Shown: positions 1 to 64,000 of the stretch, piece after piece | How the letters are laid out: every line of letters starts with the position of its first letter | Position numbering within the stretch: the first letter of the stretch is position 1 | Origin: Escherichia coli | Lineage (GTDB): Bacteria; Pseudomonadota; Gammaproteobacteria; Enterobacterales; Enterobacteriaceae | Length of the DNA stretch: 64,000 nt | Assembly (NCBI RefSeq): GCF_030384885.1 | Contig: NZ_CP128613.1 | Strand: one strand, 5' to 3' | Made by a program: the position numbers and the translations under genes | The notes under the pieces: model-generated | Database searches by the model: none | What the model saw: the letters and a program-made list of their open reading frames with translations, nothing else | Told to the model about the DNA's origin: nothing

Positions 1-11481: not shown

Positions 11482-11904
11482 ATGAAGCGTTACACACCTG
11501 ACTTTCCTGAAATGATGCGCCTGTGCGAGATGAACTTTTCACAATTGCGGCGTTTGTTACCGCGCAATGACGCACCCGGCGAAACTATAAGCTATCAGGT
11601 GGCAAACGCACAATATCGGCTAACGATTGTGGAATCGACCCGATACACTACCCTGGTGACAATCGAACAGACTGCGCCCGCGATCAGTTACTGGAGCCTT
11701 CCGTCAATGACGGTGCGTCTGTATCATGACGCGATGGTGGCTGAAGTGTGTTCAAGTCAGCAGATTTTTCGCTTCAAAGCGCGGTATGATTATCCTAATA
11801 AAAAGTTGCATCAACGCGACGAAAAGCATCAAATTAACCAGTTTTTAGCGGACTGGTTGCGATACTGTTTAGCACATGGAGCGATGGCGATTCCGGTTTA
11901 TTAG
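11482..11904 (+). CDS. yqiB: DUF1249 protein YqiB
   Basis: 140 aa; synteny in the nudF-yqiB-cpdA-yqiA-parE operon. Confidence 0.88.
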
Positions 11905-11928
11905 CGTCGTGAAACCTAAGGACACCAT

Positions 11929-12756
11929 TTGGAAAGCCTGTTAACCCTTCCTCTGGCTGGTGAGGCCAGAGTCAGGATTTTACAAATTACCGACACTCAC
12001 CTGTTTGCGCAAAAGCACGAAGCCCTGTTGGGGGTAAATACCTGGGAAAGCTACCAGGCGGTGCTGGAGGCGATTCGTCCACACCAGCACGAATTCGACC
12101 TGATTGTCGCGACCGGTGATTTAGCGCAGGATCAATCCTCTGCGGCCTATCAGCATTTCGCTGAAGGCATCGCAAGTTTTCGTGCGCCCTGCGTCTGGCT
12201 GCCGGGCAACCACGATTTTCAGCCTGCGATGTACAGCGCGCTACAGGATGCGGGGATCTCCCCGGCGAAGCGGGTGTTTATTGGTGAGCAATGGCAAATC
12301 CTGTTGCTGGATAGCCAGGTCTTTGGCGTGCCGCACGGTGAGCTGAGCGAGTTTCAGCTTGAGTGGCTGGAACGTAAACTGGCCGATGCGCCAGAACGCC
12401 ATACGTTGCTGCTGCTGCACCATCATCCGCTACCTGCTGGTTGTAGCTGGCTCGACCAACACAGTCTGCGTAACGCGGGCGAACTGGATAACGTGCTGGC
12501 GAAGTTTCCGAACGTTAAATACTTGCTATGTGGACATATCCATCAGGAGCTGGATCTCGACTGGAATGGTCGCCGCCTGCTGGCAACGCCATCGACCTGT
12601 GTACAGTTTAAGCCGCATTGTTCCAACTTTACGCTGGACACCATCGCGCCTGGTTGGCGTACGCTCGAGTTACATGCTGATGGTACCCTGACCACCGAGG
12701 TGCACCGCCTGGCGGACACACGTTTCCAACCTGATACCGCTTCAGAAGGCTACTGA
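11929..12756 (+). CDS. cpdA: cAMP phosphodiesterase CpdA
   Basis: 275 aa; calcineurin-like metallophosphoesterase motifs (GDL, GNHD). Confidence 0.93.
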
Positions 12757-13337
12757 TGTCTACGCTTCTTTATTTACACGGTTTCAACAGTTCGCCGCGC
12801 TCTGCAAAAGCGAGTTTGTTGAAAAACTGGCTGGCGGAACATCACCCTGACGTTGAGATGATCATTCCGCAGTTACCGCCGTACCCTTCCGATGCGGCAG
12901 AACTGCTGGAATCCATTGTCCTGGAACATGGCGGCGATTCACTGGGGATCGTCGGTTCATCACTGGGGGGATATTACGCCACCTGGTTGTCGCAATGTTT
13001 TATGCTGCCCGCCGTGGTGGTAAACCCAGCGGTGCGCCCGTTTGAACTGCTGACGGACTATCTCGGTCAGAACGAGAACCCCTACACCGGGCAGCAATAT
13101 GTGCTAGAGTCACGCCATATTTACGATCTCAAAGTCATGCAGATTGACCCGCTGGAAGCGCCGGATTTGATCTGGCTGCTGCAACAGACGGGAGATGAAG
13201 TGCTGGATTACCGCCAGGCGGTGGCGTACTACGCTTCCTGCCGCCAGACTGTTATAGAAGGCGGCAACCATGCATTCACAGGCTTCGAAGATTATTTCAA
13301 CCCGATCGTCGATTTTCTTGGTCTGCACCATCTCTGA
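12756..13337 (+). CDS. yqiA: Esterase YqiA (alpha/beta hydrolase)
   Basis: 193 aa with a GSSLGG nucleophile elbow; start overlaps the cpdA stop. Confidence 0.9.
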
Positions 13338-13362
13338 CGATCAACTCGAATTGCTAACTTAA

Positions 13363-15258
<1,896 letters not shown>

Positions 15259-15305
15259 AGGAAAGAACATTGCCCGGTCAGGATGGCCGGGCAAACAAGG
15301 CAGGA

Positions 15306-15620
15306 TTAAATCCCTGGCTGCAGAATACGAATATTCATCTCCAGCACGTCGCCTTTTACGGCTTCGCTGTACGCCTTCATGTGCGGGGTTTGCAGGTGCG
15401 CTTCAAGGTGCGCGATGCTTTCCCACTGCTCAATCATCACGATAGAATCCGGTGCCATAGACTGGAAACTCACGCCAGCAGCGCAATCCACCATTGGCGC
15501 ATAGCCGTGGCAACCTTCTTCTTTCAGTACGGTTGGAACGATTTTAGCAAACTGATCCAACACTGCCTGACGGTGATGTTGACCAGGACGAGTACGGATT
15601 TCTGCGATTACTGTAATCAT
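15306..15620 (-). CDS. ygiN: Quinol monooxygenase YgiN (ABM domain)
   Basis: 104 aa; synteny with mdaB. Confidence 0.9.
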   Translation of the reverse strand: MITVIAEIRTRPGQHHRQAVLDQFAKIVPTVLKEEGCHGYAPMVDCAAGVSFQSMAPDSIVMIEQWESIAHLEAHLQTPHMKAYSEAVKGDVLEMNIRILQPGI

Positions 15621-15650
15621 GGTTAACTCCTTCTAAAGCCAGAGCTCTAG

Positions 15651-16232
15651 TTAACCAAAAATTTCCACAAGATGCTTGCGATATTCTTCAGTATAGCGGG
15701 GAACATCAGGCATTTTTATCACGTCATTAGCGATAAATGTCGGCAGCGGCTCCATACCAAGGAATTGGTTTGCTTTATGGAATGGTAGATACACACCGTC
15801 AACGCCAACCCCGTGGAAGAACTGATCTTTTTCGGTGAAAGCTTCCATTGGTGCGTTCCAGGTCAGTGAAAGCATATATTTTTTGCCCTGTACCAGGCCG
15901 CCGGAACCGTATTTTTTTGATGGATCTTTGCGGGTACGACCATCGCTGGCATACAGAGTCCCGTGACCTTCGGTGAATACATCATCAATATATTTTTTCA
16001 CTGTCCACGGCGCGCCCATCCACCAGCCTGGCATCTGCCAGATCACCACATCAGCCCAGAGAAAGTTTTGTACTTCCGCTTTGACATCGTAGTCGCTGTC
16101 GGCGCGAACGATGCGGACATCATGCCCGAGGTCGCGCAGTGTGCCATCCGCGACTTCGGTCAGGGTGTCGTTCAGTTGACCATTGGAGTGGGCGAATTTT
16201 TTCGCGCCGTTGATAATCAGGATGTTGCTCAT
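15651..16232 (-). CDS. mdaB: NADPH:quinone oxidoreductase MdaB
   Basis: 193 aa, MSNILIINGAKKFAHSNGQLN...; flavodoxin-like fold family. Confidence 0.93.
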   Translation of the reverse strand: MSNILIINGAKKFAHSNGQLNDTLTEVADGTLRDLGHDVRIVRADSDYDVKAEVQNFLWADVVIWQMPGWWMGAPWTVKKYIDDVFTEGHGTLYASDGRTRKDPSKKYGSGGLVQGKKYMLSLTWNAPMEAFTEKDQFFHGVGVDGVYLPFHKANQFLGMEPLPTFIANDVIKMPDVPRYTEEYRKHLVEIFG

Positions 16233-16548
16233 TTTTTAACCTCAAGGTGAGACGTTTGCCGACTATAGTACGTCACAGAGCGGTACGGTGAAATTAGCAA
16301 AATGTGCAAAGTCTTTTGCGAATTTAGCAAAAGTCTGATCTTGCTCCGATTCACCGATGCAGGATAAATATTTTCTGAAAATGACAATACTGATAGCCAT
16401 TCCTCATAATTCCTACTCGCACCGGATTAATTTACAGGTTTGGTTCGGTTTTTTGGGGATTAAAAATATGGCGTTGGATAAGTAAAAATGAAAATATCAA
16501 CGCGTCACGTTGATAATTATAAATGGATTTTTATGAGCGTGCTAACAT

Positions 16549-16881
16549 ATGTTAAAGCATAAAATTCAAACAATATTTGAAGCTCTGTTATATATAATGC
16601 TTACTTATTGGTTAATAGATGCTTTTTTTGCATTCAATAAGTATGACTGGATGCTTGAGTCGGGAGACAATATTTGCAGTACACCTTCCGTTTCAGGCGA
16701 AGATCGTATATTGCAAACAATGATTGCAGCATTTTTTCTTCTGACGCCACTTATTATTATTATCTTAAGAAAACTCTTTGTGCGAGAAATGTTTGAGTTT
16801 TGGTTATATGTAATCTCGCTCGTTATTTGTTTGGTTTGTGGTTGGTGGCTTTTTTGGGGACGGTTTATATTTTGCTATTAA
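16549..16881 (+). CDS. ygiZ: Inner membrane protein YgiZ
   Basis: 110 aa, hydrophobic, AT-rich gene between mdaB and qseC. Confidence 0.8.
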   Translation: MLKHKIQTIFEALLYIMLTYWLIDAFFAFNKYDWMLESGDNICSTPSVSGEDRILQTMIAAFFLLTPLIIIILRKLFVREMFEFWLYVISLVICLVCGWWLFWGRFIFCY

Positions 16882-16926
16882 TAAAATCTATGAGAGTCGT
16901 TTTAACGGCTCTCATAGACAGAGAAG

Positions 16927-18276
16927 TTACCAGCTTACTTTCGCCTCAAATCCACCTTGTTCCGCATTCCCAAACTCAACATTCATGCCATGCAGCTTGG
17001 CGATTCGCTGGACAATTGAAAGCCCAAGTCCACTGCCGGTAGCGGTTTGTCCGGGTGGGCGATAGAAGCGTTCGCCAATTCTCGCCAGTGCCTCTGGTGT
17101 CACTCCGGGGCCGTTATCCCTCACGATGAAATTATCGGCATTCAGCGTGACGTCCACCACGCTACCTTGTGGACTGTAGCGCACGGCGTTATCCAGCAAA
17201 TTTCGCACCAACAAACTTAGCAATAGCGGTTGTCCGGTGCGTTTGATGCCGTGGGCATTGAGTGTCAGTCGCACGTCAATTTTCGCCTGCTGCGCCGTGT
17301 GGTAAATATCCATCACCGACGATTGCAGGAGATCTTCAAGCGGGATCTCCGCGACGTCCTGAAGGTTATCCAGTGAGTCCAGCCGCGATAGCGTGAGCAG
17401 TTGATCAACCAGACGAGTAGCACGATCGATTCCGGAATGTAATTGAAGCAGCGCTTTTTTCCGCGCCTGCGGATCATCGTCAGAGAGCTGCGCAACTTCG
17501 GTTTGCACTTTCAGCGCCGTTAACGGGCTACGAAGTTCGTGAGCTGCGTCGGAGGTAAAGCGTCGTTCACGAACCATCATCGCATGTGTGCGGGCGAACA
17601 GTTGATTCAACGACTCAACCAGTGGACGCACTTCGCTGGGTACGCCCGTCGCGTTTAGTGGTTTTTCCGAGTCAGGGTCACGCATACGTAGTGCCAGCGC
17701 CAGTTTGTTCAGCGGCGCGAGTTCACGACCCAGTAGTACCATCATGATGATTAACATAATCGGCAGTGCGACAAGCCACGGGATCAATTGCCCGGCAACA
17801 ATCGCCAGCGCCATGTCTTCACGGTATTCCCATTCCTGACCAACAACGATGCGATATTTGCCATCTGGTGAGGTCATCCAGACAAAACGCCAGGGATCGT
17901 CTTCACCGACCAGTTGCCCGTCAGCAAAACCTTCCCGCTGATAGCTATAAGGAATATCTTCTCCGTTATCGCCATCGTTAAGGACCATTCTGCCGTCGTG
18001 GGTAAAGATGGCAAAGGTCAGCGCATCGTCATCAACATGACCGTGTTTTAATTTATTTGGCGTCTGTGCCATGCGATCCGCCGCGTTGATTTCGTTGAGA
18101 TCCAGCGTACTTAACCGTTTGGCAAACAGCATCAGTTGGGTGTCGAACAACTCATCGACGTTATCCGTTGTTTGTTTCCAGGCGACAAAGCTGGAAAGCA
18201 GCCAGGTCACCGAGGCCAGAATTAAAAAGATTAGCGTCAGCCTGACTCGCAGACTAAGACGTTGGGTAAATTTCAT
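16927..18276 (-). CDS. qseC: Sensor histidine kinase QseC
   Basis: 449 aa; HAMP domain, H-box (AAHELRSPL) and HATPase domain; overlaps the qseB stop. Confidence 0.94.
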
Positions 18277-18932
18277 TTCTCACCTAATGTGTAGCCAATA
18301 CCATGCACGGTACGAATAAAATCACTACCGAGTTTGCGTCGCAGATGATGCACATGCACTTCAACGGCATTACTGGTGACCTCTTCGTCCCAGGTATACA
18401 GTTTCTCTTCAATCAGTTTGCGCGGCAGTACCCGACCAGCGTTACGCATCAGTAATTCCAGCAGGGCAAATTCTTTTGGTTTCAGCGTTAAGGGTTCGCC
18501 AGCCAGCGTGGCGATACGTTTGCCGGGGTCGAGCATGACGTTGCCGTGGCGCAGCTCGTTGCTGGCCTGGCCGTTGGTTCGGCGCATCAGAGCTTCCAGC
18601 CTGGCGGCGACTTCTATCAACGCAAAAGGTTTACACAGATAATCGTCAGCTCCCAGACGCAGCCCTTCTACACGTTCCGCCAGCGCATCGCGCGCAGTCA
18701 GGATTAATACCGGCTCACGCTGACCTTTTTCTCGCCATTCGCGCAAAATATCGCGACCATCCATGCCCGGTAAGGTTAAATCCAGGATCACCGCATCATA
18801 AGGTGCGCTATATAGCGCCTCTTTTCCCTGACGACCTTGTGTAAACCAGTCGACGCTAAAACCCATTTTACTAAGGCCCGTTTTGATGCCGTCGCCAATC
18901 AGCATGTCATCTTCTATCAGTAAAATTCGCAT
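18273..18932 (-). CDS. qseB: Response regulator QseB (OmpR family)
   Basis: 219 aa, MRILLIEDD... receiver domain plus winged-helix domain. Confidence 0.94.
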
Positions 18933-19083
18933 TTTTTCATCCCTGCGATAACCATATTTGCTGCCAGTAAACCGTGTTGTAACGCGCTCTGTACAGCACT
19001 AAATTTTATTTTTTTCCCTTAAGAAGTTGTTAAGGACTATCTTGTTAAATGCTCGAAAACAGACATTAAAGGGAGTAATAAAC

Positions 19084-19476
19084 ATGAAAAAATTCGCAGC
19101 AGTAATCGCAGTAATGGCCCTGTGCAGTGCACCGGTGATGGCAGCAGAGCAGGGCGGTTTTTCTGGTCCATCGGCAACACAAAGTCAGGCCGGAGGATTC
19201 CAGGGGCCGAATGGCAGCGTAACGACCGTAGAAAGCGCGAAATCCCTGCGTGATGACACTTGGGTCACCCTGCGCGGCAATATCGTTGAACGTATCTCTG
19301 ACGATCTCTACGTGTTCAAAGATGCCAGCGGTACTATCAATGTTGATATCGACCACAAACGCTGGAACGGCGTGACGGTGACCCCGAAAGATACCGTTGA
19401 GATTCAGGGTGAAGTCGATAAAGACTGGAACTCTGTTGAAATTGACGTCAAACAGATCCGCAAAGTAAATCCGTAA
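19084..19476 (+). CDS. ygiW: Periplasmic OB-fold (BOF) stress protein YgiW
   Basis: 130 aa from the internal Met (MKKFAAVIAVMALCSAPVMA signal peptide); divergent from qseBC. Confidence 0.9.
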   Translation: MKKFAAVIAVMALCSAPVMAAEQGGFSGPSATQSQAGGFQGPNGSVTTVESAKSLRDDTWVTLRGNIVERISDDLYVFKDASGTINVDIDHKRWNGVTVTPKDTVEIQGEVDKDWNSVEIDVKQIRKVNP

Positions 19477-19477
19477 T

Positions 19478-19512
19478 TGTTAGCGCTCCCGGGACACGTT
19501 CCCGGGAATAAT
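19478..19512 (+). terminator. Hairpin terminator downstream of ygiW
   Basis: tcccgggacacgttcccggga palindrome followed by an A/T-rich tract. Coordinates by eye. Confidence 0.45.
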
Positions 19513-19528
19513 TTCGCAGGGAGGCAAA

Positions 19529-20011
19529 ATGAAAGACCTGACACTGGATGTAAATATTATCGATTTCCCATCAATCCCTGTGGCGATGTTGCCACATCGC
19601 TGTAGCCCTGAATTGCTCAACTACAGCGTGGCGAAATTTATCATGTGGCGTAAAGAAACGGGGCTTTCTCCTGTTAACCAAAGCCAGACTTTTGGTGTCG
19701 CCTGGGACGACCCTGCCACCACCGTACCGGAAGCGTTTCGCTTTGATATCTGCGGCAGCGTTAACGAACCGATTCCCGATAATCGTTATGGCGTGAGTAA
19801 TGGTGAACTTACCGGTGGACGTTATGCCGTGGCCCGCCACGTTGGCGAGCTGGACGATATTTCACATACGGTATGGGGCATCATTCGCCACTGGCTGCCT
19901 GCAAGCGGCGAGAAAATGCGTAAAGCACCGATTCTGTTTCACTACACCAATCTTGCCGAAGGGGTAACAGAGCAGCGACTGGAAACGGATGTTTATGTGC
20001 CGTTGGCGTGA
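19529..20011 (+). CDS. ygiV: GyrI-like effector-binding domain regulator YgiV
   Basis: 160 aa; good RBS (gggagg); synteny. Confidence 0.88.
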   Translation: MKDLTLDVNIIDFPSIPVAMLPHRCSPELLNYSVAKFIMWRKETGLSPVNQSQTFGVAWDDPATTVPEAFRFDICGSVNEPIPDNRYGVSNGELTGGRYAVARHVGELDDISHTVWGIIRHWLPASGEKMRKAPILFHYTNLAEGVTEQRLETDVYVPLA

Positions 20012-20119
20012 TGAAGAATCTTTACCGGAGTGTGAGCCAAATCACTCGCGATAAGTTTGAGCGAACAATGCCACAGGCGTATTGTTGTTGGGCTTATAAT
20101 TTCTCCGGTAAGGAATACC

Positions 20120-21727
20120 ATGTATACGCGAAATTTATTATGGCTGGTCAGCCTGGTAAGTGCGGCTCCTCTCTACGCTGCTGACGTTCCCGCCAACACA
20201 CCGCTCGCCCCGCAACAAGTCTTTCGTTACAACAATCATAGCGACCCAGGTACGCTCGACCCGCAAAAGGTGGAGGAGAATACTGCCGCGCAGATTGTGC
20301 TGGATCTGTTTGAAGGTCTGGTATGGATGGACGGTGAAGGCCAGGTGCAGCCCGCTCAGGCTGAACGCTGGGAGATACTGGACGGCGGCAAGCGCTATAT
20401 TTTTCATCTGCGTAGCGGTTTGCAGTGGTCAGACGGTCAGCCTCTGACGGCAGAGGATTTTGTCCTCGGCTGGCAGCGCGCGGTTGACCCGAAAATGGCA
20501 AGCCCTTTTGCTGGCTATCTGGCACAGGCGCACATTAACAATGCCGCGGCTATTGTTGCGGGTAAAGCAGATGTTACATCGCTGGGTGTCAAAGCGATGG
20601 ATGATCGTACTATTGAAGTTACGCTTGAGCAGCCGGTTCCTTGGTTCACGACGATGCTCGCCTGGCCGACGCTGTTCCCGGTTCCCCATCATGTAATCGC
20701 GAAATATGGCGATAGCTGGAGTAAGCCTGCGCATATGGTTTACAACGGTGCCTTTGTGCTTGATAAATGGGTAGTTAACGAAAAGATTACTGCACGCAAA
20801 AATCCAAAGTACCGCGATGCGCAACATACGGTATTGCAACAGGTTGAGTATCTGGCGCTGGATAATTCGGTCACCGGCTATAACCGCTATCGCGCGGGAG
20901 AGGTCGATCTCACCTGGGTTCCGGCGCAGCAAATTCCTGCCATTGAAAAATCACTGCCTGGCGAGCTACGAATTATCCCGCGTCTGAACAGCGAATATTA
21001 CAACTTTAACCTTGAGAAACCGCCATTTAACGATGTGCGGGTGCGTCGGGCGCTATATCTTACGGTTGATCGACAGCTTATTGCGCAAAAGGTACTGGGG
21101 TTGAGAACGCCCGCAACCACGCTGACGCCGCCAGAGGTAAAAGGCTTTAGCGCGACGACGTTCGATGAACTGCAAAAGCCAATGAGTGAGCGTGTCGCGA
21201 TGGCAAAAGCCTTGCTGAAACAGGCGGGATACGACGCCTCTCATCCGCTACGCTTTGAGCTGTTCTACAACAAGTACGATCTGCATGAAAAAACCGCGAT
21301 AGCGTTGTCTTCCGAATGGAAAAAATGGCTGGGTGCACAGGTGACGCTGCGCACAATGGAGTGGAAAACCTATCTTGATGCCCGACGAACCGGTGATTTC
21401 ATGCTGTCTCGGCAGTCGTGGGATGCGACGTACAATGATGCTTCCAGCTTTCTGAACACGCTCAAAAGCGATAGTGAAGAAAACGTCGGTCACTGGAAAA
21501 ATGCGCAGTATGACGCCTTACTAAACCAGGCCACGCAGATCACTAATGCGACAAAGCGTAATGCGTTGTATCAGCAGGCAGAAGTGATCATCAACCAGCA
21601 GGCACCGCTGATTCCTATCTACTATCAGCCGTTAATCAAACTGCTTAAACCCTACGTTGGCGGTTTTCCGCTGCATAATCCGCAGGATTATGTCTACAGC
21701 AAAGAGTTGTATATCAAGGCACATTGA
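20120..21727 (+). CDS. ygiS: Periplasmic solute-binding protein YgiS (SBP family 5, oligopeptide-type)
   Basis: 535 aa from the internal Met (MYTRNLLWLVSLVSAAPLYA signal peptide). Only about 108 bp separate it from ygiV. Confidence 0.9.
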   Translation: MYTRNLLWLVSLVSAAPLYAADVPANTPLAPQQVFRYNNHSDPGTLDPQKVEENTAAQIVLDLFEGLVWMDGEGQVQPAQAERWEILDGGKRYIFHLRSGLQWSDGQPLTAEDFVLGWQRAVDPKMASPFAGYLAQAHINNAAAIVAGKADVTSLGVKAMDDRTIEVTLEQPVPWFTTMLAWPTLFPVPHHVIAKYGDSWSKPAHMVYNGAFVLDKWVVNEKITARKNPKYRDAQHTVLQQVEYLALDNSVTGYNRYRAGEVDLTWVPAQQIPAIEKSLPGELRIIPRLNSEYYNFNLEKPPFNDVRVRRALYLTVDRQLIAQKVLGLRTPATTLTPPEVKGFSATTFDELQKPMSERVAMAKALLKQAGYDASHPLRFELFYNKYDLHEKTAIALSSEWKKWLGAQVTLRTMEWKTYLDARRTGDFMLSRQSWDATYNDASSFLNTLKSDSEENVGHWKNAQYDALLNQATQITNATKRNALYQQAEVIINQQAPLIPIYYQPLIKLLKPYVGGFPLHNPQDYVYSKELYIKAH

Positions 21728-21864
21728 TGCCTTTATCGCCGTCGGAGCACGTCCGGCGGCGCTATTCACGCTGATCTCCTGTGACTCGACGCGGCAGATA
21801 ATGTAGTATCTCCGGCAATATTGCCCCTTTGAAGGCTGGCGAATAAGTTGAGGAATCAGAATTA

Positions 21865-24123
21865 ATGAGCGATATGGCAGAGCGCCTTGCGCTACATGAA
21901 TTTACGGAAAACGCCTACTTAAACTACTCCATGTACGTAATCATGGACCGTGCGTTGCCGTTTATTGGTGATGGTCTGAAACCTGTTCAGCGCCGCATTG
22001 TGTATGCGATGTCTGAACTGGGACTAAATGCCAGCGCCAAATTTAAAAAATCGGCCCGTACCGTCGGTGACGTACTGGGTAAATACCATCCGCACGGTGA
22101 TAGCGCCTGTTATGAAGCGATGGTCCTGATGGCACAGCCGTTCTCTTACCGTTATCCGCTGGTTGATGGTCAGGGGAACTGGGGCGCACCGGACGATCCG
22201 AAATCGTTCGCGGCGATGCGTTACACCGAATCCCGGTTGTCGAAATATTCCGAGCTGCTATTGAGCGAGCTGGGGCAGGGTACGGCTGACTGGGTGCCAA
22301 ACTTCGACGGTACTTTGCAGGAGCCGAAAATGCTACCTGCCCGTTTGCCGAACATTTTGCTTAACGGCACCACCGGTATTGCCGTCGGTATGGCGACCGA
22401 TATTCCACCGCATAACCTGCGTGAAGTGGCTCAGGCAGCAATCGCGTTAATCGACCAGCCGAAAACCACGCTCGACCAGCTGCTGGATATCGTGCAGGGG
22501 CCGGATTATCCGACCGAAGCGGAAATCATCACCTCGCGTGCCGAGATCCGTAAAATCTACGAAAATGGTCGCGGTTCTGTGCGTATGCGCGCGGTGTGGA
22601 AGAAAGAAGACGGTGCGGTGGTTATCAGCGCATTGCCGCATCAGGTTTCTGGTGCGCGCGTACTGGAGCAAATTGCTGCGCAAATGCGCAACAAAAAGCT
22701 GCCGATGGTTGACGATCTGCGCGATGAGTCTGACCACGAGAACCCGACCCGTCTGGTGATTGTGCCGCGTTCCAACCGCGTGGATATGGATCAGGTGATG
22801 AATCACCTTTTCGCCACCACCGATCTGGAAAAGAGCTATCGTATTAACCTTAATATGATCGGTCTGGATGGCCGTCCGGCGGTGAAAAACCTGCTGGAAA
22901 TCCTCTCCGAATGGCTGGTGTTCCGCCGCGATACCGTACGCCGCCGACTGAACTATCGTCTGGAGAAAGTCCTCAAGCGCCTGCATATCCTCGAAGGTTT
23001 GCTGGTGGCGTTTCTCAATATCGACGAAGTGATTGAGATCATTCGCAATGAAGATGAACCGAAACCGGCGCTGATGTCGCGGTTTGGCCTCACGGAAACT
23101 CAGGCGGAAGCGATCCTCGAACTGAAACTGCGTCATCTCGCCAAACTGGAAGAGATGAAGATTCGCGGTGAGCAGAGTGAGCTGGAAAAAGAGCGCGACC
23201 AGTTGCAAGGCATTCTGGCGTCCGAGCGTAAAATGAATAACCTGCTGAAGAAAGAACTGCAGGCAGACGCGCAAGCCTATGGTGACGATCGTCGTTCGCC
23301 GTTGCAGGAACGCGAAGAAGCGAAAGCGATGAGCGAGCACGACATGCTGCCGTCGGAACCCGTCACCATTGTGCTGTCGCAGATGGGCTGGGTACGCAGC
23401 GCTAAAGGCCATGACATCGACGCGCCGGGCCTGAATTATAAAGCGGGTGATAGCTTCAAAGCGGCGGTGAAAGGCAAGAGTAACCAACCGGTAGTGTTTG
23501 TTGATTCCACCGGTCGTAGCTATGCCATCGACCCGATTACGCTGCCGTCGGCGCGTGGTCAGGGCGAACCGCTCACCGGCAAATTAACGTTGCCGCCTGG
23601 GGCGACCGTTGACCATATGCTGATGGAAAGCGACGATCAGAAACTGCTGATGGCTTCCGATGCGGGTTACGGTTTCGTCTGTACCTTTAACGATCTGGTG
23701 GCGCGTAACCGTGCCGGTAAGGCTTTGATCACCTTACCGGAAAATGCCCATGTTATGCCGCCGGTGGTGATTGAAGATGCTTCCGATATGCTGCTGGCAA
23801 TCACTCAGGCAGGCCGTATGTTGATGTTCCCGGTAAGCGATCTGCCGCAGCTGTCGAAGGGCAAAGGCAACAAGATTATCAACATTCCGTCGGCAGAAGC
23901 CGCGCGTGGCGAGGATGGTCTGGCGCAACTGTACGTTCTGCCGCCGCAAAGCACGCTGACCATTCATGTTGGGAAACGCAAAATTAAACTGCGTCCGGAA
24001 GAGCTACAGAAAGTCACTGGCGAACGTGGACGCCGCGGTACGTTGATGCGCGGTTTGCAGCGTATCGATCGAGTCGAGATCGACTCTCCTCGCCGCGCCA
24101 GCAGCGGCGATAGCGAAGAGTAG
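21865..24123 (+). CDS. parC: DNA topoisomerase IV subunit A ParC
   Basis: 752 aa; GyrA/ParC N-terminal domain motifs. Confidence 0.96.
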
Positions 24124-24124
24124 T

Positions 24125-24200
24125 ATGCCGGGGAGGGTATTGCTTCCTCCCGCTTGCAAGGAACGCCGGATGAAACGTTAAGTCGTCATCCGGCAGCATA
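24125..24200 (+). terminator. Tandem hairpins downstream of parC (putative terminator or REP-like)
   Basis: gggagg...cctccc and gccggatga...tcatccggc inverted repeats. Coordinates by eye. Confidence 0.35.
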
Positions 24201-24356
24201 TTCAACCCCCGGAAACGATAAAAATTCCCTTGAAACCGTTGTTTATTCATGCGTTGCGATTAACAATACGCTTTTCCAGAGAGCGGCTTTTAACAATGCC
24301 CTAACCTGATTTCAGGTGACGTACAATGCCAGTCTCTCAGACCTTCAGAGGGTGTT

Positions 24357-25094
24357 ATGCTATATATCTTTCGTCTTATTATTACCGTGATTTACAGCAT
24401 CTTAGTCTGTGTATTCGGCTCCATTTACTGCCTTTTCAGCCCGCGTAACCCGAAACATGTAGCCACCTTTGGGCATATGTTTGGTCGTCTTGCGCCGCTG
24501 TTCGGCCTGAAAGTTGAGTGTCGCAAACCTGCAGATGCTGAAAGCTACGGCAATGCTATTTATATTGCTAACCACCAGAACAACTATGACATGGTGACAG
24601 CATCGAACATCGTGCAACCGCCGACGGTGACGGTAGGTAAAAAGAGTTTGCTGTGGATCCCCTTCTTTGGTCAGTTGTACTGGCTAACCGGCAACTTATT
24701 GATCGACAGAAATAACCGCACTAAAGCTCACGGCACCATTGCAGAAGTAGTGAATCACTTCAAAAAACGCCGTATTTCCATCTGGATGTTCCCGGAAGGT
24801 ACCCGCAGCCGTGGTCGCGGCCTGCTGCCGTTCAAGACCGGAGCATTTCACGCGGCAATTGCGGCAGGCGTCCCGATTATTCCCGTGTGCGTCTCTACAA
24901 CTTCGAATAAGATTAATCTTAATCGACTGCACAATGGCTTGGTTATTGTCGAAATGCTGCCGCCAATTGACGTGAGTCAGTATGGTAAAGACCAGGTTCG
25001 CGAGTTGGCTGCCCATTGTCGTTCGATAATGGAACAAAAAATCGCTGAGCTCGATAAAGAAGTCGCAGAACGCGAAGCCGCCGGAAGAGTTTAA
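24357..25094 (+). CDS. plsC: 1-acyl-sn-glycerol-3-phosphate acyltransferase PlsC
   Basis: 245 aa; acyltransferase motifs NHQNNYD and FPEGTR. Confidence 0.95.
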   Translation: MLYIFRLIITVIYSILVCVFGSIYCLFSPRNPKHVATFGHMFGRLAPLFGLKVECRKPADAESYGNAIYIANHQNNYDMVTASNIVQPPTVTVGKKSLLWIPFFGQLYWLTGNLLIDRNNRTKAHGTIAEVVNHFKKRRISIWMFPEGTRSRGRGLLPFKTGAFHAAIAAGVPIIPVCVSTTSNKINLNRLHNGLVIVEMLPPIDVSQYGKDQVRELAAHCRSIMEQKIAELDKEVAEREAAGRV

Positions 25095-25168
25095 GTCGGC
25101 AATCTGTATTTTTGCGGGGAACACTTTCCTGCACGGTATTACTTTAGCCAGTTTTACATGGAGCAAAT

Positions 25169-26581
25169 ATGTCACTCAGTCGGCGTCAGTTCATTCAGGC
25201 ATCGGGGATTGCACTTTGTGCAGGCGCTGTTCCCCTGAAGGCCAGCGCAGCCGGGCAACAGCAACCGCTACCCGTTCCGCCGCTGCTTGAATCTCGCCGT
25301 GGGCAACCGCTGTTTATGACTGTACAACGTGCGCACTGGTCATTTACGCCAGGAACGCGCGCATCGGTCTGGGGAATCAATGGTCGTTACCTGGGGCCGA
25401 CTATCCGCGTCTGGAAGGGCGATGATGTTAAGCTGATCTACAGTAACCGCCTGACAGAAAATGTCTCAATGACGGTGTCTGGTTTACAGGTGCCTGGCCC
25501 GCTGATGGGCGGTCCGGCACGGATGATGTCGCCAAACGCTGACTGGGCACCCGTATTACCCATTCGCCAGAACGCAGCGACATTGTGGTATCACGCTAAT
25601 ACCCCCAATCGCACGGCTCAGCAGGTCTATAATGGCCTTGCCGGAATGTGGCTGGTGGAAGATGAAGTCAGCAAGTCGCTGCCTATCCCCAACCATTATG
25701 GTGTGGATGATTTTCCGGTCATTATCCAGGATAAACGGCTGGATAACTTTGGTACGCCAGAATACAACGAACCGGGAAGCGGCGGCTTTGTTGGAGATAC
25801 GCTGCTGGTCAACGGTGTACAAAGCCCGTACGTTGAAGTCTCGCGTGGCTGGGTGCGCTTGCGACTGCTGAACGCGTCGAACTCTCGTCGCTATCAACTG
25901 CAGATGAGCGATGGTCGCCCGTTACATGTGATTTCTGGCGATCAGGGATTCTTGCCTGCTCCTGTATCGGTGAAGCAACTTTCGCTGGCACCGGGCGAGC
26001 GCCGCGAGATTCTGGTGGATATGAGCAACGGTGATGAAGTGTCGATCACCTGTGGCGAAGCGGCGAGCATTGTTGATCGTATTCGTGGCTTCTTTGAGCC
26101 ATCCAGCATTCTGGTTTCTACGCTGGTGCTCACGTTGCGCCCTACCGGGCTACTGCCGCTGGTTACTGACAGCCTGCCGATGCGCCTGCTGCCAACTGAA
26201 ATTATGGCCGGTTCGCCGATTCGCAGTCGCGATATCAGTCTGGGTGATGACCCGGGTATCAATGGGCAGCTGTGGGACGTCAACCGTATTGATGTCACCG
26301 CGCAGCAAGGAACGTGGGAACGCTGGACGGTACGCGCGGACGAGCCGCAAGCGTTCCATATTGAAGGCGTGATGTTCCAGATCCGTAACGTGAATGGCGC
26401 GATGCCGTTCCCGGAAGACAGAGGCTGGAAAGATACCGTTTGGGTTGACGGACAAGTGGAGCTGCTTGTTTATTTCGGTCAGCCTTCCTGGGCGCACTTT
26501 CCGTTCTACTTCAACAGTCAGACGCTGGAAATGGCGGACCGTGGCTCGATTGGGCAACTGTTGGTCAATCCGGTACCGTAA
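25169..26581 (+). CDS. ftsP: Cell division protein FtsP (SufI), multicopper-oxidase fold, Tat-exported
   Basis: 470 aa; twin-arginine signal SRRQFIQASGIALCAGA. Confidence 0.95.
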   Translation: MSLSRRQFIQASGIALCAGAVPLKASAAGQQQPLPVPPLLESRRGQPLFMTVQRAHWSFTPGTRASVWGINGRYLGPTIRVWKGDDVKLIYSNRLTENVSMTVSGLQVPGPLMGGPARMMSPNADWAPVLPIRQNAATLWYHANTPNRTAQQVYNGLAGMWLVEDEVSKSLPIPNHYGVDDFPVIIQDKRLDNFGTPEYNEPGSGGFVGDTLLVNGVQSPYVEVSRGWVRLRLLNASNSRRYQLQMSDGRPLHVISGDQGFLPAPVSVKQLSLAPGERREILVDMSNGDEVSITCGEAASIVDRIRGFFEPSSILVSTLVLTLRPTGLLPLVTDSLPMRLLPTEIMAGSPIRSRDISLGDDPGINGQLWDVNRIDVTAQQGTWERWTVRADEPQAFHIEGVMFQIRNVNGAMPFPEDRGWKDTVWVDGQVELLVYFGQPSWAHFPFYFNSQTLEMADRGSIGQLLVNPVP

Positions 26582-26631
26582 TGGACCAATTCAATGCCCC
26601 ACAGAGTGGTGGGGCGATACAAGGATGAATC

Positions 26632-28056
26632 ATGGATGGCATGGGATGGATGATTATTTTGGTACTTCCCTTTCTTTGGATGGGCTATGGACTGGCGTTG
26701 TTAATCATAACGGGGTGCGCTTTTGAATCTAAGAGGATTCGTCGCGTTCTGCTATGGGGTGTTGCGCCCCAGTTTATTATTCTTTGTATTACGACCTTAT
26801 TGCTTTATTGGATTAACTCTCGGTTAATTTATGTTTTTGTCTTTTTTCAGCCGGTTTTATGCATCACTACGGCAATTTTTTTGTTTGCTGGTAAAAAAAC
26901 ACAATATTCCAGATTGCTGTTTACTCTGTCTCATGTGATTTTTCTCGCTGGAGTTTTATATCAGGGGCATAGGGAAAATCTGCAACACATAATTAATAGC
27001 GACTGGAAGGAATATAAAATAACGCGTTTATTTGAGCAAGTGCAGGACAATGGAGCGCATGCGCTGAATAACGATGTAACTTGTTCAGAATTAATGCAAC
27101 TACTCACCCTGGCAGCGGAACGTGATGACGTCAAAGAAGAGACGTTACGTACTCTTATTGCAAAGAGAGTATCGCCATTTCTGACAATGTCAGATAACTG
27201 TACGGGTGAGGATTCAGTAGAGATTTATTCTGTAGATACTACACCTTTTATGGCGGCTATTCAGAATCATAATATACATTCTGTTCGTTTTTTTAGTCAA
27301 TTGCTTATGGGAAACTCACCAAAAGCAAAAAATAATCGTGACATTGTGCGCCGGGCAAACCCTTTGATCGAAGTGTATAAATATAGTCATGGTTCAAAAA
27401 AACAACGTAACTCAGGGTTAGAAATAAGTAAGCAATTAATCGCTATTATGCCAGAACTATTAACAGATGCCGTCTGGCGTGCCGTGCTCAATGTATATGA
27501 TGCCGATGCAGCACGATGGTTCTGGCGTAAGCAACCACCAGAAAATCGGTTGTATCGCTTAAAGGCTATGGCATTAATACCACAAACAGATGCGCTGTTG
27601 GCAGAGATTCGACATACTCCAGAGGTACTGAATATCTCGTCTGAGGGGGACCTGAATGAAGAGGAGTTTCTCCATTTCTTAATTTATGGAGGAGATACCG
27701 CTGTAATACATGCACTGGTTGAAAAAGGAATAGTTAACTGGCAGCACCTTATGAACATTGAGGGGTTTGATAAGGACCCCTTAATATGGTCTATTTCAAA
27801 ACTGGGAGAAAACGACAATGACCGGGAGGTTTTGGCATTAATTATTCATGATATTAATGCGCAAAACGCACTGCCGGAGGAACGCATTGCCAAATATTTA
27901 ACGTGGACGGGAGCAATGGGCGAGATTTTTTTAAAGGCGGGCGTACATTGTGATAAGTTATATGCGGCAATTGAGTCCGACAAAAAGCGAAATAATGGCA
28001 TGTATAGTCAAAACGCCAGGGAAGAAGTGGATCGCGTATGTACGCCCACAAAATAG
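26632..28056 (+). CDS. Accessory membrane-anchored ankyrin-repeat protein (about 4 N-terminal TM helices plus a roughly 370-aa soluble domain); function unknown
   Basis: 474-aa ORF; RBS aagga 6 nt upstream of the ATG. Hydrophobic segments at roughly residues 6-30, 39-62, 65-86 and 95-110. C-terminal ankyrin-like repeats (EFLHFLIYGGDTAVIHALVEKGIVNWQ; DPLIWSISKLGEN...VLALIIHDINAQNA). Markedly AT-rich by eye. Not part of the K-12 ftsP-ygiQ junction as I recall it. Confidence 0.75.
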   Translation: MDGMGWMIILVLPFLWMGYGLALLIITGCAFESKRIRRVLLWGVAPQFIILCITTLLLYWINSRLIYVFVFFQPVLCITTAIFLFAGKKTQYSRLLFTLSHVIFLAGVLYQGHRENLQHIINSDWKEYKITRLFEQVQDNGAHALNNDVTCSELMQLLTLAAERDDVKEETLRTLIAKRVSPFLTMSDNCTGEDSVEIYSVDTTPFMAAIQNHNIHSVRFFSQLLMGNSPKAKNNRDIVRRANPLIEVYKYSHGSKKQRNSGLEISKQLIAIMPELLTDAVWRAVLNVYDADAARWFWRKQPPENRLYRLKAMALIPQTDALLAEIRHTPEVLNISSEGDLNEEEFLHFLIYGGDTAVIHALVEKGIVNWQHLMNIEGFDKDPLIWSISKLGENDNDREVLALIIHDINAQNALPEERIAKYLTWTGAMGEIFLKAGVHCDKLYAAIESDKKRNNGMYSQNAREEVDRVCTPTK

Positions 28057-28185
28057 GAGCAGTTTGGGGCGGTTAAGGGATAAAAAATAAATGCCTTTCG
28101 CTATCTGTCAGGGCGAATCTCACCATTTGCTATACCTTCCATTGGCGATGAACAGTATTCTACCCGCACTTTTTTTACGATTGCG

Positions 28186-28992
28186 TTGAAGCATTACAAC
28201 GCCCGCGCCATCCGCGCGTTTAGCCGCTTTCTGCAAGGAAATTCCTCAAAAGCGCAGGAATATCGCGCGATTGTTCATCAAAAAAATCCACTGCAGCAGA
28301 TGTACCGGGGAATAAGTTTGCCAATTCGTTTTAGTGAAGAAGAGATCGCCCGCCACATTGTTGCCGCTCGCGAGATAAGCCTCACCTTGCTGCCCCTGAT
28401 GCCAGAATTATTAAACGAAGAGGCGTATGCAAATGTCATTGATGCTAATGACAGCGCAACGCTGAAGGCTTTTTGGCAGATCCAGCTGCCGCCCACGCCG
28501 GTTTTACGCCTGGAAGCGATGTCGGTAATTCCCATGACAGCGGCACTGGTTCAACAGGTGAGGGAGTCACCAAAGCGGCTTGAACTGGAAGATAAAAGTG
28601 GCAGGACAGTACTAACTTACATCGTGCGCTTTGGGAATATTGCCGCAGTACAGGCACTGATTGACGCTAATCTGATCGACTGGCAACGGCTCCGCCAATC
28701 GACAGGAAGGTCAACACCATTATTACTGGCGATCTGGCGACAAAAATACGACGATGATTATGTAATCTTCCCATTGATTTTAAAGGACATGCTGGCAAAA
28801 AATGCGCCACCCTCAGCAGAGGAAATAATGAACTGCATTAAGGATGGTATGACCGCAGATGATTTTTTATCTGCCGGAATGAGCAACACGCAATTCTGTT
28901 CTGCGATTGAACAAAGCCTCCAGGCGAAAACGTCAGTATTACCGGCGAATCGATTACGCCATCTGCAATCCTCGCGGTGTGCAAAGCTGTAA
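28186..28992 (+). CDS. 5'-truncated paralog of the preceding ankyrin-repeat protein (soluble domain only); may be a gene remnant or pseudogene
   Basis: 268-aa ORF starting at a TTG with no obvious RBS. Aligns along its whole length to residues about 205-460 of the upstream protein (RAFSRFLQGNSSKAQ vs RFFSQLLMGNSPKAK; VLRLEAMSVIPMTAALVQQVRESPK vs RLYRLKAMALIPQTDALLAEIRHTPE; GRTVLTYIVRFGNIAAVQALIDANLIDWQ vs EEFLHFLIYGGDTAVIHALVEKGIVNWQ). In-frame homology continues upstream of the TTG back to a stop at about 28081. Confidence 0.55.
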   Translation: MKHYNARAIRAFSRFLQGNSSKAQEYRAIVHQKNPLQQMYRGISLPIRFSEEEIARHIVAAREISLTLLPLMPELLNEEAYANVIDANDSATLKAFWQIQLPPTPVLRLEAMSVIPMTAALVQQVRESPKRLELEDKSGRTVLTYIVRFGNIAAVQALIDANLIDWQRLRQSTGRSTPLLLAIWRQKYDDDYVIFPLILKDMLAKNAPPSAEEIMNCIKDGMTADDFLSAGMSNTQFCSAIEQSLQAKTSVLPANRLRHLQSSRCAKL

Positions 28993-29107
28993 CCAACCGG
29001 AAGTTAAGTCATCCGCTGAAAACATCGCATTAACTTTTCGATTTCTCTTTCGTTCCGGCTTATAATCCCCGGCCTTTGATTATTTTTTTATCATTTCTGG
29101 AAGCAAA

Positions 29108-31327
29108 ATGAGCTCTATCTCCCTGATCCAACCGGATCGCGACCTGTTCTCCTGGCCGCAGTACTGGGCCGCCTGTTTTGGACCGGCACCGTTTTTGCCG
29201 ATGTCTCGTGAAGAGATGGATCAACTTGGCTGGGATAGCTGCGACATCATTTTGGTTACTGGCGACGCGTATGTCGATCACCCAAGCTTCGGGATGGCGA
29301 TTTGCGGTCGTATGCTTGAAGCGCAGGGCTTTCGCGTCGGGATCATCGCCCAGCCAGACTGGAGCAGCAAAGACGATTTCATGCGTCTGGGTAAACCGAA
29401 TCTGTTTTTCGGTGTTACTGCTGGCAACATGGACTCGATGATCAACCGCTATACCGCCGATCGCCGTTTACGTCATGACGATGCCTACACACCGGATAAC
29501 GTCGCGGGTAAGCGCCCGGATCGCGCCACCCTGGTTTATACCCAACGCTGTAAAGAGGCGTGGAAAGATGTGCCGGTGATCCTCGGCGGTATTGAGGCTA
29601 GTTTGCGTCGTACCGCGCATTATGATTACTGGTCTGATACCGTGCGCCGTTCCGTGCTGGTGGATTCCAAAGCCGACATGCTGATGTTCGGTAACGGTGA
29701 GCGTCCGCTGGTGGAAGTGGCGCATCGTCTGGCGATGGGTGAGCCGATTAGTGAAATCCGCGATGTGCGTAATACCGCGATTATCGTAAAAGAGGCGTTG
29801 CCAGGCTGGAGCGGTGTGGATTCCACCCGTCTTGATACTCCTGGGAAAATCGACCCGATCCCGCATCCGTATGGTGAAGATTTGCCGTGCGCGGATAACA
29901 AACCGGTGGCCCCGAAAAAGCAGGAAGCGAAAGCCGTAACCGTGCAGCCACCGCGCCCGAAACCGTGGGAAAAAACTTACGTATTGCTGCCTTCTTTCGA
30001 GAAAGTGAAGGGCGATAAAGTGCTGTACGCTCATGCTTCGCGTATTCTGCACCATGAAACCAACCCAGGCTGCGCGCGTGCGCTGATGCAAAAACATGGC
30101 GACCGCTATGTATGGATCAACCCGCCTGCCATCCCGCTTTCTACCGAAGAGATGGACAGCGTCTTTGCGCTGCCGTACAAGCGCGTGCCGCATCCGGCTT
30201 ACGGTAATGCCCGAATTCCGGCTTACGAAATGATCCGTTTCTCGGTCAACATTATGCGCGGCTGCTTTGGCGGCTGCTCTTTCTGCTCTATTACCGAGCA
30301 TGAAGGTCGCATTATTCAGAGCCGTTCGGAAGATTCGATCATCAACGAGATTGAAGCGATCCGCGACACCGTGCCAGGCTTTACGGGCGTGATTTCCGAT
30401 CTCGGTGGGCCAACTGCCAACATGTATATGTTGCGCTGCAAATCGCCGCGCGCCGAGCAGACTTGCCGCCGTTTATCGTGCGTTTACCCGGATATTTGTC
30501 CTCATATGGACACTAACCACGAACCGACGATCAACCTCTATCGCCGCGCGCGTGATCTGAAAGGCATTAAAAAGATCCTCATCGCTTCCGGCGTGCGTTA
30601 TGACATCGCCGTGGAAGATCCGCGCTATATCAAAGAGCTGGCGACCCATCACGTTGGCGGTTATCTGAAGATTGCCCCGGAACATACCGAAGAAGGGCCG
30701 TTATCGAAGATGATGAAGCCGGGCATGGGCAGCTATGACCGCTTTAAAGAGCTGTTCGATACTTACTCGAAACAGGCAGGTAAAGAGCAATATCTGATCC
30801 CGTATTTCATCTCCGCACACCCCGGTACGCGTGATGAAGATATGGTGAATCTGGCGCTGTGGCTGAAAAAGCATCGCTTCCGTCTCGACCAGGTACAGAA
30901 CTTCTACCCGTCGCCGTTGGCTAACTCCACCACCATGTATTACACCGGGAAAAACCCGCTGGCGAAGATTGGTTACAAGAGTGAAGACGTCTTCGTACCG
31001 AAGGGCGACAAACAGCGTCGTTTGCATAAAGCGTTGTTGCGTTACCACGATCCGGCAAACTGGCCGTTAATCCGTCAGGCGCTGGAAGCGATGGGTAAAA
31101 AGCATCTGATTGGCAGCCGTCGTGATTGCTTAGTGCCTGCGCCAACCATTGAAGAGATGCGCGAAGCCCGCCGTCAGAACCGCAATACCCGTCCGGCGTT
31201 GACTAAACATACGCCGATGGCGACCCAGCGTCAGACACCTGCTACGGCAAAAAAAGCGTCGTCTACGCCATCTCGCCCGGTGAATGCTGGCGCGAAGAAA
31301 CGCCCTAAAGCGGTGGCAGGTCGTTAA
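29108..31327 (+). CDS. ygiQ: Radical SAM protein YgiQ (UPF0313 family)
   Basis: 739 aa; Cys motif CFGGCSFCS; basic, Pro/Ala-rich C-terminal tail. Confidence 0.93.
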
Positions 31328-31329
31328 GT

Positions 31330-31365
31330 GAAATGTGCCCGGCAGCAATGATGCTGCCGGGAAAT
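31330..31365. terminator. Hairpin between ygiQ and the convergent Lpp-like gene
   Basis: cccggcagc aatgat gctgccggg inverted repeat followed by an AT tract. Confidence 0.45.
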
Positions 31366-31596
31366 TTATAACCTTGGTTTATAAGGACTGTTACGAACGT
31401 CTAAGCGGTAATGCGCTCTTGCTGTTTCGTCTTTAACTTGCTGAATTTCCGGACGCAGGGCGTCAATATCCTGTTGCAGTTGATTAATTTTGTTATTCAA
31501 TGCCTGAATATCATGTTCCAGGTGTTCAATTTTGGCATTGCTGGTACAGCCAGCAAGACACAGCGCCAGCGGAATGGATAAGATAAGTTTGTTCAT
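31366..31596 (-). CDS. Lpp-family small outer-membrane lipoprotein paralog (about 76 aa)
   Basis: Internal Met of ORF 31366..31647 gives MNKLILSIPLALCLAGC (lipobox) followed by a coiled-coil region resembling Lpp and YqhH (AKIEHLEHDIQALNNKINQLQQDIDALRPEIQQVKDE). Confidence 0.7.
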   Translation of the reverse strand: MNKLILSIPLALCLAGCTSNAKIEHLEHDIQALNNKINQLQQDIDALRPEIQQVKDETARAHYRLDVRNSPYKPRL

Positions 31597-31613
31597 TATG
31601 AATTCCAGAACCG

Positions 31614-31871
31614 TCATTCCGCATACATACGTAAGCAGCGCAGGCAATCGAAATAGTCCTGGGCGTCAAGGCGCGTATTGGCTCTGTTAGCTTCGGATTT
31701 TGCCGCATAGATTTGCGGGCGTAATGCTTTCATATCCTGCTCAAGTCGGGCAATTTTGGCATTTAACGTCTGTACGTTGCTCGCCAGCTGATTGACCTTT
31801 TGCTCATTGACGCAGCCGCTGAGCAAGCAGGTTGCCAGAACAACAGCCCCCACGGTGAAAATCGTTTTCAT
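31614..31871 (-). CDS. yqhH: Lpp-family lipoprotein YqhH
   Basis: 85 aa, [20 protein letters not shown] lipobox; coiled-coil Lpp-like sequence. Confidence 0.88.
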
Positions 31872-31921
31872 ATAGTATTCCCTTTTATTTATTGTTCCGA
31901 CTAATTGTTATTTTATTCAGC

Positions 31922-32848
31922 TCATTGCTTTAATCTGGCGGCGGTTTTCACCTCAATCTGTTTAAGTAGGCTGCCGCTGTTTGGACGGATAAAATCAGCG
32001 ATTTCCCACTTACCTTCGCGCCGCTGTAAAATCAATTCTTGCTCTTCGTTGTTGCCATTGGTCAGCGTAAAACGAACATGAATGCGGGCGGAATCGGCGG
32101 TTTTCTCCAGGACTCGAATTTCATCAACGCGTGAAAATAGCGACTCTTCGCCAAAACAGATCGGATTGTCGTAAATAAATTGCCGTTCTATTTGCATATC
32201 CTCATCGGGATTGTTGGCAGTCTTGAAGGTGGTTTTATAGAAGGCATTGACCGCCTGGCGGTAAGAGTCGGAAACCACCCACGTCCACGGCCAGCTATAA
32301 TCAGCAATATGTTCAAAGAGTTCGGCAACAAAGGCTTCCGGCTGTTCTTTTTGCAACGAAGCTATAGCGGCCAGCGTTTTTTCATTCTCGCTATTAACTG
32401 CTTGTAAGACGCTGCCATGATTGCTGACAATATCGTCAATGACCCAACGACCATTTTCCGCCACCATTTTCAGTGTCTGCGTGGTCTTTTCTTTATCGTC
32501 TTTAAAGATACGAAAGCGCACAACGGCATCGGCATGATCGGCGTCAGGTTGGGTTATCGCTACGCTTTCTAACACCAGATCGCCAAAATCCTGACAATCA
32601 CAAACCGGATCATAATCCAGCCAGCCAATATTGCCCGGCAGCGTAAGATTGTCGTTCAGGGTAAGCGCCTGTTGAATACGCGCAGAAGTTATCGCTCGCT
32701 CTCCGGTTTCACCAAAATAAGGCGTACTGGCATCTGATTTATAGTTCTGATAAATCTGCCGGACTGTTTGTTCTACGGTCTGTGAGGGAGGCTGTGCGTG
32801 TACGGTAAAACTTGCCAGGGCTGCTAAAAACAGAAGTATTATTTTCAT
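31922..32848 (-). CDS. yqhG: Periplasmic DUF3828 protein YqhG
   Basis: 308 aa with signal peptide; synteny. Confidence 0.88.
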   Translation of the reverse strand: MKIILLFLAALASFTVHAQPPSQTVEQTVRQIYQNYKSDASTPYFGETGERAITSARIQQALTLNDNLTLPGNIGWLDYDPVCDCQDFGDLVLESVAITQPDADHADAVVRFRIFKDDKEKTTQTLKMVAENGRWVIDDIVSNHGSVLQAVNSENEKTLAAIASLQKEQPEAFVAELFEHIADYSWPWTWVVSDSYRQAVNAFYKTTFKTANNPDEDMQIERQFIYDNPICFGEESLFSRVDEIRVLEKTADSARIHVRFTLTNGNNEEQELILQRREGKWEIADFIRPNSGSLLKQIEVKTAARLKQ

Positions 32849-33047
32849 CTGTTTTTCACCTCTCCGTTGCGTTCATCCCGGGTGTAGATGAATTGTTCCT
32901 TTAAGAGCTTCCGGCTCTGCATGATGATGCCCTTATATTTGGCGTTCCTGAACAAGGAAGAGTAACAATGGGCGTGACGCGAGGGGAATAAATGATTTCT
33001 GAAAAGTCCGGTAGCGGAACATTACCGCCACCGGAAGAATTTGCGCG

Positions 33048-33875
33048 TTAGCCGCCGAACTGGTCGGGATCGGGGCCGAGGCGTTTGCCCTGGTCGAGTT
33101 TGGCAATTTCACCTAGCTCGTCTTTGTCGAGACGGAAATCCCAGACATCAAAGTTTTCGGCAATACGTGAAGGTGTGACCGATTTCGGGATCACCACCAG
33201 GCCGTTATCCAGATGCCAGCGGATAACAATCTGCGCCGGGGTTTTGCCGTATTTATCTGCCAGATCGCGAATGACTTTCTGATCGAAAACGCCTTTCCCA
33301 CCTTGCGCTAATGGGCTCCAGGATTCGGTCTGGATTTTGTGTGTCGCGTTCCAGGCGTGAAGCTGGCGTTGCTGCATCAGCGGGTGGAGTTCAATCTGGT
33401 TTATCACCGGCGTCACGCCAGTTTCATCAATCAGGCGTTGCAGGTGGTGGATCTGGAAGTTGCACACGCCGATGCTTTTGATTAAGCCCTCTTTTTGCAA
33501 TTCGATCATGCCCTTCCATGCTTCGACATAATGGTCGATAGCAGGAACGGGCCAGTGCATTAAGTAAAGGTCGACATAATCAAGCTGGAGTTTTTTCAGG
33601 CTGTCGAGCAGGGCTTCGCGGGGGCGCTTGTGGTCGTCGTTCCAAAGTTTAGTGGTGATGAACAGTTCTTCTCTGTTAACTGAGGCATTTTTCAGGGCTT
33701 TGCCGACACCTTCTTCGTTCTTATAGGCCGCGGCGGTATCAATCGAGCGATAACCCACGTCTAACGCTTTTTGAATGGCAGTGATTACTTCCTCATTACT
33801 TGCTTGCCAGACGCCCAGTCCCAACTGGGGCATGACATTGCCATCCTGTAGCTTAATAACGGTTGGATTAGCCAT
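33048..33875 (-). CDS. dkgA: Aldo-keto reductase DkgA (2,5-diketo-D-gluconate reductase A)
   Basis: 275 aa; AKR motifs; downstream of yqhD. Confidence 0.93.
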   Translation of the reverse strand: MANPTVIKLQDGNVMPQLGLGVWQASNEEVITAIQKALDVGYRSIDTAAAYKNEEGVGKALKNASVNREELFITTKLWNDDHKRPREALLDSLKKLQLDYVDLYLMHWPVPAIDHYVEAWKGMIELQKEGLIKSIGVCNFQIHHLQRLIDETGVTPVINQIELHPLMQQRQLHAWNATHKIQTESWSPLAQGGKGVFDQKVIRDLADKYGKTPAQIVIRWHLDNGLVVIPKSVTPSRIAENFDVWDFRLDKDELGEIAKLDQGKRLGPDPDQFGG

Positions 33876-33979
33876 ACGTTCCTCCTTTATATGAACTCAC
33901 CGGAGCAGGCTCCGGTGAGGTGTTGTGAACTTAAGTCTGGACGAAATGCCCGAAAACGAAAGTTTGAGGCGTAAAAAGC

Positions 33980-35143
33980 TTAGCGGGCGGCTTCGTATAT
34001 GCGGCGGCTGACATCCAGCGTAATGTCATGATTTTCGCCCAGTTGGGTCATACCGTGCTCTTCCAGTTTTTTCAACAAAGCCGGGATGGAGCTGCCGTCC
34101 AGACCGTAGTCGGAGAGGTGGGTCGGCACGCCTAATTGCTCAAAGAAATTGCGGGTTGCGGCAATCGCGGCGTCAATACGCTCATCGTCAGAACCTTCTG
34201 TGATGTTCCAGACGCGTTCAGCATATTGCAGCAGTTTAGCGCGTTTAGTGTCGCGTTTCTCATTCCACAGTGCAGGCAGGACGATAGCCAGCGTTTGCGC
34301 GTGATCCAGACCGTGCATCGCAGTCAGTTCGTGGCCCAGCATATGCGTTGCCCAATCCTGGGGTACACCTGCGCCAATTAAACCGTTCAGCGCCTGAGTC
34401 GCCGCCCACATAACGTTGGCGCGTACATCGTAGTTTTCTGGCTCTTTCAGGGCTTTCGGACCATCTTCGATCAGCGTCAGCAAAATGCCTTCTGCGAAAC
34501 GGTCCTGAATTTTGGCATCAACCGGTTTGGTAACATACTGTTCCACGGTGTGCACAAAGGCATCCACTACACCGTTAGCCACCTGACGCGGCGGCAGAGT
34601 GTAGGTATAAACCGGATCGAGCACGGCAAATACCGGCTGAACATGGGCAGAATGGAACGCCTGCTTGTCGCCTGTAGTTTTACGGGAGATGACCGCACCT
34701 GCGTTGGATTCTGAACCGGTCGCTGGCAGCGTCAGCACACAGCCCATCGGGATAGCGCTTTTAATCTCTTTACCGCCCGTTTGCAGAATGTGCCACGGAT
34801 CGATATTTTCTGGATAGTTAGCCGCCGCAGCGATAAATTTGGTGCCGTCCAGTACAGAACCGCCGCCAACCGCCAGCAGGAAGGTTACTTTCTGTTCGCG
34901 AACCAGTTTCACGGCGTTCATCAGCGTTTCATAAGCCGGGTTTGGCTCAATACCGCCAAATTCCAGCACGTCCATGCCTTTCAGGGCATCCAGAACTTGA
35001 TCGAGAACGCCGGTTTTTTTCACGCTGCCGCCGCCGTAGGTAATCAATACGCGAGCATCGTGAGGAATTTGTTCGCGTAAACCAGCGATTGCGCCTTTAC
35101 CAAAAAGAATGCGGGTTGGGGTGTGCAGATTAAAGTTGTTCAT
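33980..35143 (-). CDS. yqhD: NADPH-dependent aldehyde reductase YqhD (iron-containing alcohol dehydrogenase family)
   Basis: 387 aa from the internal Met [21 protein letters not shown] motif. Confidence 0.94.
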
Positions 35144-35279
35144 TACTTGCTCCCTTTGCTGGGTCAATATGAGGGCAGAGATCGGTCTGCCTGATGTTTT
35201 TCATTGTGGTCGCCAGCGCCGTACCTCTCAATGCTCATTTCTGCCAATGTCTTGCCTATTTCTCCAGAGTGCTGGAGAA

Positions 35280-36236
35280 ATGCGACAAAATTGCGCACAA
35301 TCAAATTGCCGCATTATTCCTAAGAAATTACGCGATATGAAACGTGAAGAGATTTGCCGCTTGCTGGCGGGTAAAGTTAATAAACTGAAAAATAAAGAAA
35401 ATAGTTTATCAGAGCTATTGCCCGATGTGCGTTTGTTGTATGGCGAGACGCCTTTCGCACGTACGCCGGTGATGTACGAGCCTGGCATCATAATTCTCTT
35501 TTCTGGGCATAAAATCGGTTATATCAATGAACGCGTGTTTCGTTATGATGCAAATGAATATCTGCTGCTGACGGTGCCGTTGCCGTTTGAGTGCGAAACT
35601 TATGCCACGTCAGAGGTACCGCTGGCAGGGTTGCGTCTCAATGTCGATGTTTTGCAGTTACAAGAGCTGTTGATGGACATTGGCGAAGATGAGCATTTTC
35701 GGCCGTCGATGGCAGCCAGCGGGATTAACTCTGCCACGTTATCAGAAGAGATTTTATGTGCGGCGGAGCGGTTACTCGATGTGATGGAGCGACCGCTGGA
35801 TGCGCGTATTCTCGGCAAACAGATCATCCGCGAAATTCTGTACTACGTGCTGACCGGACCTTGCGGTGGCGCGTTACTGGCGCTGGTCAGCCGTCAGACT
35901 CACTTCAGCCTGATTAGTCGTGTGCTGAAACGAATTGAGAATAAATACACCGAAAACCTGAGCGTCGAGCAACTGGCGGCAGAAGCCAACATGAGCGTAT
36001 CGGCGTTCCACCATAATTTTAAGTCTGTCACTAGCACCTCGCCGTTGCAGTATTTGAAGAATTACCGTCTGCATAAGGCGCGGATGATGATTATCCACGA
36101 CGGCATGAAGGCCAGTGCAGCAGCGATGCGCGTCGGCTACGAAAGCGCGTCGCAATTTAGCCGTGAGTTTAAACGTTACTTTGGTGTGACACCGGGGGAG
36201 GATGCGGCAAGAATGCGGGCGATGCAGGGGAGTTAA
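35280..36236 (+). CDS. yqhC: AraC-family transcriptional activator YqhC
   Basis: 318 aa from the internal Met; C-terminal AraC helix-turn-helix; divergent from yqhD. Confidence 0.9.
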
Positions 36237-36275
36237 ATGCGTTCCCGGTACCGCAACCGGGAACGGGGGAAATTG

Positions 36276-36935
36276 TCAGGCGTTACAGTATTTCTTTTTA
36301 ATCACCACAAACAGCGTGCCTAACAAGCCTGCAGTTAACAAGGCAATCGGCAGGATCATCAGGAATGTCATTACCTGATCTTCATGCCGTTTAACGAACG
36401 GAATCATGCTTAAGGCATAGCCGAAACTGGTTACTACGCTGACCCACAGCAATCCGCTTAGCCAGTTGAAAAACTGGAAGCGGCGGTTTGGCAGACCGGA
36501 AATACCCGCCATGGTTGGCAACAGCGTACGGACAAATGCGAGAAAACGTCCAGCCAGCAGCGCCAGCAGACCGTGACGGTCAAACATACAGGTAGCACGC
36601 TGGTGATATTTGGCAGGAAGCTGTGCCAGCCAGCCTTTCACCGTTTTAGTATTCCCTAACCAGCGCCCCTGAATATAACTTAACCAGCAGCCCAAACTTG
36701 CTGCGGCGGTCAGGATCGCAATCGTTGGCAGAAAATCCATAACCCCCTGGGCAATCAATGCGCCTGCCAGTATCAACAAGCTGTCGCCTGGCAAAAATGA
36801 GGCGGGCAGCAGGCCGTTTTCTAAAAACAGCGTGGCAAACATGACAAAGTAAACAACGCTAACAATATGAGGATCCGCCAGCGCGGCAAAGTCGTGTTGC
36901 CAGAGCGCAGCGATGATATCTTGAATAACAGCCAT
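36276..36935 (-). CDS. yghB: DedA-family inner membrane protein YghB
   Basis: 219 aa, multi-TM; synteny. Confidence 0.9.
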
Positions 36936-37073
36936 GGACTTTCCTGTGGAACAGCGTTTAAGCCTTTATCTGCCTATTGTACTCCTGAATCACCCGGGAC
37001 GCCTTGATCCCGGACGCAACAATTTAAGACTTTTCACAATTAAATGTCTGCAAATTTGTCCAAACTGGCAACA

Positions 37074-38261
37074 TTACACAATTCGCGCAAAACCGGCGTC
37101 CAGATCGGCAATCAAATCATCGACATCTTCCAGACCAATATGCAGGCGAATCAAGGTCCCGCTAAAATCGATCTCGCCTTGCGGGCGAATGGCGGCGATA
37201 TGTTCTGGTTGATTTGCCAGGATCAACGATTCATACCCGCCCCACGAGTAGGCCATGCTGAATAAACTGTAGTTATCCAGATAGTTCGCCAGCTCTTCAT
37301 CATTGAGTTTTTTCTTAAGCACAAAGGAAAATAGCCCGCTGCTACCTGTAAAGTCTCGTTGCCAGAATTCGTGACCTTTACTGCCAGGCAGAGCAGGGTG
37401 GTTAACTCGCGCTACTTGCGGATGTTCCGCCAGCCATTCAGCTACTTTCAGGCTACTTTCGTGATGTTGACGCAGGCGAACACCCAAAGTGCGCAGGCCA
37501 CGACTGGTTATATAGGCGGTATCGGCATCGACCATCTGCCCCATCAGATAGGCATTCTCCCGTAGCTGCTCCCAGCAACGGGCATTGCATACGGCAGTAC
37601 CAATCATCGCATCTGAATGCCCAACCAGATATTTAGTAGCGGCCTGAATGGAAACATCAATGCCAAAATCCAGCGCCTTAAACAGCACGCCGGCCGCCCA
37701 GGTGTTATCGATCATAATGATGGCATCTGGCACTACACTGCGCACGGCGGCAACAATCGCCGGAACGTCGTGGACTTCCATGGTGATGGAGCCCGGCGAT
37801 TCCAGAAATACAATTTTAGTGTTTGGCTGTAGATGTTTAACAATATTCGCGCCAATCAGCGGATCAAACCACGATGTCGTTACGCCCAGTTTGCTGAGGA
37901 TTTTGCTACAGAAATCCTGACTCGGTTCATAGGCGGTGTTGGTCATCAACACATGATCGCCCTGTTTGACAAAAGCAAGAATGGAATTAGCAACCGCTGC
38001 TGCTCCGCAGGGGAACAGCACGCAGCCTGCGCCACCTTCCAGTTCGCACATCGCTTCTTGTAAGGAGAAATGGGTTAACGTTCCACGCCGTCCATAAAAC
38101 AACTCGCCATTGGCGCGATTGCGTGTCGCGTGTTTTTTGGCTTCCACACTGTCAAAGACCAGCGAAGACGCGCGCTGAATCACGCTATTTACCGCGCCGA
38201 GAGTGTATTTTTTGCTGCGTCCTGCGTTGACCAGTTGAGTATCAAGCTTGTTTTCCGCCAT
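37074..38261 (-). CDS. metC: Cystathionine beta-lyase MetC
   Basis: 395 aa from the internal Met ([15 protein letters not shown]...); PLP-dependent Cys/Met metabolism family. Confidence 0.94.
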
Positions 38262-38419
38262 GTCCGGATTCCTGTTTTTATACGTCTGGATGTCTAAACT
38301 AGCATGAATATTCGCGGGCGCATCCTGAAGAATTGGCATAAAGCAGAAAATTTTTGCAAATGGCGTGCTGGTGACTTTTTTACTGCGTAAACGCAAGGAA
38401 AAGAAAGCAAAGGTACGGC

Positions 38420-38455
38420 AGTATGCAAATAGTAATGAGAACGACTATCAATTCG
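38420..38455 (+). promoter_or_regulatory. Possible Fur box in the exbB promoter region
   Basis: gcaaatagtaatgagaacgactatc resembles the GATAATGATAATCATTATC consensus. exbBD is Fur-regulated in E. coli (established knowledge). Coordinates by eye. Confidence 0.3.
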
Positions 38456-38512
38456 ACGTCGTTTTGATATTATTATGCGCAGATTTTGTGACTTGCGTCC
38501 TGGAGATACACA

Positions 38513-39247
38513 GTGGGTAATAATTTAATGCAGACGGACCTTTCCGTCTGGGGTATGTATCAGCACGCCGATATTGTCGTTAAGTGCGTGATGATTGGGC
38601 TTATTTTGGCCTCCGTAGTCACTTGGGCAATCTTCTTCAGTAAGAGCGTTGAGTTCTTCAATCAGAAGCGTCGTCTTAAGCGCGAGCAGCAACTGCTGGC
38701 TGAAGCGCGTTCCTTAAACCAGGCCAACGATATCGCTGCTGATTTTGGTAGCAAAAGCTTGAGCCTGCATTTGCTCAATGAAGCGCAGAATGAGCTGGAA
38801 CTGTCAGAAGGCAGCGACGATAACGAAGGTATTAAAGAACGTACCAGCTTCCGTCTGGAGCGTCGGGTCGCCGCCGTGGGGCGTCAAATGGGCCGCGGTA
38901 ACGGCTACCTTGCAACCATCGGCGCGATTTCGCCGTTTGTGGGCCTCTTTGGTACGGTCTGGGGCATCATGAACAGCTTTATCGGTATTGCGCAAACGCA
39001 GACCACTAATCTGGCTGTCGTTGCGCCGGGTATCGCAGAAGCTCTGTTAGCAACGGCAATCGGCCTCGTGGCAGCGATTCCTGCGGTCGTTATCTATAAC
39101 GTATTTGCACGCCAGATTGGCGGCTTTAAAGCGATGCTGGGTGATGTCGCAGCGCAGGTATTATTGCTGCAAAGTCGTGACCTGGATCTGGAAGCCAGCG
39201 CCGCTGCGCATCCGGTTCGTGTCGCCCAAAAATTACGCGCAGGATAA
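38513..39247 (+). CDS. exbB: TonB-system proton channel ExbB
   Basis: 244 aa, MGNNLMQTDLSVWGMYQHADIVVK...; MotA/TolQ/ExbB family. Confidence 0.95.
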   Translation: MGNNLMQTDLSVWGMYQHADIVVKCVMIGLILASVVTWAIFFSKSVEFFNQKRRLKREQQLLAEARSLNQANDIAADFGSKSLSLHLLNEAQNELELSEGSDDNEGIKERTSFRLERRVAAVGRQMGRGNGYLATIGAISPFVGLFGTVWGIMNSFIGIAQTQTTNLAVVAPGIAEALLATAIGLVAAIPAVVIYNVFARQIGGFKAMLGDVAAQVLLLQSRDLDLEASAAAHPVRVAQKLRAG

Positions 39248-39253
39248 TGTTCG

Positions 39254-39679
39254 ATGGCAATGCATCTTAACGAAAACCTCGACGATAACGGCGAAATGCA
39301 TGATATCAACGTGACGCCATTTATCGACGTGATGTTGGTTCTGCTGATTATCTTTATGGTGGCAGCGCCGTTAGCGACGGTAGATGTGAAGGTGAACTTG
39401 CCTGCTTCTACCAGCACGCCGCAGCCTCGTCCGGAAAAACCGGTTTATCTGTCGGTGAAGGCGGACAACTCGATGTTTATCGGTAACGATCCGGTCACCG
39501 ATGAAACAATGGTTACAGCGCTGAATGCGTTAACCGAAGGTAAGAAAGATACCACTATCTTCTTCCGTGCGGATAAAACTGTCGATTACGAGACGTTGAT
39601 GAAGGTAATGGATACGCTGCATCAGGCGGGTTATCTAAAGATAGGTCTGGTTGGCGAAGAAACTGCCAAAGCGAAGTAA
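39254..39679 (+). CDS. exbD: TonB-system protein ExbD
   Basis: 141 aa; ExbD/TolR family. Confidence 0.95.
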   Translation: MAMHLNENLDDNGEMHDINVTPFIDVMLVLLIIFMVAAPLATVDVKVNLPASTSTPQPRPEKPVYLSVKADNSMFIGNDPVTDETMVTALNALTEGKKDTTIFFRADKTVDYETLMKVMDTLHQAGYLKIGLVGEETAKAK

Positions 39680-39684
39680 AGACA

Positions 39685-39795
39685 ATTGCCTGATGCGCTA
39701 CGCTTATCAGGCCTACAAAATCTATCGCAACATATTGAATTTGCATGACATGTAGGCCGGATAAGGCGTTTAGACCGCATCCGGCAAGAGTTAAA
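39685..39795. repeat. REP/BIME-type palindromic repeats downstream of exbD
   Basis: gcctgatgcgctacgcttatcaggcctac and gtaggccggataaggcgtttagaccgcatccggca, both classic REP sequences. Confidence 0.7.
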
Positions 39796-39799
39796 TGCA

Positions 39800-39836
39800 T
39801 AATGATGCCCGGTTGCTTTTCGCAACCGGGCATTTT
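39800..39836 (+). terminator. Rho-independent terminator (cccggttgc ttttc gcaaccggg followed by a T run)
   Basis: GC-rich hairpin followed by ttttttt. Confidence 0.6.
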
Positions 39837-39837
39837 T

Positions 39838-40722
39838 TTAGCCTAAATGTTCGCCGCCGCACACGCCGTGTACTTCTGCGGTGACATAGCTCGACTCCTG
39901 ACTTGCCAGATAAACATACACTGGGGCCAGCTCCGCCGGTTGTCCTGCACGTTTCATTGGTGTTTGCTGACCAAACTGCGGGATCTTATCCTGCGTCTGT
40001 CCACCGGAAATTTGCAGTGCCGTCCAGATCGGGCCTGGTGCAACAATATTCACCCGAATACCTTTCTCCGCGACCTGCTTCGCCAGGCCACGGCTGTAGT
40101 TCAGAATCGCCGCCTTCGTAGCCGCATAGTCCAGCAAATGTGGGCTTGGCTGGTACGCCTGGATTGACGAAGTGGTGATGATACTGGCACCTTTCGGTAG
40201 CAGGGGGATCGCTTCCTGGGTTAGCCAGAACAGTGCGAAAACGTTAATGGCAAACGTCTTTTGAAACTGTTCGCTGGCGAGGTCTGCAATATCAGGAATG
40301 GCAACCTGTTTCCCGGCGACCAGCGCCATAATATCCAGCCCGCCTAGCGCCTTATGCGCTTCGTGAACCAGCGAACGGGCGAATTTCTCATCGCTTAAAT
40401 CGCCAGGCAGCAGGACGGCTTTGCGTCCGCATTCTTCAATGATCTTTTTCACATCCTGAGCGTCTTCTTCTTCCACAGGAAGATAACTGATCGCCACGTC
40501 AGCGCCTTCACGCGCGTAAGCAATGGCGGCAGCGCGACCGATTCCGGAATCGCCCCCTGTCACCAGTGCTTTACGATCTTTCAGGCGACCGCTACCAACA
40601 TAGGTTTTCTCGCCGCAATCCGGCACCGGTGTCATTTTCGCCTGGATGCCTGGCGTCGGTTGTTTCTGTTTGGGATATTCACCAGTGTAATACTGCGTGG
40701 TCGGGTCTTTTAAATGAGACAT
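39838..40722 (-). CDS. yghA: Short-chain dehydrogenase/reductase YghA
   Basis: 294 aa; SDR glycine motif TGGDSGIG. Confidence 0.92.
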
Positions 40723-40843
40723 TGTTTTTCTCCCTTCAGGTTCAACGTCCTTTAAGGGTAGACGCTCTCGATGCGTTGATAAGGGAACCAGGAAGATCCC
40801 TAAACCTCGGATTTATGCGATAAAGGTTTAACGGATATGTTGA

Positions 40844-41407
<564 letters not shown>

Positions 41408-41446
41408 TCTGATTCGGGCGCGGTTCTCGCGCCCGTTATTAACAGG

Positions 41447-42487
41447 TCATTTATCGGAAGACGCCTGCCACAGATTCAGCTCGCCATCGGCGATATGCTG
41501 ATCAATCTGCGCCAGCTCCTCGGTGCTAAATGTCAGATTATTCAGCGCCTGCACGTTCTCCTCAAGTTGCTCCGCGCGGCTGGCACCAATCAATACCGAC
41601 GTCACTCGCTCATCTTTCAGCAACCAGCTTAACGCCATTTGTGCCATTGATTGTCCACGCTGCTGTGCCATTTCATTCAATAACCGCAGGCTGTTGAGGT
41701 TGGCTTCGGTGAGCATTTTCGGCGTCAGGCCACGAACTTTATTCCCTTCACGATGCATCCGTGAATCTTGCGGAATACCGTTGAGATATTTTCCGGTCAG
41801 CAATCCCTGAGCCAGAGGAGTAAAGGCAATGCAGCCCACGCCGTTATGTTGCAGGGTATCCAGCAGGCCGCTTTTATCCACCCAGCGGTTCAGTAAATTG
41901 TATGAAGGTTGATGAATTAACAGCGGAATTTTCCATTCGTGCAGCAACTCGACCATTTTTTGCGTCCGCTCTGGCGAGTAAGAGGAGATCCCGACATAAA
42001 GCGCCTTACCGCTTTGTACCGCATGAGCCAGCGCAGAGGCGGTTTCTTCCATCGGCGTATTTTCATCGACGCGATGAGAGTAAAAGATATCGACATACTC
42101 CAGCCCCATACGCTTCAGGCTTTGGTCGAGGCTGGCGAGCATGTATTTACGTGAGCCGCCAGAGCCGTACGGGCCGGGCCACATATCGTAGCCAGCTTTG
42201 GTAGAGATAATCAGTTCATCGCGATAAGCGGCAAAATCCTCCCGCAGCAGGCGACCAAAGTTCTCTTCTGCGCTTCCTGGAGGCGGCCCGTAATTGTTGG
42301 CTAAATCAAAGTGCGTAATGCCCAAATCAAACGCTTTGCGCAGGATCGCACGCTGTGATTCCAGTGCGTTAACGTGACCGAAATTGTGCCATAAACCGAG
42401 CGATAACGCGGGCAGGCGTAAACCGCTTTTTCCGCAATAGCGGTATTGCATCTGCCCGTAACGTTCGGGATTCGCTAACCAGACCAT
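41447..42487 (-). CDS. yghZ: Aldo-keto reductase YghZ (L-glyceraldehyde 3-phosphate reductase)
   Basis: 346 aa from the internal Met MVWLANPERYGQMQYRYCGKSGLRLPALSLGLW. Confidence 0.92.
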   Translation of the reverse strand: MVWLANPERYGQMQYRYCGKSGLRLPALSLGLWHNFGHVNALESQRAILRKAFDLGITHFDLANNYGPPPGSAEENFGRLLREDFAAYRDELIISTKAGYDMWPGPYGSGGSRKYMLASLDQSLKRMGLEYVDIFYSHRVDENTPMEETASALAHAVQSGKALYVGISSYSPERTQKMVELLHEWKIPLLIHQPSYNLLNRWVDKSGLLDTLQHNGVGCIAFTPLAQGLLTGKYLNGIPQDSRMHREGNKVRGLTPKMLTEANLNSLRLLNEMAQQRGQSMAQMALSWLLKDERVTSVLIGASRAEQLEENVQALNNLTFSTEELAQIDQHIADGELNLWQASSDK

Positions 42488-42640
42488 GACCTCTCCTTTC
42501 CACCATTCAATTTCGAAACAATGTTTCCAGTTTAGCGATTTACCAGGGGGGATCCCGTAGCATCGCTCACAGTGTGACGAAAAACTGGGCAAAAACACGT
42601 GCTTATGCTTTGCTTAAAAAAACACCAATTGAGGAGTACA

Positions 42641-43531
42641 ATGATGCCGCGTCTGACCGCTAAAGATTTCCCACAAGAGTTGCTGGATTACTACGACTAT
42701 TACGCTCACGGGAAAATTTCGAAACGTGAGTTCCTCAACCTTGCGGCGAAGTATGCGGTGGGCGGGATGACGGCATTAGCGTTGTTTGATTTGCTCAAGC
42801 CAAATTATGCGCTGGCGACTCAGGTAGAGTTTACCGACCCGGAAATTGTTGCTGAGTACATCACGTATTCTTCGCCAAATGGTCACGGCGAGGTACGGGG
42901 TTATCTGGTGAAGCCCGCAAAGATGAGCGGCAAAACGCCAGCTGTGGTGGTGGTGCATGAGAATCGTGGACTGAATCCGTATATCGAAGATGTGGCACGG
43001 CGAGTAGCGAAGGCGGGGTATATCGCCCTGGCACCTGACGGCTTAAGTTCCGTTGGAGGTTATCCGGGTAATGATGATAAAGGTCGTGAGCTGCAACAGC
43101 AGGTTGATCCAACCAAACTGATGAATGATTTCTTTGCCGCAATTGAGTTTATGCAACGCTATCCGCAAGCGACAGGCAAAGTGGGTATTACCGGATTTTG
43201 CTATGGCGGTGGTGTATCGAACGCGGCGGCTGTCGCGTATCCGGAACTGGCCTGCGCGGTGCCGTTTTATGGTCGTCAGGCACCCACTGCCGATGTGGCG
43301 AAGATTGAAGCGCCTTTACTGCTCCACTACGCGGAACTGGATACCCGAATCAACGAGGGCTGGCCCGCTTACGAGGCGGCGTTGAAAGCCAATAATAAGG
43401 TCTATGAGGCGTATATCTATCCGGGGGTTAATCACGGATTCCATAATGATTCCACGCCCCGTTATGACAAATCTGCCGCCGATCTTGCCTGGCAAAGGAC
43501 GCTGAAATGGTTCGATAAATATCTCTCCTGA
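42641..43531 (+). CDS. yghX: Dienelactone hydrolase family protein (YghX), apparently intact
   Basis: About 296 aa from MMPRLTAKDF...; uninterrupted alpha/beta hydrolase ORF. Start is uncertain; the ORF-track start is 42599. Confidence 0.7.
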   Translation: MMPRLTAKDFPQELLDYYDYYAHGKISKREFLNLAAKYAVGGMTALALFDLLKPNYALATQVEFTDPEIVAEYITYSSPNGHGEVRGYLVKPAKMSGKTPAVVVVHENRGLNPYIEDVARRVAKAGYIALAPDGLSSVGGYPGNDDKGRELQQQVDPTKLMNDFFAAIEFMQRYPQATGKVGITGFCYGGGVSNAAAVAYPELACAVPFYGRQAPTADVAKIEAPLLLHYAELDTRINEGWPAYEAALKANNKVYEAYIYPGVNHGFHNDSTPRYDKSAADLAWQRTLKWFDKYLS

Positions 43532-43649
43532 TAGGTTTATCTCTTACGGGATTACGTCTTAAACAAGCATGAAAAAATAGCGTGCGCAAAAGTCGTTCTT
43601 TGCCTAAAATATCGCTATATATGACAATATATAGCGAATGAGGTGAACG

Positions 43650-43937
43650 ATGAATAACCATTTTGGTAAAGGCTTAATGGCGGGATTAAAAGCAACGCAT
43701 GCCGACAGTGCGGTTAATGTGACAAAATACTGTGCCGATTATAAACGCGGTTTTGTATTAGGCTACTCACACCGGATGTACGAAAAGACCGGAGATCGCC
43801 AGCTTAGCGCCTGGGAAGCGGGGATTCTGACGCGCCGCTATGGACTGGATAAAGAGATGGTAATGGATTTCTTTCGTGAGAATAATTCCTGTTCTACGTT
43901 GCGCTTTTTTATGGCCGGTTATCGCCTCGAAAATTGA
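43650..43937 (+). CDS. yghW: DUF2623 protein YghW
   Basis: 95 aa; directly upstream of the hyb operon. Confidence 0.85.
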
Positions 43938-44125
43938 TCAAACATACGTATTATCTTGCTTTAATTAATTACACTAATGCTTATTCCCTTCGTTTTAGTG
44001 CCCCGCCGCAGTATCATGATATCGATAACCATAATAAATGTGTGGTAAATGGCGCATCGATCGCATTATTGATTTTGCGATTGAGGCAAAATATATGCCA
44101 GGTCTTCGCAACGGAATAACTATAA

Positions 44126-45244
44126 ATGACTGGAGATAACACCCTCATCCATTCTCACGGCATTAACCGTCGTGATTTCATGAAGCTTTGTGCAGCATTA
44201 GCCGCCACCATGGGGTTAAGTAGCAAAGCCGCTGCAGAAATGGCCGAATCGGTTACTAACCCGCAGCGTCCGCCAGTTATCTGGATTGGCGCGCAGGAGT
44301 GCACCGGTTGTACGGAATCTCTGCTTCGTGCAACGCATCCAACGGTAGAAAACCTCGTGCTGGAGACTATCTCTCTCGAGTATCACGAAGTGCTTTCCGC
44401 CGCCTTCGGTCATCAGGTCGAAGAGAACAAACATAACGCTCTCGAGAAGTACAAAGGGCAGTATGTGTTAGTGGTGGATGGTTCCATCCCATTAAAAGAT
44501 AATGGTATTTATTGCATGGTTGCCGGTGAGCCGATTGTGGATCACATCCGCAAAGCGGCGGAAGGCGCAGCAGCCATTATCGCTATCGGTTCCTGCTCTG
44601 CGTGGGGCGGTGTTGCCGCAGCTGGAGTTAACCCAACTGGCGCTGTCAGCCTGCAAGAAGTTCTGCCGGGCAAAACCGTTATCAACATTCCGGGCTGCCC
44701 ACCGAACCCGCACAACTTCCTCGCGACCGTTGCGCACATCATCACTTACGGCAAACCGCCGAAACTGGATGACAAAAACCGTCCGACTTTCGCCTATGGC
44801 CGTCTGATTCACGAACACTGCGAACGCCGCCCGCACTTCGATGCTGGTCGTTTTGCCAAAGAGTTCGGTGATGAAGGCCACCGCGAAGGCTGGTGCCTGT
44901 ACCACCTCGGCTGTAAAGGGCCAGAAACTTACGGCAACTGCTCAACGCTGCAATTCTGCGACGTTGGTGGCGTGTGGCCGGTGGCGATTGGTCACCCGTG
45001 CTATGGCTGTAACGAAGAAGGTATCGGCTTCCATAAAGGCATCCATCAGCTTGCCAACGTCGAAAACCAGACTCCGCGTTCGCAGAAACCGGATGTTAAC
45101 GCTAAAGAGGGCGGCAACGTCTCTGCGGGCGCTATCGGTTTGCTCGGCGGTGTGGTTGGGCTGGTTGCCGGTGTCAGCGTGATGGCGGTGCGTGAACTGG
45201 GTCGTCAGCAAAAGAAAGATAACGCTGACTCACGGGGAGAATAA
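44126..45244 (+). CDS. hybO: Hydrogenase 2 small subunit HybO
   Basis: 372 aa; Tat signal [16 protein letters not shown]; NiFe hydrogenase small-subunit Cys clusters. Confidence 0.95.
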
Positions 45245-45246
45245 CC

Positions 45247-46233
45247 GTGAACAGACGTAATTTTATTAAAGCAGCCTCCTGCGGGGCATTGCTGACGGGC
45301 GCGTTGCCGTCGGTCAGTCATGCGGCTGCTGAAAACCGCCCGCCAATTCCGGGATCGCTGAGTATGTTGTATGACTCGACGCTGTGCGTAGGCTGCCAGG
45401 CGTGCGTCACTAAGTGTCAGGATATCAACTTCCCTGAACGTAACCCACAAGGGGAACAGACCTGGTCGAACAACGACAAACTGTCGCCGTACACCAATAA
45501 CATCATTCAGGTGTGGACCAGCGGCACGGGAGTCAACAAAGACCAGGAAGAGAACGGCTATGCGTACATTAAGAAACAGTGTATGCACTGCGTCGATCCG
45601 AACTGTGTCTCCGTGTGCCCGGTCTCCGCGCTGAAAAAAGATCCGAAAACCGGCATTGTCCATTACGACAAAGATGTGTGCACCGGCTGCCGTTACTGCA
45701 TGGTCGCCTGCCCATACAACGTGCCGAAGTACGACTACAACAACCCGTTTGGTGCGCTGCATAAGTGCGAGCTGTGCAACCAGAAAGGTGTGGAACGTCT
45801 CGATAAAGGCGGTCTGCCTGGCTGCGTAGAAGTGTGCCCGGCGGGCGCGGTGATTTTTGGTACGCGTGAAGAGCTGATGGCGGAGGCGAAAAAACGTCTG
45901 GCGCTGAAGCCTGGCAGCGAATACCACTATCCACGTCAGACGCTGAAATCTGGCGACACTTACCTGCACACGGTGCCGAAATATTATCCGCATCTGTACG
46001 GCGAGAAAGAGGGCGGCGGTACTCAGGTTCTGGTACTGACGGGTGTGCCTTATGAAAATCTCGACCTGCCGAAACTGGACGATCTTTCTACTGGTGCGCG
46101 TTCCGAACATGTTCAACACACCCTGTATAAAGGCATGATGCTACCACTGGCTGTGCTGGCGGGCTTAACCGTGCTGGTTCGTCGCAACACCAAAAACGAC
46201 CATCACGACGGAGGAGACGATCATGAGTCATGA
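45247..46233 (+). CDS. hybA: Hydrogenase 2 4Fe-4S ferredoxin-type subunit HybA
   Basis: 328 aa; Tat signal; multiple CxxCxxCxxxCP motifs. Confidence 0.95.
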
Positions 46234-47401
46234 TCCACAACCGCTGGGCGGCAAAATCATCAGTAAACCGGTCATGATTTTTGGACCGTTAATCGTCATC
46301 TGTATGCTCCTGATTGTGAAGCGTCTGGTGTTCGGTCTGGGCTCTGTCTCTGACCTGAACGGCGGCTTCCCGTGGGGCGTGTGGATCGCGTTTGACCTGT
46401 TGATCGGCACCGGCTTTGCCTGTGGCGGCTGGGCGCTGGCGTGGGCGGTATACGTCTTTAATCGTGGGCAATACCATCCGCTGGTGCGTCCGGCACTGTT
46501 GGCAAGTCTGTTTGGTTACTCACTGGGTGGCTTGTCGATCACTATCGACGTGGGGCGCTACTGGAACCTGCCGTACTTCTACATTCCGGGTCACTTCAAC
46601 GTGAACTCGGTACTGTTCGAGACGGCGGTCTGTATGACTATCTACATCGGCGTGATGGCACTCGAGTTTGCTCCGGCACTGTTTGAACGTCTGGGCTGGA
46701 AAGTATCGCTACAGCGTCTGAACAAGGTGATGTTCTTCATCATCGCGCTCGGCGCGCTGCTGCCAACCATGCACCAGTCTTCAATGGGGTCGCTGATGAT
46801 CTCGGCGGGCTACAAGGTGCATCCGCTGTGGCAAAGCTATGAAATGTTGCCGCTGTTCTCGCTGTTGACGGCGTTCATCATGGGCTTCTCGATTGTCATC
46901 TTTGAAGGTTCGCTGGTGCAGGCGGGTCTGCGTGGCAACGGTCCGGATGAAAAGAGCCTGTTCGTCAAACTGACCAACACCATCAGTGTGTTGCTGGCGA
47001 TTTTCATCGTGTTGCGCTTTGGCGAGCTGATCTATCGCGACAAGCTGTCGTTAGCGTTTGCCGGTGACTTCTACTCCGTGATGTTCTGGATTGAAGTCCT
47101 GCTGATGCTCTTCCCGCTGGTCGTTCTGCGTGTGGCGAAGCTGCGTAATGATTCCCGCATGCTGTTCCTGTCAGCACTGAGCGCACTGTTAGGTTGTGCA
47201 ACCTGGCGTCTGACCTATTCGCTGGTGGCATTCAACCCGGGCGGCGGTTACGCCTACTTCCCGACCTGGGAAGAACTGTTGATTTCTATTGGTTTTGTGG
47301 CTATTGAGATTTGCGCCTACATCGTACTCATTCGTCTACTGCCGATACTTCCTCCTTTAAAACAAAACGATCATAATCGTCATGAGGCGAGCAAAGCATG
47401 A
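46223..47401 (+). CDS. hybB: Hydrogenase 2 membrane subunit HybB
   Basis: 392 aa polytopic membrane protein; overlaps the hybA stop. Confidence 0.94.
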
Positions 47402-49101
47402 GCCAGAGAATTACTATTGATCCGGTAACCCGTATTGAGGGGCATTTACGCATCGATTGCGAAATCGAAAATGGCGTCGTTTCGAAAGCATGGGCTTCCG
47501 GTACCATGTGGCGCGGCATGGAAGAGATCGTGAAAAACCGCGATCCGCGCGATGCATGGATGATTGTGCAACGTATCTGTGGCGTATGTACGACTACTCA
47601 CGCGCTGTCTTCCGTTCGTGCGGCAGAGAGCGCGCTGAATATCGACGTTCCGGTTAACGCGCAATACATCCGTAACATCATTCTGGCTGCGCACACCACG
47701 CATGACCATATCGTTCATTTCTATCAGCTTTCGGCGCTGGACTGGGTGGACATCACTTCTGCACTGCAAGCTGATCCAACCAAAGCCTCCGAAATGCTGA
47801 AAGGCGTTTCGACCTGGCATCTGAACAGCCCGGAAGAGTTCACCAAAGTTCAGAACAAGATCAAAGATCTGGTTGCCAGCGGTCAGTTGGGTATTTTCGC
47901 CAATGGCTACTGGGGTCACCCGGCGATGAAACTGCCGCCAGAAGTGAACCTGATTGCGGTAGCGCACTACCTGCAAGCGCTGGAGTGCCAGCGTGATGCT
48001 AACCGTGTAGTGGCGCTGCTGGGCGGTAAAACCCCGCACATTCAGAACCTGGCGGTAGGCGGTGTCGCGAACCCAATCAACCTCGACGGTCTGGGCGTGC
48101 TGAACCTTGAGCGCCTTATGTATATCAAGTCTTTCATCGACAAGCTGAGCGACTTTGTAGAGCAGGTTTACAAGGTTGATACCGCAGTTATCGCCGCGTT
48201 TTACCCGGAATGGCTGACGCGCGGTAAAGGTGCGGTGAACTATCTGAGCGTGCCGGAATTTCCGACCGACAGCAAAAACGGTAGCTTCCTGTTCCCGGGC
48301 GGCTACATCCAGAATGCCGATCTGTCGACTTACCGTCCGATCACTTCTCATTCCGATGAATATCTGATCAAAGGGATTCAGGAAAGCGCGAAGCACTCCT
48401 GGTATAAAGACGAAGCGCCGCAGGCACCGTGGGAAGGCACCACTATTCCGGCTTATGATGGTTGGTCTGACGACGGCAAATATTCCTGGGTGAAATCACC
48501 GACTTTCTACGGCAAAACGGTAGAAGTGGGGCCGCTGGCTAACATGCTGGTGAAACTGGCGGCAGGACGCGAGTCTACCCAGAACAAACTGAATGAAATC
48601 GTTGCGATTTATCAGAAACTGACTGGCAACACGCTGGAAGTGGCGCAGCTGCACTCCACGCTGGGCCGTATCATTGGTCGTACCGTTCACTGCTGCGAAT
48701 TGCAGGATATCCTGCAAAACCAATACAGTGCACTGATCACCAATATCGGCAAAGGCGATCACACCACCTTTGTGAAACCGAACATTCCGGCTACAGGTGA
48801 GTTCAAAGGTGTTGGCTTCCTTGAAGCACCGCGCGGTATGCTCTCTCACTGGATGGTGATCAAAGACGGAATTATCAGTAACTACCAGGCAGTTGTTCCA
48901 TCAACCTGGAACTCTGGCCCGCGTAACTTCAATGATGACGTCGGTCCTTACGAGCAGTCGCTGGTGGGTACGCCGGTTGCCGATCCGAATAAACCGCTGG
49001 AAGTGGTGCGTACCATTCACTCCTTCGACCCGTGCATGGCCTGTGCGGTACACGTAGTGGATGCCGACGGCAACGAAGTGGTTTCAGTGAAGGTCCTGTA
49101 A
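47398..49101 (+). CDS. hybC: Hydrogenase 2 large subunit HybC
   Basis: 567 aa; N-terminal RICGVC and C-terminal DPCMACAVH Ni-binding motifs. Confidence 0.96.
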   Translation: MSQRITIDPVTRIEGHLRIDCEIENGVVSKAWASGTMWRGMEEIVKNRDPRDAWMIVQRICGVCTTTHALSSVRAAESALNIDVPVNAQYIRNIILAAHTTHDHIVHFYQLSALDWVDITSALQADPTKASEMLKGVSTWHLNSPEEFTKVQNKIKDLVASGQLGIFANGYWGHPAMKLPPEVNLIAVAHYLQALECQRDANRVVALLGGKTPHIQNLAVGGVANPINLDGLGVLNLERLMYIKSFIDKLSDFVEQVYKVDTAVIAAFYPEWLTRGKGAVNYLSVPEFPTDSKNGSFLFPGGYIQNADLSTYRPITSHSDEYLIKGIQESAKHSWYKDEAPQAPWEGTTIPAYDGWSDDGKYSWVKSPTFYGKTVEVGPLANMLVKLAAGRESTQNKLNEIVAIYQKLTGNTLEVAQLHSTLGRIIGRTVHCCELQDILQNQYSALITNIGKGDHTTFVKPNIPATGEFKGVGFLEAPRGMLSHWMVIKDGIISNYQAVVPSTWNSGPRNFNDDVGPYEQSLVGTPVADPNKPLEVVRTIHSFDPCMACAVHVVDADGNEVVSVKVL

Positions 49102-49595
49102 TGCGTATTTTAGTCTTAGGGGTTGGCAATATTTTGCTGACCGATGAAGCCATCGGTGTGCGGATTGTCGAAGCGTTAGAGCAACGATACATTCTGCCGG
49201 ATTATGTTGAGATCCTCGATGGCGGCACGGCGGGAATGGAGCTGCTTGGCGACATGGCAAATCGCGATCATCTGATTATCGCCGATGCCATTGTGTCGAA
49301 AAAGAACGCGCCGGGAACGATGATGATCCTGCGGGATGAAGAAGTTCCGGCGTTGTTTACCAACAAAATCTCTCCGCATCAGCTTGGCCTGGCCGACGTA
49401 TTGTCGGCCCTGCGCTTCACCGGCGAGTTTCCGAAAAAGCTGACCCTGGTCGGCGTGATCCCGGAATCGCTGGAGCCGCACATCGGCTTGACGCCGACGG
49501 TCGAAGCGATGATTGAACCTGCGCTTGAGCAGGTTCTGGTTGCGCTGCGCGAATCAGGCGTGGAAGCCATCCCACGGGAGGCGACTCATGAATGA
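49101..49595 (+). CDS. hybD: Hydrogenase 2 maturation endopeptidase HybD
   Basis: 164 aa from the internal Met MRILVLGVGNILLTDEAIGV. Confidence 0.93.
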   Translation: MRILVLGVGNILLTDEAIGVRIVEALEQRYILPDYVEILDGGTAGMELLGDMANRDHLIIADAIVSKKNAPGTMMILRDEEVPALFTNKISPHQLGLADVLSALRFTGEFPKKLTLVGVIPESLEPHIGLTPTVEAMIEPALEQVLVALRESGVEAIPREATHE

Positions 49596-50076
49596 AGAGA
49601 TAGCAGGTTTTCAGACCTCCCCGAAGGCGCAAGTACAGGCAGCGTTTGAAGAAATTGCCCGGCGTTCGATGCACGATCTCTCTTTTCTGCATCCTTCAAT
49701 GCCGGTGTACGTTTCCGACTTTACGTTGTTCGAAGGTCAGTGGACGGGGTGTGTAATCACCCCATGGATGCTGAGTGCAGTTATCTTCCCCGGCCCGGAT
49801 CAACTCTGGCCGCTGCGCAAAGTGAGTGAAAAAATCGGTCTGCAACTGCCGTATGGCACCATGACCTTTACTGTTGGTGAACTGGACGGTGTTTCGCAAT
49901 ACCTCTCCTGCTCGCTGATGTCGCCGCTTTCGCACAGCATGTCGATTGAAGAGGGCCAACGCCTGACGGATGACTGCGCACGAATGATCCTTTCGCTGCC
50001 AGTCACGAATCCGGATGTACCACACGCAGGGCGTCGTGCCCTGCTATTTGGCCGCAGGAGTGGCGAAAATGCATGA
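49588..50076 (+). CDS. hybE: Hydrogenase 2-specific chaperone HybE
   Basis: 162 aa from the internal Met MNEEIAGFQTSPKAQ; synteny. Confidence 0.9.
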   Translation: MNEEIAGFQTSPKAQVQAAFEEIARRSMHDLSFLHPSMPVYVSDFTLFEGQWTGCVITPWMLSAVIFPGPDQLWPLRKVSEKIGLQLPYGTMTFTVGELDGVSQYLSCSLMSPLSHSMSIEEGQRLTDDCARMILSLPVTNPDVPHAGRRALLFGRRSGENA

Positions 50077-50410
50077 GTTGTCGCTTTGCCAGAGCGCCGT
50101 TGAAATTATCCAACGGCAGGCGGAGCAGCATGATGTTAAGCGCGTCACCGCCGTGTGGCTGGAAATTGGCGCGCTCTCCTGCGTTGAGGAGAGCGCCGTC
50201 CGTTTTAGTTTTGAAATTGTCTGCCACGGAACGGTGGCGCAAGGGTGCGATTTACATATCGTCTATAAACCCGCCCAGGCCTGGTGCTGGGATTGCAGCC
50301 AGGTAGTGGAGATTCATCAGCACGATGCGCAATGCCCGCTCTGTCATGGCGAGCGGTTGCGTGTCGATACCGGCGATTCGCTGATCGTCAAAAGTATTGA
50401 AGTTGAATAA
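50069..50410 (+). CDS. hybF: Hydrogenase nickel-incorporation protein HybF (HypA paralog)
   Basis: 113 aa from MHELSLCQSAVEII; Cys pairs CWDC and CPLCHG. Confidence 0.93.
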   Translation: MHELSLCQSAVEIIQRQAEQHDVKRVTAVWLEIGALSCVEESAVRFSFEIVCHGTVAQGCDLHIVYKPAQAWCWDCSQVVEIHQHDAQCPLCHGERLRVDTGDSLIVKSIEVE

Positions 50411-50422
50411 CCGGAGTTAACA

Positions 50423-50671
50423 ATGTGTATTGGCGTTCCAGGCCAGGTGCTGGCTGTCGGTGAAGATATTCACCAGCTTGCGCAGGTAGAAGTATGTGGT
50501 ATCAAGCGCGACGTGAATATCGCCCTGATTTGTGAAGGTAACCCTGCCGATTTGCTGGGCCAGTGGGTACTGGTACACGTCGGATTTGCCATGAGCATCA
50601 TCGACGAAGATGAAGCCAAAGCCACATTAGACGCGCTGCGCCAAATGGATTACGACATTACCAGCGCGTGA
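50423..50671 (+). CDS. hybG: Hydrogenase maturation factor HybG (HypC paralog)
   Basis: 82 aa, [10 protein letters not shown]... N-terminal MC motif. Confidence 0.93.
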
Positions 50672-50684
50672 TGATTAGCTTTCG

Positions 50685-50790
50685 TAGGCCTGATAAGACG
50701 CGACAGCGTCGCATCAGGCATTGTGCACGATTGCCGGATGCGGCGTGAACGCCTTATCCGGCCTGGATGGCTTGCTGCGACGAACACCAA
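50685..50790. repeat. REP/BIME cluster between hybG and yghU
   Basis: gcctgataagacgcgacagcgtcgcatcaggc and gccggatgcggcgtgaacgccttatccggcc palindromes. Confidence 0.7.
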
Positions 50791-50793
50791 CCC

Positions 50794-51660
50794 TTACCCC
50801 TGACGCTTATCTTCCGTATTCGTCTCAAAATCACTGGCGTCATGGCGCTCGTGCAACTGCTCGTTCAGCGGCCCGTTGGTGCGGTTAACAATACGCCCAC
50901 GCTTCACCGCCGGACGTTCGCCCACTTCTTTCGCCCAGCGTTGCACGTGTTTATAACTGCCCGCATCAAGAAACTCTGCGGCATCATACACACCACCTAA
51001 CACCACGTTGCCAAACCACGGCCAGATCGCCATATCCGCAATGGTGTACTCATCGCCCGCAACAAACTTATGCTGCGCCAGTTGCTTATCCAGCACGTCG
51101 AGCAGGCGCTTGGCTTCCATGGTAAACCGGTTGATGGCGTATTCAATTTTCACCGGCGCGTAATGGTAAAAGTGACCAAAACCACCGCCGAGGAACGGCG
51201 CGGCACCTTGTAACCAGAACAGCCAGTTCATTGCTTCAGTACGTTTCGCCAGATCCTGCGGCAGGAAGTAGCCAAATTTCTCCGCCAGATAAAGCAGAAT
51301 CGATCCAGACTCAAACACGCGGATCGGCGGAGTATGGGTATGATCGCGTAGCGCCGGGATCTTCGAGTTTGGGTTCACTTCGACAAAGCCGCTGGAGAAT
51401 TGATCGCCATCGCCAATACGAATCAGCCAGGCGTCGTACTCTGCACCAGTAACGCCCAGCGCCAGCAGCTCTTCAAGCATAATCGTTACTTTCTGACCGT
51501 TTGGCGTACCCAGTGAATAGAGTTGCAGCGGATGTTTGCCCACCGGCAGCGTTTTTTCATGCGTCGGACCAGAAACCGGGCGATTGATATTGGCGAACGC
51601 GCCGCCAGCGGATTTATCCCACGTCCAGACTTTCGCGGGCTGATAAGTATTGTCTGTCAT
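50794..51660 (-). CDS. yghU: Glutathione S-transferase-like protein YghU
   Basis: 288 aa from the internal Met MTDNTYQPAKVWTW. Confidence 0.92.
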   Translation of the reverse strand: MTDNTYQPAKVWTWDKSAGGAFANINRPVSGPTHEKTLPVGKHPLQLYSLGTPNGQKVTIMLEELLALGVTGAEYDAWLIRIGDGDQFSSGFVEVNPNSKIPALRDHTHTPPIRVFESGSILLYLAEKFGYFLPQDLAKRTEAMNWLFWLQGAAPFLGGGFGHFYHYAPVKIEYAINRFTMEAKRLLDVLDKQLAQHKFVAGDEYTIADMAIWPWFGNVVLGGVYDAAEFLDAGSYKHVQRWAKEVGERPAVKRGRIVNRTNGPLNEQLHERHDASDFETNTEDKRQG

Positions 51661-51864
51661 AGTGAGTTGCCTTCTGAGTGGTAGTGTTGAAGCAGTGTAG
51701 CAGGTCACTTGCTGTACAGAATGTGAATTTTTTAACCCTTTGCGCCAGCCGCTGCGATGAGGTGTATGATTAGTCTGACCTCTGTCCGGTTAATGTCGCT
51801 GAGCAGGTAATCAGAGCACAACAATTACGCCAACTGCTTAGGTTGTATTGTTAAAGGTAAAGTG

Positions 51865-53724
51865 ATGAGCAAAGGAACGACCAGCCAGGATGCCCCGTTC
51901 GGGACATTATTGGGCTACGCCCCAGGTGGGGTAGCAATCTACTCTTCAGATTACAGTTCTCTCGATCCGCAGGAATACGAAGATGACGCCGTATTCCGTA
52001 GCTATATCGACGACGAATATATGGGCCACAAATGGCAATGCGTTGAATTTGCTCGCCGTTTTCTCTTTCTGAATTACGGTGTGGTCTTCACTGACGTGGG
52101 TATGGCGTGGGAGATTTTCTCGCTGCGCTTCCTGCGTGAAGTGGTTAATGACAACATCCTGCCATTGCAGGCATTTCCTAACGGCTCGCCGCGTGCGCCG
52201 GTCGCGGGTGCGCTTCTTATCTGGGATAAAGGCGGTGAATTTAAAGACACTGGCCATGTCGCCATCATTACCCAATTGCATGGCAACAAAGTCCGTATTG
52301 CGGAACAGAACGTGATTCATTCCCCGTTACCGCAAGGGCAACAGTGGACACGCGAGCTGGAGATGGTGGTCGAAAACGGCTGCTATACCCTTAAAGACAC
52401 GTTTGATGACACCACCATTCTGGGCTGGATGATCCAGACGGAAGATACCGACTACAGCTTACCGCAGCCGGAAATTGCAGGCGAGCTGCTGAAAATCAGC
52501 GGAGCGCGTCTGGAAAACAAAGGTCAGTTTGACGGTAAATGGCTGGATGAAAAAGATCCGCTACAAAATGCCTACGTGCAGGCCAACGGTCAGGTGATCA
52601 ATCAGGATCCGTATCATTACTACACCATTACCGAGAGCGCAGAGCAGGAGCTGATTAAAGCCACCAACGAGCTGCACCTGATGTATCTTCACGCAACCGA
52701 CAAGGTGCTAAAAGATGACAACCTGCTGGCACTGTTCGACATTCCGAAAATCCTCTGGCCACGTTTGCGTCTCTCCTGGCAGCGTCGCCGTCACCATATG
52801 ATCACCGGTCGTATGGATTTCTGCATGGACGAACGTGGCCTGAAGGTCTACGAATACAACGCCGATTCCGCCTCCTGTCATACCGAAGCGGGCTTGATCC
52901 TCGAACGTTGGGCGGAGCAGGGCTATAAAGGCAATGGCTTCAATCCTGCGGAAGGGCTGATTAACGAACTGGCTGGTGCCTGGAAACACAGTCGTGCACG
53001 TCCGTTTGTCCATATCATGCAGGACAAAGATATCGAGGAAAACTATCACGCGCAGTTTATGGAGCAGGCGCTGCACCAGGCGGGCTTTGAAACGCGTATC
53101 TTGCGTGGGTTGGATGAACTGGGCTGGGATGCTGCCGGGCAACTGATTGATGGGGAAGGGCGACTGGTTAACTGCGTGTGGAAAACCTGGGCGTGGGAAA
53201 CCGCGTTTGATCAGATTCGTGAAGTTAGCGACCGTGAGTTTGCTGCGGTGCCGATCCGTACCGGTCATCCGCAAAATGAAGTGCGTTTAATTGACGTATT
53301 GCTGCGCCCGGAAGTGCTGGTCTTTGAGCCGCTGTGGACGGTGATCCCCGGCAACAAAGCGATTCTGCCGATCCTCTGGTCGCTGTTCCCGCACCATCGT
53401 TACCTACTGGATACCGATTTCACTGTTAATGATGAACTGGTAAAAACAGGTTACGCAGTGAAACCGATCGCCGGTCGCTGTGGCAGTAACATCGACCTCG
53501 TCAGCCATCATGAAGAGGTGCTGGATAAAACCAGCGGTAAATTTGCCGAGCAGAAAAACATCTATCAGCAACTGTGGTGTTTGCCGAAAGTGGACGGTAA
53601 ATACATCCAGGTATGTACTTTCACCGTTGGCGGCAACTACGGTGGGACGTGTTTGCGCGGTGATGAATCACTGGTCATCAAAAAAGAGAGTGATATTGAA
53701 CCGTTAATTGTCGTGAAAGAGTAA
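51865..53724 (+). CDS. gss: Bifunctional glutathionylspermidine synthetase/amidase Gss
   Basis: 619 aa; N-terminal CHAP amidase domain and C-terminal ATP-grasp synthetase domain. Confidence 0.95.
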   Translation: MSKGTTSQDAPFGTLLGYAPGGVAIYSSDYSSLDPQEYEDDAVFRSYIDDEYMGHKWQCVEFARRFLFLNYGVVFTDVGMAWEIFSLRFLREVVNDNILPLQAFPNGSPRAPVAGALLIWDKGGEFKDTGHVAIITQLHGNKVRIAEQNVIHSPLPQGQQWTRELEMVVENGCYTLKDTFDDTTILGWMIQTEDTDYSLPQPEIAGELLKISGARLENKGQFDGKWLDEKDPLQNAYVQANGQVINQDPYHYYTITESAEQELIKATNELHLMYLHATDKVLKDDNLLALFDIPKILWPRLRLSWQRRRHHMITGRMDFCMDERGLKVYEYNADSASCHTEAGLILERWAEQGYKGNGFNPAEGLINELAGAWKHSRARPFVHIMQDKDIEENYHAQFMEQALHQAGFETRILRGLDELGWDAAGQLIDGEGRLVNCVWKTWAWETAFDQIREVSDREFAAVPIRTGHPQNEVRLIDVLLRPEVLVFEPLWTVIPGNKAILPILWSLFPHHRYLLDTDFTVNDELVKTGYAVKPIAGRCGSNIDLVSHHEEVLDKTSGKFAEQKNIYQQLWCLPKVDGKYIQVCTFTVGGNYGGTCLRGDESLVIKKESDIEPLIVVKE

Positions 53725-53727
53725 TAG

Positions 53728-53768
53728 ATGTTGTAGCAACCCCGTACTGATTATGAAGAATAATCAGT
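53728..53768 (+). terminator. Hairpin terminator downstream of gss
   Basis: ccccgtactgattat gaaga ataatcagtgcgggg, a long inverted repeat. Confidence 0.5.
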
Positions 53769-54015
53769 GCGGGGATTAATCAAAATATTCAATATTTATA
53801 TATTTCAATGTCTATTCATTTTATATGTGAATATATTAACCAGCAGAATACCTGTGTTCTAATTATTTTTAAATATTTTGAATGAATGCTTATTGTCTGA
53901 TACACAAGAAATAACACTCTTTTTATCGTTAAAAGATGATATTTCACTTTGCCCACGCCGTGAAAGTCACTGATAATGCGTCCGTTCGTAAATTCAAAAT
54001 GGCGTAATCTAATAT

Positions 54016-55515
54016 ATGCTAAATTTATTTGTTGGCCTTGATATATACACAGGGCTTTTGTTATTACTTGCTCTGGCATTTGTGTTGTTCTACGAAGCAA
54101 TCAATGGTTTTCATGACACGGCGAATGCGGTGGCAACCGTTATTTATACTCGTGCCATGCAGCCACAGCTTGCCGTGGTGATGGCGGCATTTTTTAACTT
54201 TTTTGGCGTATTGCTAGGCGGACTTAGCGTTGCCTATGCCATTGTCCATATGTTGCCAACCGATTTGTTGCTGAATATGGGGTCAACTCACGGCCTGGCG
54301 ATGGTCTTTTCCATGCTGCTGGCGGCGATTATCTGGAACCTGGGAACGTGGTTCTTTGGTTTACCGGCCTCCAGTTCGCATACCTTGATTGGTGCGATTA
54401 TCGGCATCGGTTTAACCAACGCGCTGTTAACCGGCTCATCGGTGATGGATGCGTTAAACCTGCGTGAAGTGACCAAAATTTTCTCCTCGCTGATTGTTTC
54501 CCCTATCGTCGGCCTGGTCATTGCGGGAGGCCTGATATTCCTGCTGCGCCGCTACTGGAGCGGGACGAAAAAGCGTGACCGTATTCACCGCATTCCGGAA
54601 GATCGCAAAAAGAAAAAAGGCAAACGTAAGCCACCATTCTGGACGCGTATTGCGCTGATTGTTTCCGCTGCGGGCGTGGCGTTTTCGCACGGCGCGAACG
54701 ACGGGCAGAAAGGGATCGGACTGGTGATGCTGGTACTGGTGGGGATTGCTCCTGCTGGTTTCGTCGTCAATATGAATGCGTCCGGCTATGAAATTACCCG
54801 TACCCGCGATGCCGTCACCAACTTTGAACACTATCTGCAACAGCATCCTGAACTGCCGCAGAAGTTGATTGCGATGGAACCTCCATTGCCTGCGGCATCG
54901 ACTGATGGCACGCAAGTAACGGAGTTTCATTGTCATCCGGCAAATACCTTTGATGCGATTGCGCGCGTTAAAACGATGTTGCCAGGTAATATGGAAAGCT
55001 ACGAGCCGTTAAGCGTGAGTCAGCGCAGCCAGCTGCGCCGCATTATGCTGTGCATCTCTGATACCTCTGCGAAGCTGGCGAAACTGCCAGGCGTCAGTAA
55101 AGAAGATCAGAACCTGCTGAAAAAACTGCGCAGCGATATGTTAAGCACCATTGAGTACGCTCCGGTGTGGATCATCATGGCGGTAGCACTGGCGCTCGGC
55201 ATTGGCACCATGATTGGCTGGCGTCGTGTAGCGATGACCATCGGTGAGAAGATTGGTAAGCGCGGCATGACGTATGCGCAAGGCATGGCGGCACAAATGA
55301 CGGCGGCAGTGTCTATCGGCCTTGCCAGTTATATTGGGATGCCCGTCTCCACAACGCACGTCCTCTCGTCTGCGGTAGCAGGGACGATGGTGGTGGACGG
55401 CGGTGGGTTACAGCGTAAAACGGTAACCAGCATCCTGATGGCGTGGGTGTTTACTTTACCGGCGGCGATTTTTCTGTCTGGTGGGTTGTACTGGATAGCA
55501 TTGCAGTTGATTTAA
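54016..55515 (+). CDS. pitB: Low-affinity inorganic phosphate transporter PitB
   Basis: 499 aa; PiT family with a central Lys/Arg-rich loop; AT-rich upstream region. Confidence 0.92.
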
Positions 55516-55519
55516 CCTT

Positions 55520-55560
55520 CCTGAAAATGCCCGGTCCTGGCGATCGGGCATTTCCATTTT
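55520..55560. terminator. Hairpin between convergent pitB and yghT
   Basis: atgcccggtcc...gatcgggcat inverted repeat followed by a T-rich tract. Confidence 0.45.
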
Positions 55561-55563
55561 TGA

Positions 55564-56256
55564 CTAGTGATAACCACACGCGGTCATAAAATCCGTAATC
55601 GCTTTTTCTGCATCAACCAGCACCTTTTCCAGTGGCTGATTGGCGTCGATATCAACCAGTTGTGCACCACCAAAGGTTAACTGTGGCGTTATGGCAATCT
55701 TTCTCGCCAGCGATTCCCGTTTATGGTCGGGTTTACGCGCGCAGGCAACTTCAAGGTCAACATTGAGTTTGATAACCAGATCAGGCTTATGGCTCGCCAT
55801 CCAGTGAAATGCTTTACGTTCCTGGCTTGCCAGCCATGAGACAAACCGGCCGCCTTCAACGTTAGGTGGGAACACCGTACCATCGTAAGCGCCAGGAATT
55901 TGGTCCTGAGGATAACGATCGGTTAAGACAATCAGCCCGCGACGACGACAGGCGAGCATATGACGAAAGCGTAACAGTCGGCGGGCGACGAAAGCGGTGA
56001 TCACCAGGGCCGGAACCGGACCCGGCAATTTTTTTGCCGTTTTCACTTCATTTTTTTCAATAGTCTTGTGCAGAGACTTTCCCATCAACGGTAATTTTGT
56101 CACTGCACGACCGACATTTCCGGCCTGTTTTCCTAAATGAACTCTTTCGGCAGCACCATATTTTTCGACAACGGTAATAAGATGTTCACACACCGTTGAC
56201 TTGCCTGAACCATCGCTACCAATAACGGCAATTAATGGAGGTGTTATTGACTGCAT
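55564..56256 (-). CDS. yghT: P-loop ATP-binding protein YghT
   Basis: 230 aa; Walker [10 protein letters not shown]; paralogous to YghS and YghR. Confidence 0.9.
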
Positions 56257-56334
56257 GAATATATCCTTAAATTTAAATATCCATCAAAAATATTTATTTG
56301 GTTAATATGTTTTTATGAAAGCGTAATTCAGGTC

Positions 56335-56362
56335 AATGTCACAATTAACCATTGTCACAATA
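56335..56362. promoter_or_regulatory. Direct repeat of TGTCACAAT in the yghT/yghS divergent promoter region
   Basis: aatgtcacaattaaccattgtcacaataagg: two copies of a 9-bp motif about 16 bp apart. Coordinates by eye. Confidence 0.25.
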
Positions 56363-56429
56363 AGGTTGAACGGATATTCTGAGCACGGACCACGTAATAT
56401 TCAATACATTATTTTCTGCCGGGTTTTTC

Positions 56430-57143
56430 GTGAATCAACGTAATATGTCAATAATTAATTCCACGCCAGTGCGTGTTATTGCCATTGTAGGATGTGATGG
56501 TTCAGGTAAATCGACCCTCACGGCAAGCCTAGTAAATGAACTGGCAGCAACAATGCCAACAGAACACATTTATCTCGGGCAATCGTCCGGGCGAATTGGC
56601 GAATGGATTTCACAGCTCCCTGTTATTGGCGCACCTTTTGGGCGTTATCTGCGAAGTAAAGCGGCACATGTGCACGAAAAGCCCTCCACACCGCCTGGCA
56701 ATATTACTGCGCTGGTTATTTATCTGCTTTCCTGCTGGCGGGCGTATAAGTTTCGCAAAATGTTGTGTAAAAGCCAGCAAGGCTATCTGCTCATCACCGA
56801 CCGCTACCCGCAGGTTGAAGTGCCGGGTTTTCGCTTTGATGGCCCGCAACTGGCAAAAAACACGGGCGGTAACGGCTGGATAAAAATGTTAAGACAGCGC
56901 GAGCTCAAACTTTACCAATGGATGGCGTCTTATTTGCCCGTATTGTTGATTCGTCTTGGCATTGATGAACAAACCGCGTTTGCGCGTAAACCTGACCACC
57001 AACTGGCGGCGTTACAGGAAAAAATCGCTGTTACGCCGCAACTGACATTCAATGGCGCAAAGATCCTTGAACTGGATGGTCGGCAACCAGCCGATGAAAT
57101 TCTGCAAGCGTCACTACGCGCAATTCACGCCGCGCTTTCCTGA
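56430..57143 (+). CDS. yghS: P-loop ATP-binding protein YghS
   Basis: 237 aa; Walker A GCDGSGKST; DRYPQ and ARKPDH motifs shared with YghR and YghT. Confidence 0.9.
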   Translation: MNQRNMSIINSTPVRVIAIVGCDGSGKSTLTASLVNELAATMPTEHIYLGQSSGRIGEWISQLPVIGAPFGRYLRSKAAHVHEKPSTPPGNITALVIYLLSCWRAYKFRKMLCKSQQGYLLITDRYPQVEVPGFRFDGPQLAKNTGGNGWIKMLRQRELKLYQWMASYLPVLLIRLGIDEQTAFARKPDHQLAALQEKIAVTPQLTFNGAKILELDGRQPADEILQASLRAIHAALS

Positions 57144-57173
57144 TCACCAAATGGATAGGGGATGATTTAACGA

Positions 57174-57932
57174 ATGGATGCACTACAAACACAAACTGTT
57201 AATAGTACAACCGCGCCGCAGCCCAACTACATTCCGGGGCTGATTGCGGTGGTCGGGTGTGATGGCACCGGTAAATCCACACTGACCACTGACCTGGTGA
57301 AATCGCTGCAACAACACTGGCAAACCGAGCGCCGCTATCTGGGGCTGCTCTCCGGCGAAGACGGCGACAAAATCAAACGGTTGCCGCTCGTTGGCGTCTG
57401 GCTGGAACGGCGACTGGCGGCCAAATCCTCGAAAACCCAAAGCATGAAAACCAAATCTCCGGCGCTATGGGCGGCGGTGATTATGTACTGCTTCTCGCTG
57501 CGAAGAATGGTGAATCTACGCAAGGTTCAGCGACTGGCGCAAAGTGGCGTTCTGGTGGTCAGCGATCGCTTCCCGCAGGCTGAAATTTCGGGCTTTTATT
57601 ATGACGGACCGGGGATTGGCGTCGAGCGTGCGACCGGGAAAATCAGCATGTTTCTGGCACAGCGCGAACGGCGTTTATACCAAAAAATGGCGCAATACCG
57701 TCCTGAATTAATTATTCGTTTGGGGATTGATATTGATACTGCCATCTCCCGCAAGCCTGACCATGACTATGCCGAGCTGCAGGACAAAATCGGTGTCATG
57801 TCGACGATTGGCTATAACGGCACAAAAATTCTTGAGATTGATTCCAGAGCGCCCTACAGCGAAGTGCTGGAACAGGCACAGAAGGCGGTTTCTCTGGTTG
57901 CAATCGTTTCTGACCGCCGAAGTTTAACTTAA
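57174..57932 (+). CDS. yghR: P-loop ATP-binding protein YghR
   Basis: 252 aa; Walker A GCDGTGKST. Confidence 0.9.
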   Translation: MDALQTQTVNSTTAPQPNYIPGLIAVVGCDGTGKSTLTTDLVKSLQQHWQTERRYLGLLSGEDGDKIKRLPLVGVWLERRLAAKSSKTQSMKTKSPALWAAVIMYCFSLRRMVNLRKVQRLAQSGVLVVSDRFPQAEISGFYYDGPGIGVERATGKISMFLAQRERRLYQKMAQYRPELIIRLGIDIDTAISRKPDHDYAELQDKIGVMSTIGYNGTKILEIDSRAPYSEVLEQAQKAVSLVAIVSDRRSLT

Positions 57933-57977
57933 GGTTGGCGGGATACTTTTTACTATCAACGATAAGGTCAGGCTGAA

Positions 57978-64000: not shown

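Follow-up and report, generated by a model that had tools for sequence, protein, structure and literature searches.

An mqsRA-free ygiV-ygiS junction in Escherichia coli, very probably the ancestral and never-occupied allele of a site that carries the toxin-antitoxin cassette in other lineages

Chromosomal toxin-antitoxin (TA) systems of type II in Escherichia coli form part of the accessory genome and are distributed unevenly across phylogroups, and no such system is common to the strains MG1655, W, EDL933 and UTI89 (reviewed in PMC7167474). The same review cites Fiedoruk 2015 and Ramisetty & Santhosh 2016 for this uneven distribution and for horizontal transfer. For the mqsRA pair in particular, no MqsRA homologue was found in the AIEC strain NRG857c (PMC7232551), 42 of 88 UTI isolates were PCR-positive for mqsRA (PMC11059956), and mqsR, mqsA and ygiS are all variable in a mastitis pan-genome, with mqsR/mqsA frequencies of 0.27 versus 0.64 (PMC11390585). 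Published work has already documented that E. coli strains differ in whether they carry mqsRA, and the locus described here is one more instance of it; compared with the published accessory chromosomal type II TA systems, among which mqsRA is variably present, we see no difference. What we did not find spelled out in the mqsRA literature, taking Fiedoruk 2015 and Ramisetty & Santhosh 2016 as they are cited in PMC7167474, is the exact junction at which the pair is present or absent, the three-allele structure of the site and its polarity as read from outgroups.

The closest described locus is ygiV-mqsR-mqsA-ygiS of K-12 (b3020-b3023). In K-12-type genomes the order, all on one strand, is ygiV, 204 bp of spacer, mqsR (98 aa), mqsA (131 aa), a further 132 bp and then ygiS. 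The same ygiV-mqsR and mqsA-ygiS spacings are tabulated in PMC5120126, in agreement with the initial annotation of the DNA studied here, which placed mqsRA between ygiV and ygiS in K-12. We used BM28 as the K-12-type reference, and records of K-12 MG1655 were among the cassette and junction matches. The mqsRA segment (3615-4541 of the extracted K-12-type locus) is a self-contained cassette of 927 bp comprising a promoter, mqsR, mqsA and a terminator, a hairpin with a T-run at its end, and its promoter holds two TAACCTTTTAGGT MqsA operators (repeat D2 of the K-12-like locus). The GC content of the cassette is 41.1%, as against 52-55% in the flanking genes.

We examined the corresponding interval in a 64-kb stretch of E. 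coli DNA (contig NZ_CP128613.1), the whole of which is referred to below as the window. The gene order there is qseC and qseB on the minus strand followed by ygiW, ygiV, ygiS and parC, all four on the plus strand. The features of the locus are as follows.

19084-19476, plus strand: ygiW, encoding an OB-fold stress protein, the upstream neighbour (RefSeq annotation of NZ_CP027579.1)
19529-20011, plus strand: ygiV, 160 aa, GyrI-like (open reading frame list; Pfam PF06445, E = 2e-36; annotation)
20012-20119, no strand: ygiV-ygiS spacer, the unoccupied mqsRA site (sequence; collinear with other empty alleles)
20014-20018, plus strand: pentamer AAGAA (alignment of the window with K-12-like BM28 and with 103605; boundaries rechecked)
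20019-20113, plus strand: long imperfect inverted repeat or RNA hairpin (inverted repeat I4 of the K-12-like locus; RNA fold)
20120-21727, plus strand: ygiS, 535 aa, periplasmic family-5 solute-binding protein (SBP_bac_5, PF00496, E = 1e-82; annotation)
21865-24123, plus strand: parC, the conserved downstream anchor of the locus (annotation)

The ygiV stop codon, a TGA at 20009-20011, and the ygiS ATG at 20120, which lies 7 nt past an AAGGAA Shine-Dalgarno sequence, are separated by exactly 108 bp, the figure that had been given as approximate in the initial annotation. As also stated there, this leaves no room for mqsR or mqsA: the spacer is too short for any gene, the 396 nt of mqsA included. 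Two open reading frames touch it (58 aa on the plus strand and 42 aa on the minus strand); both overlap the flanking genes and neither matches a Pfam family. The ygiS gene itself is intact and has the same length as K-12 ygiS.

MqsA consists of a zinc-binding N-terminal domain and an HTH-XRE C-terminal domain, and its gene lies directly downstream of the toxin gene. Searching the 64-kb window by tblastn, we obtained only chance-level matches to the MqsR toxin (about 98 aa, PF15723, MqsR_toxin; best E = 1.5, over 7 aa) and to the MqsA antitoxin (131 aa, PF15731; best E = 1.6), none of them at the locus, and the positive controls for the two Pfam families returned E values of 5.5e-35 for MqsR and 7e-56 for MqsA. 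A blastn search of the window with the 927-bp cassette at word size 7 likewise gave matches at chance level, with none at 20012-20119 and no scar; the best E values of the tblastn and cassette searches together range from about 0.6 to 1.6. No MqsA operator motif (ACCT-N2-4-AGGT) is found near the locus, and the two matches in the 64-kb window, at 2936 and 16239, are a chance-level count (mean 1.37). The strain thus does not carry mqsRA at the K-12 position, as had been proposed.

Alignment with the K-12-type sequence reduces this absence to one clean difference of 927 nt versus 5 nt. The cassette stands, two bases past the end of ygiV, in place of a pentamer that reads AAGAA in the window and GGGAA in other empty alleles. 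The window accordingly runs GGCGTGATG AAGAA TCTTTACCGGAG and K-12 runs GGCGTGATG, 927 nt, TCTTTACCGGAG, and the flanks are identical in register (GTGATG, then 5 nt or 927 nt, then TCTTTACCGG). Apart from the cassette in the one and AAGAA in the other, the two loci have the same flanking genes, arranged and oriented alike, and agree in the final bases of ygiV and throughout the ygiS leader, with 100% identity over the 101 nt that precede ygiS. Neither a target-site duplication nor terminal inverted repeats were found where the K-12 cassette ends, and no integrase adjoins it; the only repeats in the K-12-like locus are the internal operator repeats and the inverted repeat of the ygiS leader.

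A short spacer could in principle be produced by an assembly collapse or a mis-join, an explanation for which there is no specific support and to which we give almost no credence. Over 64 kb the window has 99.98% identity to a complete genome of independent origin, that of E. coli 2013C-4282 (NZ_CP027579.1, 4308853-4372852), which was isolated from human stool in the USA; the differences amount to 9 mismatches and one 1-nt indel, and the RefSeq gene calls of NZ_CP027579.1 agree with the open reading frames of the window. Further, 1754 complete genomes share this empty junction, and it is also kept in the ygiS-deleted allele of strain 103605 and in other Escherichia species. The ygiV allele of the window is rare, differing from that of K-12, O157 and ST131 by T2K, N3D, A66V and S79N (4 aa from K-12 YgiV), and only 6 complete genomes match a 1401-nt query (19400-20800) at 99% identity or more. 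Bovine, goat and human isolates are among the listed members of these six.

We then placed the junction in a sample of 5426 complete E. coli genomes, 5410 of which fall into three alleles.

927-bp mqsRA cassette present: 2299 genomes, 42.4%
Empty junction with intact ygiS 5' end, the state of the window: 1754 genomes, 32.3%
Empty junction with ygiS replaced by filler after codon 7: 1357 genomes, 25.0%

The cassette is missing from 3127 of the 5426 genomes (57.6%). O157:H7 and O25b:H4-ST131, for example, have the empty site with ygiS; these and other empty alleles resemble the window in the 108-bp spacer and the intact ygiS but have GGGAA rather than AAGAA and a commoner ygiV allele. In the third allele, found for instance in O111 strains and represented by E. 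coli 103605 (6742-7005 of its extracted locus, corresponding to the window from 20142 onward), ygiS has lost the stretch between codon 8 and a point close to its end, and about 263-280 nt stand there instead (a filler of 263 nt). The only other match to this filler falls within the gene of a group II intron maturase, and when scanned against Rfam the filler gave no match; on the sequence match, the filler is likely a remnant of a group II intron. Individual departures from the cassette-bearing allele were also seen: E. coli 203740 has an IS1 inside mqsR, and in E. coli H9Ecoli the cassette is reduced to its last 63 nt.

The same sample bears on whether mqsRA, or a divergent MqsR/MqsA pair, has simply moved elsewhere on the chromosome or onto a plasmid of the strain. 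The direct search covered 64 kb of about 5 Mb, and MqsR-family toxins with 60-68% identity are found on plasmids of Rahnella, Rouxiella, Pectobacterium, Burkholderia and others; there is even an E. coli plasmid record (NZ_MG591698.1, 354 kb) with an mqsR that is 99% identical. However, sensitive blastn of the 5426-genome collection found the cassette in just the 2299 carriers, all copies being chromosomal with none on plasmids, and found no divergent copies. The count of extra split-junction places (7728 - 5424 = 2304) matches the 2299 carriers, so that essentially every copy must sit at the ygiV-ygiS site. Because the copies are all chromosomal and the two counts agree, a copy elsewhere in the genome of this strain is unlikely, and we consider a relocation very improbable; within the 64-kb window the absence is a direct observation.

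Whether the empty site was emptied or had never been filled can be read from other species. All empty E. coli alleles examined have the junction TGATG-GGGAA-TCTTTACC, from which the window departs by two G-to-A changes in the pentamer. A seven-sequence alignment, in which the window was compared with O157:H7, ST131, GN02323, Res13, 21AH004 and 103605, is free of gaps across the junction and differs there only in the pentamer (AAGAA versus GGGAA). An outgroup scan with YgiV, using one genome per species, recovered five Escherichia loci (E. albertii NBRC 107761, E. whittamii, Escherichia sp. E1V33, Escherichia sp. MOD1-EC7003 and SCPM-O-B-8794), and in each of them ygiS sequence comes immediately after ygiV, with no match to MqsR or MqsA. 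In three of the five, ygiS is full-length and begins after about 111 bp, and these three can be aligned with the window through the junction; the ygiS of Escherichia sp. MOD1-EC7003 and that of E1V33 carry independent internal deletions. No Salmonella or Citrobacter locus emerged from the YgiV scan, probably since the peptide patterns were those of the unusual YgiV allele of this strain. Given that the cassette ends offer no target-site duplication, terminal repeats or integrase, the polarity is read only from the comparison with these five outgroup loci. As these non-coli Escherichia share the empty junction, the sequence comparison indicates that it is the ancestral Escherichia state and that the mqsRA insertion, found in part of E. 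coli, is derived. Absent here does not mean lost, and to lack the cassette is the majority state of E. coli.

The contrary history, in which an ancestor carried the K-12-type insertion and a later precise deletion removed it, would fit two observations: the ygiV of the window is 97.1-97.3% identical to the mqsRA-positive haplotype versus 94.4-96.5% to other empty alleles, and identity to K-12 is 100% over the 232 nt rightward of the junction. Several empty alleles, however, reach the same 100% over the 101 nt that make up the right half of the spacer. A deletion, moreover, would not recreate an xxGAA pentamer homologous to the GGGAA of all other empty alleles and to the outgroup sequence, the cassette is without flanking direct repeats that might mediate a precise excision, and the window contains no scar. 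Because the pentamer would have to be recreated and no repeats are available for excision, we regard secondary loss as highly unlikely. It could also be that the lineage of the window once had mqsRA and regained an empty allele by homologous recombination.

We therefore favor, with high confidence, the reading that the window retains the ancestral, never-occupied ygiV-ygiS allele and that the cassette was inserted in another E. coli lineage. In this scenario an AT-rich cassette of 927 bp would have replaced 5 nt in one lineage, which includes K-12, B and ATCC 8739, landing at the 5' foot of a hairpin in the ygiS leader, and the lineage of the window strain would never have received it. In the window, ygiS would then simply come after ygiV, its leader and promoter region undisturbed, and neither MqsR nor MqsA would be there to act on it. 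The indel structure, allele frequencies and outgroup state described above are observations; a single horizontal acquisition in E. coli, like the lack of mqsRA in the rest of this genome, is inferred. The cassette is at least 99% identical in 2296 of its 2299 carriers, the other 3 records lying at 95-99%, and the flanking genes differ by 2-5% between lineages; this near-identity, together with the low GC content and the plasmid-borne relatives, fits a recent horizontal acquisition.

The leader hairpin, which takes up most of the spacer, is a feature in its own right. Its predicted fold has a free energy of -43.6 kcal/mol (z = -3.8), and none of 200 shuffled sequences folds as well. The 12-bp outer stem, TCTTTACCGGAG / CTCCGGTAAGGA (also given as UCUUUACCGGAG / CUCCGGUAAGGA), takes in the ygiS Shine-Dalgarno sequence, and the 3' arm contains a TATAAT box. 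E. albertii and E. whittamii preserve the stem, and the changes they show in it are all one-sided; compensatory changes were seen at 0 of 47 pairs across six Escherichia sequences, which vary too little to decide the matter. An Rfam scan of positions 17000-24000 of the window at E values up to 1 matched no RNA family, so the spacer hairpin is not a described element. Between 19000 and 20400, no sigma-70 promoter passed the scan, and a terminator scan returned one weak terminator-like site (20068-20080) at chance level. It is precisely at the 5' foot of the hairpin stem that the K-12 cassette is found. The hairpin may possibly have a role in the control of ygiS translation. A more specific model, which we consider rather doubtful, is that the hairpin acts in cis by hiding the ygiS ribosome-binding site on transcripts that read through from ygiV and freeing it on those that start from the TATAAT box, with its 5' foot serving as the specific integration site of the cassette. 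If this were true, insertion of the TA module would uncouple ygiS from ygiV read-through.

The initial annotation had also called the absence of mqsRA relevant to persistence and biofilm phenotypes, which overstates the case. Fraikin et al. 2019 did not reproduce the persistence, biofilm, stress and global-regulator phenotypes attributed to MqsRA and question the proposed link between MqsR and ygiS (PMC6918082), so the phenotypic significance of the absence is weak. Since mqsRA is accessory, results obtained with K-12 MqsR or MqsA, including the proposed cleavage of the neighbouring ygiS mRNA by MqsR, are not transferable to this strain or to the roughly 58% of sequenced E. coli without the cassette. 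In itself the absence matters little, being the ordinary, ancestral, majority allele at a well-known site of accessory genes. The three-allele scheme with its polarity (empty ancestral; mqsRA and intron remnant derived) may nonetheless be usable as a simple lineage marker.

Finally, the window differs from other genomes at several places away from the ygiV-ygiS locus. At 26582-29107, ftsP and ygiQ, neighbours in other strains, are separated by an insertion of about 2.4 kb with low GC content (38-48% versus about 55% in its flanks). It contains open reading frames at 26632-28056 (474 aa) and 28318-28992 (224 aa), for which we found sub-threshold Pfam matches to ankyrin repeats only and no NCBIfam match. 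Of the 5426 complete E. coli genomes, just 13 carry this insertion at a coverage of at least 80%; it is much rarer than the absence of mqsRA. A chaperone-usher fimbrial operon (fimbrial-like subunit, usher, chaperone and hypothetical tip protein) occupies positions 1-5430 and adjoins zupT; some version of it is found in 994 of the 5426 genomes, and the allele of the window is highly divergent, being at least 99% identical only to that of 2013C-4282, with the next best genome at 90.6%. A cluster at 57174-64000, which we take to be absent from K-12, encodes a predicted LPS biosynthesis protein, a YtfJ-family protein, lptF and lptG paralogues and a serine palmitoyltransferase. Its lptF-like paralogue (60753-61823, 356 aa) is intact in the window and annotated as frameshifted in NZ_CP027579.1, the difference being one G in a G6/G7 run at about 61028-61034 that would reflect either a sequencing error or slippage.

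Follow-up and report, generated by a model that had tools for sequence, protein, structure and literature searches.

The Escherichia coli stretch analysed here (the window, 64,000 nucleotides) carries about 2.4 kb between the core genes ftsP and ygiQ that K-12 lacks, and the question raised by this locus is whether the segment was gained by the window lineage or lost by the reference strain. In the ORF list, parC (21865-24123), plsC (24357-25094), ftsP (also sufI; 25169-26581), ORF1 (26632-28056), a remnant of ORF2 (28092-28992) and the radical SAM protein gene ygiQ (29108-31327) follow in succession, every gene on the + strand, which bears out the co-directional core flanks described in the initial annotation. 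The window is a 100% match to E. coli 2013C-4282, and the RefSeq annotation, which agrees on both core flanks, was taken from this identical genome.

The extra DNA begins directly 3' of the ftsP TAA stop, where the alignment with K-12 ends (26581|26582). By junction alignment and repeat search, the right junction is at 29033-29035, with K-12 homology back at about 29033-29036 (TTTCGATTTCTC...) and unambiguous from 29036. The K-12 counterpart of 26582-~29032 (2,451 bp) is a hairpin filler of 35-38 bp, TCTTCATACTCGCCCGAGGAGGGCGAGTATGGAATACC. The size first given therefore holds, and the 2,451 bp are accounted for by a 50 bp spacer, 1,425 bp of ORF1, 35 bp, 901 bp of ORF2 remnant and ~40 bp. GC content is 0.38-0.43 across ORF1, against ~0.55 in the flanks. 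The whole of 26582-29107 had been taken as inserted, which is correct except for the last 72-75 bp (29036-29107, + strand). By junction comparison these are the conserved ygiQ upstream region, TTTCGATTTCTCTTTCGTTCCGGCT-TATAAT..., common to K-12, Salmonella enterica subsp. salamae and locus L012; strains with a TRAP-transporter island in the interval have a different 25-27 bp upstream of TATAAT before ygiQ.

At the left end, a 34-bp segment on the + strand (26582-26615, TGGACCAATTCAATGCCCCACAGAGTGGTGGGGC) contains a hairpin with its stem at 26596-26602 / 26609-26615, and K-12 has an unrelated hairpin at this position. The segment has 100% identity over 34 nt to locus L002, and E. coli with the TRAP island alone have the identical sequence. 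It probably served the ancestral arrangement as an ftsP-distal terminator or attenuator; its stem is not followed by a T-run and a terminator scan did not call it, the promoter/terminator scan giving no more sites than in shuffled sequence. The K-12 filler has only chance matches of 9-13 nt to all the loci fetched and no detectable similarity to the two-gene cassette or to the TRAP island, and so the "empty" allele is not a simple visible deletion product.

The absence of mobility genes, tRNA and flanking repeats reported in the initial annotation was confirmed by tRNA, repeat, domain, plasmid and phage searches. No tRNA or tmRNA was found in window positions 20000-35000, no direct or inverted repeats pair the two junctions (those detected are short and scattered), and the left-junction sequence is not duplicated at the right junction, as seen by junction comparison and repeat search. 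Neither protein matched an integrase, recombinase, transposase or remnant thereof in Pfam, NCBIfam, PADLOC or PHROGs, and tblastn searches of 72,556 plasmid records and 50,697 phage records found no homologs of the family. As all 2,451 bp consist of two family genes and short spacers, there is no room for a hidden mobility remnant; by contrast, a target-site duplication is clearly visible at the secondary IS1 of strain EC2641. The cassette is single-copy in 13 of 13 E. coli carriers and lies between ftsP and ygiQ in the seven of seven inspected. Thus, the segment has none of the marks of an integrative mobile element or genomic island (a mobility gene, a tRNA site or repeats, occurrence on plasmids, in phages or at multiple sites), and as the window lacks remnants of an IS or integrase, the earlier view that this is not a recent mobile-element insertion is supported.

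The earlier description of two genes does not hold in full. ORF1 (474 aa) is intact, with a Shine-Dalgarno-like AAGGA 6 nt upstream and its start 50 bp past the ftsP stop, but gene 2 is a deletion remnant. Alignment with the full-length version shows that it corresponds to codons ~171-469 of a 469-aa paralog, with the frame open; this full-length paralog is 26% identical to ORF1. The remnant starts at a TTG (28186) in the ORF list and at an ATG in RefSeq (28318-28992), where it is named "ankyrin repeat domain-containing protein". Other strains have a 3,045-bp version of the segment, relative to which 519 bp are deleted in the window. By BLAST against locus L004, the window sequence up to 28091 ends at position 4510 and that from 28089 resumes at 5027, and the sequences across the junction place the scar of the 519-bp deletion, with a 3-bp AAA microhomology, at 28089-28091. 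The deletion took the ribosome-binding site of gene 2, its ATG and about 170 codons, among them the entire membrane domain with all four helices. With start codon and an essential domain lost relative to intact orthologs, the window ORF2 is a pseudogene, and its product, devoid of the membrane anchor, is probably non-functional. The second gene of LD91-1, which is short in RefSeq, was considered as a further damaged copy and rejected, being intact over 1,410 nt with zero stops.

Among 5,426 complete E. coli genomes, the cassette is present in 13, which upholds its accessory status over the possibility that most genomes carry the same two genes. A 7.7-kb island with TRAP-transporter and dehydrogenase genes occupies the interval in 1,202-1,213 genomes (~22%), in agreement with the initial proposal of a variable spot filled by other cargo, and ~77% are K-12-like, with neither. 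The contents of the interval are therefore empty (K-12), cassette, TRAP island, or both (E. albertii and locus L008). The TRAP content has already been listed as genomic region GR21, "ygiQ..ftsP" (PMC12928451); as far as the accessible part of that ExPEC comparison with BEN2908 goes, GR21 is the identical interval with 7.8 kb of TRAP-transporter/dehydrogenase content, while the window lacks the TRAP island and carries a much rarer occupant that is absent from this part of the GR21 description.

Many hotspots without mobile elements and with recombining flanks have been described (Oliveira et al. 2017, PMC5635113). The ftsP-ygiQ interval resembles them in holding alternative contents (empty, cassette, TRAP island, both), in the absence of mobile-element genes, and in having mosaic, phylogenetically incongruent flanks; alternative contents together with signs of flank recombination characterize a recombination-driven variable spot. 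It differs in that its variation would stem mostly from differential loss from an old composite locus and not from repeated gain, and in being a small spot with three or four haplotype classes and not one of high turnover. Current views on genome plasticity are not overturned by this case.

Outside E. coli, family members were found in the same interval in E. whittamii, E. albertii, Escherichia sp. MOD1-EC7003, S. enterica subsp. salamae and Pseudocitrobacter. The order in E. whittamii is ftsP-ORF1-ORF2-ygiQ. In E. albertii, ftsP is followed by a paralog remnant (transmembrane part only), an ORF2-type gene encoding 469 aa, and then the TRAP island and ygiQ; locus L008 has ftsP-ORF1-ORF2 (frameshifted) and then the TRAP permease gene. 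In MOD1-EC7003, what is left of ORF1 is a remnant of its start, accompanied by ORF2 and the right-hand end of the TRAP island. The order is ftsP-X-ygiQ in S. enterica subsp. salamae and in locus L012, and Pseudocitrobacter has two tandem paralogs at this spot. Junction sequences vary from one genus to another. Between E. albertii and E. coli, the dS of ORF2 (0.84-0.86) equals that of ftsP (0.73-0.81). Because of this equality and the occupation of the interval across species, "insertion" is probably the wrong polarity, and loss is inferred rather than gain. Of the earlier reading as an old or recombination-mediated acquisition, the age and the recombination in the flanks (mosaic ftsP and ygiQ) were borne out; the acquisition itself is not supported, in view of the synteny across species and the dS equal to that of ftsP.

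Here it is proposed, with a probability of roughly 0.78, that the ftsP-ygiQ segment is the relic of an ancestral resident gene pair that was differentially lost and shuffled by recombination, and not an insertion. A tandem paralogous pair of inner-membrane proteins would have been present between ftsP and ygiQ before the genus Escherichia diversified, and probably already in an older ancestor within the Enterobacteriaceae; in the Escherichia ancestor, the pair would have adjoined the sugar-acid island with the TRAP transporter. K-12-like E. coli would have lost both the pair and the island, B2-like strains would have retained the island with the 34-bp left-end hairpin and lost the rest, and the gene pair alone would have survived in the window lineage, in E. 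whittamii and in a small number of E. coli; in the window, a microhomology deletion of 519 bp has beheaded gene 2. The sharing of the 34-bp left end between TRAP-only E. coli and cassette carriers is explained by deletion from such a composite locus. Most likely, then, the carriers keep the ancestral state and K-12 represents a derived, deleted one. The presence and absence alleles would be an old polymorphism that moves between backgrounds through homologous recombination of the core genes on either side, without any mobile-element machinery. Against the proposal stand the dissimilarity of the K-12 filler, the family members at other loci and the low identity to the Salmonella protein (both described below), and the rarity of carriers in every species with a count or cluster size at hand, which calls for parallel loss many times over or for a loss allele that spread.

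The recombination signs are mosaic identity and dS incongruence, obtained by pairwise comparison. Between the window and MFDS1022581, the cassette is 99.7% identical, the last third of ftsP 96.2% (3.8% differing) and a part of ygiQ (ygiQ_b) 95.8% (4.2% differing), and the trees of cassette and flanks disagree, E. whittamii having a dS of 0.2 for ORF1 against 0.35-0.6 for its flanks. The dS between the window and E. coli sensu stricto is 0.05-0.10 for the cassette and 0.15-0.25 for the flanks; that between the window and E. whittamii is 0.17-0.20 for the cassette and 0.36-0.54 for the flanks. As cassette dS is 2-3 times below flank dS in both comparisons, later exchange fits better than strict vertical descent, and these patterns suggest that the cassette is shuffled, and has been spread, through homologous recombination of its core flanks. 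The same figures are what would be expected if the E. coli ancestor had no cassette and the carriers gained it from another Escherichia by double homologous recombination in ftsP/plsC and ygiQ, a mechanism documented for hotspots free of mobile elements (PMC5635113) and in line with the mosaic flanks and with the ORF2 allele of EC7003, far more divergent (dS 0.73) than its own flanks (~0.2). Against such a gain, the E. coli sensu stricto carriers have K-12-like flanks (98-99.5%) up to both junctions, so that no imported tract is visible; their cassette alleles have diverged as much as the flanks (dS within E. coli sensu stricto of 0.094 for ORF1, 0.055 for ORF2, 0.053 for ftsP and 0.06 for plsC); at least three allele groups exist, 2-4% apart; and the 34-bp left end in TRAP-only E. 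coli implies that the cassette was formerly there. Introgression into E. coli is accordingly considered improbable, although it deserves more weight than the remaining alternatives. It is essentially the reading of the initial annotation, and it is compatible with ancestral presence in the genus, departing from the relic model only over E. coli itself.

A recent mobile-element insertion whose integrase, transposase or repeats have since been erased could account for the low GC over ORF1, for the rarity of the cassette in E. coli and for the family members that some Salmonella carry elsewhere, beside IS elements. It is close to refuted by the lack of tRNA, repeats, mobility domains and spare DNA between the genes, by the absence of plasmid and phage homologs, and by the filling of the same position in five species or more, where divergence keeps pace with that of the flanks. 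Even harder to credit is a site-specific mechanism whose target is the ftsP terminator or the ygiQ promoter region and which produced repeated independent insertions across genera; the occupation of the interval in several genera and the two cargoes in it (cassette and TRAP island) would agree with such a mechanism, but a recombinase gene and conserved ends are absent, the junction sequences vary between genera, the divergence is clock-like relative to the flanks, and the neighbourhoods of the off-locus family members are unrelated. Under the preferred reading of an ancestral resident pair, the case illustrates that a rare "accessory insertion" relative to K-12 can be an ancestral gene set lost by the reference strain, and the interval would record a nested history, from the gene family to the family with the TRAP island and then to differential deletions.

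The ORF1 protein has four N-terminal transmembrane helices followed by an all-alpha ankyrin-like domain with the fold of a solenoid of stacked helix-loop-helix units. The repeats are degenerate relative to the Pfam ankyrin families (Ank_2, PF12796, and relatives), whose profiles stayed below significance (best Ank_2, E=0.0015, with the full-length ORF2; E>1 for ORF1), and NCBIfam, PADLOC and PHROGs gave nothing useful for annotation of the family. Foldseek against the PDB returned only generic alpha-solenoids (E>0.003), and PDB sequences searched with a profile yielded a single, marginal ankyrin match (E 0.03). In that search the membrane region also matched transmembrane domains from pentameric ligand-gated channels, non-significantly (E about 0.1), which was judged compositional. 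Within the membrane domain, a Pro-Gln is invariant and a His nearly so. Loops 1 and 3 have a basic character and the N-terminus and loop 2 an acidic one, and a Cys pair near the C-terminus, Cys441/Cys470 in ORF1, is conserved, being the sole Cys pair of the soluble domain in five members. On the basis of the positive-inside rule across 18 members and this Cys pair, the ankyrin-like domain is predicted to face the periplasm.

In its ankyrin-type solenoid and inner-membrane tether, the family is similar to Tli of Enterobacter cloacae, a periplasmic lipoprotein with six ankyrin repeats that acts as the immunity protein against a T6SS lipase (PMC11470151); periplasmic exposure is only predicted for the ftsP-ygiQ family. 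Both share a tendency to tandem paralogs and quick evolution. The anchor of the family is a four-helix membrane domain and not a lipobox, no sequence similarity to Tli was detectable, Tli was absent among the top structural matches, and no tle effector or T6SS gene lies beside the family genes in any context examined. As a tentative working guess, the protein may be a membrane-tethered periplasmic binder that neutralises or excludes an incoming envelope-acting agent, in an immunity- or exclusion-like role; alternatively, it may be a dispensable envelope accessory, read through from ftsP. More speculative still is that the family comprises orphan protective binders against envelope toxins (T6SS lipases, colicins, contact-dependent inhibition toxins) or phage entry, with the presence or absence at ftsP-ygiQ a long-lived cross-species polymorphism under balancing selection. 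A functional link to ftsP was considered in view of the synteny and likely read-through; the family members at unrelated loci argue that any such link is not obligatory.

The family is fast-evolving, with a dN/dS of 0.2-0.35; it is under weak purifying selection and decays often. ORF1 and the syntenic Salmonella protein are only 37% identical, which is divergence beyond what the measured dN/dS predicts for simple orthology. Genomic contexts were obtained from exact-protein look-ups; a scan of species-representative genomes with narrow peptide patterns from the family alignment gave one locus. Members at other loci, with unrelated neighbourhoods, were found in Salmonella P0016 (among IS elements), Atlantibacter and Enterobacter cancerogenus, so the family has moved at times. 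Clustered at 50% identity, family members make up about 20 clusters among 1.84 billion representatives, and the named members belong to Enterobacteriaceae in every case; it is thus a small, unstudied family that combines a membrane domain of four helices with an ankyrin-like domain, encoded beside the cell-division gene ftsP in several genera.

The window, which matches the E. coli 2013C-4282 chromosome at 100% identity, has parC and then plsC 5' of ftsP (plus strand, according to the ORF list and the RefSeq annotation), followed on the same strand by ftsP (25169-26581), ORF1 (26632-28056, 474 aa), ORF2 (28186-28992 in the mechanical call, 28318-28992 in the RefSeq call) and ygiQ (29108-31327). 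GC content over ORF1 is 0.38-0.43, compared with ~0.55 in the flanks. The initial annotation had described the DNA between ftsP and ygiQ as a two-gene insertion, an old or recombination-mediated acquisition without mobility genes, tRNA or junction repeats, and had proposed an alignment to K-12 and a repeat search at the junctions. In the alignment, homology to K-12 MG1655 ends directly after the ftsP TAA (26581|26582) and restarts at 29033-29036 (TTTCGATTTCTC...), confirming the difference: ~2,451 bp in the window, the cassette, correspond to a 35-38 bp hairpin-containing segment (TCTTCATACTCGCCCGAGGAGGGCGAGTATGGAATACC) in K-12. The extra DNA is a replacement, not an insertion with target duplication. 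The K-12 filler TCTTCATACTCGCCCGAGGAGGGCGAGTATGGAATACC (20983-21020 of the K-12 locus L003) matches neither the cassette nor the TRAP island described below nor any other fetched locus.

The absence of mobility signatures was upheld, with no tRNA within 15 kb of the locus, no direct or inverted repeat pairing the two junctions, no mobility-family match for either protein in Pfam, NCBIfam, PADLOC or PHROGs, and no homolog among 72,556 plasmid and 50,697 phage records. A useful positive control for an insertion signature is given by EC2641 (L005, ~4463-5240), where an IS1 in the last codons/3' end of ORF1 is flanked by the expected target duplication, TGTACTCC.

The cassette is rare, being carried by only 13 of 5,426 complete E. 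coli genomes. The window's exact ORF1 protein is found in 539 public contigs, so its lineage is well sampled in draft assemblies. As anticipated for a variable spot, the interval holds other cargo, namely a 7.7-kb island encoding a TRAP transporter, three dehydrogenases and a GntR regulator, in 1,202-1,213 genomes (22%) including ST131 and ATCC 25922; this island has been catalogued before, as region GR21 'ygiQ..ftsP' (PMC12928451). The remaining ~77% of the genomes have the K-12-like state.

The window does not have two intact genes, as had been supposed. In 10 of the 13 carriers (nine genomes plus EC2641, the latter also with the IS1) the cassette is longer, 3,045 bp not counting IS1, and encodes two full-length paralogs of 474 and 469 aa with 26% identity over their whole length. 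In the window and two other genomes, a deletion of 519 bp with a 3-bp AAA microhomology at 28089-28091 has stripped gene 2 of its ribosome-binding site and start codon and of ~170 codons that make up the entire membrane domain. The second gene in the window is therefore a remnant. Lesions are common across the family. Besides this deletion, L008 (a partial contig) has a frameshift, EC7003 has lost ORF1, E. albertii has forms of 352 aa, and genes are split in Salmonella. In EC2641, ORF2 is present as two overlapping ORFs in the same strain as the ORF1 IS1, and these two lesions are ongoing decay of the cassette.

The family is very small: at 50% identity it forms ~20 clusters in a set of 1.84 billion representatives, and its named members, many of them fragments, all belong to Enterobacteriaceae. 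Between ftsP and ygiQ, E. whittamii has ORF1 and ORF2, S. enterica subsp. salamae and the enterobacterium L012 have one family gene (X) each, and Pseudocitrobacter corydidari has M48 peptidase and LemA genes, two tandem paralogs and a 123-aa ORF. E. albertii combines a paralog remnant with only the transmembrane part, an ORF2-type gene (469 aa, 70% identical) and a complete TRAP island; L008, whose contig does not reach the ygiQ side, has ORF1, the frameshifted ORF2 and a TRAP permease gene after ftsP; and Escherichia sp. MOD1-EC7003 has the first ORF1 codons, an intact ORF2 and the TRAP island right end. The 34 bp after ftsP (TGGACC...GGTGGGGC hairpin) are the same in TRAP-only E. coli and at the start of the window cassette. 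An acquisition by E. coli is not borne out by this left end in TRAP-only strains and by the presence of the family in the same interval outside the species, and the simplest reading is an ancestral composite locus of ftsP, family genes, TRAP island and ygiQ, from which different deletions would have produced the present E. coli haplotypes. Since the ygiQ-proximal segment TTTCGATTTCTC...CCGGCT is common to the window, K-12, S. enterica subsp. salamae and L012 and is not in TRAP-type strains, comparison of these sequences suggests that the K-12 allele descended from a cassette-only haplotype.

Just upstream of the ygiQ TATAAT, ~25 bp occur as two old alleles (window 29036-29060; ~11976-12000 of the TRAP-only locus L002; ~8890-8925 of the Pseudocitrobacter locus L019): TTTCGATTTCTCTTTCGTTCCGGCT in the window, K-12, S. 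enterica subsp. salamae and L012, and CACTTCATTTCCGCGCGTGATACAGCG in TRAP-type E. coli, EC7003 and Pseudocitrobacter. Because the last has no TRAP island there, CACTTCATTTCCGCGCGTGATACAGCG is not simply the end of that island.

Synonymous divergence supports a long residence of the cassette at ftsP-ygiQ. Between E. albertii and E. coli, dS is 0.84-0.86 for ORF2, compared with 0.73-0.81 for ftsP and 0.52-0.64 for plsC, and within E. coli sensu stricto (GF4-3 vs PT62/AH04) it is 0.094-0.097 for ORF1 and 0.055 for ORF2, compared with 0.053-0.057 for ftsP and 0.061-0.068 for plsC. The flanks of E. coli sensu stricto carriers are 98-99.5% identical to K-12 up to both junctions, with no imported tract visible in them. 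The cassette and flank trees are not fully congruent: divergence is lower in the cassette than in the flanks between the window and E. coli sensu stricto (0.05-0.10 vs 0.15-0.25) and between E. whittamii and the window or E. coli (0.17-0.30 vs 0.35-0.63), and ORF2 of EC7003 is far more diverged from E. coli than its flanks (0.73 vs ~0.2). Also, between the window and MFDS1022581 the cassette is 99.7% identical, but identity is only 96.2% in the adjoining last third of ftsP and 95.8% over a part of ygiQ. These mismatches show reshuffling of cassette and flanks by homologous recombination. The initial reading of the locus as old, non-mobile and shuffled by recombination, at a variable spot, is upheld. 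Homologous recombination has likewise been reported for variable spots without mobile elements (PMC5635113). This is a known kind of phenomenon, in a gene family that is uncharacterised.

Intact family copies are still under constraint, though a weak one, with dN/dS of 0.2-0.35 compared with <0.03 for ftsP, plsC and ygiQ. The AlphaFold2 model of ORF1 (18-sequence alignment; pLDDT 81, pTM 0.71) has transmembrane helices at residues 4-30, 34-60, 66-89 and 91-114 followed by an all-alpha solenoid, and its AFDB50 matches are uncharacterised enterobacterial proteins only. Family-wide, loops 1 and 3 are basic and the N-terminus and loop 2 neutral or acidic, from which the ankyrin-like domain is predicted by the positive-inside rule to face the periplasm; near the C-terminus there is a conserved Cys pair, which in five members is the sole Cys pair of the soluble domain. 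As Pro46-Gln47 in helix 2 does not vary and helix 4 has a nearly invariant His, the membrane domain may be more than an anchor. A 587-aa member from Pseudocitrobacter corydidari (P0072, L019 5178-6941) has an N-terminal extension in which the four-helix membrane module is repeated together with its FPQ and CHL motifs, giving eight predicted helices and the same predicted soluble-domain orientation. Over residues 28-157 of ORF1 (window ~26713-27102), the family profile gave weak, non-significant matches (E ~0.1-0.6) to pentameric ligand-gated ion channels (GABA-A beta subunits, GLIC) in their four-helix transmembrane domain, a likeness that was set aside as probably compositional.

The closest functional precedent found is Tli of E. 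cloacae, a periplasmic lipoprotein with six ankyrin repeats that neutralises a T6SS lipase (PMC11470151). The likeness is of architecture only; Tli gave no sequence match and no top-ranked structural match to the family protein, and the family differs in having no effector gene nearby and an anchor of a different type. An immunity-like or exclusion-like role is accordingly judged unlikely. Otherwise, the genes are taken to be decaying, dispensable accessory genes of the envelope, with probable read-through from ftsP. ORF1 starts 50 bp past the ftsP stop behind a hairpin without a T-run. A toxin/immunity neighbourhood is hinted at in only one of the contexts seen, a non-syntenic one in Enterobacter cancerogenus (L017 7001-9460), where a family member lies tail-to-tail with a gene for a Barstar domain (an RNase-toxin immunity protein) and two small ORFs.

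Other differences occur near the locus. The mqsR-mqsA toxin-antitoxin pair, located between ygiV and ygiS in K-12 (L003 13695-14388), is missing from the window (20013-20019), with ~930 bp in K-12 corresponding to ~5 bp, another presence/absence difference with no obvious mobility genes. Within E. coli, ygiQ has an unusually high dS (0.13-0.25 vs ~0.05 for ftsP), hardly any amino-acid change and a blocky, mosaic identity profile, and looks like a recombination mosaic beside two variable spots. The second of these, immediately downstream, is the ygiQ-yqhH interval (31344-31614), which in the window has an extra gene for an Lpp-like 'leucine zipper' lipoprotein (31366-31596, minus strand) that is not in K-12, and in L002, L004 (a locus with the 3,045-bp cassette), L022 and L023 has one to three different hypothetical genes instead.

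Follow-up and report, generated by a model that had tools for sequence, protein, structure and literature searches.

A predicted membrane-anchored, periplasm-facing ankyrin-type protein family in the ftsP–ygiQ gap of Enterobacteriaceae

A tandem gene pair between ftsP and ygiQ

The window analyzed here, a stretch of 64,000 nucleotides from Escherichia coli, carries an accessory segment between the core genes ftsP and ygiQ. According to the ORF list and the RefSeq annotation, this segment contains two paralogs, an intact gene A and a remnant of gene B, and no other gene. Flank identities were taken from RefSeq record NZ_CP027579.1, which is 100% identical to the window, and segment boundaries from a junction alignment with the K-12-type strain RP437. 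The features of the locus are as follows:

25169–26581, + strand: ftsP, core gene and upstream flank; the segment starts straight after its stop codon (RefSeq annotation, RP437 junction alignment)
about 26582–29035, + strand: accessory segment, ~2,454 bp (RP437 junction alignment)
26595–26616, + strand: hairpin between ftsP and gene A, 8-bp stem, UGCCCCAC-AGAGUG-GUGGGGCG (RNA fold)
26621–26625, + strand: Shine-Dalgarno-like AAGGA, 6 nt before the gene A ATG (read from the sequence)
26632–28056, + strand: gene A, intact, ATG start, 474 aa (WP_000348903.1; UniProt A0A1Q6B411), annotated 'hypothetical'
26632–26967 (codons 1–112), + strand: predicted four-TM module of protein A, with an invariant Pro46-Gln47 (both residues kept in 18 of 19 family sequences) opening TM2 and basic loops 1-2 and 3-4 predicted to be cytoplasmic (hydropathy, AlphaFold helices, loop charges)
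26968–28053 (codons 113–474), + strand: stalk helix and degenerate ankyrin-type solenoid of ~7–8 helix pairs, predicted periplasmic, with conserved C440 and C470
28084–28092, + strand: deletion junction (between about 28088 and 28089) with AAAAT microhomology, 518 bp lost (alignment with strain GF4-3)
28089–28992, + strand: gene B remnant, tandem paralog of A, in a frame open from 28084
29108–31327, + strand: ygiQ, core gene and downstream flank (RefSeq annotation)

The ftsP–ygiQ gap is 110 nt long in K-12-type strains, and the junction alignment revealed that 38 nt of it, including a terminator-like hairpin, are swapped here for ~2,454 bp, with the insertion point at the first base past the ftsP stop codon. 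This confirms the proposal of a first-pass annotation, made by reading the sequence, that an accessory gene occupies this junction. The same annotation considered such proteins rare in E. coli, in agreement with our presence/absence check, in which the segment was found in 13 of 5,426 complete genomes and the gene was absent from >99% of the species. Among the carriers are isolates of commensal type that came from birds, cattle, and tableware. No integrase, tRNA target, or flanking direct or inverted repeats were found in the segment, which resembles neither a mobile element nor a classical genomic island, and no Rfam RNA family was detected in it. An IS1 in the segment of one carrier is secondary. 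Other strains have a TRAP-transporter island in this position, and the ftsP–ygiQ gap is a general cargo hotspot.

The 474-aa ORF with its own ribosome-binding site was recovered exactly as first described. Its GC content (0.411; GC3 0.385) is within the lowest 2.3% among 1,425-bp windows of the 64-kb sequence, and the AT-richness relative to the flanks previously judged by eye held when calculated (ftsP 0.564, GC3 0.601; ygiQ 0.549, GC3 0.616). Scanning of the 50-nt spacer between ftsP and gene A found neither a terminator-like nor a promoter-like site. Given that no U-tract lies 3′ of the spacer hairpin, whose folding is unexceptional (z = −1.56), this hairpin does not qualify as a canonical intrinsic terminator. 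Transcription of gene A probably comes from ftsP read-through, and we infer co-transcription of the two genes.

The first-pass annotation missed the paralogous remnant downstream: gene A is one half of a tandem pair. The 518-bp deletion took the ribosome-binding site, the start codon, and about 168 codons of gene B, including all four TM helices. What remains is 29% identical to residues 210–461 of A and covers positions 172–464 of the family HMM; its start is called at a TTG at 28186 in the ORF listing (268 aa) and at 28318 by PGAP (28318–28992, 224 aa, 'ankyrin repeat domain-containing protein'). Ten other carriers have a complete gene B of 469 aa, and the longer version of the segment occurs in 10/13; strain GF4-3 has an intact copy. 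The dN/dS of gene B is 0.15–0.29. Lacking TM helices and a signal peptide, the product of the remnant could not reach the periplasm and is probably non-functional.

Predicted topology and fold of protein A

Four N-terminal TM helices, about the number first suggested, are indicated by four hydrophobic peaks (residues ~6–30, 41–60, 66–85, and 96–110; KD15 1.7–2.0) and by four AlphaFold helices (4–30, 34–61, 66–85, and 91–114). TM4 is short in protein A (~16–18 residues) and falls below the 19-residue hydropathy threshold, but the four hydrophobic segments are conserved throughout the family, and in B the fourth is strongly hydrophobic. Summed over 21 relatives, K+R/D+E counts are 9/21 for the N-terminus, 56/5 for loop 1, 7/14 for loop 2, and 48/1 for loop 3, with the N-terminus and loop 2 net acidic. 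Cys470 is present in 18/18 full-length relatives, and its partner is at position 440 in 12 members, at 444 (one helical turn on) in five, and at 439 in one. Based on the positive-inside rule applied to these loop charges and on the conservation of the C-terminal cysteine pair, we predict an N-out/C-out topology that would place the ankyrin domain in the periplasm, where C440 and C470 probably form a disulfide. Inspection of a 587-aa Pseudocitrobacter member suggested an apparent second four-TM module, an even number of helices that would preserve this orientation. The four-TM module has no Pfam family (best match 7TMR-DISM_7TM, E = 0.14), and no lipobox was found at the N-terminus of protein A, which consists of the four-TM bundle.

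Ankyrin-like repeats had been proposed at the end of the soluble domain; an ankyrin-type domain was indeed recovered, but the fold is predicted to span the whole soluble domain. By sequence, one repeat is clearly ankyrin, the most canonical being at about residues 345–378, while the remainder is not recognizable. Pfam Ank_2 did not significantly match protein A alone (E = 1.7) and matched paralog B at E = 3.5e-4; among 18 family members, only three had an Ank_2 match at E ≤ 0.1. A profile from an Escherichia-centered alignment matched KANK2 at E = 2.9e-4, and a wider-family profile did so only at E = 0.025. Multi-ankyrin proteins matched the Escherichia-centered profile at positions ~326–364, in up to 30 stretches. 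Visual inspection picked out TPLH-like motifs (TPF, NPL, and DPL) near residues 203, 243, and 382, at positions that are conserved (P182, P244, and P274). In the structure model, helix pairs are irregularly spaced, about 24–54 residues apart, and the fold search identified the soluble domain as a stacked helix-turn-helix solenoid. Searches with the full-length model retrieved generic alpha-solenoids (armadillo, importin, and ankyrin) at E > 1e-3 and TM-scores ≤ 0.33, and a clear ankyrin result emerged only once the TM bundle had been left out and the alignment made deeper. In contrast to canonical ankyrin domains such as those of IkBa, KANK, NOMPC, and DARPins, most repeats of protein A have lost the consensus and the 33-residue regularity, and the predicted periplasmic location and disulfide are likewise atypical.

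The earlier statement that no function has been described for this protein still holds. Protein A had no match in NCBIfam, PADLOC, or PHROGs, neither A nor full-length B matched PADLOC-DB 2.0 defense models at E ≤ 1, and no enzyme or defense family was found for A, nor any mention of the gene in the published literature.

Distribution and evolution of the family

Proteins of the same family and architecture include UniProt A0A1Q6B411 in E. coli, Q8Z3P5 and Q8Z3P6 in Salmonella Typhi, A0A5Y2RVQ2 in Salmonella subsp. salamae, WP_231826229/30 in Pseudocitrobacter, and WP_034830319 in Enterobacter cancerogenus; for these database relatives we found neither a name nor a Pfam or NCBIfam model, nor any published study. 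The family is confined to Enterobacteriaceae, and its usual home is the ftsP–ygiQ gap, on the ftsP strand. Highly diverged copies (17–41% identity) fill this gap in four or more named genera, the hosts including Escherichia, Salmonella subsp. salamae, Superficieibacter, Pseudocitrobacter, and one MAG. Across genera, the gap accounts for 9 of the 13 distinct genomic contexts, and members in S. enterica, Atlantibacter, and E. cancerogenus are at unrelated loci. Tandem copies and fragments recur across the family: Salmonella genes are split, and copies in other strains and species are frameshifted, IS-interrupted, split, or fragmentary. The conserved motifs and the cysteine pair are still present at 17–26% identity.

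In the carriers examined, gene A is unbroken, and it evolves under purifying selection. Its dN/dS against orthologs is 0.19–0.29, compared to ≤0.05 for the flanking genes, in comparisons that span E. coli, E. whittamii, and one 75%-identical relative and are all far below 1. Regional dN/dS values were 0.13–0.58, with no region exceeding 0.6, in a coarse analysis with too few sequences for site models. No region exceeded 1, and diversifying selection was not supported at this coarse regional resolution. The family evolves fast (dN/dS about 0.2–0.3), and its members have repeatedly been duplicated in tandem, have decayed, and have been lost.

Horizontal acquisition, as first proposed from base composition, was borne out in part. 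Strict vertical inheritance within Escherichia was rejected given the incongruence of dS values for A and B with those of their flanks: between E. coli and E. whittamii, dS was 0.20 for A and 0.36–0.54 for the flanks, while between strains GF4-3 and MOD1 it was 0.74 for B and 0.19–0.22 for the flanks. This incongruence makes some exchange of A and B by recombination likely. On the other hand, diverged relatives hold the same gap across genera, and the family looks like an old resident of this locus that was often lost and sometimes exchanged. We also considered whether the segment had been co-imported with divergent flanks by homologous recombination. The ftsP and ygiQ alleles of the window are rare, being matched at ≥99% identity by only 14 genomes for ftsP and 12 for ygiQ, and its ygiQ is only 90–95% identical to 3,340 genomes. 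However, control segments in parC and metC/yghB were equally rare, which indicates that the strain belongs to a rare lineage, and the closest relatives at these loci mostly have an empty site, leaving co-import unsupported.

Candidate roles of protein A

We propose that the gene A product is a polytopic inner-membrane protein with four TM helices and both termini outside, which would anchor in the periplasm an all-helical degenerate ankyrin solenoid of ~360 aa with a probably disulfide-bonded C-terminal cysteine pair. Given that protein A has no recognizable catalytic motif, it would most likely work by binding a protein of the periplasm or envelope stoichiometrically, and it is this binding function that we infer for the intact copy kept by a strain in which B is 5′-truncated. 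Taken as a whole, this reading of an Enterobacteriaceae family with an inner-membrane four-TM anchor and a periplasmic ankyrin binding module is one that we consider somewhat more probable than its alternatives combined.

The main rival is an accessory factor linked to FtsP or the divisome. FtsP is a Tat-exported periplasmic divisome protein, and the periplasmic ankyrin domain could bind it or another septal or envelope component, with the gene co-expressed with ftsP and its product serving as a lineage-specific modulator of division or envelope stress. This would be consistent with the position of the family gene, which in several genera follows ftsP directly and shares its strand, a mere 33–50 nt separating the two in E. 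coli, E. whittamii, one further contig (L005), and one MAG (L020), with the terminator-free ftsP–A spacer, and with the predicted periplasmic location of both proteins. We nevertheless regard it as unlikely. More than 99% of E. coli lack the gene, the S. enterica, Atlantibacter, and E. cancerogenus members are elsewhere in their genomes, and the hotspot accepts unrelated cargo such as the TRAP-transporter island. Moreover, FtsP is about 90–99% identical across hosts, while the ankyrin proteins share only 17–50% identity, which is not the pattern expected of a conserved protein's partner.

The opposite orientation, in which TM4, for instance, does not span the membrane and the ankyrin domain forms a membrane-tethered cytoplasmic scaffold, is improbable. 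Although bacterial ankyrin proteins are generally cytoplasmic or secreted effectors, and TM4 of A is short enough to fail the hydropathy threshold, four hydrophobic segments are conserved across the family, TM4 of B is strongly hydrophobic, the charge bias of loops 1 and 3 fits N-out/C-out, and the conserved cysteine pair fits an oxidizing compartment. We assign a similarly low probability to gene A being a decaying relic without current function that has merely not yet been broken. The truncation of B, the damaged copies elsewhere, the lack of the gene in nearly all E. coli, and a constraint 5–30 times looser than that of its neighbors would be expected of a relic, but the intact state and dN/dS of A and the persistence of motifs and cysteines in very distant members are not. 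Finally, a secreted eukaryote-targeting effector similar to the Ank proteins of Legionella, Coxiella, and Rickettsia, which the first-pass annotation had listed as an option given ankyrin repeats and a foreign-looking composition, is very improbable, since a polytopic protein with four conserved TM helices at its N-terminus cannot be a soluble translocated effector, the ankyrin domain is predicted to be periplasmic, no secretion-system genes were found within the 43 kb annotated around gene A, and carriers include the commensal-type isolates mentioned above.

For the preferred reading of a periplasmic binding module, our leading guess, a tentative one, is that protein A neutralizes a toxin acting in the periplasm in an immunity-like manner, the analogy being Tli of Enterobacter cloacae (ECL_01554; PDB 9CYS/7UBZ). 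Tli is a membrane-attached, periplasmic, all-helical protein with six ankyrin repeats that neutralizes the T6SS lipase Tle by binding alone, cupping the phospholipase. Protein A would share with it a membrane-attached periplasmic ankyrin solenoid, in its own case by prediction, and both come from the same bacterial family. However, Tli carries a signal peptide and is made as a lipoprotein, while protein A has a conserved four-TM anchor, and no specific similarity beyond generic ankyrin was found, Tli being absent from the listed matches of our family profile and fold searches. The tli gene adjoins its toxin gene tle within a T6SS setting, whereas in none of 13 distinct contexts did a toxin, T6SS, Rhs/CDI, or defense gene neighbor a family member. 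Secretion genes were not conserved neighbors either, no other partner gene was conserved, and neighbors without a Pfam match had no NCBIfam or PADLOC match. A role in a conflict system, another option of the first-pass annotation, is a candidate reading that these neighborhoods neither confirm nor refute. The coarse dN/dS analysis, with no diversifying selection, also argues against an immunity-like role. A defense, toxin, or phage origin was rejected, as A, B, and unannotated neighbors had no PADLOC, PHROGs, or NCBIfam match. A barstar-domain gene adjoins the E. cancerogenus copy, a single case.

Another comparison is AnkB of Pseudomonas aeruginosa, reportedly a periplasmic ankyrin-like protein required for optimal KatB catalase activity. 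AnkB is, like our prediction for protein A, an inner-membrane-anchored, periplasm-facing ankyrin protein that serves as an accessory binder of a periplasmic protein. Unlike protein A, it has only about 180 aa and one anchor at its N-terminus, and its gene shares a transcript with katB; no catalase gene was found near family members in the contexts examined.

A more speculative possibility is that these proteins form a new polytopic periplasm-facing ankyrin class in which the solenoid captures a periplasmic protein and the conserved four-TM module, with its invariant Pro-Gln in TM2, does more than anchor the protein. The target might then be a toxin or phage protein entering the cell or, alternatively, FtsP or another divisome component.

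Ankyrin repeats are among the most common protein-binding modules of eukaryotes, and bacterial ones are known mostly from secreted effectors. To our knowledge, periplasmic examples such as AnkB and Tli are few, each with a specific and interesting partner. The family defined here, with a predicted four-TM anchor, a predicted periplasmic degenerate ankyrin solenoid, and a probable disulfide, is left 'hypothetical' by standard annotation, with no Pfam or NCBIfam model. Since E. coli rarely carries the gene and can do without it, its practical impact is uncertain. The family's fast evolution, duplication, decay, and fixed address are typical of conflict or niche-specific envelope genes, and it keeps this address beside a cell-division gene in a set of species to which Salmonella Typhi and pathogenic lineages of E. 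coli belong. If the solenoid captures a toxin or phage protein, these would be chromosomal 'hard-wired' orphan immunity genes with birth-and-death turnover at the ftsP–ygiQ hotspot; if it captures FtsP or another divisome component, their products would modulate cell division in a lineage-specific way. In either case, this would be the first membrane-integral ankyrin protein of Enterobacteriaceae with a known function.

Gene A, its truncated paralog and the insertion site

The accessory gene between ftsP and ygiQ (gene A) was present as the first-pass annotation had described it, with an ATG start in the ORF listing, a length of 474 aa, and its own ribosome binding site (AAGGA, 6 nt 5' of the ATG). 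At 100% identity, the window matches the record of E. coli strain 2013C-4282 (NZ_CP027579.1), whose annotation gives the same flanking genes and lists gene A as 'hypothetical protein' WP_000348903.1.

Features of the ftsP-ygiQ region in the window
25169-26581, ftsP, upstream flank (RefSeq record NZ_CP027579.1)
26632-28056, plus strand, gene A (ORF listing; RefSeq record NZ_CP027579.1)
28084-28992, open frame directly downstream of gene A, gene B remnant, 29% identity to A
29108-31327, ygiQ, downstream flank (RefSeq record NZ_CP027579.1)

The junction had been described as short in K-12, and the gap indeed measures 110 nt in K-12-type strains. In the junction alignment, a 38-nt part of it that contains a terminator-like hairpin was replaced in the window by ~2,454 bp extending from the first base past the ftsP stop codon to near 29035; a search of this segment for an integrase, boundary repeats, and Rfam matches found none. 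Rarity was borne out, with 13 carriers among 5,426 complete E. coli genomes, as was AT-richness in the GC check: gene A had a GC of 0.411 and GC3 of 0.385, compared to 0.564 and 0.601 for ftsP and 0.549 and 0.616 for ygiQ. Its codon usage is atypical, and it falls in the lowest 2.3% by GC of equal-sized windows across the 64 kb. Two further low-GC patches (<0.44 in 1,425-bp windows) correspond to a chaperone-usher fimbrial operon with usher and fimbrial-like protein (~3200-6400) and to ygiN-mdaB-ygiZ (~15400-17200).

The open frame directly 3' of gene A had been overlooked. Its product shares 29% identity with residues 210-461 of protein A (E=1e-35) and gives the sole significant Pfam ankyrin match at the locus (Ank_2, E=3.5e-4), identifying it as the remnant of a tandem paralog, gene B. 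In ten of the 13 carriers, this stretch is 518 bases longer and gene B is full length, its 469-aa product having four transmembrane (TM) helices of its own. The window and two near-identical strains have undergone a deletion of 518 bp at an AAAAT microhomology (junction about 28088/28089) and have thereby lost the ribosome binding site, the start codon, and about 168 codons of gene B. The remnant is annotated by PGAP as a 224-aa 'ankyrin repeat domain-containing protein'; given that it has neither a membrane anchor nor a signal peptide, it is most likely non-functional.

Predicted fold and membrane orientation of protein A

Hydropathy and AlphaFold agreed on the four TM helices previously proposed, at residues about 4-30, 34-61, 66-85, and 91-114. 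Given that the full-length AlphaFold model matched only generic alpha-solenoids, we gathered distant relatives by exhaustive profile search, aligned 18 soluble domains, and modelled residues 113-474. The resulting model (pLDDT 86.4, pTM 0.82) was all-helical and consisted of a long stalk helix and, after it, about 7-8 helix pairs. While the first-pass annotation was right in recognizing ankyrin repeats at the end of the protein, it understated their extent, as the whole soluble domain is predicted from this model to be a degenerate ankyrin-type solenoid. The predicted model has the ankyrin fold; at the sequence level, the repeat at ~345-378 is the only clearly ankyrin one. At this repeat, the family profile matched multi-ankyrin giants, in as many as 30 stretches of one protein, and KANK domains (E=2.9e-4); Pfam made no call on A itself (E=1.7). 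Neither half of A matched enzyme, defence, or phage families.

Charged residues summed over 21 family members, by segment
N-terminus: Lys+Arg 9, Asp+Glu 21
Loop TM1-TM2: Lys+Arg 56, Asp+Glu 5
Loop TM2-TM3: Lys+Arg 7, Asp+Glu 14
Loop TM3-TM4: Lys+Arg 48, Asp+Glu 1

Under the positive-inside rule, these loop charges predict an N-out/C-out topology, which would place the ankyrin domain in the periplasm. Cys470 is invariant among full-length members, each of which has a single partner cysteine, located at 440 in 12 members, at 444 (one helical turn on) in 5, and at 439 in 1. This pattern is the one expected for a disulfide and, independently of the charges, agrees with the periplasmic orientation; the pair is predicted to form a conserved disulfide in an oxidising compartment. 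Pro46-Gln47, located where TM2 is predicted to begin on the cytoplasmic side, occurs in 18 of 19 members, which hints that the TM module might be more than a passive anchor. A 587-aa Pseudocitrobacter member seemingly has a second N-terminal four-TM module on sequence inspection, and, the extra helices being even in number, the predicted orientation would be preserved, a second independent point in its favor. This apparent duplicate also seems to have a second Pro-Gln motif.

Distribution and turnover of the family

A word-indexed search returned a handful of close relatives only, and the exhaustive profile search yielded about 20 full-length cluster representatives (460-590 aa), all from Enterobacteriaceae and all 'hypothetical'; a literature search found no paper naming any family accession. 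Hosts are Escherichia (coli, whittamii, albertii, sp.), several subspecies of Salmonella enterica, Pseudocitrobacter, Atlantibacter hermannii, Enterobacter cancerogenus, Superficieibacter, and Phytobacter, with Klebsiella more distant. In nine of 13 distinct genomic contexts, the family gene resides between ftsP and ygiQ, in the orientation of ftsP (E. coli, E. whittamii, Escherichia sp. MOD1, two MAGs, the L005 contig, Superficieibacter, Pseudocitrobacter, and S. enterica subsp. salamae), in several of them as little as 33-50 nt from the ftsP stop. The proteins at this site are 17-41% identical to A, compared to about 90-99% for FtsP across the same hosts. Solitary members elsewhere are flanked by IS elements in S. 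enterica, adjoin yhiN/pitA in Atlantibacter, and adjoin a barstar-domain gene in E. cancerogenus; they share no common neighbor, and unannotated neighbors had no NCBIfam or PADLOC match. In E. cancerogenus (locus L016, 8425-9460), the family gene is followed by the barstar-domain gene on the opposite strand and two small ORFs without family match. Barstar domains are of ribonuclease-inhibitor or immunity type, and this single case is the only hint of an immunity neighborhood.

Scanning every retrieved locus with the family HMM revealed recurrent tandem copies and fragments, such as A plus B, a 474 + 339 aa pair in a MAG, N-terminal fragments in Superficieibacter and locus L009, and a frameshifted B in L005. 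In Pseudocitrobacter corydidari (L015, 5178-8818), three tandem members of about 587-588, 472-476, and 123-132 aa occupy the ftsP-ygiQ gap and adjoin, on the other strand, genes for an HtpX-type M48 protease and a LemA-family protein. Salmonella genes are recurrently broken into a TM-only and a soluble piece (130 + 310 aa, P0024 clusters; S. Typhi pair Q8Z3P5/Q8Z3P6), a pattern suggestive of independent pseudogenisation, though the split might also be functional.

The ftsP-ygiQ gap is a general multi-cargo hotspot. In other E. coli strains, it holds a seven-gene TRAP-transporter/dehydrogenase island encoding DctPQM, an Ldh-family oxidoreductase, a Zn-alcohol dehydrogenase, a mannitol-dehydrogenase family protein, and a GntR regulator, which in one MAG occurs together with gene B.

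Location of the TRAP island
L017 (E. coli HCM-24C-3), 4326-11799, opposite strand
L009, 9447-16911, opposite strand

Downstream of ygiQ, the window has an additional gene for a small Lpp-like lipoprotein ('LPP leucine zipper domain-containing protein'; 31366-31596, minus strand), which forms a tandem with yqhH, an Lpp paralog (31614-31871, minus strand). This slot holds two LPP-domain genes in E. whittamii and other hypothetical genes in GF4-3 and HCM-24C-3, and yqhH directly follows ygiQ in LD91-1; the ygiQ-yqhH junction is thus another small site of variation. Elsewhere, the ygiV-ygiS gap is only 108 nt (20012-20119). In K-12, the mqsR-mqsA toxin-antitoxin pair lies between these genes, so it appears to be absent here. 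At 38513-39247, the RefSeq record pairs the gene name exbB with the product 'tol-pal system-associated acyl-CoA thioesterase', seemingly a mismatch in the annotation.

The host strain belongs to a rare E. coli lineage. In parC, ftsP, ygiQ, or metC/yghB (segments 21900-23900, 25169-26581, 29400-31300, and 36000-38000), identity of at least 99% was reached by only 1-14 of the 5,426 complete genomes, and 3,340 genomes were merely 90-95% identical in ygiQ. Co-import of the island with a divergent recombination tract was rejected, as the parC and metC/yghB controls were as rare as the ftsP and ygiQ alleles; it is also disfavored by the closest relatives at these loci being mostly empty-site.

dN/dS values of 0.19-0.29 for A and 0.15-0.29 for B indicate that both are under purifying selection, with constraint 5-30 times looser than for plsC, ftsP, and ygiQ (≤0.05); a regional scan found no protein region above 0.6. 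Between genera, dS was saturated in island genes and flanks alike, compatible with old common ancestry at the locus. Within Escherichia, island and flank dS disagreed in both directions (E. coli vs. E. whittamii, A 0.20 and flanks 0.36-0.54; GF4-3 vs. MOD1, B 0.74 and flanks 0.19-0.22), which suggests some exchange of cargo between lineages by recombination. Family genes usually lie 3-15 GC points under the adjacent ftsP, yet follow host GC; Escherichia A is the most AT-rich, and one MAG copy (L020) is host-like (0.590 vs. 0.616). Horizontal acquisition, as first proposed, is plausible for this E. coli lineage but not the whole story, given that diverged members hold the same gap across genera. 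The family is best summarized as an old, fast-evolving ftsP-ygiQ resident subject to birth-and-death, frequent loss, and occasional transfer.

Proposed function and known ankyrin systems

We lean slightly toward protein A being a binder of a periplasmic or envelope protein, with four TM helices anchoring an ankyrin-type solenoid that would sit in the periplasm and carry a C-terminal disulfide; a binding module is proposed because A has no catalytic signature. Transcription would probably occur by read-through from ftsP, since the 50-nt ftsP-A spacer contains no terminator-like or promoter-like site (a hairpin at 26595-26616 lacks a U-tract).

Two candidate ligands deserve serious attention. 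One is an exogenous periplasm-acting toxin, which would make A immunity-like, a tentative analogy that we regard as possible though rather doubtful. The precedent is Tli of Enterobacter cloacae, a periplasmic protein attached to the membrane; it has six ankyrin repeats and neutralises the T6SS lipase Tle by cupping it. An immunity-like role would fit the fast evolution, the tandem paralogs, the patchy distribution, and the pseudogenes; however, no toxin is linked, the anchor has four TM helices, and positive selection was not detected. The other candidate, FtsP or the divisome, is somewhat less likely still: conserved position and likely co-transcription fit, but the gene is dispensable, copies occur at other loci, the gap is a hotspot, and the family diverges extremely beside a conserved FtsP. 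A cytoplasmic ankyrin domain seems improbable, and so, equally, does a functionless relic. A secreted effector seems very unlikely.

Like Tli, A is by prediction a membrane-attached periplasmic ankyrin protein, as reportedly is AnkB, from the katB operon of P. aeruginosa. Given that their defining contextual features fail in A, which has neither the adjacent toxin gene and lipoprotein signal of Tli nor a katB operon, we do not file it with either type.

Gene A was already in databases as a hypothetical protein; new here are the definition of its family, the predicted periplasmic orientation and disulfide, the conservation of and turnover at the locus, and the recognition of the truncated paralog. 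Gene A is rare and dispensable in E. coli; its family is a clean, testable, and uncharacterised family of predicted envelope proteins.

Follow-up and report, generated by a model that had tools for sequence, protein, structure and literature searches.

The second open reading frame (ORF) of a two-gene island lying between ftsP and ygiQ in the analysed Escherichia coli DNA (the window, i.e. the whole stretch of 64,000 nucleotides) is the remnant of a gene, designated here as gene 2, whose 5' part was removed by a single 519-bp deletion at a microhomology. The deletion is young and common in its lineage, and what it has left behind is most likely a non-functional remnant, or young pseudogene, of the textbook sort in a rare accessory island and of small biological weight. 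In RefSeq the remnant is listed like any ordinary protein, under the name "ankyrin repeat domain-containing protein" (224 aa), and the intact 469-aa copies of gene 2 found elsewhere are under-called at 268 or 370 aa. The family that forms the background to this case (four transmembrane helices and a probably periplasmic ankyrin-like domain, encoded beside ftsP) is uncharacterised and mildly intriguing. The gene order in the window is parC, plsC, ftsP, gene 1 (26632-28056), the ORF at 28186-28992, ygiQ, an Lpp-like gene, yqhH and yqhG, and the features of the island that are referred to below are as follows.

26583..29035, + strand: two-gene accessory island of 2.45 kb, from the ftsP stop codon to the shared ygiQ upstream region, delimited by alignment with the K-12 spacer
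26632..28056, + strand: gene 1, intact, 474 aa, AAGGA followed by an ATG start, GC content 41%, four N-terminal transmembrane (TM) helices and an ankyrin-like helical repeat domain
28057..28091, + strand: spacer between gene 1 and gene 2 as kept in the window, up to the deletion junction, collinear with the intact alleles L002, L016, L004 and L011
28084..28992, + strand: remnant of gene 2, codons 170-469 and the stop, with no start at its 5' end, ankyrin-like domain only
28089..28091, + strand: junction of the 519-bp deletion, AAA common to both breakpoints (3-bp microhomology), located from the blastn blocks

Gene 2 and the 519-bp deletion

The ORF at 28186..28992 (+ strand, 268 aa, TTG start) directly follows the 474-aa ORF of gene 1, and the frame to which it belongs is open for 302 codons from 28084, right after an in-frame TAA (28081-28083) that lies within the spacer and ends 27 nt past the gene 1 stop, close to the distance of about 25 nt given in an earlier sequence-only reading of this DNA. 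When the 302-aa translation is compared with gene 1 by BLASTP, gene 1 residues 176-461 align with remnant residues 8-289 over 294 columns (30% identity, 52% positives, E=7e-38), and the homology between the two genes is also seen by tblastn (E=1e-33). This pairwise comparison bears out the whole-length similarity at about one-third identity that had been estimated by eye, and, as the alignment starts at remnant residue 8, the homology does continue in frame upstream of the TTG at 28186, where it includes DEQYSTRTFFTIAL against VEIYSVDTTPFMAAI. The remnant also matches the family profile at positions 174-471 (hmmsearch), and its identity to the corresponding part (residues 170-469) of the full 469-aa protein from strain GF4-3 is 96.7%.

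The same reading had suggested that the second ORF is a gene copy which lost its N-terminal TM region and start, and had proposed that a full-length version be sought in other genomes. Such a gene is found, and at the same position. An intact 469-aa gene 2 is present between gene 1 and ygiQ in GF4-3, LD91-1, the loci L010-L012 and L016, and in E. whittamii, and intact tandem pairs of the two genes are seen in the E. coli loci L002, L004, L011, L012 and L016 and in E. whittamii (L023). In most of the 10 genomes that carry the longer form of the island, gene 2 is intact, with 469 aa, AAGGA, ATG and four TM helices; in GF4-3 (WP_250880415.1) its AAGGA stands 8 nt before the ATG, and the start lies 46 nt after the gene 1 stop. 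The intact alleles (e.g. GF4-3, L016 and E. whittamii) share their position and flanks with the window, from which they differ in that the window is without 519 bp. Compared with the GF4-3 allele the window is collinear, with a single gap of 519 bp and otherwise no rearrangement, and the blastn blocks against L002 (window 26290-28091 to L002 1-1802, and window 28089-29400 to L002 2319-3630) place both breakpoints at the common AAA. The deletion sets in within the spacer, 35 nt past the gene 1 stop and 10 nt upstream of the gene 2 ATG, and gone with it are AAGGA as the ribosome-binding site, the start codon ATG and the first 169 codons, which specify all four TM helices and the start of the linker; N170 is the first residue kept.

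The same deletion is present in the independent assemblies L003 (MFDS1022581) and three drafts (L013-L015). The exact 268-aa ORF occurs on 337 contigs, the 224-aa version called by PGAP on 228 and a 230-aa variant, which has an accession from strain M863 among its own, on 83. Because the identical junction recurs in assemblies made independently, complete as well as draft, and hundreds of contigs carry it, it is not an artefact of assembly. That the second ORF reflects an assembly or sequencing error, or is a chance ORF, is for this reason, and in view of the homology at E=7e-38, so improbable as to be negligible, and no support for an artefact or a chance ORF was found.

A further proposal of the sequence-only reading was that an AT-rich allele (gene 1) came in and displaced the 5' part of a resident and older gene (gene 2), which would have been truncated by insertion or by recombination. 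Some of the observations do speak in favour of this proposal. Gene 1 is the more AT-rich of the two (GC 41.1% as against 48.1% in the remnant, near the 50% that had been judged from the letters), with a GC3 of 0.38 compared to 0.48-0.50 in gene 2 (0.50 in the remnant), 0.53 in plsC and about 0.60-0.62 in parC, ftsP and ygiQ. Gene 2 also proves to be the older resident, as had been supposed, in that Escherichia sp. MOD1-EC7003 (76% identity) and Superficieibacter electus (50%) have its ortholog, and no gene 1, in the ftsP-ygiQ interval, and that E. albertii (69-70% identity) has the ortholog, again by itself, directly after ftsP. Since gene 2 occurs alone at this locus, gene 1 is either a later addition or a lineage-specific survivor. 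However, if the entry of gene 1 had truncated gene 2, intact pairs should not be seen, whereas they are present in both E. coli and E. whittamii. The E. coli pairs show the 3' end of gene 1 and the spacer as in the window up to the breakpoint, and the window differs from them by the internal 519-bp gap alone, the left end of which lies in the spacer. With gene 1, its stop and the 35-nt spacer collinear in truncated and intact alleles, the displacement is refuted, and we assign it hardly any probability; the arrival of gene 1 and the truncation of gene 2 are separate events.

The supposition that the two copies did not arise by recent tandem duplication is upheld. The alignment of gene 1 with intact gene 2 takes in the membrane domain and runs the full length of both (residues 15-456, 26% identity, E=2e-40), and E. 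whittamii already has the paralogs, which are 26-30% identical, side by side and intact. Both consist of four TM helices and an ankyrin-like domain, and share conserved NPL and MPELL motifs as well as a C-terminal cysteine pair. Gene 1 differs from the remnant of gene 2 in being intact and more AT-rich, and the identity between the two is only 26-30%. Based on these results, the ancestral island contained a tandem of old paralogs, gene 1 of 474 aa and gene 2 of 469 aa, both coding for a membrane anchor of four helices and, after it, a domain of ankyrin-like helical repeats. One deletion between two sites with only AAA in common has then cut the 5' part of gene 2 in the lineage of the clade I strain 2013C-4282 and its relatives, and the remnant at 28084-28992 is still open because the deletion is young.

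Gene 2 has suffered other lesions in other lineages. A +1 frameshift allele, seen also in EC2641, where IS1 lies just upstream, gives a 333-aa product found on 101 contigs, and a separate C-terminal frameshift is present in L025. In L010, it is gene 1 that is disrupted, beside an intact gene 2. These lesions, together with the loss of the whole island in most E. coli, fit with the island being a dispensable accessory locus. In EC2641 (L005 1813-2510) the element between gene 1 and gene 2 is IS1B, and the end of gene 1 is slightly altered (478 aa).

The intact 469-aa genes in L004 (1807-3216) and in L010, L011 and L012 (2398-3807), which have a ribosome-binding site and an ATG, are nonetheless called as proteins of 370 aa (PGAP, LD91-1) or 268 aa. 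These calls in L004 and L010-L012 were considered as independent truncations and rejected, as translation of the DNA shows the genes to be intact; the under-calling may stem from truncated protein models already present in the databases.

Coding status of the remnant

Between the TAA at 28081-28083 and position 28186 there is no in-frame ATG, GTG or TTG. Downstream of this point, three candidate starts merit consideration, for each of which the pairing energy with the anti-Shine-Dalgarno sequence (dG) is given.

28186..28188, + strand: TTG, first in-frame NTG, matching codon 202 in intact gene 2, without Shine-Dalgarno, dG +0.3 kcal/mol
28300..28302, + strand: first ATG in the frame, matching M240 in the intact protein, without Shine-Dalgarno, dG +1.6 kcal/mol
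28318..28320, + strand: internal TTG (L246) with GGGGA 6 nt ahead, dG -5.7 kcal/mol, the start used by PGAP

The earlier statement that the second ORF has no ATG or ribosome-binding site is therefore correct in part: there is no ATG at the 5' end of the frame and no Shine-Dalgarno at 28186 or 28300, but in-frame ATGs do occur at 28300 and 28399. The ATG at 28300 is used as the start in some pipelines, which yields the 230-aa calls, and the PGAP CDS from the TTG at 28318 is 224 aa in length (WP_227456947.1). The value at 28318 is in the range of the real starts of gene 1, ftsP, plsC and parC (about -5.2 to -6.3 kcal/mol). However, a value of -5 or better is reached by about 14% of the NTG triplets that the region contains, and the GGGGA at 28318 is thus at chance level.

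Several observations speak for the possibility that the remnant is translated from one of these internal starts (TTG 28318 or ATG 28300) and kept as a soluble ankyrin-like protein acting with or against gene 1. The frame is open in all five of the deletion alleles sampled, the allele is frequent (hundreds of contigs), an SD-like sequence precedes 28318, and the 224-aa product from this start would span model helices 252-466, the best ankyrin-like part of the protein, which includes the strongest ankyrin signal (Ank_2, residues 329-387). Further, gene 1 lies immediately upstream, and because no terminator-like site is present between it and the remnant, the remnant is probably transcribed together with gene 1. 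A scan of the region for promoters and terminators gave nothing above the expectation from shuffled sequences.

However, the open frame should not be interpreted as an indication of selection. The alleles of the deletion clade differ by only 1 synonymous and 2-3 non-synonymous changes, too few for dN/dS to have power, and with only 3-4 substitutions since the deletion an open frame is uninformative. No relaxation of constraint is visible in the pN/pS, at 0.43 for the window and the intact allele closest to it and at 0.23-0.48 between intact alleles; this does not favour a pseudogene, but the few differences leave this comparison, too, with no power. It also speaks against a retained fragment that gene 2 is frameshifted in other lineages and that fragments of all kinds are common in the family, that a random NTG would so often score as well as the one at 28318, and that a leaderless product would lie across the membrane from the domain of gene 1, which is predicted to be periplasmic and has a conserved cysteine pair. 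With this domain predicted to be periplasmic and the membrane anchor absent, any product of the remnant is predicted to stay in the cytoplasm, where it would be mislocalised, and translation itself would be poor or would not take place at all. A soluble antagonist or partner of the full-length protein, as had been suggested, is hence unlikely on the features of the sequence, and a translated and retained fragment has in our estimate perhaps a minor chance of being correct.

A more elaborate form of this possibility treats the family with four TM helices and an ankyrin-like domain as a two-component envelope system with separable functional domains, in which the remnant would be an uncoupled soluble module, made from the TTG at 28318, that modulates gene 1. 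It draws on the retention of the family at ftsP-ygiQ across Enterobacteriaceae, on its fast evolution, and on the recurrence of tandem paralogs and single-domain ORFs; we consider it quite improbable. The reading of the remnant as a young pseudogene is the one that is followed here.

Gene 1 and gene 2 are in the same reading frame in all alleles. In E. whittamii, gene 1 (L023 4001-5452) encodes 483 aa; the codon that matches the TAG at 28054 is not a stop in this species, and the gene ends at the TAA equivalent to window 28081-28083. A fusion of gene 1 and the remnant by readthrough was considered for the window and rejected, as it would require passing both the TAG at 28054 and the TAA at 28081.

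The protein family and its predicted topology

The protein encoded by gene 1 (WP_000348903.1) is annotated as 'hypothetical protein' or 'membrane protein', and an identical protein is found on 539 contigs. Word-indexed searches for homologs recovered no more than 4-9 clusters each, with none of the distant relatives among them, and an exhaustive profile search was needed for their detection. Carried out on 1.84 billion representatives, it recovered about 20 full-length clusters of the family and many fragments, and the remaining hits were to multi-repeat ankyrin proteins, which match at profile positions of about 320-390 with at most 30 matched stretches per protein. A search for related loci based on closer alignment returned three species only, and Foldseek against AFDB identified members in Salmonella, Phytobacter and Klebsiella, none of which is characterised and many of which are not full-length. 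The distant members are likewise encoded immediately downstream of ftsP, and ftsP and ygiQ are the neighbours at every locus examined. The family is restricted to Enterobacteriaceae, uncharacterised, and always adjoins the cell-division gene ftsP.

The relationship of this family to ankyrin proteins is seen at the profile level with bona fide ankyrin proteins, and the predicted ankyrin-like domain is a solenoid of stacked helix-turn-helix repeats. In Pfam, the i-Evalue of Ank_2 is 0.0015 for intact gene 2 (residues 329-387) and 1.7 for gene 1, and neither protein has a match at E<=0.001; in the PDB, KANK2 is matched with E=0.009. In comparison to the Ank clan (structures of AnkB/ankyrin-1, espin and KANK2), the repeats are highly degenerate and are fused to a four-TM anchor. 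NCBIfam and PADLOC returned no meaningful match for gene 1, for intact gene 2 or for the remnant, and no sign of a known defence system.

In an examination of 23 family members, the K+R content per sequence was 2.6 in loop 1 and 2.1 in loop 3 of the membrane domain, both of which have almost no D/E, whereas loop 2 and the N-terminus are acidic. The C-terminal tail has two conserved cysteines, present in 14 of 19 and in 18 of 18 sequences. From the positive-inside charge pattern and the conserved cysteine pair, the family is predicted to be N-out/C-out, with the ankyrin-like domain facing the periplasm. A bacterial precedent for such a location is the AnkB protein of P. aeruginosa, described as ankyrin-like and periplasmic, and as required for the KatB catalase to be fully active (Howell et al. 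2000, as cited in PMC7567364). The likeness to AnkB, in which the ankyrin-like domain is exposed to the periplasm as predicted here, is an analogy of location only and does not extend to the genetic context: the AnkB gene adjoins a catalase gene, whereas the neighbours of the island are ftsP and ygiQ, with no catalase gene at the loci examined.

Stand-alone ORFs that match only the four-TM N-terminal domain (profile positions ~1-137) are also encountered, viz. L006 5402-5839, L007 7400-7792, and L021 209-1165 and 2647-3042. The loci, which are E. albertii-like, from Superficieibacter or metagenomic, also have full-length members next to these ORFs, and one of the L021 ORFs has two domains. The ORFs may be either remnants or small membrane proteins with a function.

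Distribution of the island at the ftsP-ygiQ locus

The window matches the chromosome of its source strain, 2013C-4282, at 100% identity. This stx1-positive isolate was placed in Escherichia cryptic clade I by a population study (PMC10100065). The parC-plsC-ftsP region of the window shows at most 96.9% identity to every other complete E. coli genome, which is consistent with this placement. The island is carried by 13 of the 5426 complete E. coli genomes, 3 of them with the 2511-bp form seen in the window and 10 with a form about 519 bp longer; most E. coli have lost the whole island, and in E. coli K-12 the site consists of a hairpin-containing stretch of 37 bp.

In its deletion allele (window 26290-29400 compared with L003, MFDS1022581), the island of the clade I strain shows 99.7% identity to that of two E. 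coli isolates from Korea. This high identity, although the adjoining parC-ftsP region reaches at most 96.9%, suggests that homologous recombination has carried the island region from one lineage to another.

What lies between ftsP and ygiQ is variable, the spacer being occupied by the short hairpin sequence in K-12, by the ankyrin-like island in the 13 genomes noted above and by other cargo elsewhere. In other strains, including L009, a gene for a GntR-family regulator and genes for Ldh-, alcohol- and mannitol-type dehydrogenases lie directly upstream of ygiQ, and in the E. albertii-like locus L006 those dehydrogenase genes and a TRAP transporter (DctPQM) are present directly downstream of the gene 2 ortholog. 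A gene for an Lpp-like lipoprotein of 76 aa (31369-31596, - strand, lipobox LAGC) is located between ygiQ and yqhH, 2.4 kb from the gene 2 remnant. The encoded protein shows 44% identity to the adjoining YqhH (E=8e-18), and the stretch containing this rare tandem paralog is found in only 18 of the 5426 complete E. coli genomes.

Follow-up and report, generated by a model that had tools for sequence, protein, structure and literature searches.

The interval between yqhH and ygiQ in a divergent lineage of Escherichia contains a gene, here called ORF2, that encodes a third paralog of the Lpp family, distinct from both lpp and yqhH. ORF2 genuinely codes for protein. In the set of complete genomes, Escherichia cryptic clade I is fixed for the gene and E. 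coli sensu stricto lacks it. Its product has a lipobox and a coiled coil that is collinear with that of Lpp, and it ends in leucine. We suggest that the protein could serve as a non-crosslinked Lpp-like strut anchored in the outer membrane, either alone or mixed with its neighbour YqhH, a reading to which we give an even chance. The gene was found in a window of 64,000 nucleotides (from contig NZ_CP128613.1) that is overall ~96–97% identical to the K-12-type chromosome.

The ORF2 gene and its neighbourhood

The locus lies in the 29–34 kb region of the window. On the minus strand the order of genes is dkgA (33048–33875), yqhG (31922–32848), yqhH (31614–31871) and ORF2 (31366–31596, stop codon included), and these converge upon ygiQ on the plus strand (29108–31327), a radical SAM gene that provides the conserved positional anchor of the ORF2 orthologs. 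The product of yqhG is a DUF3828 protein of the YbjP/YqhG/Tai3 family, encoded 50 bp upstream of yqhH. The initial annotation had described two adjacent minus-strand genes, each encoding a lipobox signal peptide (LAGC and LSGC) followed by an Lpp-type coiled coil, and both are located as it claimed. It had also named one of the pair as YqhH, and this identification is secure. The 85-amino-acid lipoprotein, with its LSGC lipobox at 31812–31823 on the minus strand and its lipobox cysteine at Cys20, reaches 197.7 bits with NF007428, the NCBIfam equivalog for ‘lipoprotein YqhH’ (cut-off 120), carries the same name in RefSeq, and matches the Pfam LPP family (PF04728) with E = 1.7e-12. The yqhH gene is found in 5415 of the 5426 complete E. 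coli genomes. Compared with K-12-type genomes, it has dS = 0.42 and one amino-acid change only; the corresponding dS for ygiQ is 0.25.

ORF2 encodes a prolipoprotein of 76 amino acids, MNKLILSIPLALCLAGC followed by TSNAKIEHLEHDIQALNNKINQLQQDIDALRPEIQQVKDETARAHYRLDVRNSPYKPRL, which is present in RefSeq as WP_001037461.1 under the generic name ‘LPP leucine zipper domain-containing protein’. The longest mechanical frame begins with a TTG codon at 31647 and would give 93 amino acids. Trimming of the start to an internal methionine, giving about 76 amino acids, had been proposed at the outset; RefSeq uses the same start, and the orthologs of Salmonella and of a Salmonella-like contig (L004) begin at the equivalent methionine, which supports the shorter form. 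An upstream ATG (31617–31615) overlaps the TGA stop of yqhH (31616–31614) as ATGA. Initiation at this codon would extend the signal peptide by seven residues (MTVLEFI; 31597–31617, minus strand), and 83-amino-acid forms are also called in databases, but the mature protein is identical either way. The Shine–Dalgarno sequence preceding the 76-amino-acid start is weak (GGA, with 7-nt spacing).

Several lines of evidence show that the frame is real. The ORF2 cluster is present on roughly 2,300 contigs in a collection of 15 billion proteins, over which the mature protein is nearly invariant, with changes in the mature part occurring as rare singletons. Three common alleles differ solely in the signal peptide (C13Y and A15V), and the common alleles retain a valid lipobox, LVGC. 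The ratio dN/dS is 0.20 when the clade I gene is compared either with the Salmonella ortholog or with that of L004, indicating purifying selection on the minus-strand frame. Damaged alleles are rare; in one the lipobox cysteine has become glycine, and another has an in-frame deletion of 14 amino acids. The latter is found in a low-coverage metagenome contig (L005, 121–330; protein P0003), and corresponds to exactly two heptads. It would shorten the coil with the register unshifted, and could be an artefact of assembly.

ORF2 begins 17 bp after yqhH, and a GC-rich hairpin of 10 bp (31338–31361, fold energy −21.5 kcal/mol) lies between the convergent stop codons of ORF2 and ygiQ, beginning 4 nt past that of ORF2. 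The same hairpin directly follows yqhH in K-12-type genomes. In K-12 yqhGH is treated as a single unit, the promoter of which is activated by BglJ–RcsB (PMC3950696). Taken together, the 17-bp spacing, the conserved hairpin and the existence of the yqhGH unit make it probable that ORF2 belongs to that operon as its third gene; yqhG is probably the first. A consensus scan found no minus-strand promoter in the operon, and also missed the mapped K-12 promoter upstream of yqhG; we therefore only infer that ORF2 is transcribed. The hairpin was not flagged in a simple scan for terminators because its T-run is weak. A search of the interval for RNA elements using Rfam gave sub-threshold matches only.

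Relationship to Lpp and YqhH

ORF2 clearly belongs to the Lpp family. It matches Pfam LPP (PF04728) with 42.1 bits (cut-off 29.1; E = 1.1e-10) over positions 1–52 of the 53 in the profile, and it aligns with the solved chains of Lpp (9RLD and 1EQ7) with E = 3.4e-13 to 4e-12, gap-free from Cys17 to Lys73 (mature positions 1–57). A gap-free alignment with an E-value of 3.4e-13 places the similarity far beyond chance. Yet the protein fails both curated models of its relatives, scoring 71.4 bits against NCBIfam PRK15396 ‘major outer membrane lipoprotein’ (cut-off 108), and 53.8 bits against the YqhH equivalog NF007428 (cut-off 120), of which it also lacks the two-cysteine tail. Its identity is 46–47% to Lpp and 40–42% to YqhH (47 and 40%, respectively, for the ungapped mature positions 1–57). 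It is thus no closer to YqhH than to Lpp, and we reject a recent tandem duplication of yqhH as its origin. Identity is 46–51% (51% ungapped over mature 1–57) to a further group of proteins lacking the terminal lysine for which we use the working name lppX; these are ‘LPP leucine zipper domain-containing proteins’ of 82–83 amino acids.

The elements of Lpp can be followed along the sequence of ORF2. The lipobox L14-A15-G16-C17 (31546–31557, minus strand) conforms to the pattern [LVI][ASTVI][GAS]C with a residue other than aspartate at +2, being followed by Thr-Ser, and cleavage before the cysteine would leave a mature protein of 60 amino acids. Residues 19–68 (31393–31542, minus strand) form a predicted coiled coil that is collinear with the Lpp helix and contains an ALRP motif, with its proline at position 49 (mature Pro33). 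There is a 3–4 hydrophobic repeat in the register of the Lpp core, collinear with the solved Lpp trimer, so that mature positions 7, 10, 14, 17, 21, 24, 28, 31, 35, 38, 42, 45 and 49 are I, L, I, L, I, L, I, L, I, V, T, A and L. All but one of the 14 a/d positions of the core are occupied by hydrophobic or small residues, like those of Lpp. An AlphaFold2 (AF2) model of the monomer, based upon an alignment of 18 sequences, predicts one helix spanning residues 4–68, its coil having a pLDDT of about 95; residues 69–76 form a tail that is not helical. The model concerns a single chain and carries no information on trimers or partners.

Lpp itself (PDB 1EQ7, PF04728) resembles ORF2 in its lipobox signal peptide, in a mature sequence starting C-[ST]-S-N-A-K-I, in the 3–4 core and in the single long helix, which is predicted in the case of ORF2. 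The two differ in the composition of the core, which is a Val/Ala zipper in Lpp but rich in Ile and Leu in ORF2, and in their ends, ...KYRK in Lpp and ...KPRL in ORF2. Mature position 33 is serine in Lpp, whereas ORF2 and YqhH have proline. A proline in the middle of the coil could perturb the helix of ORF2, although Pro33 remains helical in the AF2 model. Lpp is moreover universal and highly abundant, while ORF2 is restricted to a lineage. YqhH (b3014 in K-12) has more of the context in common with ORF2, being a member of the same family that is adjacent and in the same orientation, that lacks a terminal lysine and that has the A-L-R-P motif; yet it has a longer tail with two cysteines, where the ORF2 tail has none.

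Distribution and the paralog array of the yqhG–ygiQ interval

The initial annotation was unable to place the second gene in K-12. Indeed ORF2 is absent from MG1655, where yqhH and ygiQ are separated by a hairpin spacer of 42 bp bearing no other annotation, and it has no counterpart among annotated K-12 genes. Alignment with a K-12-type genome shows that ~245 bp containing ORF2 sit exactly between the shared GC-rich hairpin and the stop codon of yqhH. In the region 31000–32000 the local identity to K-12-type sequence is lower around the indel, at about 90–93%.

How widespread is ORF2? A sensitive blastn search found it in just 18 of the 5426 complete E. coli genomes, always in the same position and with the same annotation. 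When an unlinked 3-kb hyb segment was compared, the 18 closest genomes (98.6–100%) were the same 18, and all others were at or below 98.0%, and thus the carriers of ORF2 form one divergent lineage. They include strains 2013C-4282, which is 100% identical to the window, and EC42405, both of which have been published as Escherichia cryptic clade I (PMC10100065). A pan-genome association study of clade I reported one clade-specific gene only, which is different from ORF2 (PMC10100065); ORF2 may therefore not be strictly clade-specific among draft genomes. Within clade I ygiQ is mosaic, with 93–99% identity between genomes. ORF2 is absent from the species representatives of E. albertii, E. whittamii and two further Escherichia species. 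A scan of the GTDB species representatives returned no ORF2 orthologs, since the genomes standing for E. coli sensu lato lack it and no Salmonella carrier is among the representatives.

Conservation extends beyond this one lineage and its roughly 2,300 contigs, so the doubt raised in the initial annotation, that the gene might lack conservation in other genomes, does not apply. Orthologs that are 70–71% identical are found in some Salmonella enterica (P0097 and P0077) and on the Salmonella-like contig L004; in the latter and in three Salmonella loci (L013, L019 and L020) they likewise sit next to ygiQ. Between clade I and Salmonella, ORF2 has dS = 0.84 and the adjacent ygiQ dS = 1.13. ORF2 is thus about as old as its flanks and not a recent import. 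Sliding-window identity to loci of the K-12 type, of clade I and of other Escherichia shows divergence over the whole window, a mosaic ygiQ and no clean boundary, and local import of foreign DNA was rejected on this basis. An origin in a phage or plasmid was rejected because the best matches are either Lpp itself or phage homologs of Lpp, at 36–46% identity. Large phages of Salmonella, Cronobacter and Erwinia encode full-length Lpp homologs that are 36–42% identical to ORF2 (for example NC_016071.1, 70143–70376, and MT920315.1, 134747–134977). The ORF2 of clade I may have been retained from an ancestral array that has suffered multiple losses, or may have been gained by homologous recombination.

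Comparison of the yqhG–ygiQ interval between species reveals other paralogs. In E. whittamii, Escherichia sp. E1V33 and E. albertii there is an lppX gene for a protein of 82 amino acids between yqhG and yqhH (L009, 2691–2939; L008, 2691–2939; and L010, 2697–2945), with a tail ...HPPRW or ...NPPRY, and nothing follows yqhH. The equivalent yqhG–yqhH gap is empty in the window and in K-12, at 50 bp. Escherichia sp. MOD1-EC7003 has a hybrid gene at this locus (L011, 2959–3207), in which the signal peptide of lppX is fused at a GCVN lipobox to the mature part of YqhH; this apparently arose by deletion between tandem paralogs. In this genome a second YqhG-like gene, of 307 amino acids, lies downstream of the hybrid in place of ygiQ. 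In the Salmonella loci (L013, 439–5246; L019 and L020, both 1416–6231) the order is yqhG, a yqhH-like gene, a four-gene island, an 82–83-amino-acid paralog ending ...YHPRL or ...YHPPRL, the ORF2 ortholog, the hairpin and ygiQ. Some S. enterica therefore have three Lpp-family genes, in an array that is split by the four-gene island, which includes an amidohydrolase. An Escherichia-type yqhG–yqhH–ygiQ segment, about 93–96% identical to the window, is also found in an assembly named ‘Flavobacterium paronense’ (L012), and is almost certainly contamination of that assembly.

The lppX genes are carried by E. albertii, E. whittamii, Escherichia sp. E1V33, Salmonella, Klebsiella sp. and Kluyvera sp., with tails ...HPPRW, ...NPPRY and ...HPPRL. 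Like ORF2 they lie in the yqhG–ygiQ interval, and encode a QLQQDI[DN]ALR core and a Pro-Arg-hydrophobic end without terminal lysine. They differ in their position between yqhG and yqhH in Escherichia, and in a longer tail with a WPDG segment. Since Salmonella has both types side by side, lppX is not orthologous to ORF2. We group these genes informally as the lysine-less Lpp paralogs of the yqhG–ygiQ interval, defined by a location beside ygiQ or yqhH, a QLQQDI[DN]ALR[PQ]E core and an end ...P-R-[LWY]; the grouping is our own and does not correspond to a curated family. ORF2 has all of these features, and the other members are found at L004, L008–L010, L013, L019 and L020.

Three further proteins (P0099, P0101 and P0102) are hybrids in which the N-terminal half of one paralog is joined at QDINALRPE to a C-terminal half of the ORF2 type. 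The hybrids, together with the different extra paralogs of each lineage, lead us to regard the yqhG–ygiQ interval as a recombining array of Lpp paralogs lacking the terminal lysine. Unequal recombination between tandem paralogs evidently both creates and deletes members.

The C-terminal tail and proposed function

The tail of ORF2 has the sequence RNSPYKPRL-COOH (31369–31392, minus strand), with neither a terminal lysine nor a cysteine. The only lysine of the tail is K73, at position −3, and this is replaced by serine in the orthologs. YqhH ends ...RMYAE. A lysine at the C-terminus is the residue used by LdtA/B/C for linkage to meso-DAP, and is reported to be necessary for the attachment of Lpp-box proteins to peptidoglycan by L,D-transpeptidases (PMC12274547, PMC12681736); covalent attachment of ORF2 is therefore not expected. 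It had been proposed initially that the tandem paralogs may alter tethering of the envelope, with a check for this lysine. Both proteins lack it, and the proposal gains no direct support; if they influence tethering at all, they must do so by an indirect route. Nor does ORF2 have the -[RH]ICK-COOH end of LppB. Cys17 is the sole cysteine of the mature protein, and so disulfide bonds of the LppB type are not possible.

What, then, might the protein do? As the last gene of the yqhG–yqhH operon, ORF2 would be transcribed up to the hairpin that follows yqhH in K-12. After export, the product would be lipidated at Cys17 and then processed by signal peptidase II. The residue at +2 is threonine, which is not a retention signal as aspartate would be, and hence Lol should sort the lipoprotein to the inner leaflet of the outer membrane. 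There it is expected to form a parallel trimeric coiled coil of the length of Lpp, either by itself or mixed with its operon partner YqhH, which has a proline at the same position of the coil. Such trimers would add to or dilute the pool that is competent for tethering, while making no tethers themselves. Lpp is vastly more abundant, and the stoichiometric effect of ORF2 on tethering might be negligible.

A related possibility is that ORF2 modulates Lpp directly. Heterotrimers of ORF2 and Lpp would have fewer terminal lysines, and crosslinking of Lpp to peptidoglycan would fall when the operon is induced. There is a precedent in Salmonella LppB, which reportedly forms heterotrimers with LppA and reduces crosslinking, and the authors suggest that YqhH might act likewise (preprint 10.1101/2025.11.13.688167). 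Like ORF2, LppB is a tandem extra paralog of Lpp, and the role proposed for it is to adjust tethering, not to supply it (PMC12681736). ORF2 has the length and register of Lpp together with a compatible a/d core. Yet it is only 46–47% identical to Lpp, and the residue replacing Ser33 of Lpp is the proline that it has in common with YqhH and not with Lpp. LppB moreover differs from ORF2 in retaining a terminal lysine (...RICK-COOH) and being crosslinked, in owing its behaviour to a C-terminal cysteine, and in having its gene beside lppA, outside the yqhG–ygiQ locus. We consider direct modulation of Lpp by ORF2 to be unlikely.

The tails of the family fall into three classes, ending ...YRK in Lpp, containing two cysteines in YqhH, and having the Pro-Arg-hydrophobic end in ORF2 and lppX. 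The last might be a docking motif directed towards the cell surface or a partner, in which case the array would have diversified because the tails are under selection. The partner could be an L,D-transpeptidase, for which the tail would be an unreactive mimic of the ...RK of Lpp, a PDZ-type protease, an outer-membrane protein or some exogenous agent. P74 and R75 are invariant in an alignment of eight members of the subfamily, and C-terminal alignment pairs KPRL of ORF2 with KYRK of Lpp so that the penultimate arginine is kept. The tails form discrete classes while the coils remain similar, and the hybrid genes have exchanged N- and C-terminal halves. The neighbouring yqhG bears the RefSeq name YqhG/Tai3 family, and this might be added to the same side of the balance. 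However, all these are patterns of sequence, and one Salmonella allele of the ORF2 type ends ...SPIL, without the arginine; we regard a docking role as distinctly unlikely. RefSeq refers yqhG in some cases to the ‘YbjP/YqhG family’ and in others to the ‘YqhG/Tai3 family’. Tai3 is the immunity protein of a type VI amidase effector, and the constant linkage of yqhG to Lpp paralogs that lack the terminal lysine may be a hint to function.

The remaining explanations are weaker still. ORF2 could be a functionless remnant that has persisted in clade I and is heading for loss, as in the other Escherichia lineages. Its absence from 5408 of the 5426 complete E. coli genomes and from the four Escherichia species representatives would fit such a history, as would the rare damaged alleles. 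Against this, dN/dS is about 0.2 across a dS of about 0.8, and all 18 complete genomes as well as the roughly 2,300 contigs have an intact gene whose mature sequence does not vary, making decay very improbable. A second covalent tether between outer membrane and peptidoglycan, that is a true Braun-type lipoprotein, would accord with membership of the Lpp family and with a helix of the same length; but the C-terminal residue is leucine, the lysine at −3 is not conserved in the orthologs, the score against the curated Lpp model is well short of its cut-off, and the terminal lysine is reported to be necessary (PMC12274547, PMC12681736), so that this is extremely unlikely. The idea that ORF2 is carried by a mobile element or prophage, as an exclusion lipoprotein or a phage-type homolog of Lpp might be, can be practically dismissed. 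Some phages of Salmonella, Cronobacter and Erwinia do encode Lpp homologs, but the best phage or plasmid matches are only 36–46% identical; the gene is flanked by core genes, and neither an integrase nor repeats nor a tRNA is present; its position beside ygiQ is conserved across genera; and its flanks are as divergent as the remainder of the window.

A wider reading takes in the whole locus. The yqhG–ygiQ interval of Enterobacteriaceae could be a recombining array of cassettes for Lpp paralogs without the terminal lysine, in which the conserved coils mix in trimers while the interchangeable tails, of the two-cysteine YqhH type or the Pro-Arg-hydrophobic type, serve as unreactive mimics or docking motifs and tune the L,D-transpeptidase-mediated tethering of outer membrane to peptidoglycan under the control of Rcs/BglJ, with ORF2 as the cassette of clade I. 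This is speculative, and we place it no higher than the docking role.

Searching of the literature found no paper describing ORF2, and a search for YqhH gave nothing relevant beyond the items cited here. The work on LppB indicates that minor paralogs can tune the tethering of outer membrane and peptidoglycan, and ORF2, lacking both the terminal lysine and the tail cysteine and being fixed in its lineage, offers a simple natural test case for Lpp-like proteins that cannot be crosslinked. It also provides a handle on the function of YqhH. Clade I is, according to one report, an emerging source of pathogens of the STEC and ETEC types (PMC10100065), and ORF2 is a possible additional marker for it. 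We regard the gene as of modest interest, arising from its restriction to clade I and from the recombining array of paralogs with their distinct class of tail; if ORF2 is simply a redundant free-form Lpp-like protein, its value is only that of a catalogue entry.

The other side of ygiQ looks like a second variable spot. Two related genes, one of 474 amino acids and one of 268 by ORF call, lie between ftsP and ygiQ in the window (26632–28992), the smaller of which is named ‘ankyrin repeat domain-containing protein’ in RefSeq. In K-12 ftsP adjoins ygiQ directly, and E. coli KMS2005 has an island there encoding a TRAP transporter and a dehydrogenase. Similar genes, of 473–474 amino acids, are also found beyond ygiQ in the Salmonella loci.

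Follow-up and report, generated by a model that had tools for sequence, protein, structure and literature searches.

The intact, ancestral form of Escherichia coli yghX, a gene for a predicted dienelactone hydrolase-family enzyme, and its probable two-step inactivation in K-12

In Escherichia coli K-12 MG1655, yghX (b4658) is annotated as a pseudogene, and a separate 47-codon gene, yqhI (b4755), is annotated over its 5' end. This arrangement raises three questions: what the unbroken gene encodes, how it was broken in K-12, and what the small protein YqhI represents. Here, they are addressed with a 64,000-nt stretch of another E. coli chromosome (RefSeq assembly GCF_030384885.1, contig NZ_CP128613.1), referred to below as the window. 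A preliminary description of the window reported a continuous α/β hydrolase ORF of about 296-310 aa between yghZ and yghW, described yghX as a frameshifted pseudogene in K-12, and suggested that the window carries the functional ancestral allele. The ORF proves to have been described correctly in its coordinates, size and neighbors. Our main reading, to which we give a probability of about 0.93, is that 42644..43531 is the intact ancestral yghX, that it encodes a 295-aa DLH-family hydrolase with a predicted Cys186-His264-Asp233 triad, and that the K-12 gene was inactivated in two steps; for the protein, we infer ester, lactone or thioester hydrolysis and a Tat-type signal.

The program-made ORF list of the window holds a continuous plus-strand ORF at 42599..43531, which opens with GTG and spans 310 aa; in-frame ATG codons at 42641 and 42644 would yield proteins of 296 and 295 aa, respectively. 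The start is most likely the ATG at 42644, a placement made because this codon lies 7 nt downstream of a GAGGAG element (Table 1), because K-12 retains an ATG there but has ACG at 42641-42643, because the match to the NCBIfam model begins with the third residue of the 295-aa product, and because the RefSeq CDS in the near-identical E. coli 2013C-4282 is exactly 42644..43531. Upstream lies gpr (= yghZ; 41447..42487, minus strand) and downstream yghW (43650..43937, plus strand), followed by hybOABCDE; the gene order gpr-yghX-yghW by the hyb operon is the same as in K-12 and is the position expected of the yghX family. The neighbors gpr, yqhA, yghW and hybOABCDE give no pathway context. Features of the gene are collected in Table 1.

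Table 1. Coordinates of yghX features in the window (position 1 is the first base of the 64,000-nt stretch)
Feature	Coordinates	Strand	Basis or remark
yghX coding sequence, intact allele	42644..43531	+	295 aa plus stop; ORF, RefSeq CDS, NCBIfam YghX, Pfam DLH
In-frame upstream extension of the ORF (GTG 42599, ATG 42641)	42599..42643	+	Probably untranslated
Shine-Dalgarno-like GAGGAG, 7 nt before ATG 42644	42631..42636	+	Read from sequence; conserved in K-12
Residues 1-58, predicted Tat-type signal peptide	42644..42817	+	Homolog alignment, motif census, 4ZV9 construct; export predicted
Residues 1-36, Pfam YqhI-like module (PF23678)	42644..42751	+	E = 1.5e-21; in K-12, still translated as the N-terminal 36 residues of YqhI
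S26-K-R-E-F-L31, Lys-Arg variant of the twin-arginine motif	42719..42736	+	Homolog alignment, motif census
TA of codon Tyr37, present in the window, deleted in K-12 (first, primary frameshift)	42752..42753	+	Nucleotide alignment
A56-L57-A58, predicted signal peptidase I site (AxA)	42809..42817	+	AxA, with variable middle residue, recurs there in many homologs; predicted
Glu106 in motif H-E-N-R-G	42959..42961	+	Aligns with Glu36 of Pseudomonas dienelactone hydrolase (ClcD variant, PDB 4U2C)
CC of codon Thr157 (ACC); one C missing in K-12 (second frameshift)	43113..43114	+	Nucleotide alignment
Nucleophile elbow G184-F-C186-Y-G188; Cys186 codon 43199-43201	43193..43207	+	Homolog conservation, ClcD alignment
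Asp233, triad acid	43340..43342	+	Invariant in 29 homologs; aligns with Asp171 of ClcD
His264, triad base	43433..43435	+	Nearly invariant; aligns with His202 of ClcD

The 295-aa protein matches the NCBIfam model "YghX family hydrolase" (NF041440) over its entire length (model positions 1-292 of 292) at 586.3 bits (cut-off 460). It also matches the Pfam dienelactone hydrolase family, DLH (PF01738), over model positions 1-217 of 217 at 164.6 bits, where the gathering score is 21 (E = 3e-48). With such scores, a chance ORF is ruled out. In an alignment of the window YghX with 28 homologs (36-68% identity), G184, G188, G189 and D233 are invariant, and C186, H264, H105, G109 and R119 are nearly so. 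HMMER alignment to the Pseudomonas ClcD variant (PDB 4U2C) places C186, D233, H264 and E106 on ClcD residues 123, 171, 202 and 36, respectively. YghX thus has the triad of the DLH family: the nucleophilic Cys sits in a G-x-C-x-G elbow, and His and Asp complete the set. With the triad residues and the Glu36 equivalent aligned to ClcD, the window gene encodes a complete predicted set of catalytic residues for a dienelactone hydrolase of the cysteine type.

The fold agrees with the family assignment. An AlphaFold2 model built on the homolog alignment has a mean pLDDT of 96.5; Foldseek matches it to ClcD (PDB 1DIN) with E = 8e-17 and a target-normalized TM-score of 0.83, and it superimposes on PDB 4ZV9 with 0.5 Å rmsd at 98% sequence identity. 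The 4ZV9 entry, released in 2015 as an "uncharacterized protein", is YghX of E. coli O157:H7 str. Sakai, the product of the same gene; it is 98% identical to the window protein over residues 59-294, and S76, V69 and Y229 of the window protein, which are Pro, Phe and Phe in Sakai, are among the few substitutions. Pseudomonas ClcD is a far more distant relative: it shares with YghX the α/β-hydrolase fold, the triad and the Glu36 equivalent but only 24-27% identity, and, unlike YghX, it is a 236-aa cytoplasmic enzyme that has no N-terminal extension.

By analogy with the family, His264 and Asp233 would activate Cys186 for attack on the carbonyl of an ester, lactone or thioester, and the acyl-enzyme formed on Cys186 would then be hydrolyzed. 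The gene for ClcD lies in an operon for chlorocatechol degradation, but no genes for catechol cleavage or muconate cycloisomerase, as would go with a ClcD-type enzyme of the chlorocatechol or β-ketoadipate route, stand beside yghX; since yghX lies outside a chloroaromatic degradation cluster, dienelactone is not taken as the physiological substrate of YghX. The literature that was searched yielded no data on the substrate or localization of YghX or on any activity of the protein, carboxymethylenebutenolidase activity (EC 3.1.1.45) included.

How was the gene broken in K-12? The two loci share synteny, start codon and ribosome-binding site, and the nucleotide alignment that the preliminary description had proposed for locating the frameshift gives 97% identity with exactly two indels. 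The deletions took TA out of codon 37 and one C out of codon 157, and K-12 yghX measures 885 nt vs 888 nt in the window; the K-12 copy is therefore neither intact nor equal in length, and its pseudogene status is borne out both by the MG1655 annotation and by the two deletions themselves. Both deletion sites are intact in the window, which does not carry the K-12-type pseudogene allele. Translation of K-12 yghX gives 36 native residues followed by CGRRDDGISVV and a stop, a 47-aa peptide identical to YqhI and the only product that K-12 makes from the gene; YqhI has been detected in K-12 by chromosomal epitope tagging (VanOrsdel et al., PMC6001520). We take YqhI to be what the frameshift has left of a probable export signal, not the product of an independent small-protein gene. 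Sequencing errors as the source of the K-12 frameshifts are ruled out by the recurrence of the same junctions in about 1,200 independent assemblies.

The frequencies of the alleles were determined in 5,426 complete E. coli genomes using short junction-specific queries, each unable to seed on the other allele. The yghX locus was found in 5,425 of these genomes. The K-12-type 2-bp deletion junction is present in 1,251 genomes (23%) and the 1-bp deletion junction in 1,199 (22%), shares that are pushed up by the large number of laboratory K-12 derivatives in the collection; the intact second-site junction is present in 4,221 (78%). The second site provides the reliable count, with 4,221 and 1,199 adding up to 5,420 of 5,425. 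At the first site, the intact junction matched 3,631 genomes, which together with the 1,251 deleted ones leaves about 540 unaccounted for, a shortfall that probably comes from nearby SNPs breaking the 28-nt megablast seed.

Besides ETEC H10407, natural isolates from swine, chicken, dog, humans and river water have the K-12 allele, which therefore occurs in nature and did not arise in the laboratory. On the K-12 haplotype of strain VG1046-3E9, only the 2-bp deletion is present: the C at the second site is kept, and PGAP flags a frameshift. This intermediate fits an order of events in which a 2-bp deletion in codon 37 would have cut translation to the 47-aa YqhI, and the 1-bp deletion in codon 157 would have arisen later, within the 2-bp-deletion lineage. 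In strain EH08-18-36, yghX was lost separately, through an IS1 insertion.

Outside E. coli, full-length orthologs of 294-299 aa (85-92% identity) are found in Citrobacter koseri, Pseudescherichia, Enterobacter, Kosakonia, Leclercia and Silvania. The window yghX was also compared with a repaired K-12 yghX, i.e., the K-12 sequence with the three missing bases re-inserted; the two differ by 17 synonymous and 2 non-synonymous substitutions, and the resulting dN/dS of 0.034 indicates that the gene has evolved under strong purifying selection. The loss in K-12 is judged to be recent because the K-12 allele has gained almost no further damage. Together, the full-length orthologs in other genera, the low dN/dS, the presence of the locus in nearly every genome and the predominance of genomes intact at the second site identify the intact gene as the ancestral allele, as the preliminary description had suggested.

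Two readings would change the meaning of this comparison. In one, the K-12 frameshifts are bypassed, so that a full-length protein is made and the two alleles are functionally equivalent: deletions of 2 and 1 bp sum to one codon, and the original frame returns after codon 157. This can be practically discounted. Between the two sites, the K-12 frame contains nine stops, including that of YqhI; the 47-aa YqhI is what has been detected; out-of-frame sequence would take the place of residues 37-157, Glu106 included; and the existence of the 2-bp-only allele means that the second deletion was a later, independent event. The K-12 frame is not rescued, because of the nine stops, and the 3-bp sum is coincidental; a programmed or compensating frameshift (-2 then -1) is ruled out by the same stops together with the single-deletion intermediate. 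In the other reading, yghX is intact in sequence in the present strain yet silent or decaying. Sigma-70 sites upstream of the gene are no more numerous than expected by chance (4 vs 3.2), and E. coli has lost yghX repeatedly, through K-12-type deletions (about 23% of genomes) and the IS1 insertion in EH08-18-36, but the dN/dS value speaks for long-term purifying selection, the catalytic residues are all conserved, YqhI synthesis from the same start region is detectable in K-12 (PMC6001520), and yghX transcripts have been measured there by RNA-seq (PMC9746237), making a silent or decaying gene very improbable.

The N-terminal 58 residues set YghX apart from ClcD. They comprise an acidic/aromatic conserved n-region, DFPQELLDYYDYYAHG, the motif S-K-R-E-F-L, the Ala/Gly/Thr/Leu-rich segment AAKYAVGGMTALALFDLL, and K-P-N-Y-A-L-A, after which the protein continues with QVEFTDP. 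The motif, S-K-R-E-F-L-N, is to be compared with the Tat consensus S/T-R-R-x-F-L-K; in a census of 89 motif-bearing homolog cluster representatives, 74 have RR and 12 have KR at this point. The segment that follows has a best 15-residue Kyte-Doolittle mean of 1.55 and, with the AxA site at its end, gives the window YghX the moderately hydrophobic h-region and predicted cleavage site typical of Tat signals. Across the homologs, this segment varies freely while staying small and hydrophobic, and AxA recurs at its end. The n-region extends over 26 residues up to KR and stands out by its length and its conservation; the PF23678 YqhI-like module to which it belongs is found in 25 of the 29 aligned homologs.

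Profile searches contribute little to this assignment: the window YghX has no match to the TAT profiles TIGR01409 and PF10518, the Pfam TAT_signal model matches none of the 29 homologs, TIGR01409 gives weak matches in 5 of 29 (best E = 0.004), and a formate dehydrogenase TAT model is matched by two. With profile matches absent or weak, the Tat reading is based on the motif and the architecture. Variants with KR can be Tat-competent, as documented for the natural Salmonella TtrB and for SufI and TorA mutants (PMC1182353). TtrB is a close parallel, having KR for RR in an otherwise Tat-like signal, as in YghX; however, experiments have shown that TtrB, a redox subunit that contains a cofactor, depends on Tat, whereas the export of YghX is predicted, and the n-region of YghX is longer than that of TtrB and conserved. 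Residues 1-58 would thus form a Tat-type signal that is cut after A-L-A58 to release a periplasmic mature enzyme, and we regard YghX, with moderate confidence, as a predicted Tat-exported periplasmic hydrolase.

The modeled structure of the same residues invites a different interpretation. Cleaved signal peptides are usually modeled with low confidence. In YghX, AlphaFold2 builds three helices (11-21, 27-37 and 44-51), and residues 1-60 (window 42644-42823) have pLDDT ≥ 90; such confidence is out of the ordinary for a signal peptide that is removed, and the N-terminus could instead be a retained structural element. The N-terminal 58 residues might then be no export signal at all but a set of conserved helices that serve as a cap or lid on the catalytic domain of a cytoplasmic enzyme. 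The YqhI-like module is more conserved than typical signal-peptide n-regions, and the window protein has KR instead of RR and lacks a TAT_signal HMM match; the long conserved n-region, the absent TAT match and the high pLDDT would fit either a retained cap or a signal peptide packed on the folded precursor. Against a cap stand the RR-x-F/L-L motif at the aligned position in 74 of the 89 motif-bearing representatives, the freely varying low-complexity Ala/Gly/Ser/Thr/Leu stretch that leads to A-x-A, a pattern of Tat signals and not of a packed helix, and the homolog matches to TIGR01409 (five) and to the formate dehydrogenase model (two). In addition, the catalytic domain was crystallized alone: the 4ZV9 construct omits the N-terminal ~59 residues and starts at about residue 60, just past the predicted cleavage site. 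On balance, a cytoplasmic enzyme with a permanent cap seems less likely, and the Tat-type signal peptide is the reading that we retain.

If residues 1-58 are indeed such a signal, the n-region might bind a chaperone or keep the enzyme inactive until export. The K-12 YqhI would be the orphaned first 36 residues of what is a probable KR-type Tat signal peptide of YghX. A bolder proposal, which we advance tentatively and at slightly less than even odds, is that YghX, with KR as its natural motif and a conserved, functional 26-residue n-region, is a Tat substrate of E. coli that was overlooked because K-12 is without it. Among the literature titles and abstracts searched, none links a dienelactone hydrolase with twin-arginine export.

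That intact yghX exists is already known from the pseudogene annotation in K-12, the NCBIfam model, routine RefSeq annotation, the O157:H7 structure and the widespread use of the locus for integration in K-12. In W3110, yghX has served as a neutral pseudogene integration site (PMC7677707); among the papers examined that mention the gene, none reports a function, and yghX serves there for integration into K-12, is listed as a "hydrolase fragment" or figures among differentially expressed genes. The present analysis adds the exact lesions and their order, their population frequencies and the interpretation of YqhI as the remnant of a probable KR-type Tat signal. Since K-12 is atypical at this locus, work in K-12 cannot reveal the function of YghX, and, in most other E. 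coli backgrounds, the use of yghX as a "neutral" integration site would disrupt an intact gene that is under selection. Should the Tat prediction hold true, YghX would add a member with a natural KR motif to the known Tat substrates of E. coli.

The regulation of yghX can be approached from the flanking DNA and from expression data. A scan of 42300-44200 for promoters and terminators returned counts at the chance level (4 vs 3.2 and 3 vs 1.9), and the sole plus-strand site upstream of yghX overlaps the start codon, so that no yghX promoter is assigned. The genes gadA, gadB, aldB, fbaB and tktB form a largely RpoS-dependent set. In K-12 RNA-seq, the yghX transcript dropped along with those of these five genes (PMC9746237), a hint that yghX could belong to the stationary-phase genes.

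The gap between yghX and yghW contains a perfect palindrome at 43612-43637, with 11-bp arms and a 4-nt center (TCGCTATATAT-TGTC-ATATATAGCGA, minus strand), which is identical in K-12. The promoter of yghW, TTGCCT-17-GACAAT (43601-43629), which PMC3946193 lists among constitutive RpoD promoters, is covered by the palindrome at its spacer and -10 element. The palindrome looks like a putative operator.

The window as a whole is the same as NZ_CP027579.1 (4308853-4372852) of E. coli 2013C-4282, isolated from human stool in the USA, save for 9 single-base differences and a G7/G6 indel. At the yghX locus, at least 99% identity to the window is seen in only 18 of 5,425 genomes, most being at about 97%; with so few close matches, the strain belongs to an uncommon lineage. 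The indel falls into a seven-G run (61028-61034) inside an ORF for an LptF-like paralog (60753..61823, 356 aa, Pfam LptF_LptG 1.9e-55), which is intact here; the 2013C-4282 copy has six G and is flagged as "frameshifted" by RefSeq. Either an assembly is in error at this homopolymer, or slippage in the run switches the gene on and off.

The LptF-like paralog belongs to a gene cluster downstream of yghS/yghT (57174-64000), with thymidylate-kinase-like and polysaccharide-flippase-like genes, a 274-aa ORF that has no Pfam match, a YtfJ-family gene and a second LptF/LptG pair; the cluster ends in a PLP-dependent enzyme named "serine palmitoyltransferase" by RefSeq. For E. coli, this would be an unusual combination of lipid synthesis and export genes. 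Between ftsP and ygiQ (26632-28992), two ORFs of 474 and 224 aa have only sub-threshold ankyrin-repeat matches; RefSeq calls them a hypothetical protein and an ankyrin-repeat protein. At the window start (1-4625) lies a chaperone-usher fimbrial operon. The first 1,400 bases of the window have any match in 993 of 5,426 complete genomes, and the best match besides 2013C-4282 is 89.6% identical, so the operon is a rare, divergent variant.

Follow-up and report, generated by a model that had tools for sequence, protein, structure and literature searches.

In the best-studied bacterium, yghR, yghS and yghT have long been without an assigned function, and the question raised by their clustering is what the three P-loop proteins do. 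A preliminary description of the DNA analyzed here, a 64,000-nucleotide stretch from Escherichia coli (the window), suggested them as possible kinase-like or nucleotide-dependent factors of a putative export system. With moderate confidence, we propose that the three are kinases that form a module of a sphingolipid locus and would phosphorylate a ceramide-derived head group before flipping and export. With a place in a head-group module, three "uncharacterized ATP-binding proteins" would become enzymes open to testing.

Published work on the E. coli locus is confined to yghO, spt, acpR and aasR from strain B, together with a UTI89 operon shown as a drawing. The strain B enzymes Spt, AcpR and AasR were characterized biochemically and are active, and yghO codes for an N-acyltransferase homologue (PMC9386255); the sphingolipid operon of E. 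coli UTI89 is drawn in a preprint (10.64898/2026.04.12.717747). None of the papers found describes an E. coli sphingolipid product, and none links yghR, yghS, yghT, "thymidylate kinase" or yghQ to sphingolipids. According to the literature, roughly three in four complete E. coli genomes contain the sphingolipid locus, BL21 and UTI89 among them; K-12-like strains have only an IS5-truncated remnant of it left.

Gene Content of the Window

The window is 100% identical to E. coli 2013C-4282. Three open reading frames, each for a thymidylate-kinase-fold P-loop kinase, match RefSeq yghT (55,564–56,256, minus strand, 230 aa), yghS (56,430–57,143, plus strand, 237 aa) and an unnamed yghR homologue (57,174–57,932, plus strand, 252 aa). 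As had been described, the arrangement is divergent: yghT and yghS are transcribed away from a 173-bp, AT-rich spacer of 30% GC (56,257–56,429). The further claim that they flank yghQ is inaccurate: all of them lie upstream of it, with yghS, yghR and yghQ co-directional and separated by gaps of 30 bp (yghS/yghR) and 45 bp (yghR/yghQ).

The yghQ product (57,978–59,327, plus strand) is a MOP-family (Wzx-like) flippase (Pfam Polysacc_synt, 1.1e-10; NCBIfam MOP flippase). On the same strand follow the gene of an all-helical, CHAD-like protein of 274 aa annotated as hypothetical (59,327–60,151), that of a paralogous YtfJ-family periplasmic protein (60,163–60,723; Pfam, 1.7e-59; TIGR01626), lptF2, an LptF paralogue of the sphingolipid-locus type with an intact 356-aa ORF (60,753–61,823; TIGR04407, 1.3e-96), and lptG2, an LptG paralogue (61,819–62,898; RefSeq annotation; Pfam LptF_LptG, 2.1e-69). 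The serine palmitoyltransferase gene spt (62,933–64,000, minus strand), assigned from Pfam and the RefSeq annotation of the 100%-identical record, is cut by the window end, and the same annotation places acpR, a cerR-like gene, aasR and yghO beyond it.

Three Paralogues With Intact Motifs

Pairwise BLASTP comparisons of YghT, YghS and YghR gave 37, 34 and 43% identity over ~217 residues (E-values of 4e-55, 2e-47 and 8e-63), and 57 columns were invariant in the three-way alignment. The similarity is far above chance and not coincidental, so that the triplication reported from shared motifs is borne out. Common to all three are GxDGxGKST, DR[YF]PQ and RKPDH: the Walker motif is GCDGSGKST in one paralogue, GCDGTGKST in another and a 10-residue version in the remaining one, the DR motif is TDRYPQ in two and SDRFPQ in one, and the third motif is ARKPDH in two and SRKPDH in one. 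The Walker A, DRYPQ-like and ARKPDH motifs had been named correctly, but ARKPDH, then called C-terminal, lies at ~75% of the protein length, away from the extreme C-terminus.

YghT, YghS and YghR formed three clean clades in an NJ tree, the YghT clade being monophyletic for 75 of 75 sequences. Median identity was 53–56% within clades, compared with 35–42% between them. Walker A, DRYPQ, DG, E158, RKPDH and K198 are ~100% conserved in each clade, and at residues 48–75, which align with the Tmk acceptor loop, each paralogue has clade-specific invariant residues. Judged from these alignments, the three-way orthology is ancient, and yghT, yghS and yghR are anciently duplicated, real kinase genes with intact catalytic motifs.

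Thymidylate kinases are dimers, and the paralogues might build one hetero-oligomeric kinase, or one active and two regulatory subunits, that serves one phosphorylation step of the sphingolipid pathway and not three. We consider this unlikely. Every catalytic-type motif is retained at ~100% in all three clades, and the predicted acceptor loop has invariant residues peculiar to each clade, a pattern more typical of three active sites that differ in substrate than of pseudo-enzymes. All three paralogues look active, with differing acceptors.

Relation to Thymidylate Kinase

The best Pfam match was Thymidylate_kin for 52 of 52 diverse family members, and hhalign aligned the kinase family with E. 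coli Tmk at 94.7% probability, pairing the P-loops, DRY with DRH, RKPDH with the LID, and a C-terminal IDxxQP. GxDGxGKST fell on Tmk G10–T17, and the P-loop, DR[YH] and basic LID of a dTMP kinase are all present. The fold of YghT, YghS and YghR is a three-layer alpha/beta/alpha with a parallel sheet, a P-loop and a LID, as in NMP kinases, and their top structural neighbours are kinases. The choice between a kinase and an ATPase fold, left open before, thus falls on the former, the fold of a small-molecule kinase as opposed to that of ABC or AAA. Membership of the PPK2 or ABC/AAA families found no support in Pfam and structural comparisons: the three proteins showed no ABC signature, AAA+ architecture or transport-ATPase structural neighbour, no match to PF03976, and no PPK2 structure as nearest neighbour. 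They are likewise P-loop proteins without a Pfam match to DAGK_cat, and the fold and GGDG motif of that family were not found in them.

Tmk (PF02223/TIGR00041), within the wider NMP/deoxynucleoside kinase P-loop fold, is the nearest known system, although the three proteins score below every curated cut-off: 25.7, 24.7 and 30.6 bits against 83.25 for TIGR00041, and 20.9, 18.4 and 25.4 bits against 27 for PF02223. The dTMP-binding loop that follows strand 2 in Tmk (TREPGG) is absent; hhalign puts YLG[KQL]xxG there, and this acceptor loop, YLGxxSG, carries paralogue-specific residues. The family also differs from Tmk by a ~25-residue insertion at residues 62–90 with a conserved LPxxG, and in that its genes are inherited together as three paralogues within a lipid locus.

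RefSeq names yghS and yghT "dTMP kinase", and thymidylate kinase is indeed the nearest family by sequence and fold. It is nevertheless highly improbable that these are genuine (deoxy)nucleotide kinases, given the low family scores, the replaced TREPGG loop, the insertion and the conservation of the genes inside a lipid locus; moreover, the essential tmk of E. coli is located elsewhere in the genome. Our assignment corrects a widespread "dTMP kinase" mis-annotation.

Kinase Genes Travel With Sphingolipid Genes

Gene neighbourhoods were compared at 80 loci from distinct species in four proteobacterial classes, covering Gamma-, Beta- and Alphaproteobacteria as well as Myxococcales and delta-type MAGs. 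All three kinase genes were found together in 66 loci, and yghR adjoined yghS on the same strand in 75. The spt gene lay ≤10 kb from the kinase genes in 54 loci; acpR was present in 54, a cerR-like gene in 51 and aasR in 47. A YghQ-type flippase was encoded in 62 loci, a CHAD-like protein in 55, a YtfJ-family protein in 37 and LptF2/G2 in 36. At least eight different gene orders occurred among the 80 loci, and physical linkage to spt and ceramide genes is conserved across taxa and gene orders. Several of the 26 loci without spt within 10 kb are short contigs or belong to sphingomonads with scattered genes. The genes yghT, yghS and yghR are a conserved module of the proteobacterial sphingolipid synthesis and export locus. 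The tie to the flippase that had been suspected is upheld by these counts; what had gone unrecognized is the nature of the "putative export system", which belongs to a locus for both synthesis and export of sphingolipids (spt, acpR, cerR-like, aasR, yghO and LptF2/G2).

Could the three proteins be nucleotide-dependent export factors of YghQ or LptF2/G2 (ATPase motors or regulators), as first suggested? The frequency of the flippase, a natural flippase-kinase fusion (P0216), distant homologues that adjoin Wzx and the lack of an lptB paralogue within the E. coli locus favour such a role. We find it quite improbable, because the fold is that of a small-molecule kinase, the conserved DR and LID residues and the acceptor loop suggest phosphotransfer to a substrate, and MOP flippases do not run on ATP. 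At the Carnimonas loci the kinases are encoded with no YghQ within 10 kb, and Caulobacter LptF2/G2 co-purify with the housekeeping LptB (preprint 10.64898/2026.04.12.717747), which also argues against export factors.

Recurrent extra neighbours of the kinase genes were a DgkA paralogue (21–23 loci), PAP2 phosphatases (18 + 8 loci), a PEMT/ICMT methyltransferase (13 loci) and an LpxO-like hydroxylase (20 loci), and a GINT1_N (GIPC transferase-like) gene follows the kinase module in Sphingobium. At E. coli, Serratia and Xanthomonadales-type loci, the three kinase genes and the CHAD-like gene are the sole non-transport genes beyond ceramide synthesis, and no nucleotidyltransferase, CDP-alcohol transferase or glycosyltransferase is encoded in the E. 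coli-type locus.

Distant members of the kinase family occur in Wzx/Wzy polysaccharide clusters and are fused to a nucleotidyltransferase-like domain, GT4 or a flippase. For this reason the family is not intrinsically ceramide-specific, and a non-ceramide acceptor is possible. The kinases might phosphorylate a soluble head-group precursor (sugar, polyol, acid or oligophosphate), later moved to ceramide or another lipid-linked glycan, and not the lipid itself. The fusions and the Wzx/Wzy setting are in keeping with this, resembling kinase-plus-nucleotidyltransferase activation pairs such as LicA/LicC, and most solved kinases of this fold have soluble substrates. We nonetheless regard a soluble acceptor as doubtful, as the E. 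coli-type locus encodes none of the three enzyme types that could attach the precursor, and the recurrent neighbours DgkA, PAP2 and PEMT/ICMT are lipid-phosphate enzymes. A TM-anchored homologue of the kinase family (P0131) was also observed.

The assignment of the 274-aa protein to CHAD is of moderate strength. The E. coli protein itself had no Pfam match, a Foldseek comparison was not significant (E 0.16), and a sequence-profile search of the PDB with its family gave no match. CHAD domains bind polyphosphate (PMC6537752); similarity to these domains (PF05235) is marginal in sequence, and the E. coli partner, by difference, is not fused to a CYTH domain. A relationship to the nucleotidyltransferase-like N-terminal domain fused to distant kinases was discarded, as neither BLASTP nor hhalign gave a match.

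A Possible Route to an Anionic Sphingolipid

Because the kinases travel with bacterial sphingolipid synthesis and export genes, YghT, YghS and YghR most likely phosphorylate an undescribed E. coli sphingolipid, rather than being thymidylate kinases or transport ATPases. The acceptor we infer from genomic context only. The three kinases, each with an acceptor specificity of its own, would jointly phosphorylate a ceramide-derived head group at the cytoplasmic face. YghQ would next flip the resulting anionic lipid, and LptF2/G2 with LptB would extract it and pass it on to the outer membrane, where PAP2 and PEMT/ICMT enzymes may trim or methylate it in some taxa. LpxK (the lipid A 4′-kinase) is a P-loop kinase for a membrane lipid precursor at the cytoplasmic face, ahead of flipping and Lpt export, and this order of events is the likeness that YghT, YghS and YghR would have, by analogy, to LpxK and other lipid-acting P-loop kinases.

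Thymidylate-kinase chemistry adds phosphate to a phosphomonoester, and since the usual partner is CHAD-like as well, ceramide-1-phosphate may be extended to a pyro- or oligophosphate. More tentatively, and on balance improbably, ceramide pyro- or oligophosphate would be a new class of anionic outer-membrane sphingolipid in most E. coli and many Proteobacteria: a DgkA-type enzyme would add the first phosphate and three sequential kinases of the thymidylate-kinase type would convert ceramide-1-P to -PP, -PPP and beyond, with the head group held by the CHAD-like, oligophosphate-binding protein, flipping left to YghQ and export to LptF2/G2.

Caulobacter LptF2/G2 have been implicated in sphingolipid transport and are needed for sphingolipid handling (preprint 10.64898/2026.04.12.717747). 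The ceramide phosphoglycerate module of Caulobacter (the ceramide kinase CpgB, CpgA, CpgC and CpgD), whose product is an anionic outer-membrane sphingolipid, holds the same place in the pathway logic as YghT, YghS and YghR, with head-group enzymes beside spt, acpR, cerR, aasR, cerS, a flippase and LptF2/G2. The kinase module would fill the place of CpgA–D. The two are not homologous, however: a relationship to CpgB was rejected, as CpgB is DAG-kinase-like, with a GGDG motif and sphingosine-kinase-like domains. In place of a nucleotidyltransferase or CDP-alcohol transferase, the E. coli-type locus encodes three kinases of the thymidylate-kinase fold plus a CHAD-like protein. Our model predicts a phosphorylated sphingolipid, never described in Enterobacterales, and an alternative to the Cpg pathway for anionic outer-membrane sphingolipids. 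The Caulobacter lipids bear on the barrier function of the outer membrane, on sensitivity to polymyxin and on interaction with the host (PMC11324152), and the predicted lipid could affect the same properties.

The yghT–yghS Spacer

A direct repeat of TGTCACAAT in the spacer had been taken for a possible regulator site. The repeat exists: TGTCACAAT occurs exactly twice in 64 kb (56,337–56,345 and 56,353–56,361), within a 12-nt repeat that is 11/12 identical at 16-bp spacing (copy 1, CAATGTCACAAT, 56,334–56,345; copy 2, CATTGTCACAAT, 56,350–56,361; both on the plus strand). This count is not significant by itself, since at least two matches occurred in 14 of 100 shuffles; the notable aspect is that both copies lie in one spacer. 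Lack of conservation in orthologous promoters had been named beforehand as evidence against this idea. The alignment of orthologous spacers confined the pair to Escherichia, copy 1 being already AATGCCACAAT in E. whittamii, and only copy 2 (ATTGTCAC) was conserved, across five genera. A conserved paired operator was rejected on these grounds. We take TGTCACAAT to be unlike the SlyA and GalR consensus sequences.

Pseudocitrobacter, Hafnia, C. amalonaticus and Shimwellia keep ATTGTCAC together with ATATTCTGAGCAC 17 bp downstream, and across the orthologous spacers both hexamers, TTGTCA and TATTCT, are kept, whereas the intervening sequence varies. TTGTCA-17 nt-TATTCT (56,352–56,380, plus strand) is the predicted sigma-70 −35/−10 pattern of the yghS operon rather than a site dedicated to a regulator, and the second TGTCACAAT copy, which holds TTGTCA, is its predicted −35 box. 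This conserved promoter would drive yghS, yghR, yghQ and the downstream genes. For yghT, the sole consensus match (TTGATG-18-TATATT, 56,287–56,258) ends 2 bp from the ATG and was set aside as unconvincing; a conserved TATTTT on the minus strand, ~38 nt upstream of yghT, is a weak candidate.

Two H-NS regulon datasets list yghS, and a 3.1-fold increase of yghS is reported upon SlyA over-expression in K-12 (PMC5797941). The AT-rich spacer is probably subject to H-NS silencing in K-12.

Paralogy and predicted fold of YghT, YghS and YghR

The genes were annotated against the RefSeq record of the E. coli 2013C-4282 chromosome (NZ_CP027579.1), which is 100% identical to the window, and the ORFs of yghT (55564–56256, minus strand, 230 aa), yghS (56430–57143, plus strand, 237 aa) and the yghR homologue (57174–57932, plus strand, 252 aa) agree with it. 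As proposed in the preliminary description, the three products are paralogues: they align over their whole lengths, share 57 invariant columns in a three-way alignment and show 34–43% pairwise identity (BLASTP, E 2e-47 to 8e-63), and share the motifs G[CS]DG[ST]GKST (Walker A), DR[YF]PQ and [AS]RKPDH. The arrangement around a divergent promoter region was also confirmed, with yghT and yghS separated by a 173-bp spacer (30% GC), but the genes do not flank yghQ (57978–59327, MOP/Wzx-type flippase), because all three lie upstream of it. At 55525–55553, where the 3′-end of yghT faces pitB, a strong hairpin of 12 pairs with a T run after it resembles an intrinsic terminator and could serve both convergent genes.

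The thymidylate-kinase matches of the three proteins were all sub-threshold (Pfam, 18–25 bits vs. a cut-off of 27; NCBIfam, 25–31 bits vs. 83.25), and the remaining Pfam and NCBIfam matches were Walker-A-length, to many NTPase models. Thymidylate_kin was nevertheless the best Pfam match in 52 of 52 diverse family members, and a profile of 230 members aligned with E. coli thymidylate kinase (Tmk; sequence checked against PDB 4TMK) with 94.7% probability, superposing the P-loop, DRY (DRH in Tmk), RKPDH (LID of Tmk) and the C-terminal IDxxQP. In contrast with Tmk, the family has YLGxxSG instead of the TREPGG acceptor loop and an extra inserted segment of ∼25 residues. Based on the profile alignment and the superposed motifs, YghT, YghS and YghR are predicted kinases of the thymidylate-kinase fold that fail the defining dTMP-kinase tests. 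It is therefore very unlikely that they are true dTMP kinases, and the RefSeq label "dTMP kinase" of yghS and yghT is an over-annotation. The suggestion that they are kinase-like or nucleotide-dependent factors for export holds for its first part, whereas a role as export motor is unlikely given the kinase fold. The RefSeq/PGAP name has been carried into thousands of genomes despite scores of ∼25–31 bits against the 83-bit cut-off.

A neighbour-joining tree of 230 sequences resolved three clean clades (YghT, 75/75; YghS, 80/81; YghR, 73/74), with a median identity of 53–56% within and 35–42% between clades, which suggests that the triplication is older than the dispersal of the module among the classes of Proteobacteria. 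Walker A, DRYPQ, DG, E158, RKPDH and K198 are ∼100% conserved in each clade. Within positions 48–75, aligned with the Tmk acceptor loop, there are residues invariant inside a clade and different between the three clades (H/Y/Y at 48, K/Q/L at 51, N/R/E at 55 and R/E/D at 58). The proteins may form a single hetero-oligomeric enzyme; from the conserved motifs and the clade-specific acceptor-loop residues, our reading is that all three are active kinases and that their acceptors differ.

A sphingolipid locus in E. coli

The genes that follow yghR run in the same direction with almost no gaps and encode YghQ, a 274-aa hypothetical protein (59327–60151), a YtfJ-family periplasmic protein and LptF and LptG paralogues (LptF2/G2). 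Convergent to this run are spt (serine palmitoyltransferase), which the end of the window interrupts, an acyl carrier protein (ACP, acpR), an NAD-dependent epimerase/dehydratase-family protein (cerR-like) and a fatty acyl-AMP ligase (aasR), and then yghO; the locus covers 57978–64000 of the window and positions 1–13372 of locus L002. As published for E. coli B, the convergent genes and yghO correspond to Caulobacter spt, acpR, cerR/epi, aasR and N-acyltransferase, and activity has been shown for E. coli Spt, AcpR and AasR (PMC9386255). LptF2/G2 have been implicated in Caulobacter sphingolipid transport, and an E. coli UTI89 sphingolipid operon was drawn in the same preprint (10.64898/2026.04.12.717747). 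Although yghT, yghS and yghR and the neighbouring ceramide genes were already known, our literature search found no mention of the three in a sphingolipid context. In this strain RefSeq flags lptF2 (60753–61823) as frameshifted; the window ORF is intact (356 aa), and its product matches another Escherichia copy from end to end at 97% identity and the Serratia copy at 64%.

The kinase triad was present in 4,743 of 5,426 complete E. coli genomes and spt in 4,127, so that ∼616 have the kinases without spt. K-12-like strains carry an IS5 in place of the segment from the 274-aa protein gene through aasR (E. coli TP6-1, L088 8580–11945); it also truncates the C-terminus of yghQ, and only the orphaned yghT, yghS and yghR, and yghO, remain.

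Linkage across Proteobacteria

YghS orthologues (60–75% identity) occur throughout Enterobacterales and beyond. GTDB species, each represented by one genome, were scanned and yielded 321 relatives; the best 80 loci, from Gamma-, Beta- and Alphaproteobacteria, Myxococcales and delta-type MAGs, were scored with the proteins of the E. coli locus as tblastn queries. YghS was found in all 80 of these loci, YghR in 77, YghT in 68 and all three in 66, with yghS and yghR adjacent in 75. Among the same 80, Spt and ACP were each present in 54, CerR-like in 51, AasR in 47, YghO in 29, the YghQ-type flippase in 62, the 274-aa protein in 55 and LptF2/G2 in 36. Gene order varied, with eight or more arrangements; the triads of Serratia marcescens and of Carnimonas also lie beside the acyl-AMP ligase, epimerase-like, ACP and Spt genes, but in other orders. 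No spt was found in 26 loci, several of which are short contigs or come from sphingomonads, a group known to have its sphingolipid genes dispersed.

When all ORFs of the 80 loci were clustered without supervision, the same families were recovered, together with a DgkA paralogue (40–46% identity to E. coli DgkA, mostly adjoining yghO), an LpxO-like hydroxylase, PAP2 phosphatases, a PEMT/ICMT-type membrane methyltransferase and DUF2147. Examples of the first four are at L003 2276–2635, L005 11596–12727, L052 7565–9807 and L053 1515–2195; all four are lipid A-style lipid-phosphate modifiers, the LpxO-like neighbour being of the Asp/Arg hydroxylase type. The kinases are thus linked in a conserved manner to ceramide synthesis, the flippase and LptF2/G2, with lipid-phosphate enzymes as recurrent neighbours. 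In Sphingobium wenxiniae (L080 14548–16589), a GINT1_N protein and a GT4 glycosyltransferase directly follow yghS-R-T-Q and the 274-aa protein gene; GINT1_N is the N-terminal domain of plant glucosamine inositolphosphorylceramide (GIPC) transferase.

More distant relatives are 470–530-aa proteins with an N-terminal nucleotidyltransferase-like domain. The kinase domain is fused to a MOP flippase and a nucleotidyltransferase-like domain (NTP_transf_5) in P0216, to GT4 in P0251, or, among P0164 and P0169, to the nucleotidyltransferase-like domain alone. One relative lies between Wzx flippase and GT4/Wzy genes, with a sulfotransferase, in a sulfated-polysaccharide-type cluster (L086 5721–9482). 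The fusions and this cluster suggest that the family has a general link to the flippase-dependent assembly of glycolipids or glycans.

A possible head-group module

The 274-aa family is rich in invariant His, Arg and Lys residues. Pfam CHAD was the recurrent top match, with one member above the cut-off (26.0 vs. 25.6 bits, E 1.1e-5) and others at E 7e-4 to 0.03; the E. coli protein itself had no Pfam match, Foldseek ranked CHAD second and non-significantly (E 0.16, TM 0.41), and a PDB profile search was empty. A CHAD-like assignment is thus moderately supported. Domains of the CHAD type bind polyphosphate (PMC6537752).

Apart from the genes for making and transporting ceramide, the E. coli-type locus has only the three kinases and the CHAD-like protein, with no glycosyltransferase, nucleotidyltransferase or CDP-alcohol transferase, so that the encodable head-group chemistry would be phosphorylation. 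Dihydroceramide has two hydroxyls, compared with three kinases (plus the DgkA paralogue in many taxa); the phosphate acceptor in thymidylate-kinase chemistry is a phosphomonoester, and PAP2 enzymes are lipid phosphate and pyrophosphate phosphatases. Given these features, the oligophosphate-binder-like partner and the nearby PAP2 and PEMT/ICMT enzymes, the most economical model is that YghT, YghS and YghR would phosphorylate a ceramide-derived lipid stepwise at the cytoplasmic face, possibly up to a pyro- or oligophosphate, and that the product would be flipped by YghQ and then extracted by LptF2/G2-LptB.

These data suggest that (i) YghT, YghS and YghR are very probably kinases other than Tmk and part of the sphingolipid locus; (ii) their substrate, which we infer, has about an even chance of being a lipid head group, and they may instead act on a soluble precursor; and (iii) the oligophosphate version of the head-group model is rather improbable. 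With a lipid head group as substrate, the kinases would be the hitherto uncharacterised module for the head group in a cryptic but widespread E. coli sphingolipid locus, which is of more interest than three P-loop paralogues. They would serve as a functional alternative to the Cpg pathway of Caulobacter, in which the ceramide kinase, CpgB, is an unrelated DAG-kinase-type enzyme.

The yghT–yghS spacer

The spacer contains the reported direct repeat, TGTCACAAT, at 56337 and 56353 (12 nt, 11/12 identical, 16 bp apart). In orthologous spacers both copies occur together only in Escherichia, and in E. whittamii copy 1 is already AATGCCACAAT. Copy 2 (ATTGTCAC) is conserved in Pseudocitrobacter, Hafnia, Citrobacter amalonaticus and Shimwellia, together with ATATTCTGAGCAC 17 nt downstream, while the sequence between varies. 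It coincides with the sole plus-strand sigma-70-like site of the spacer (TTGTCA-17-TATTCT, 56352–56380). The repeat is thus most readily interpreted as the −35 box of a predicted yghS operon promoter (copy 2) with a probable lineage-specific near-duplicate (copy 1), and not as a conserved regulator site.

H-NS regulon datasets include yghS of K-12, which increased 3.1-fold on SlyA over-expression (PMC5797941), and a weak FlhDC SELEX peak maps to the spacer. These observations would fit an AT-rich promoter region that is silenced by H-NS. A further direct repeat, 9 nt long and exact (ACGTAATAT), is found in the yghS leader (56392–56400) and just inside the coding start (56438–56446), and TAATAT[TA]..CAAT in the leader is kept across genera in the spacer alignment.
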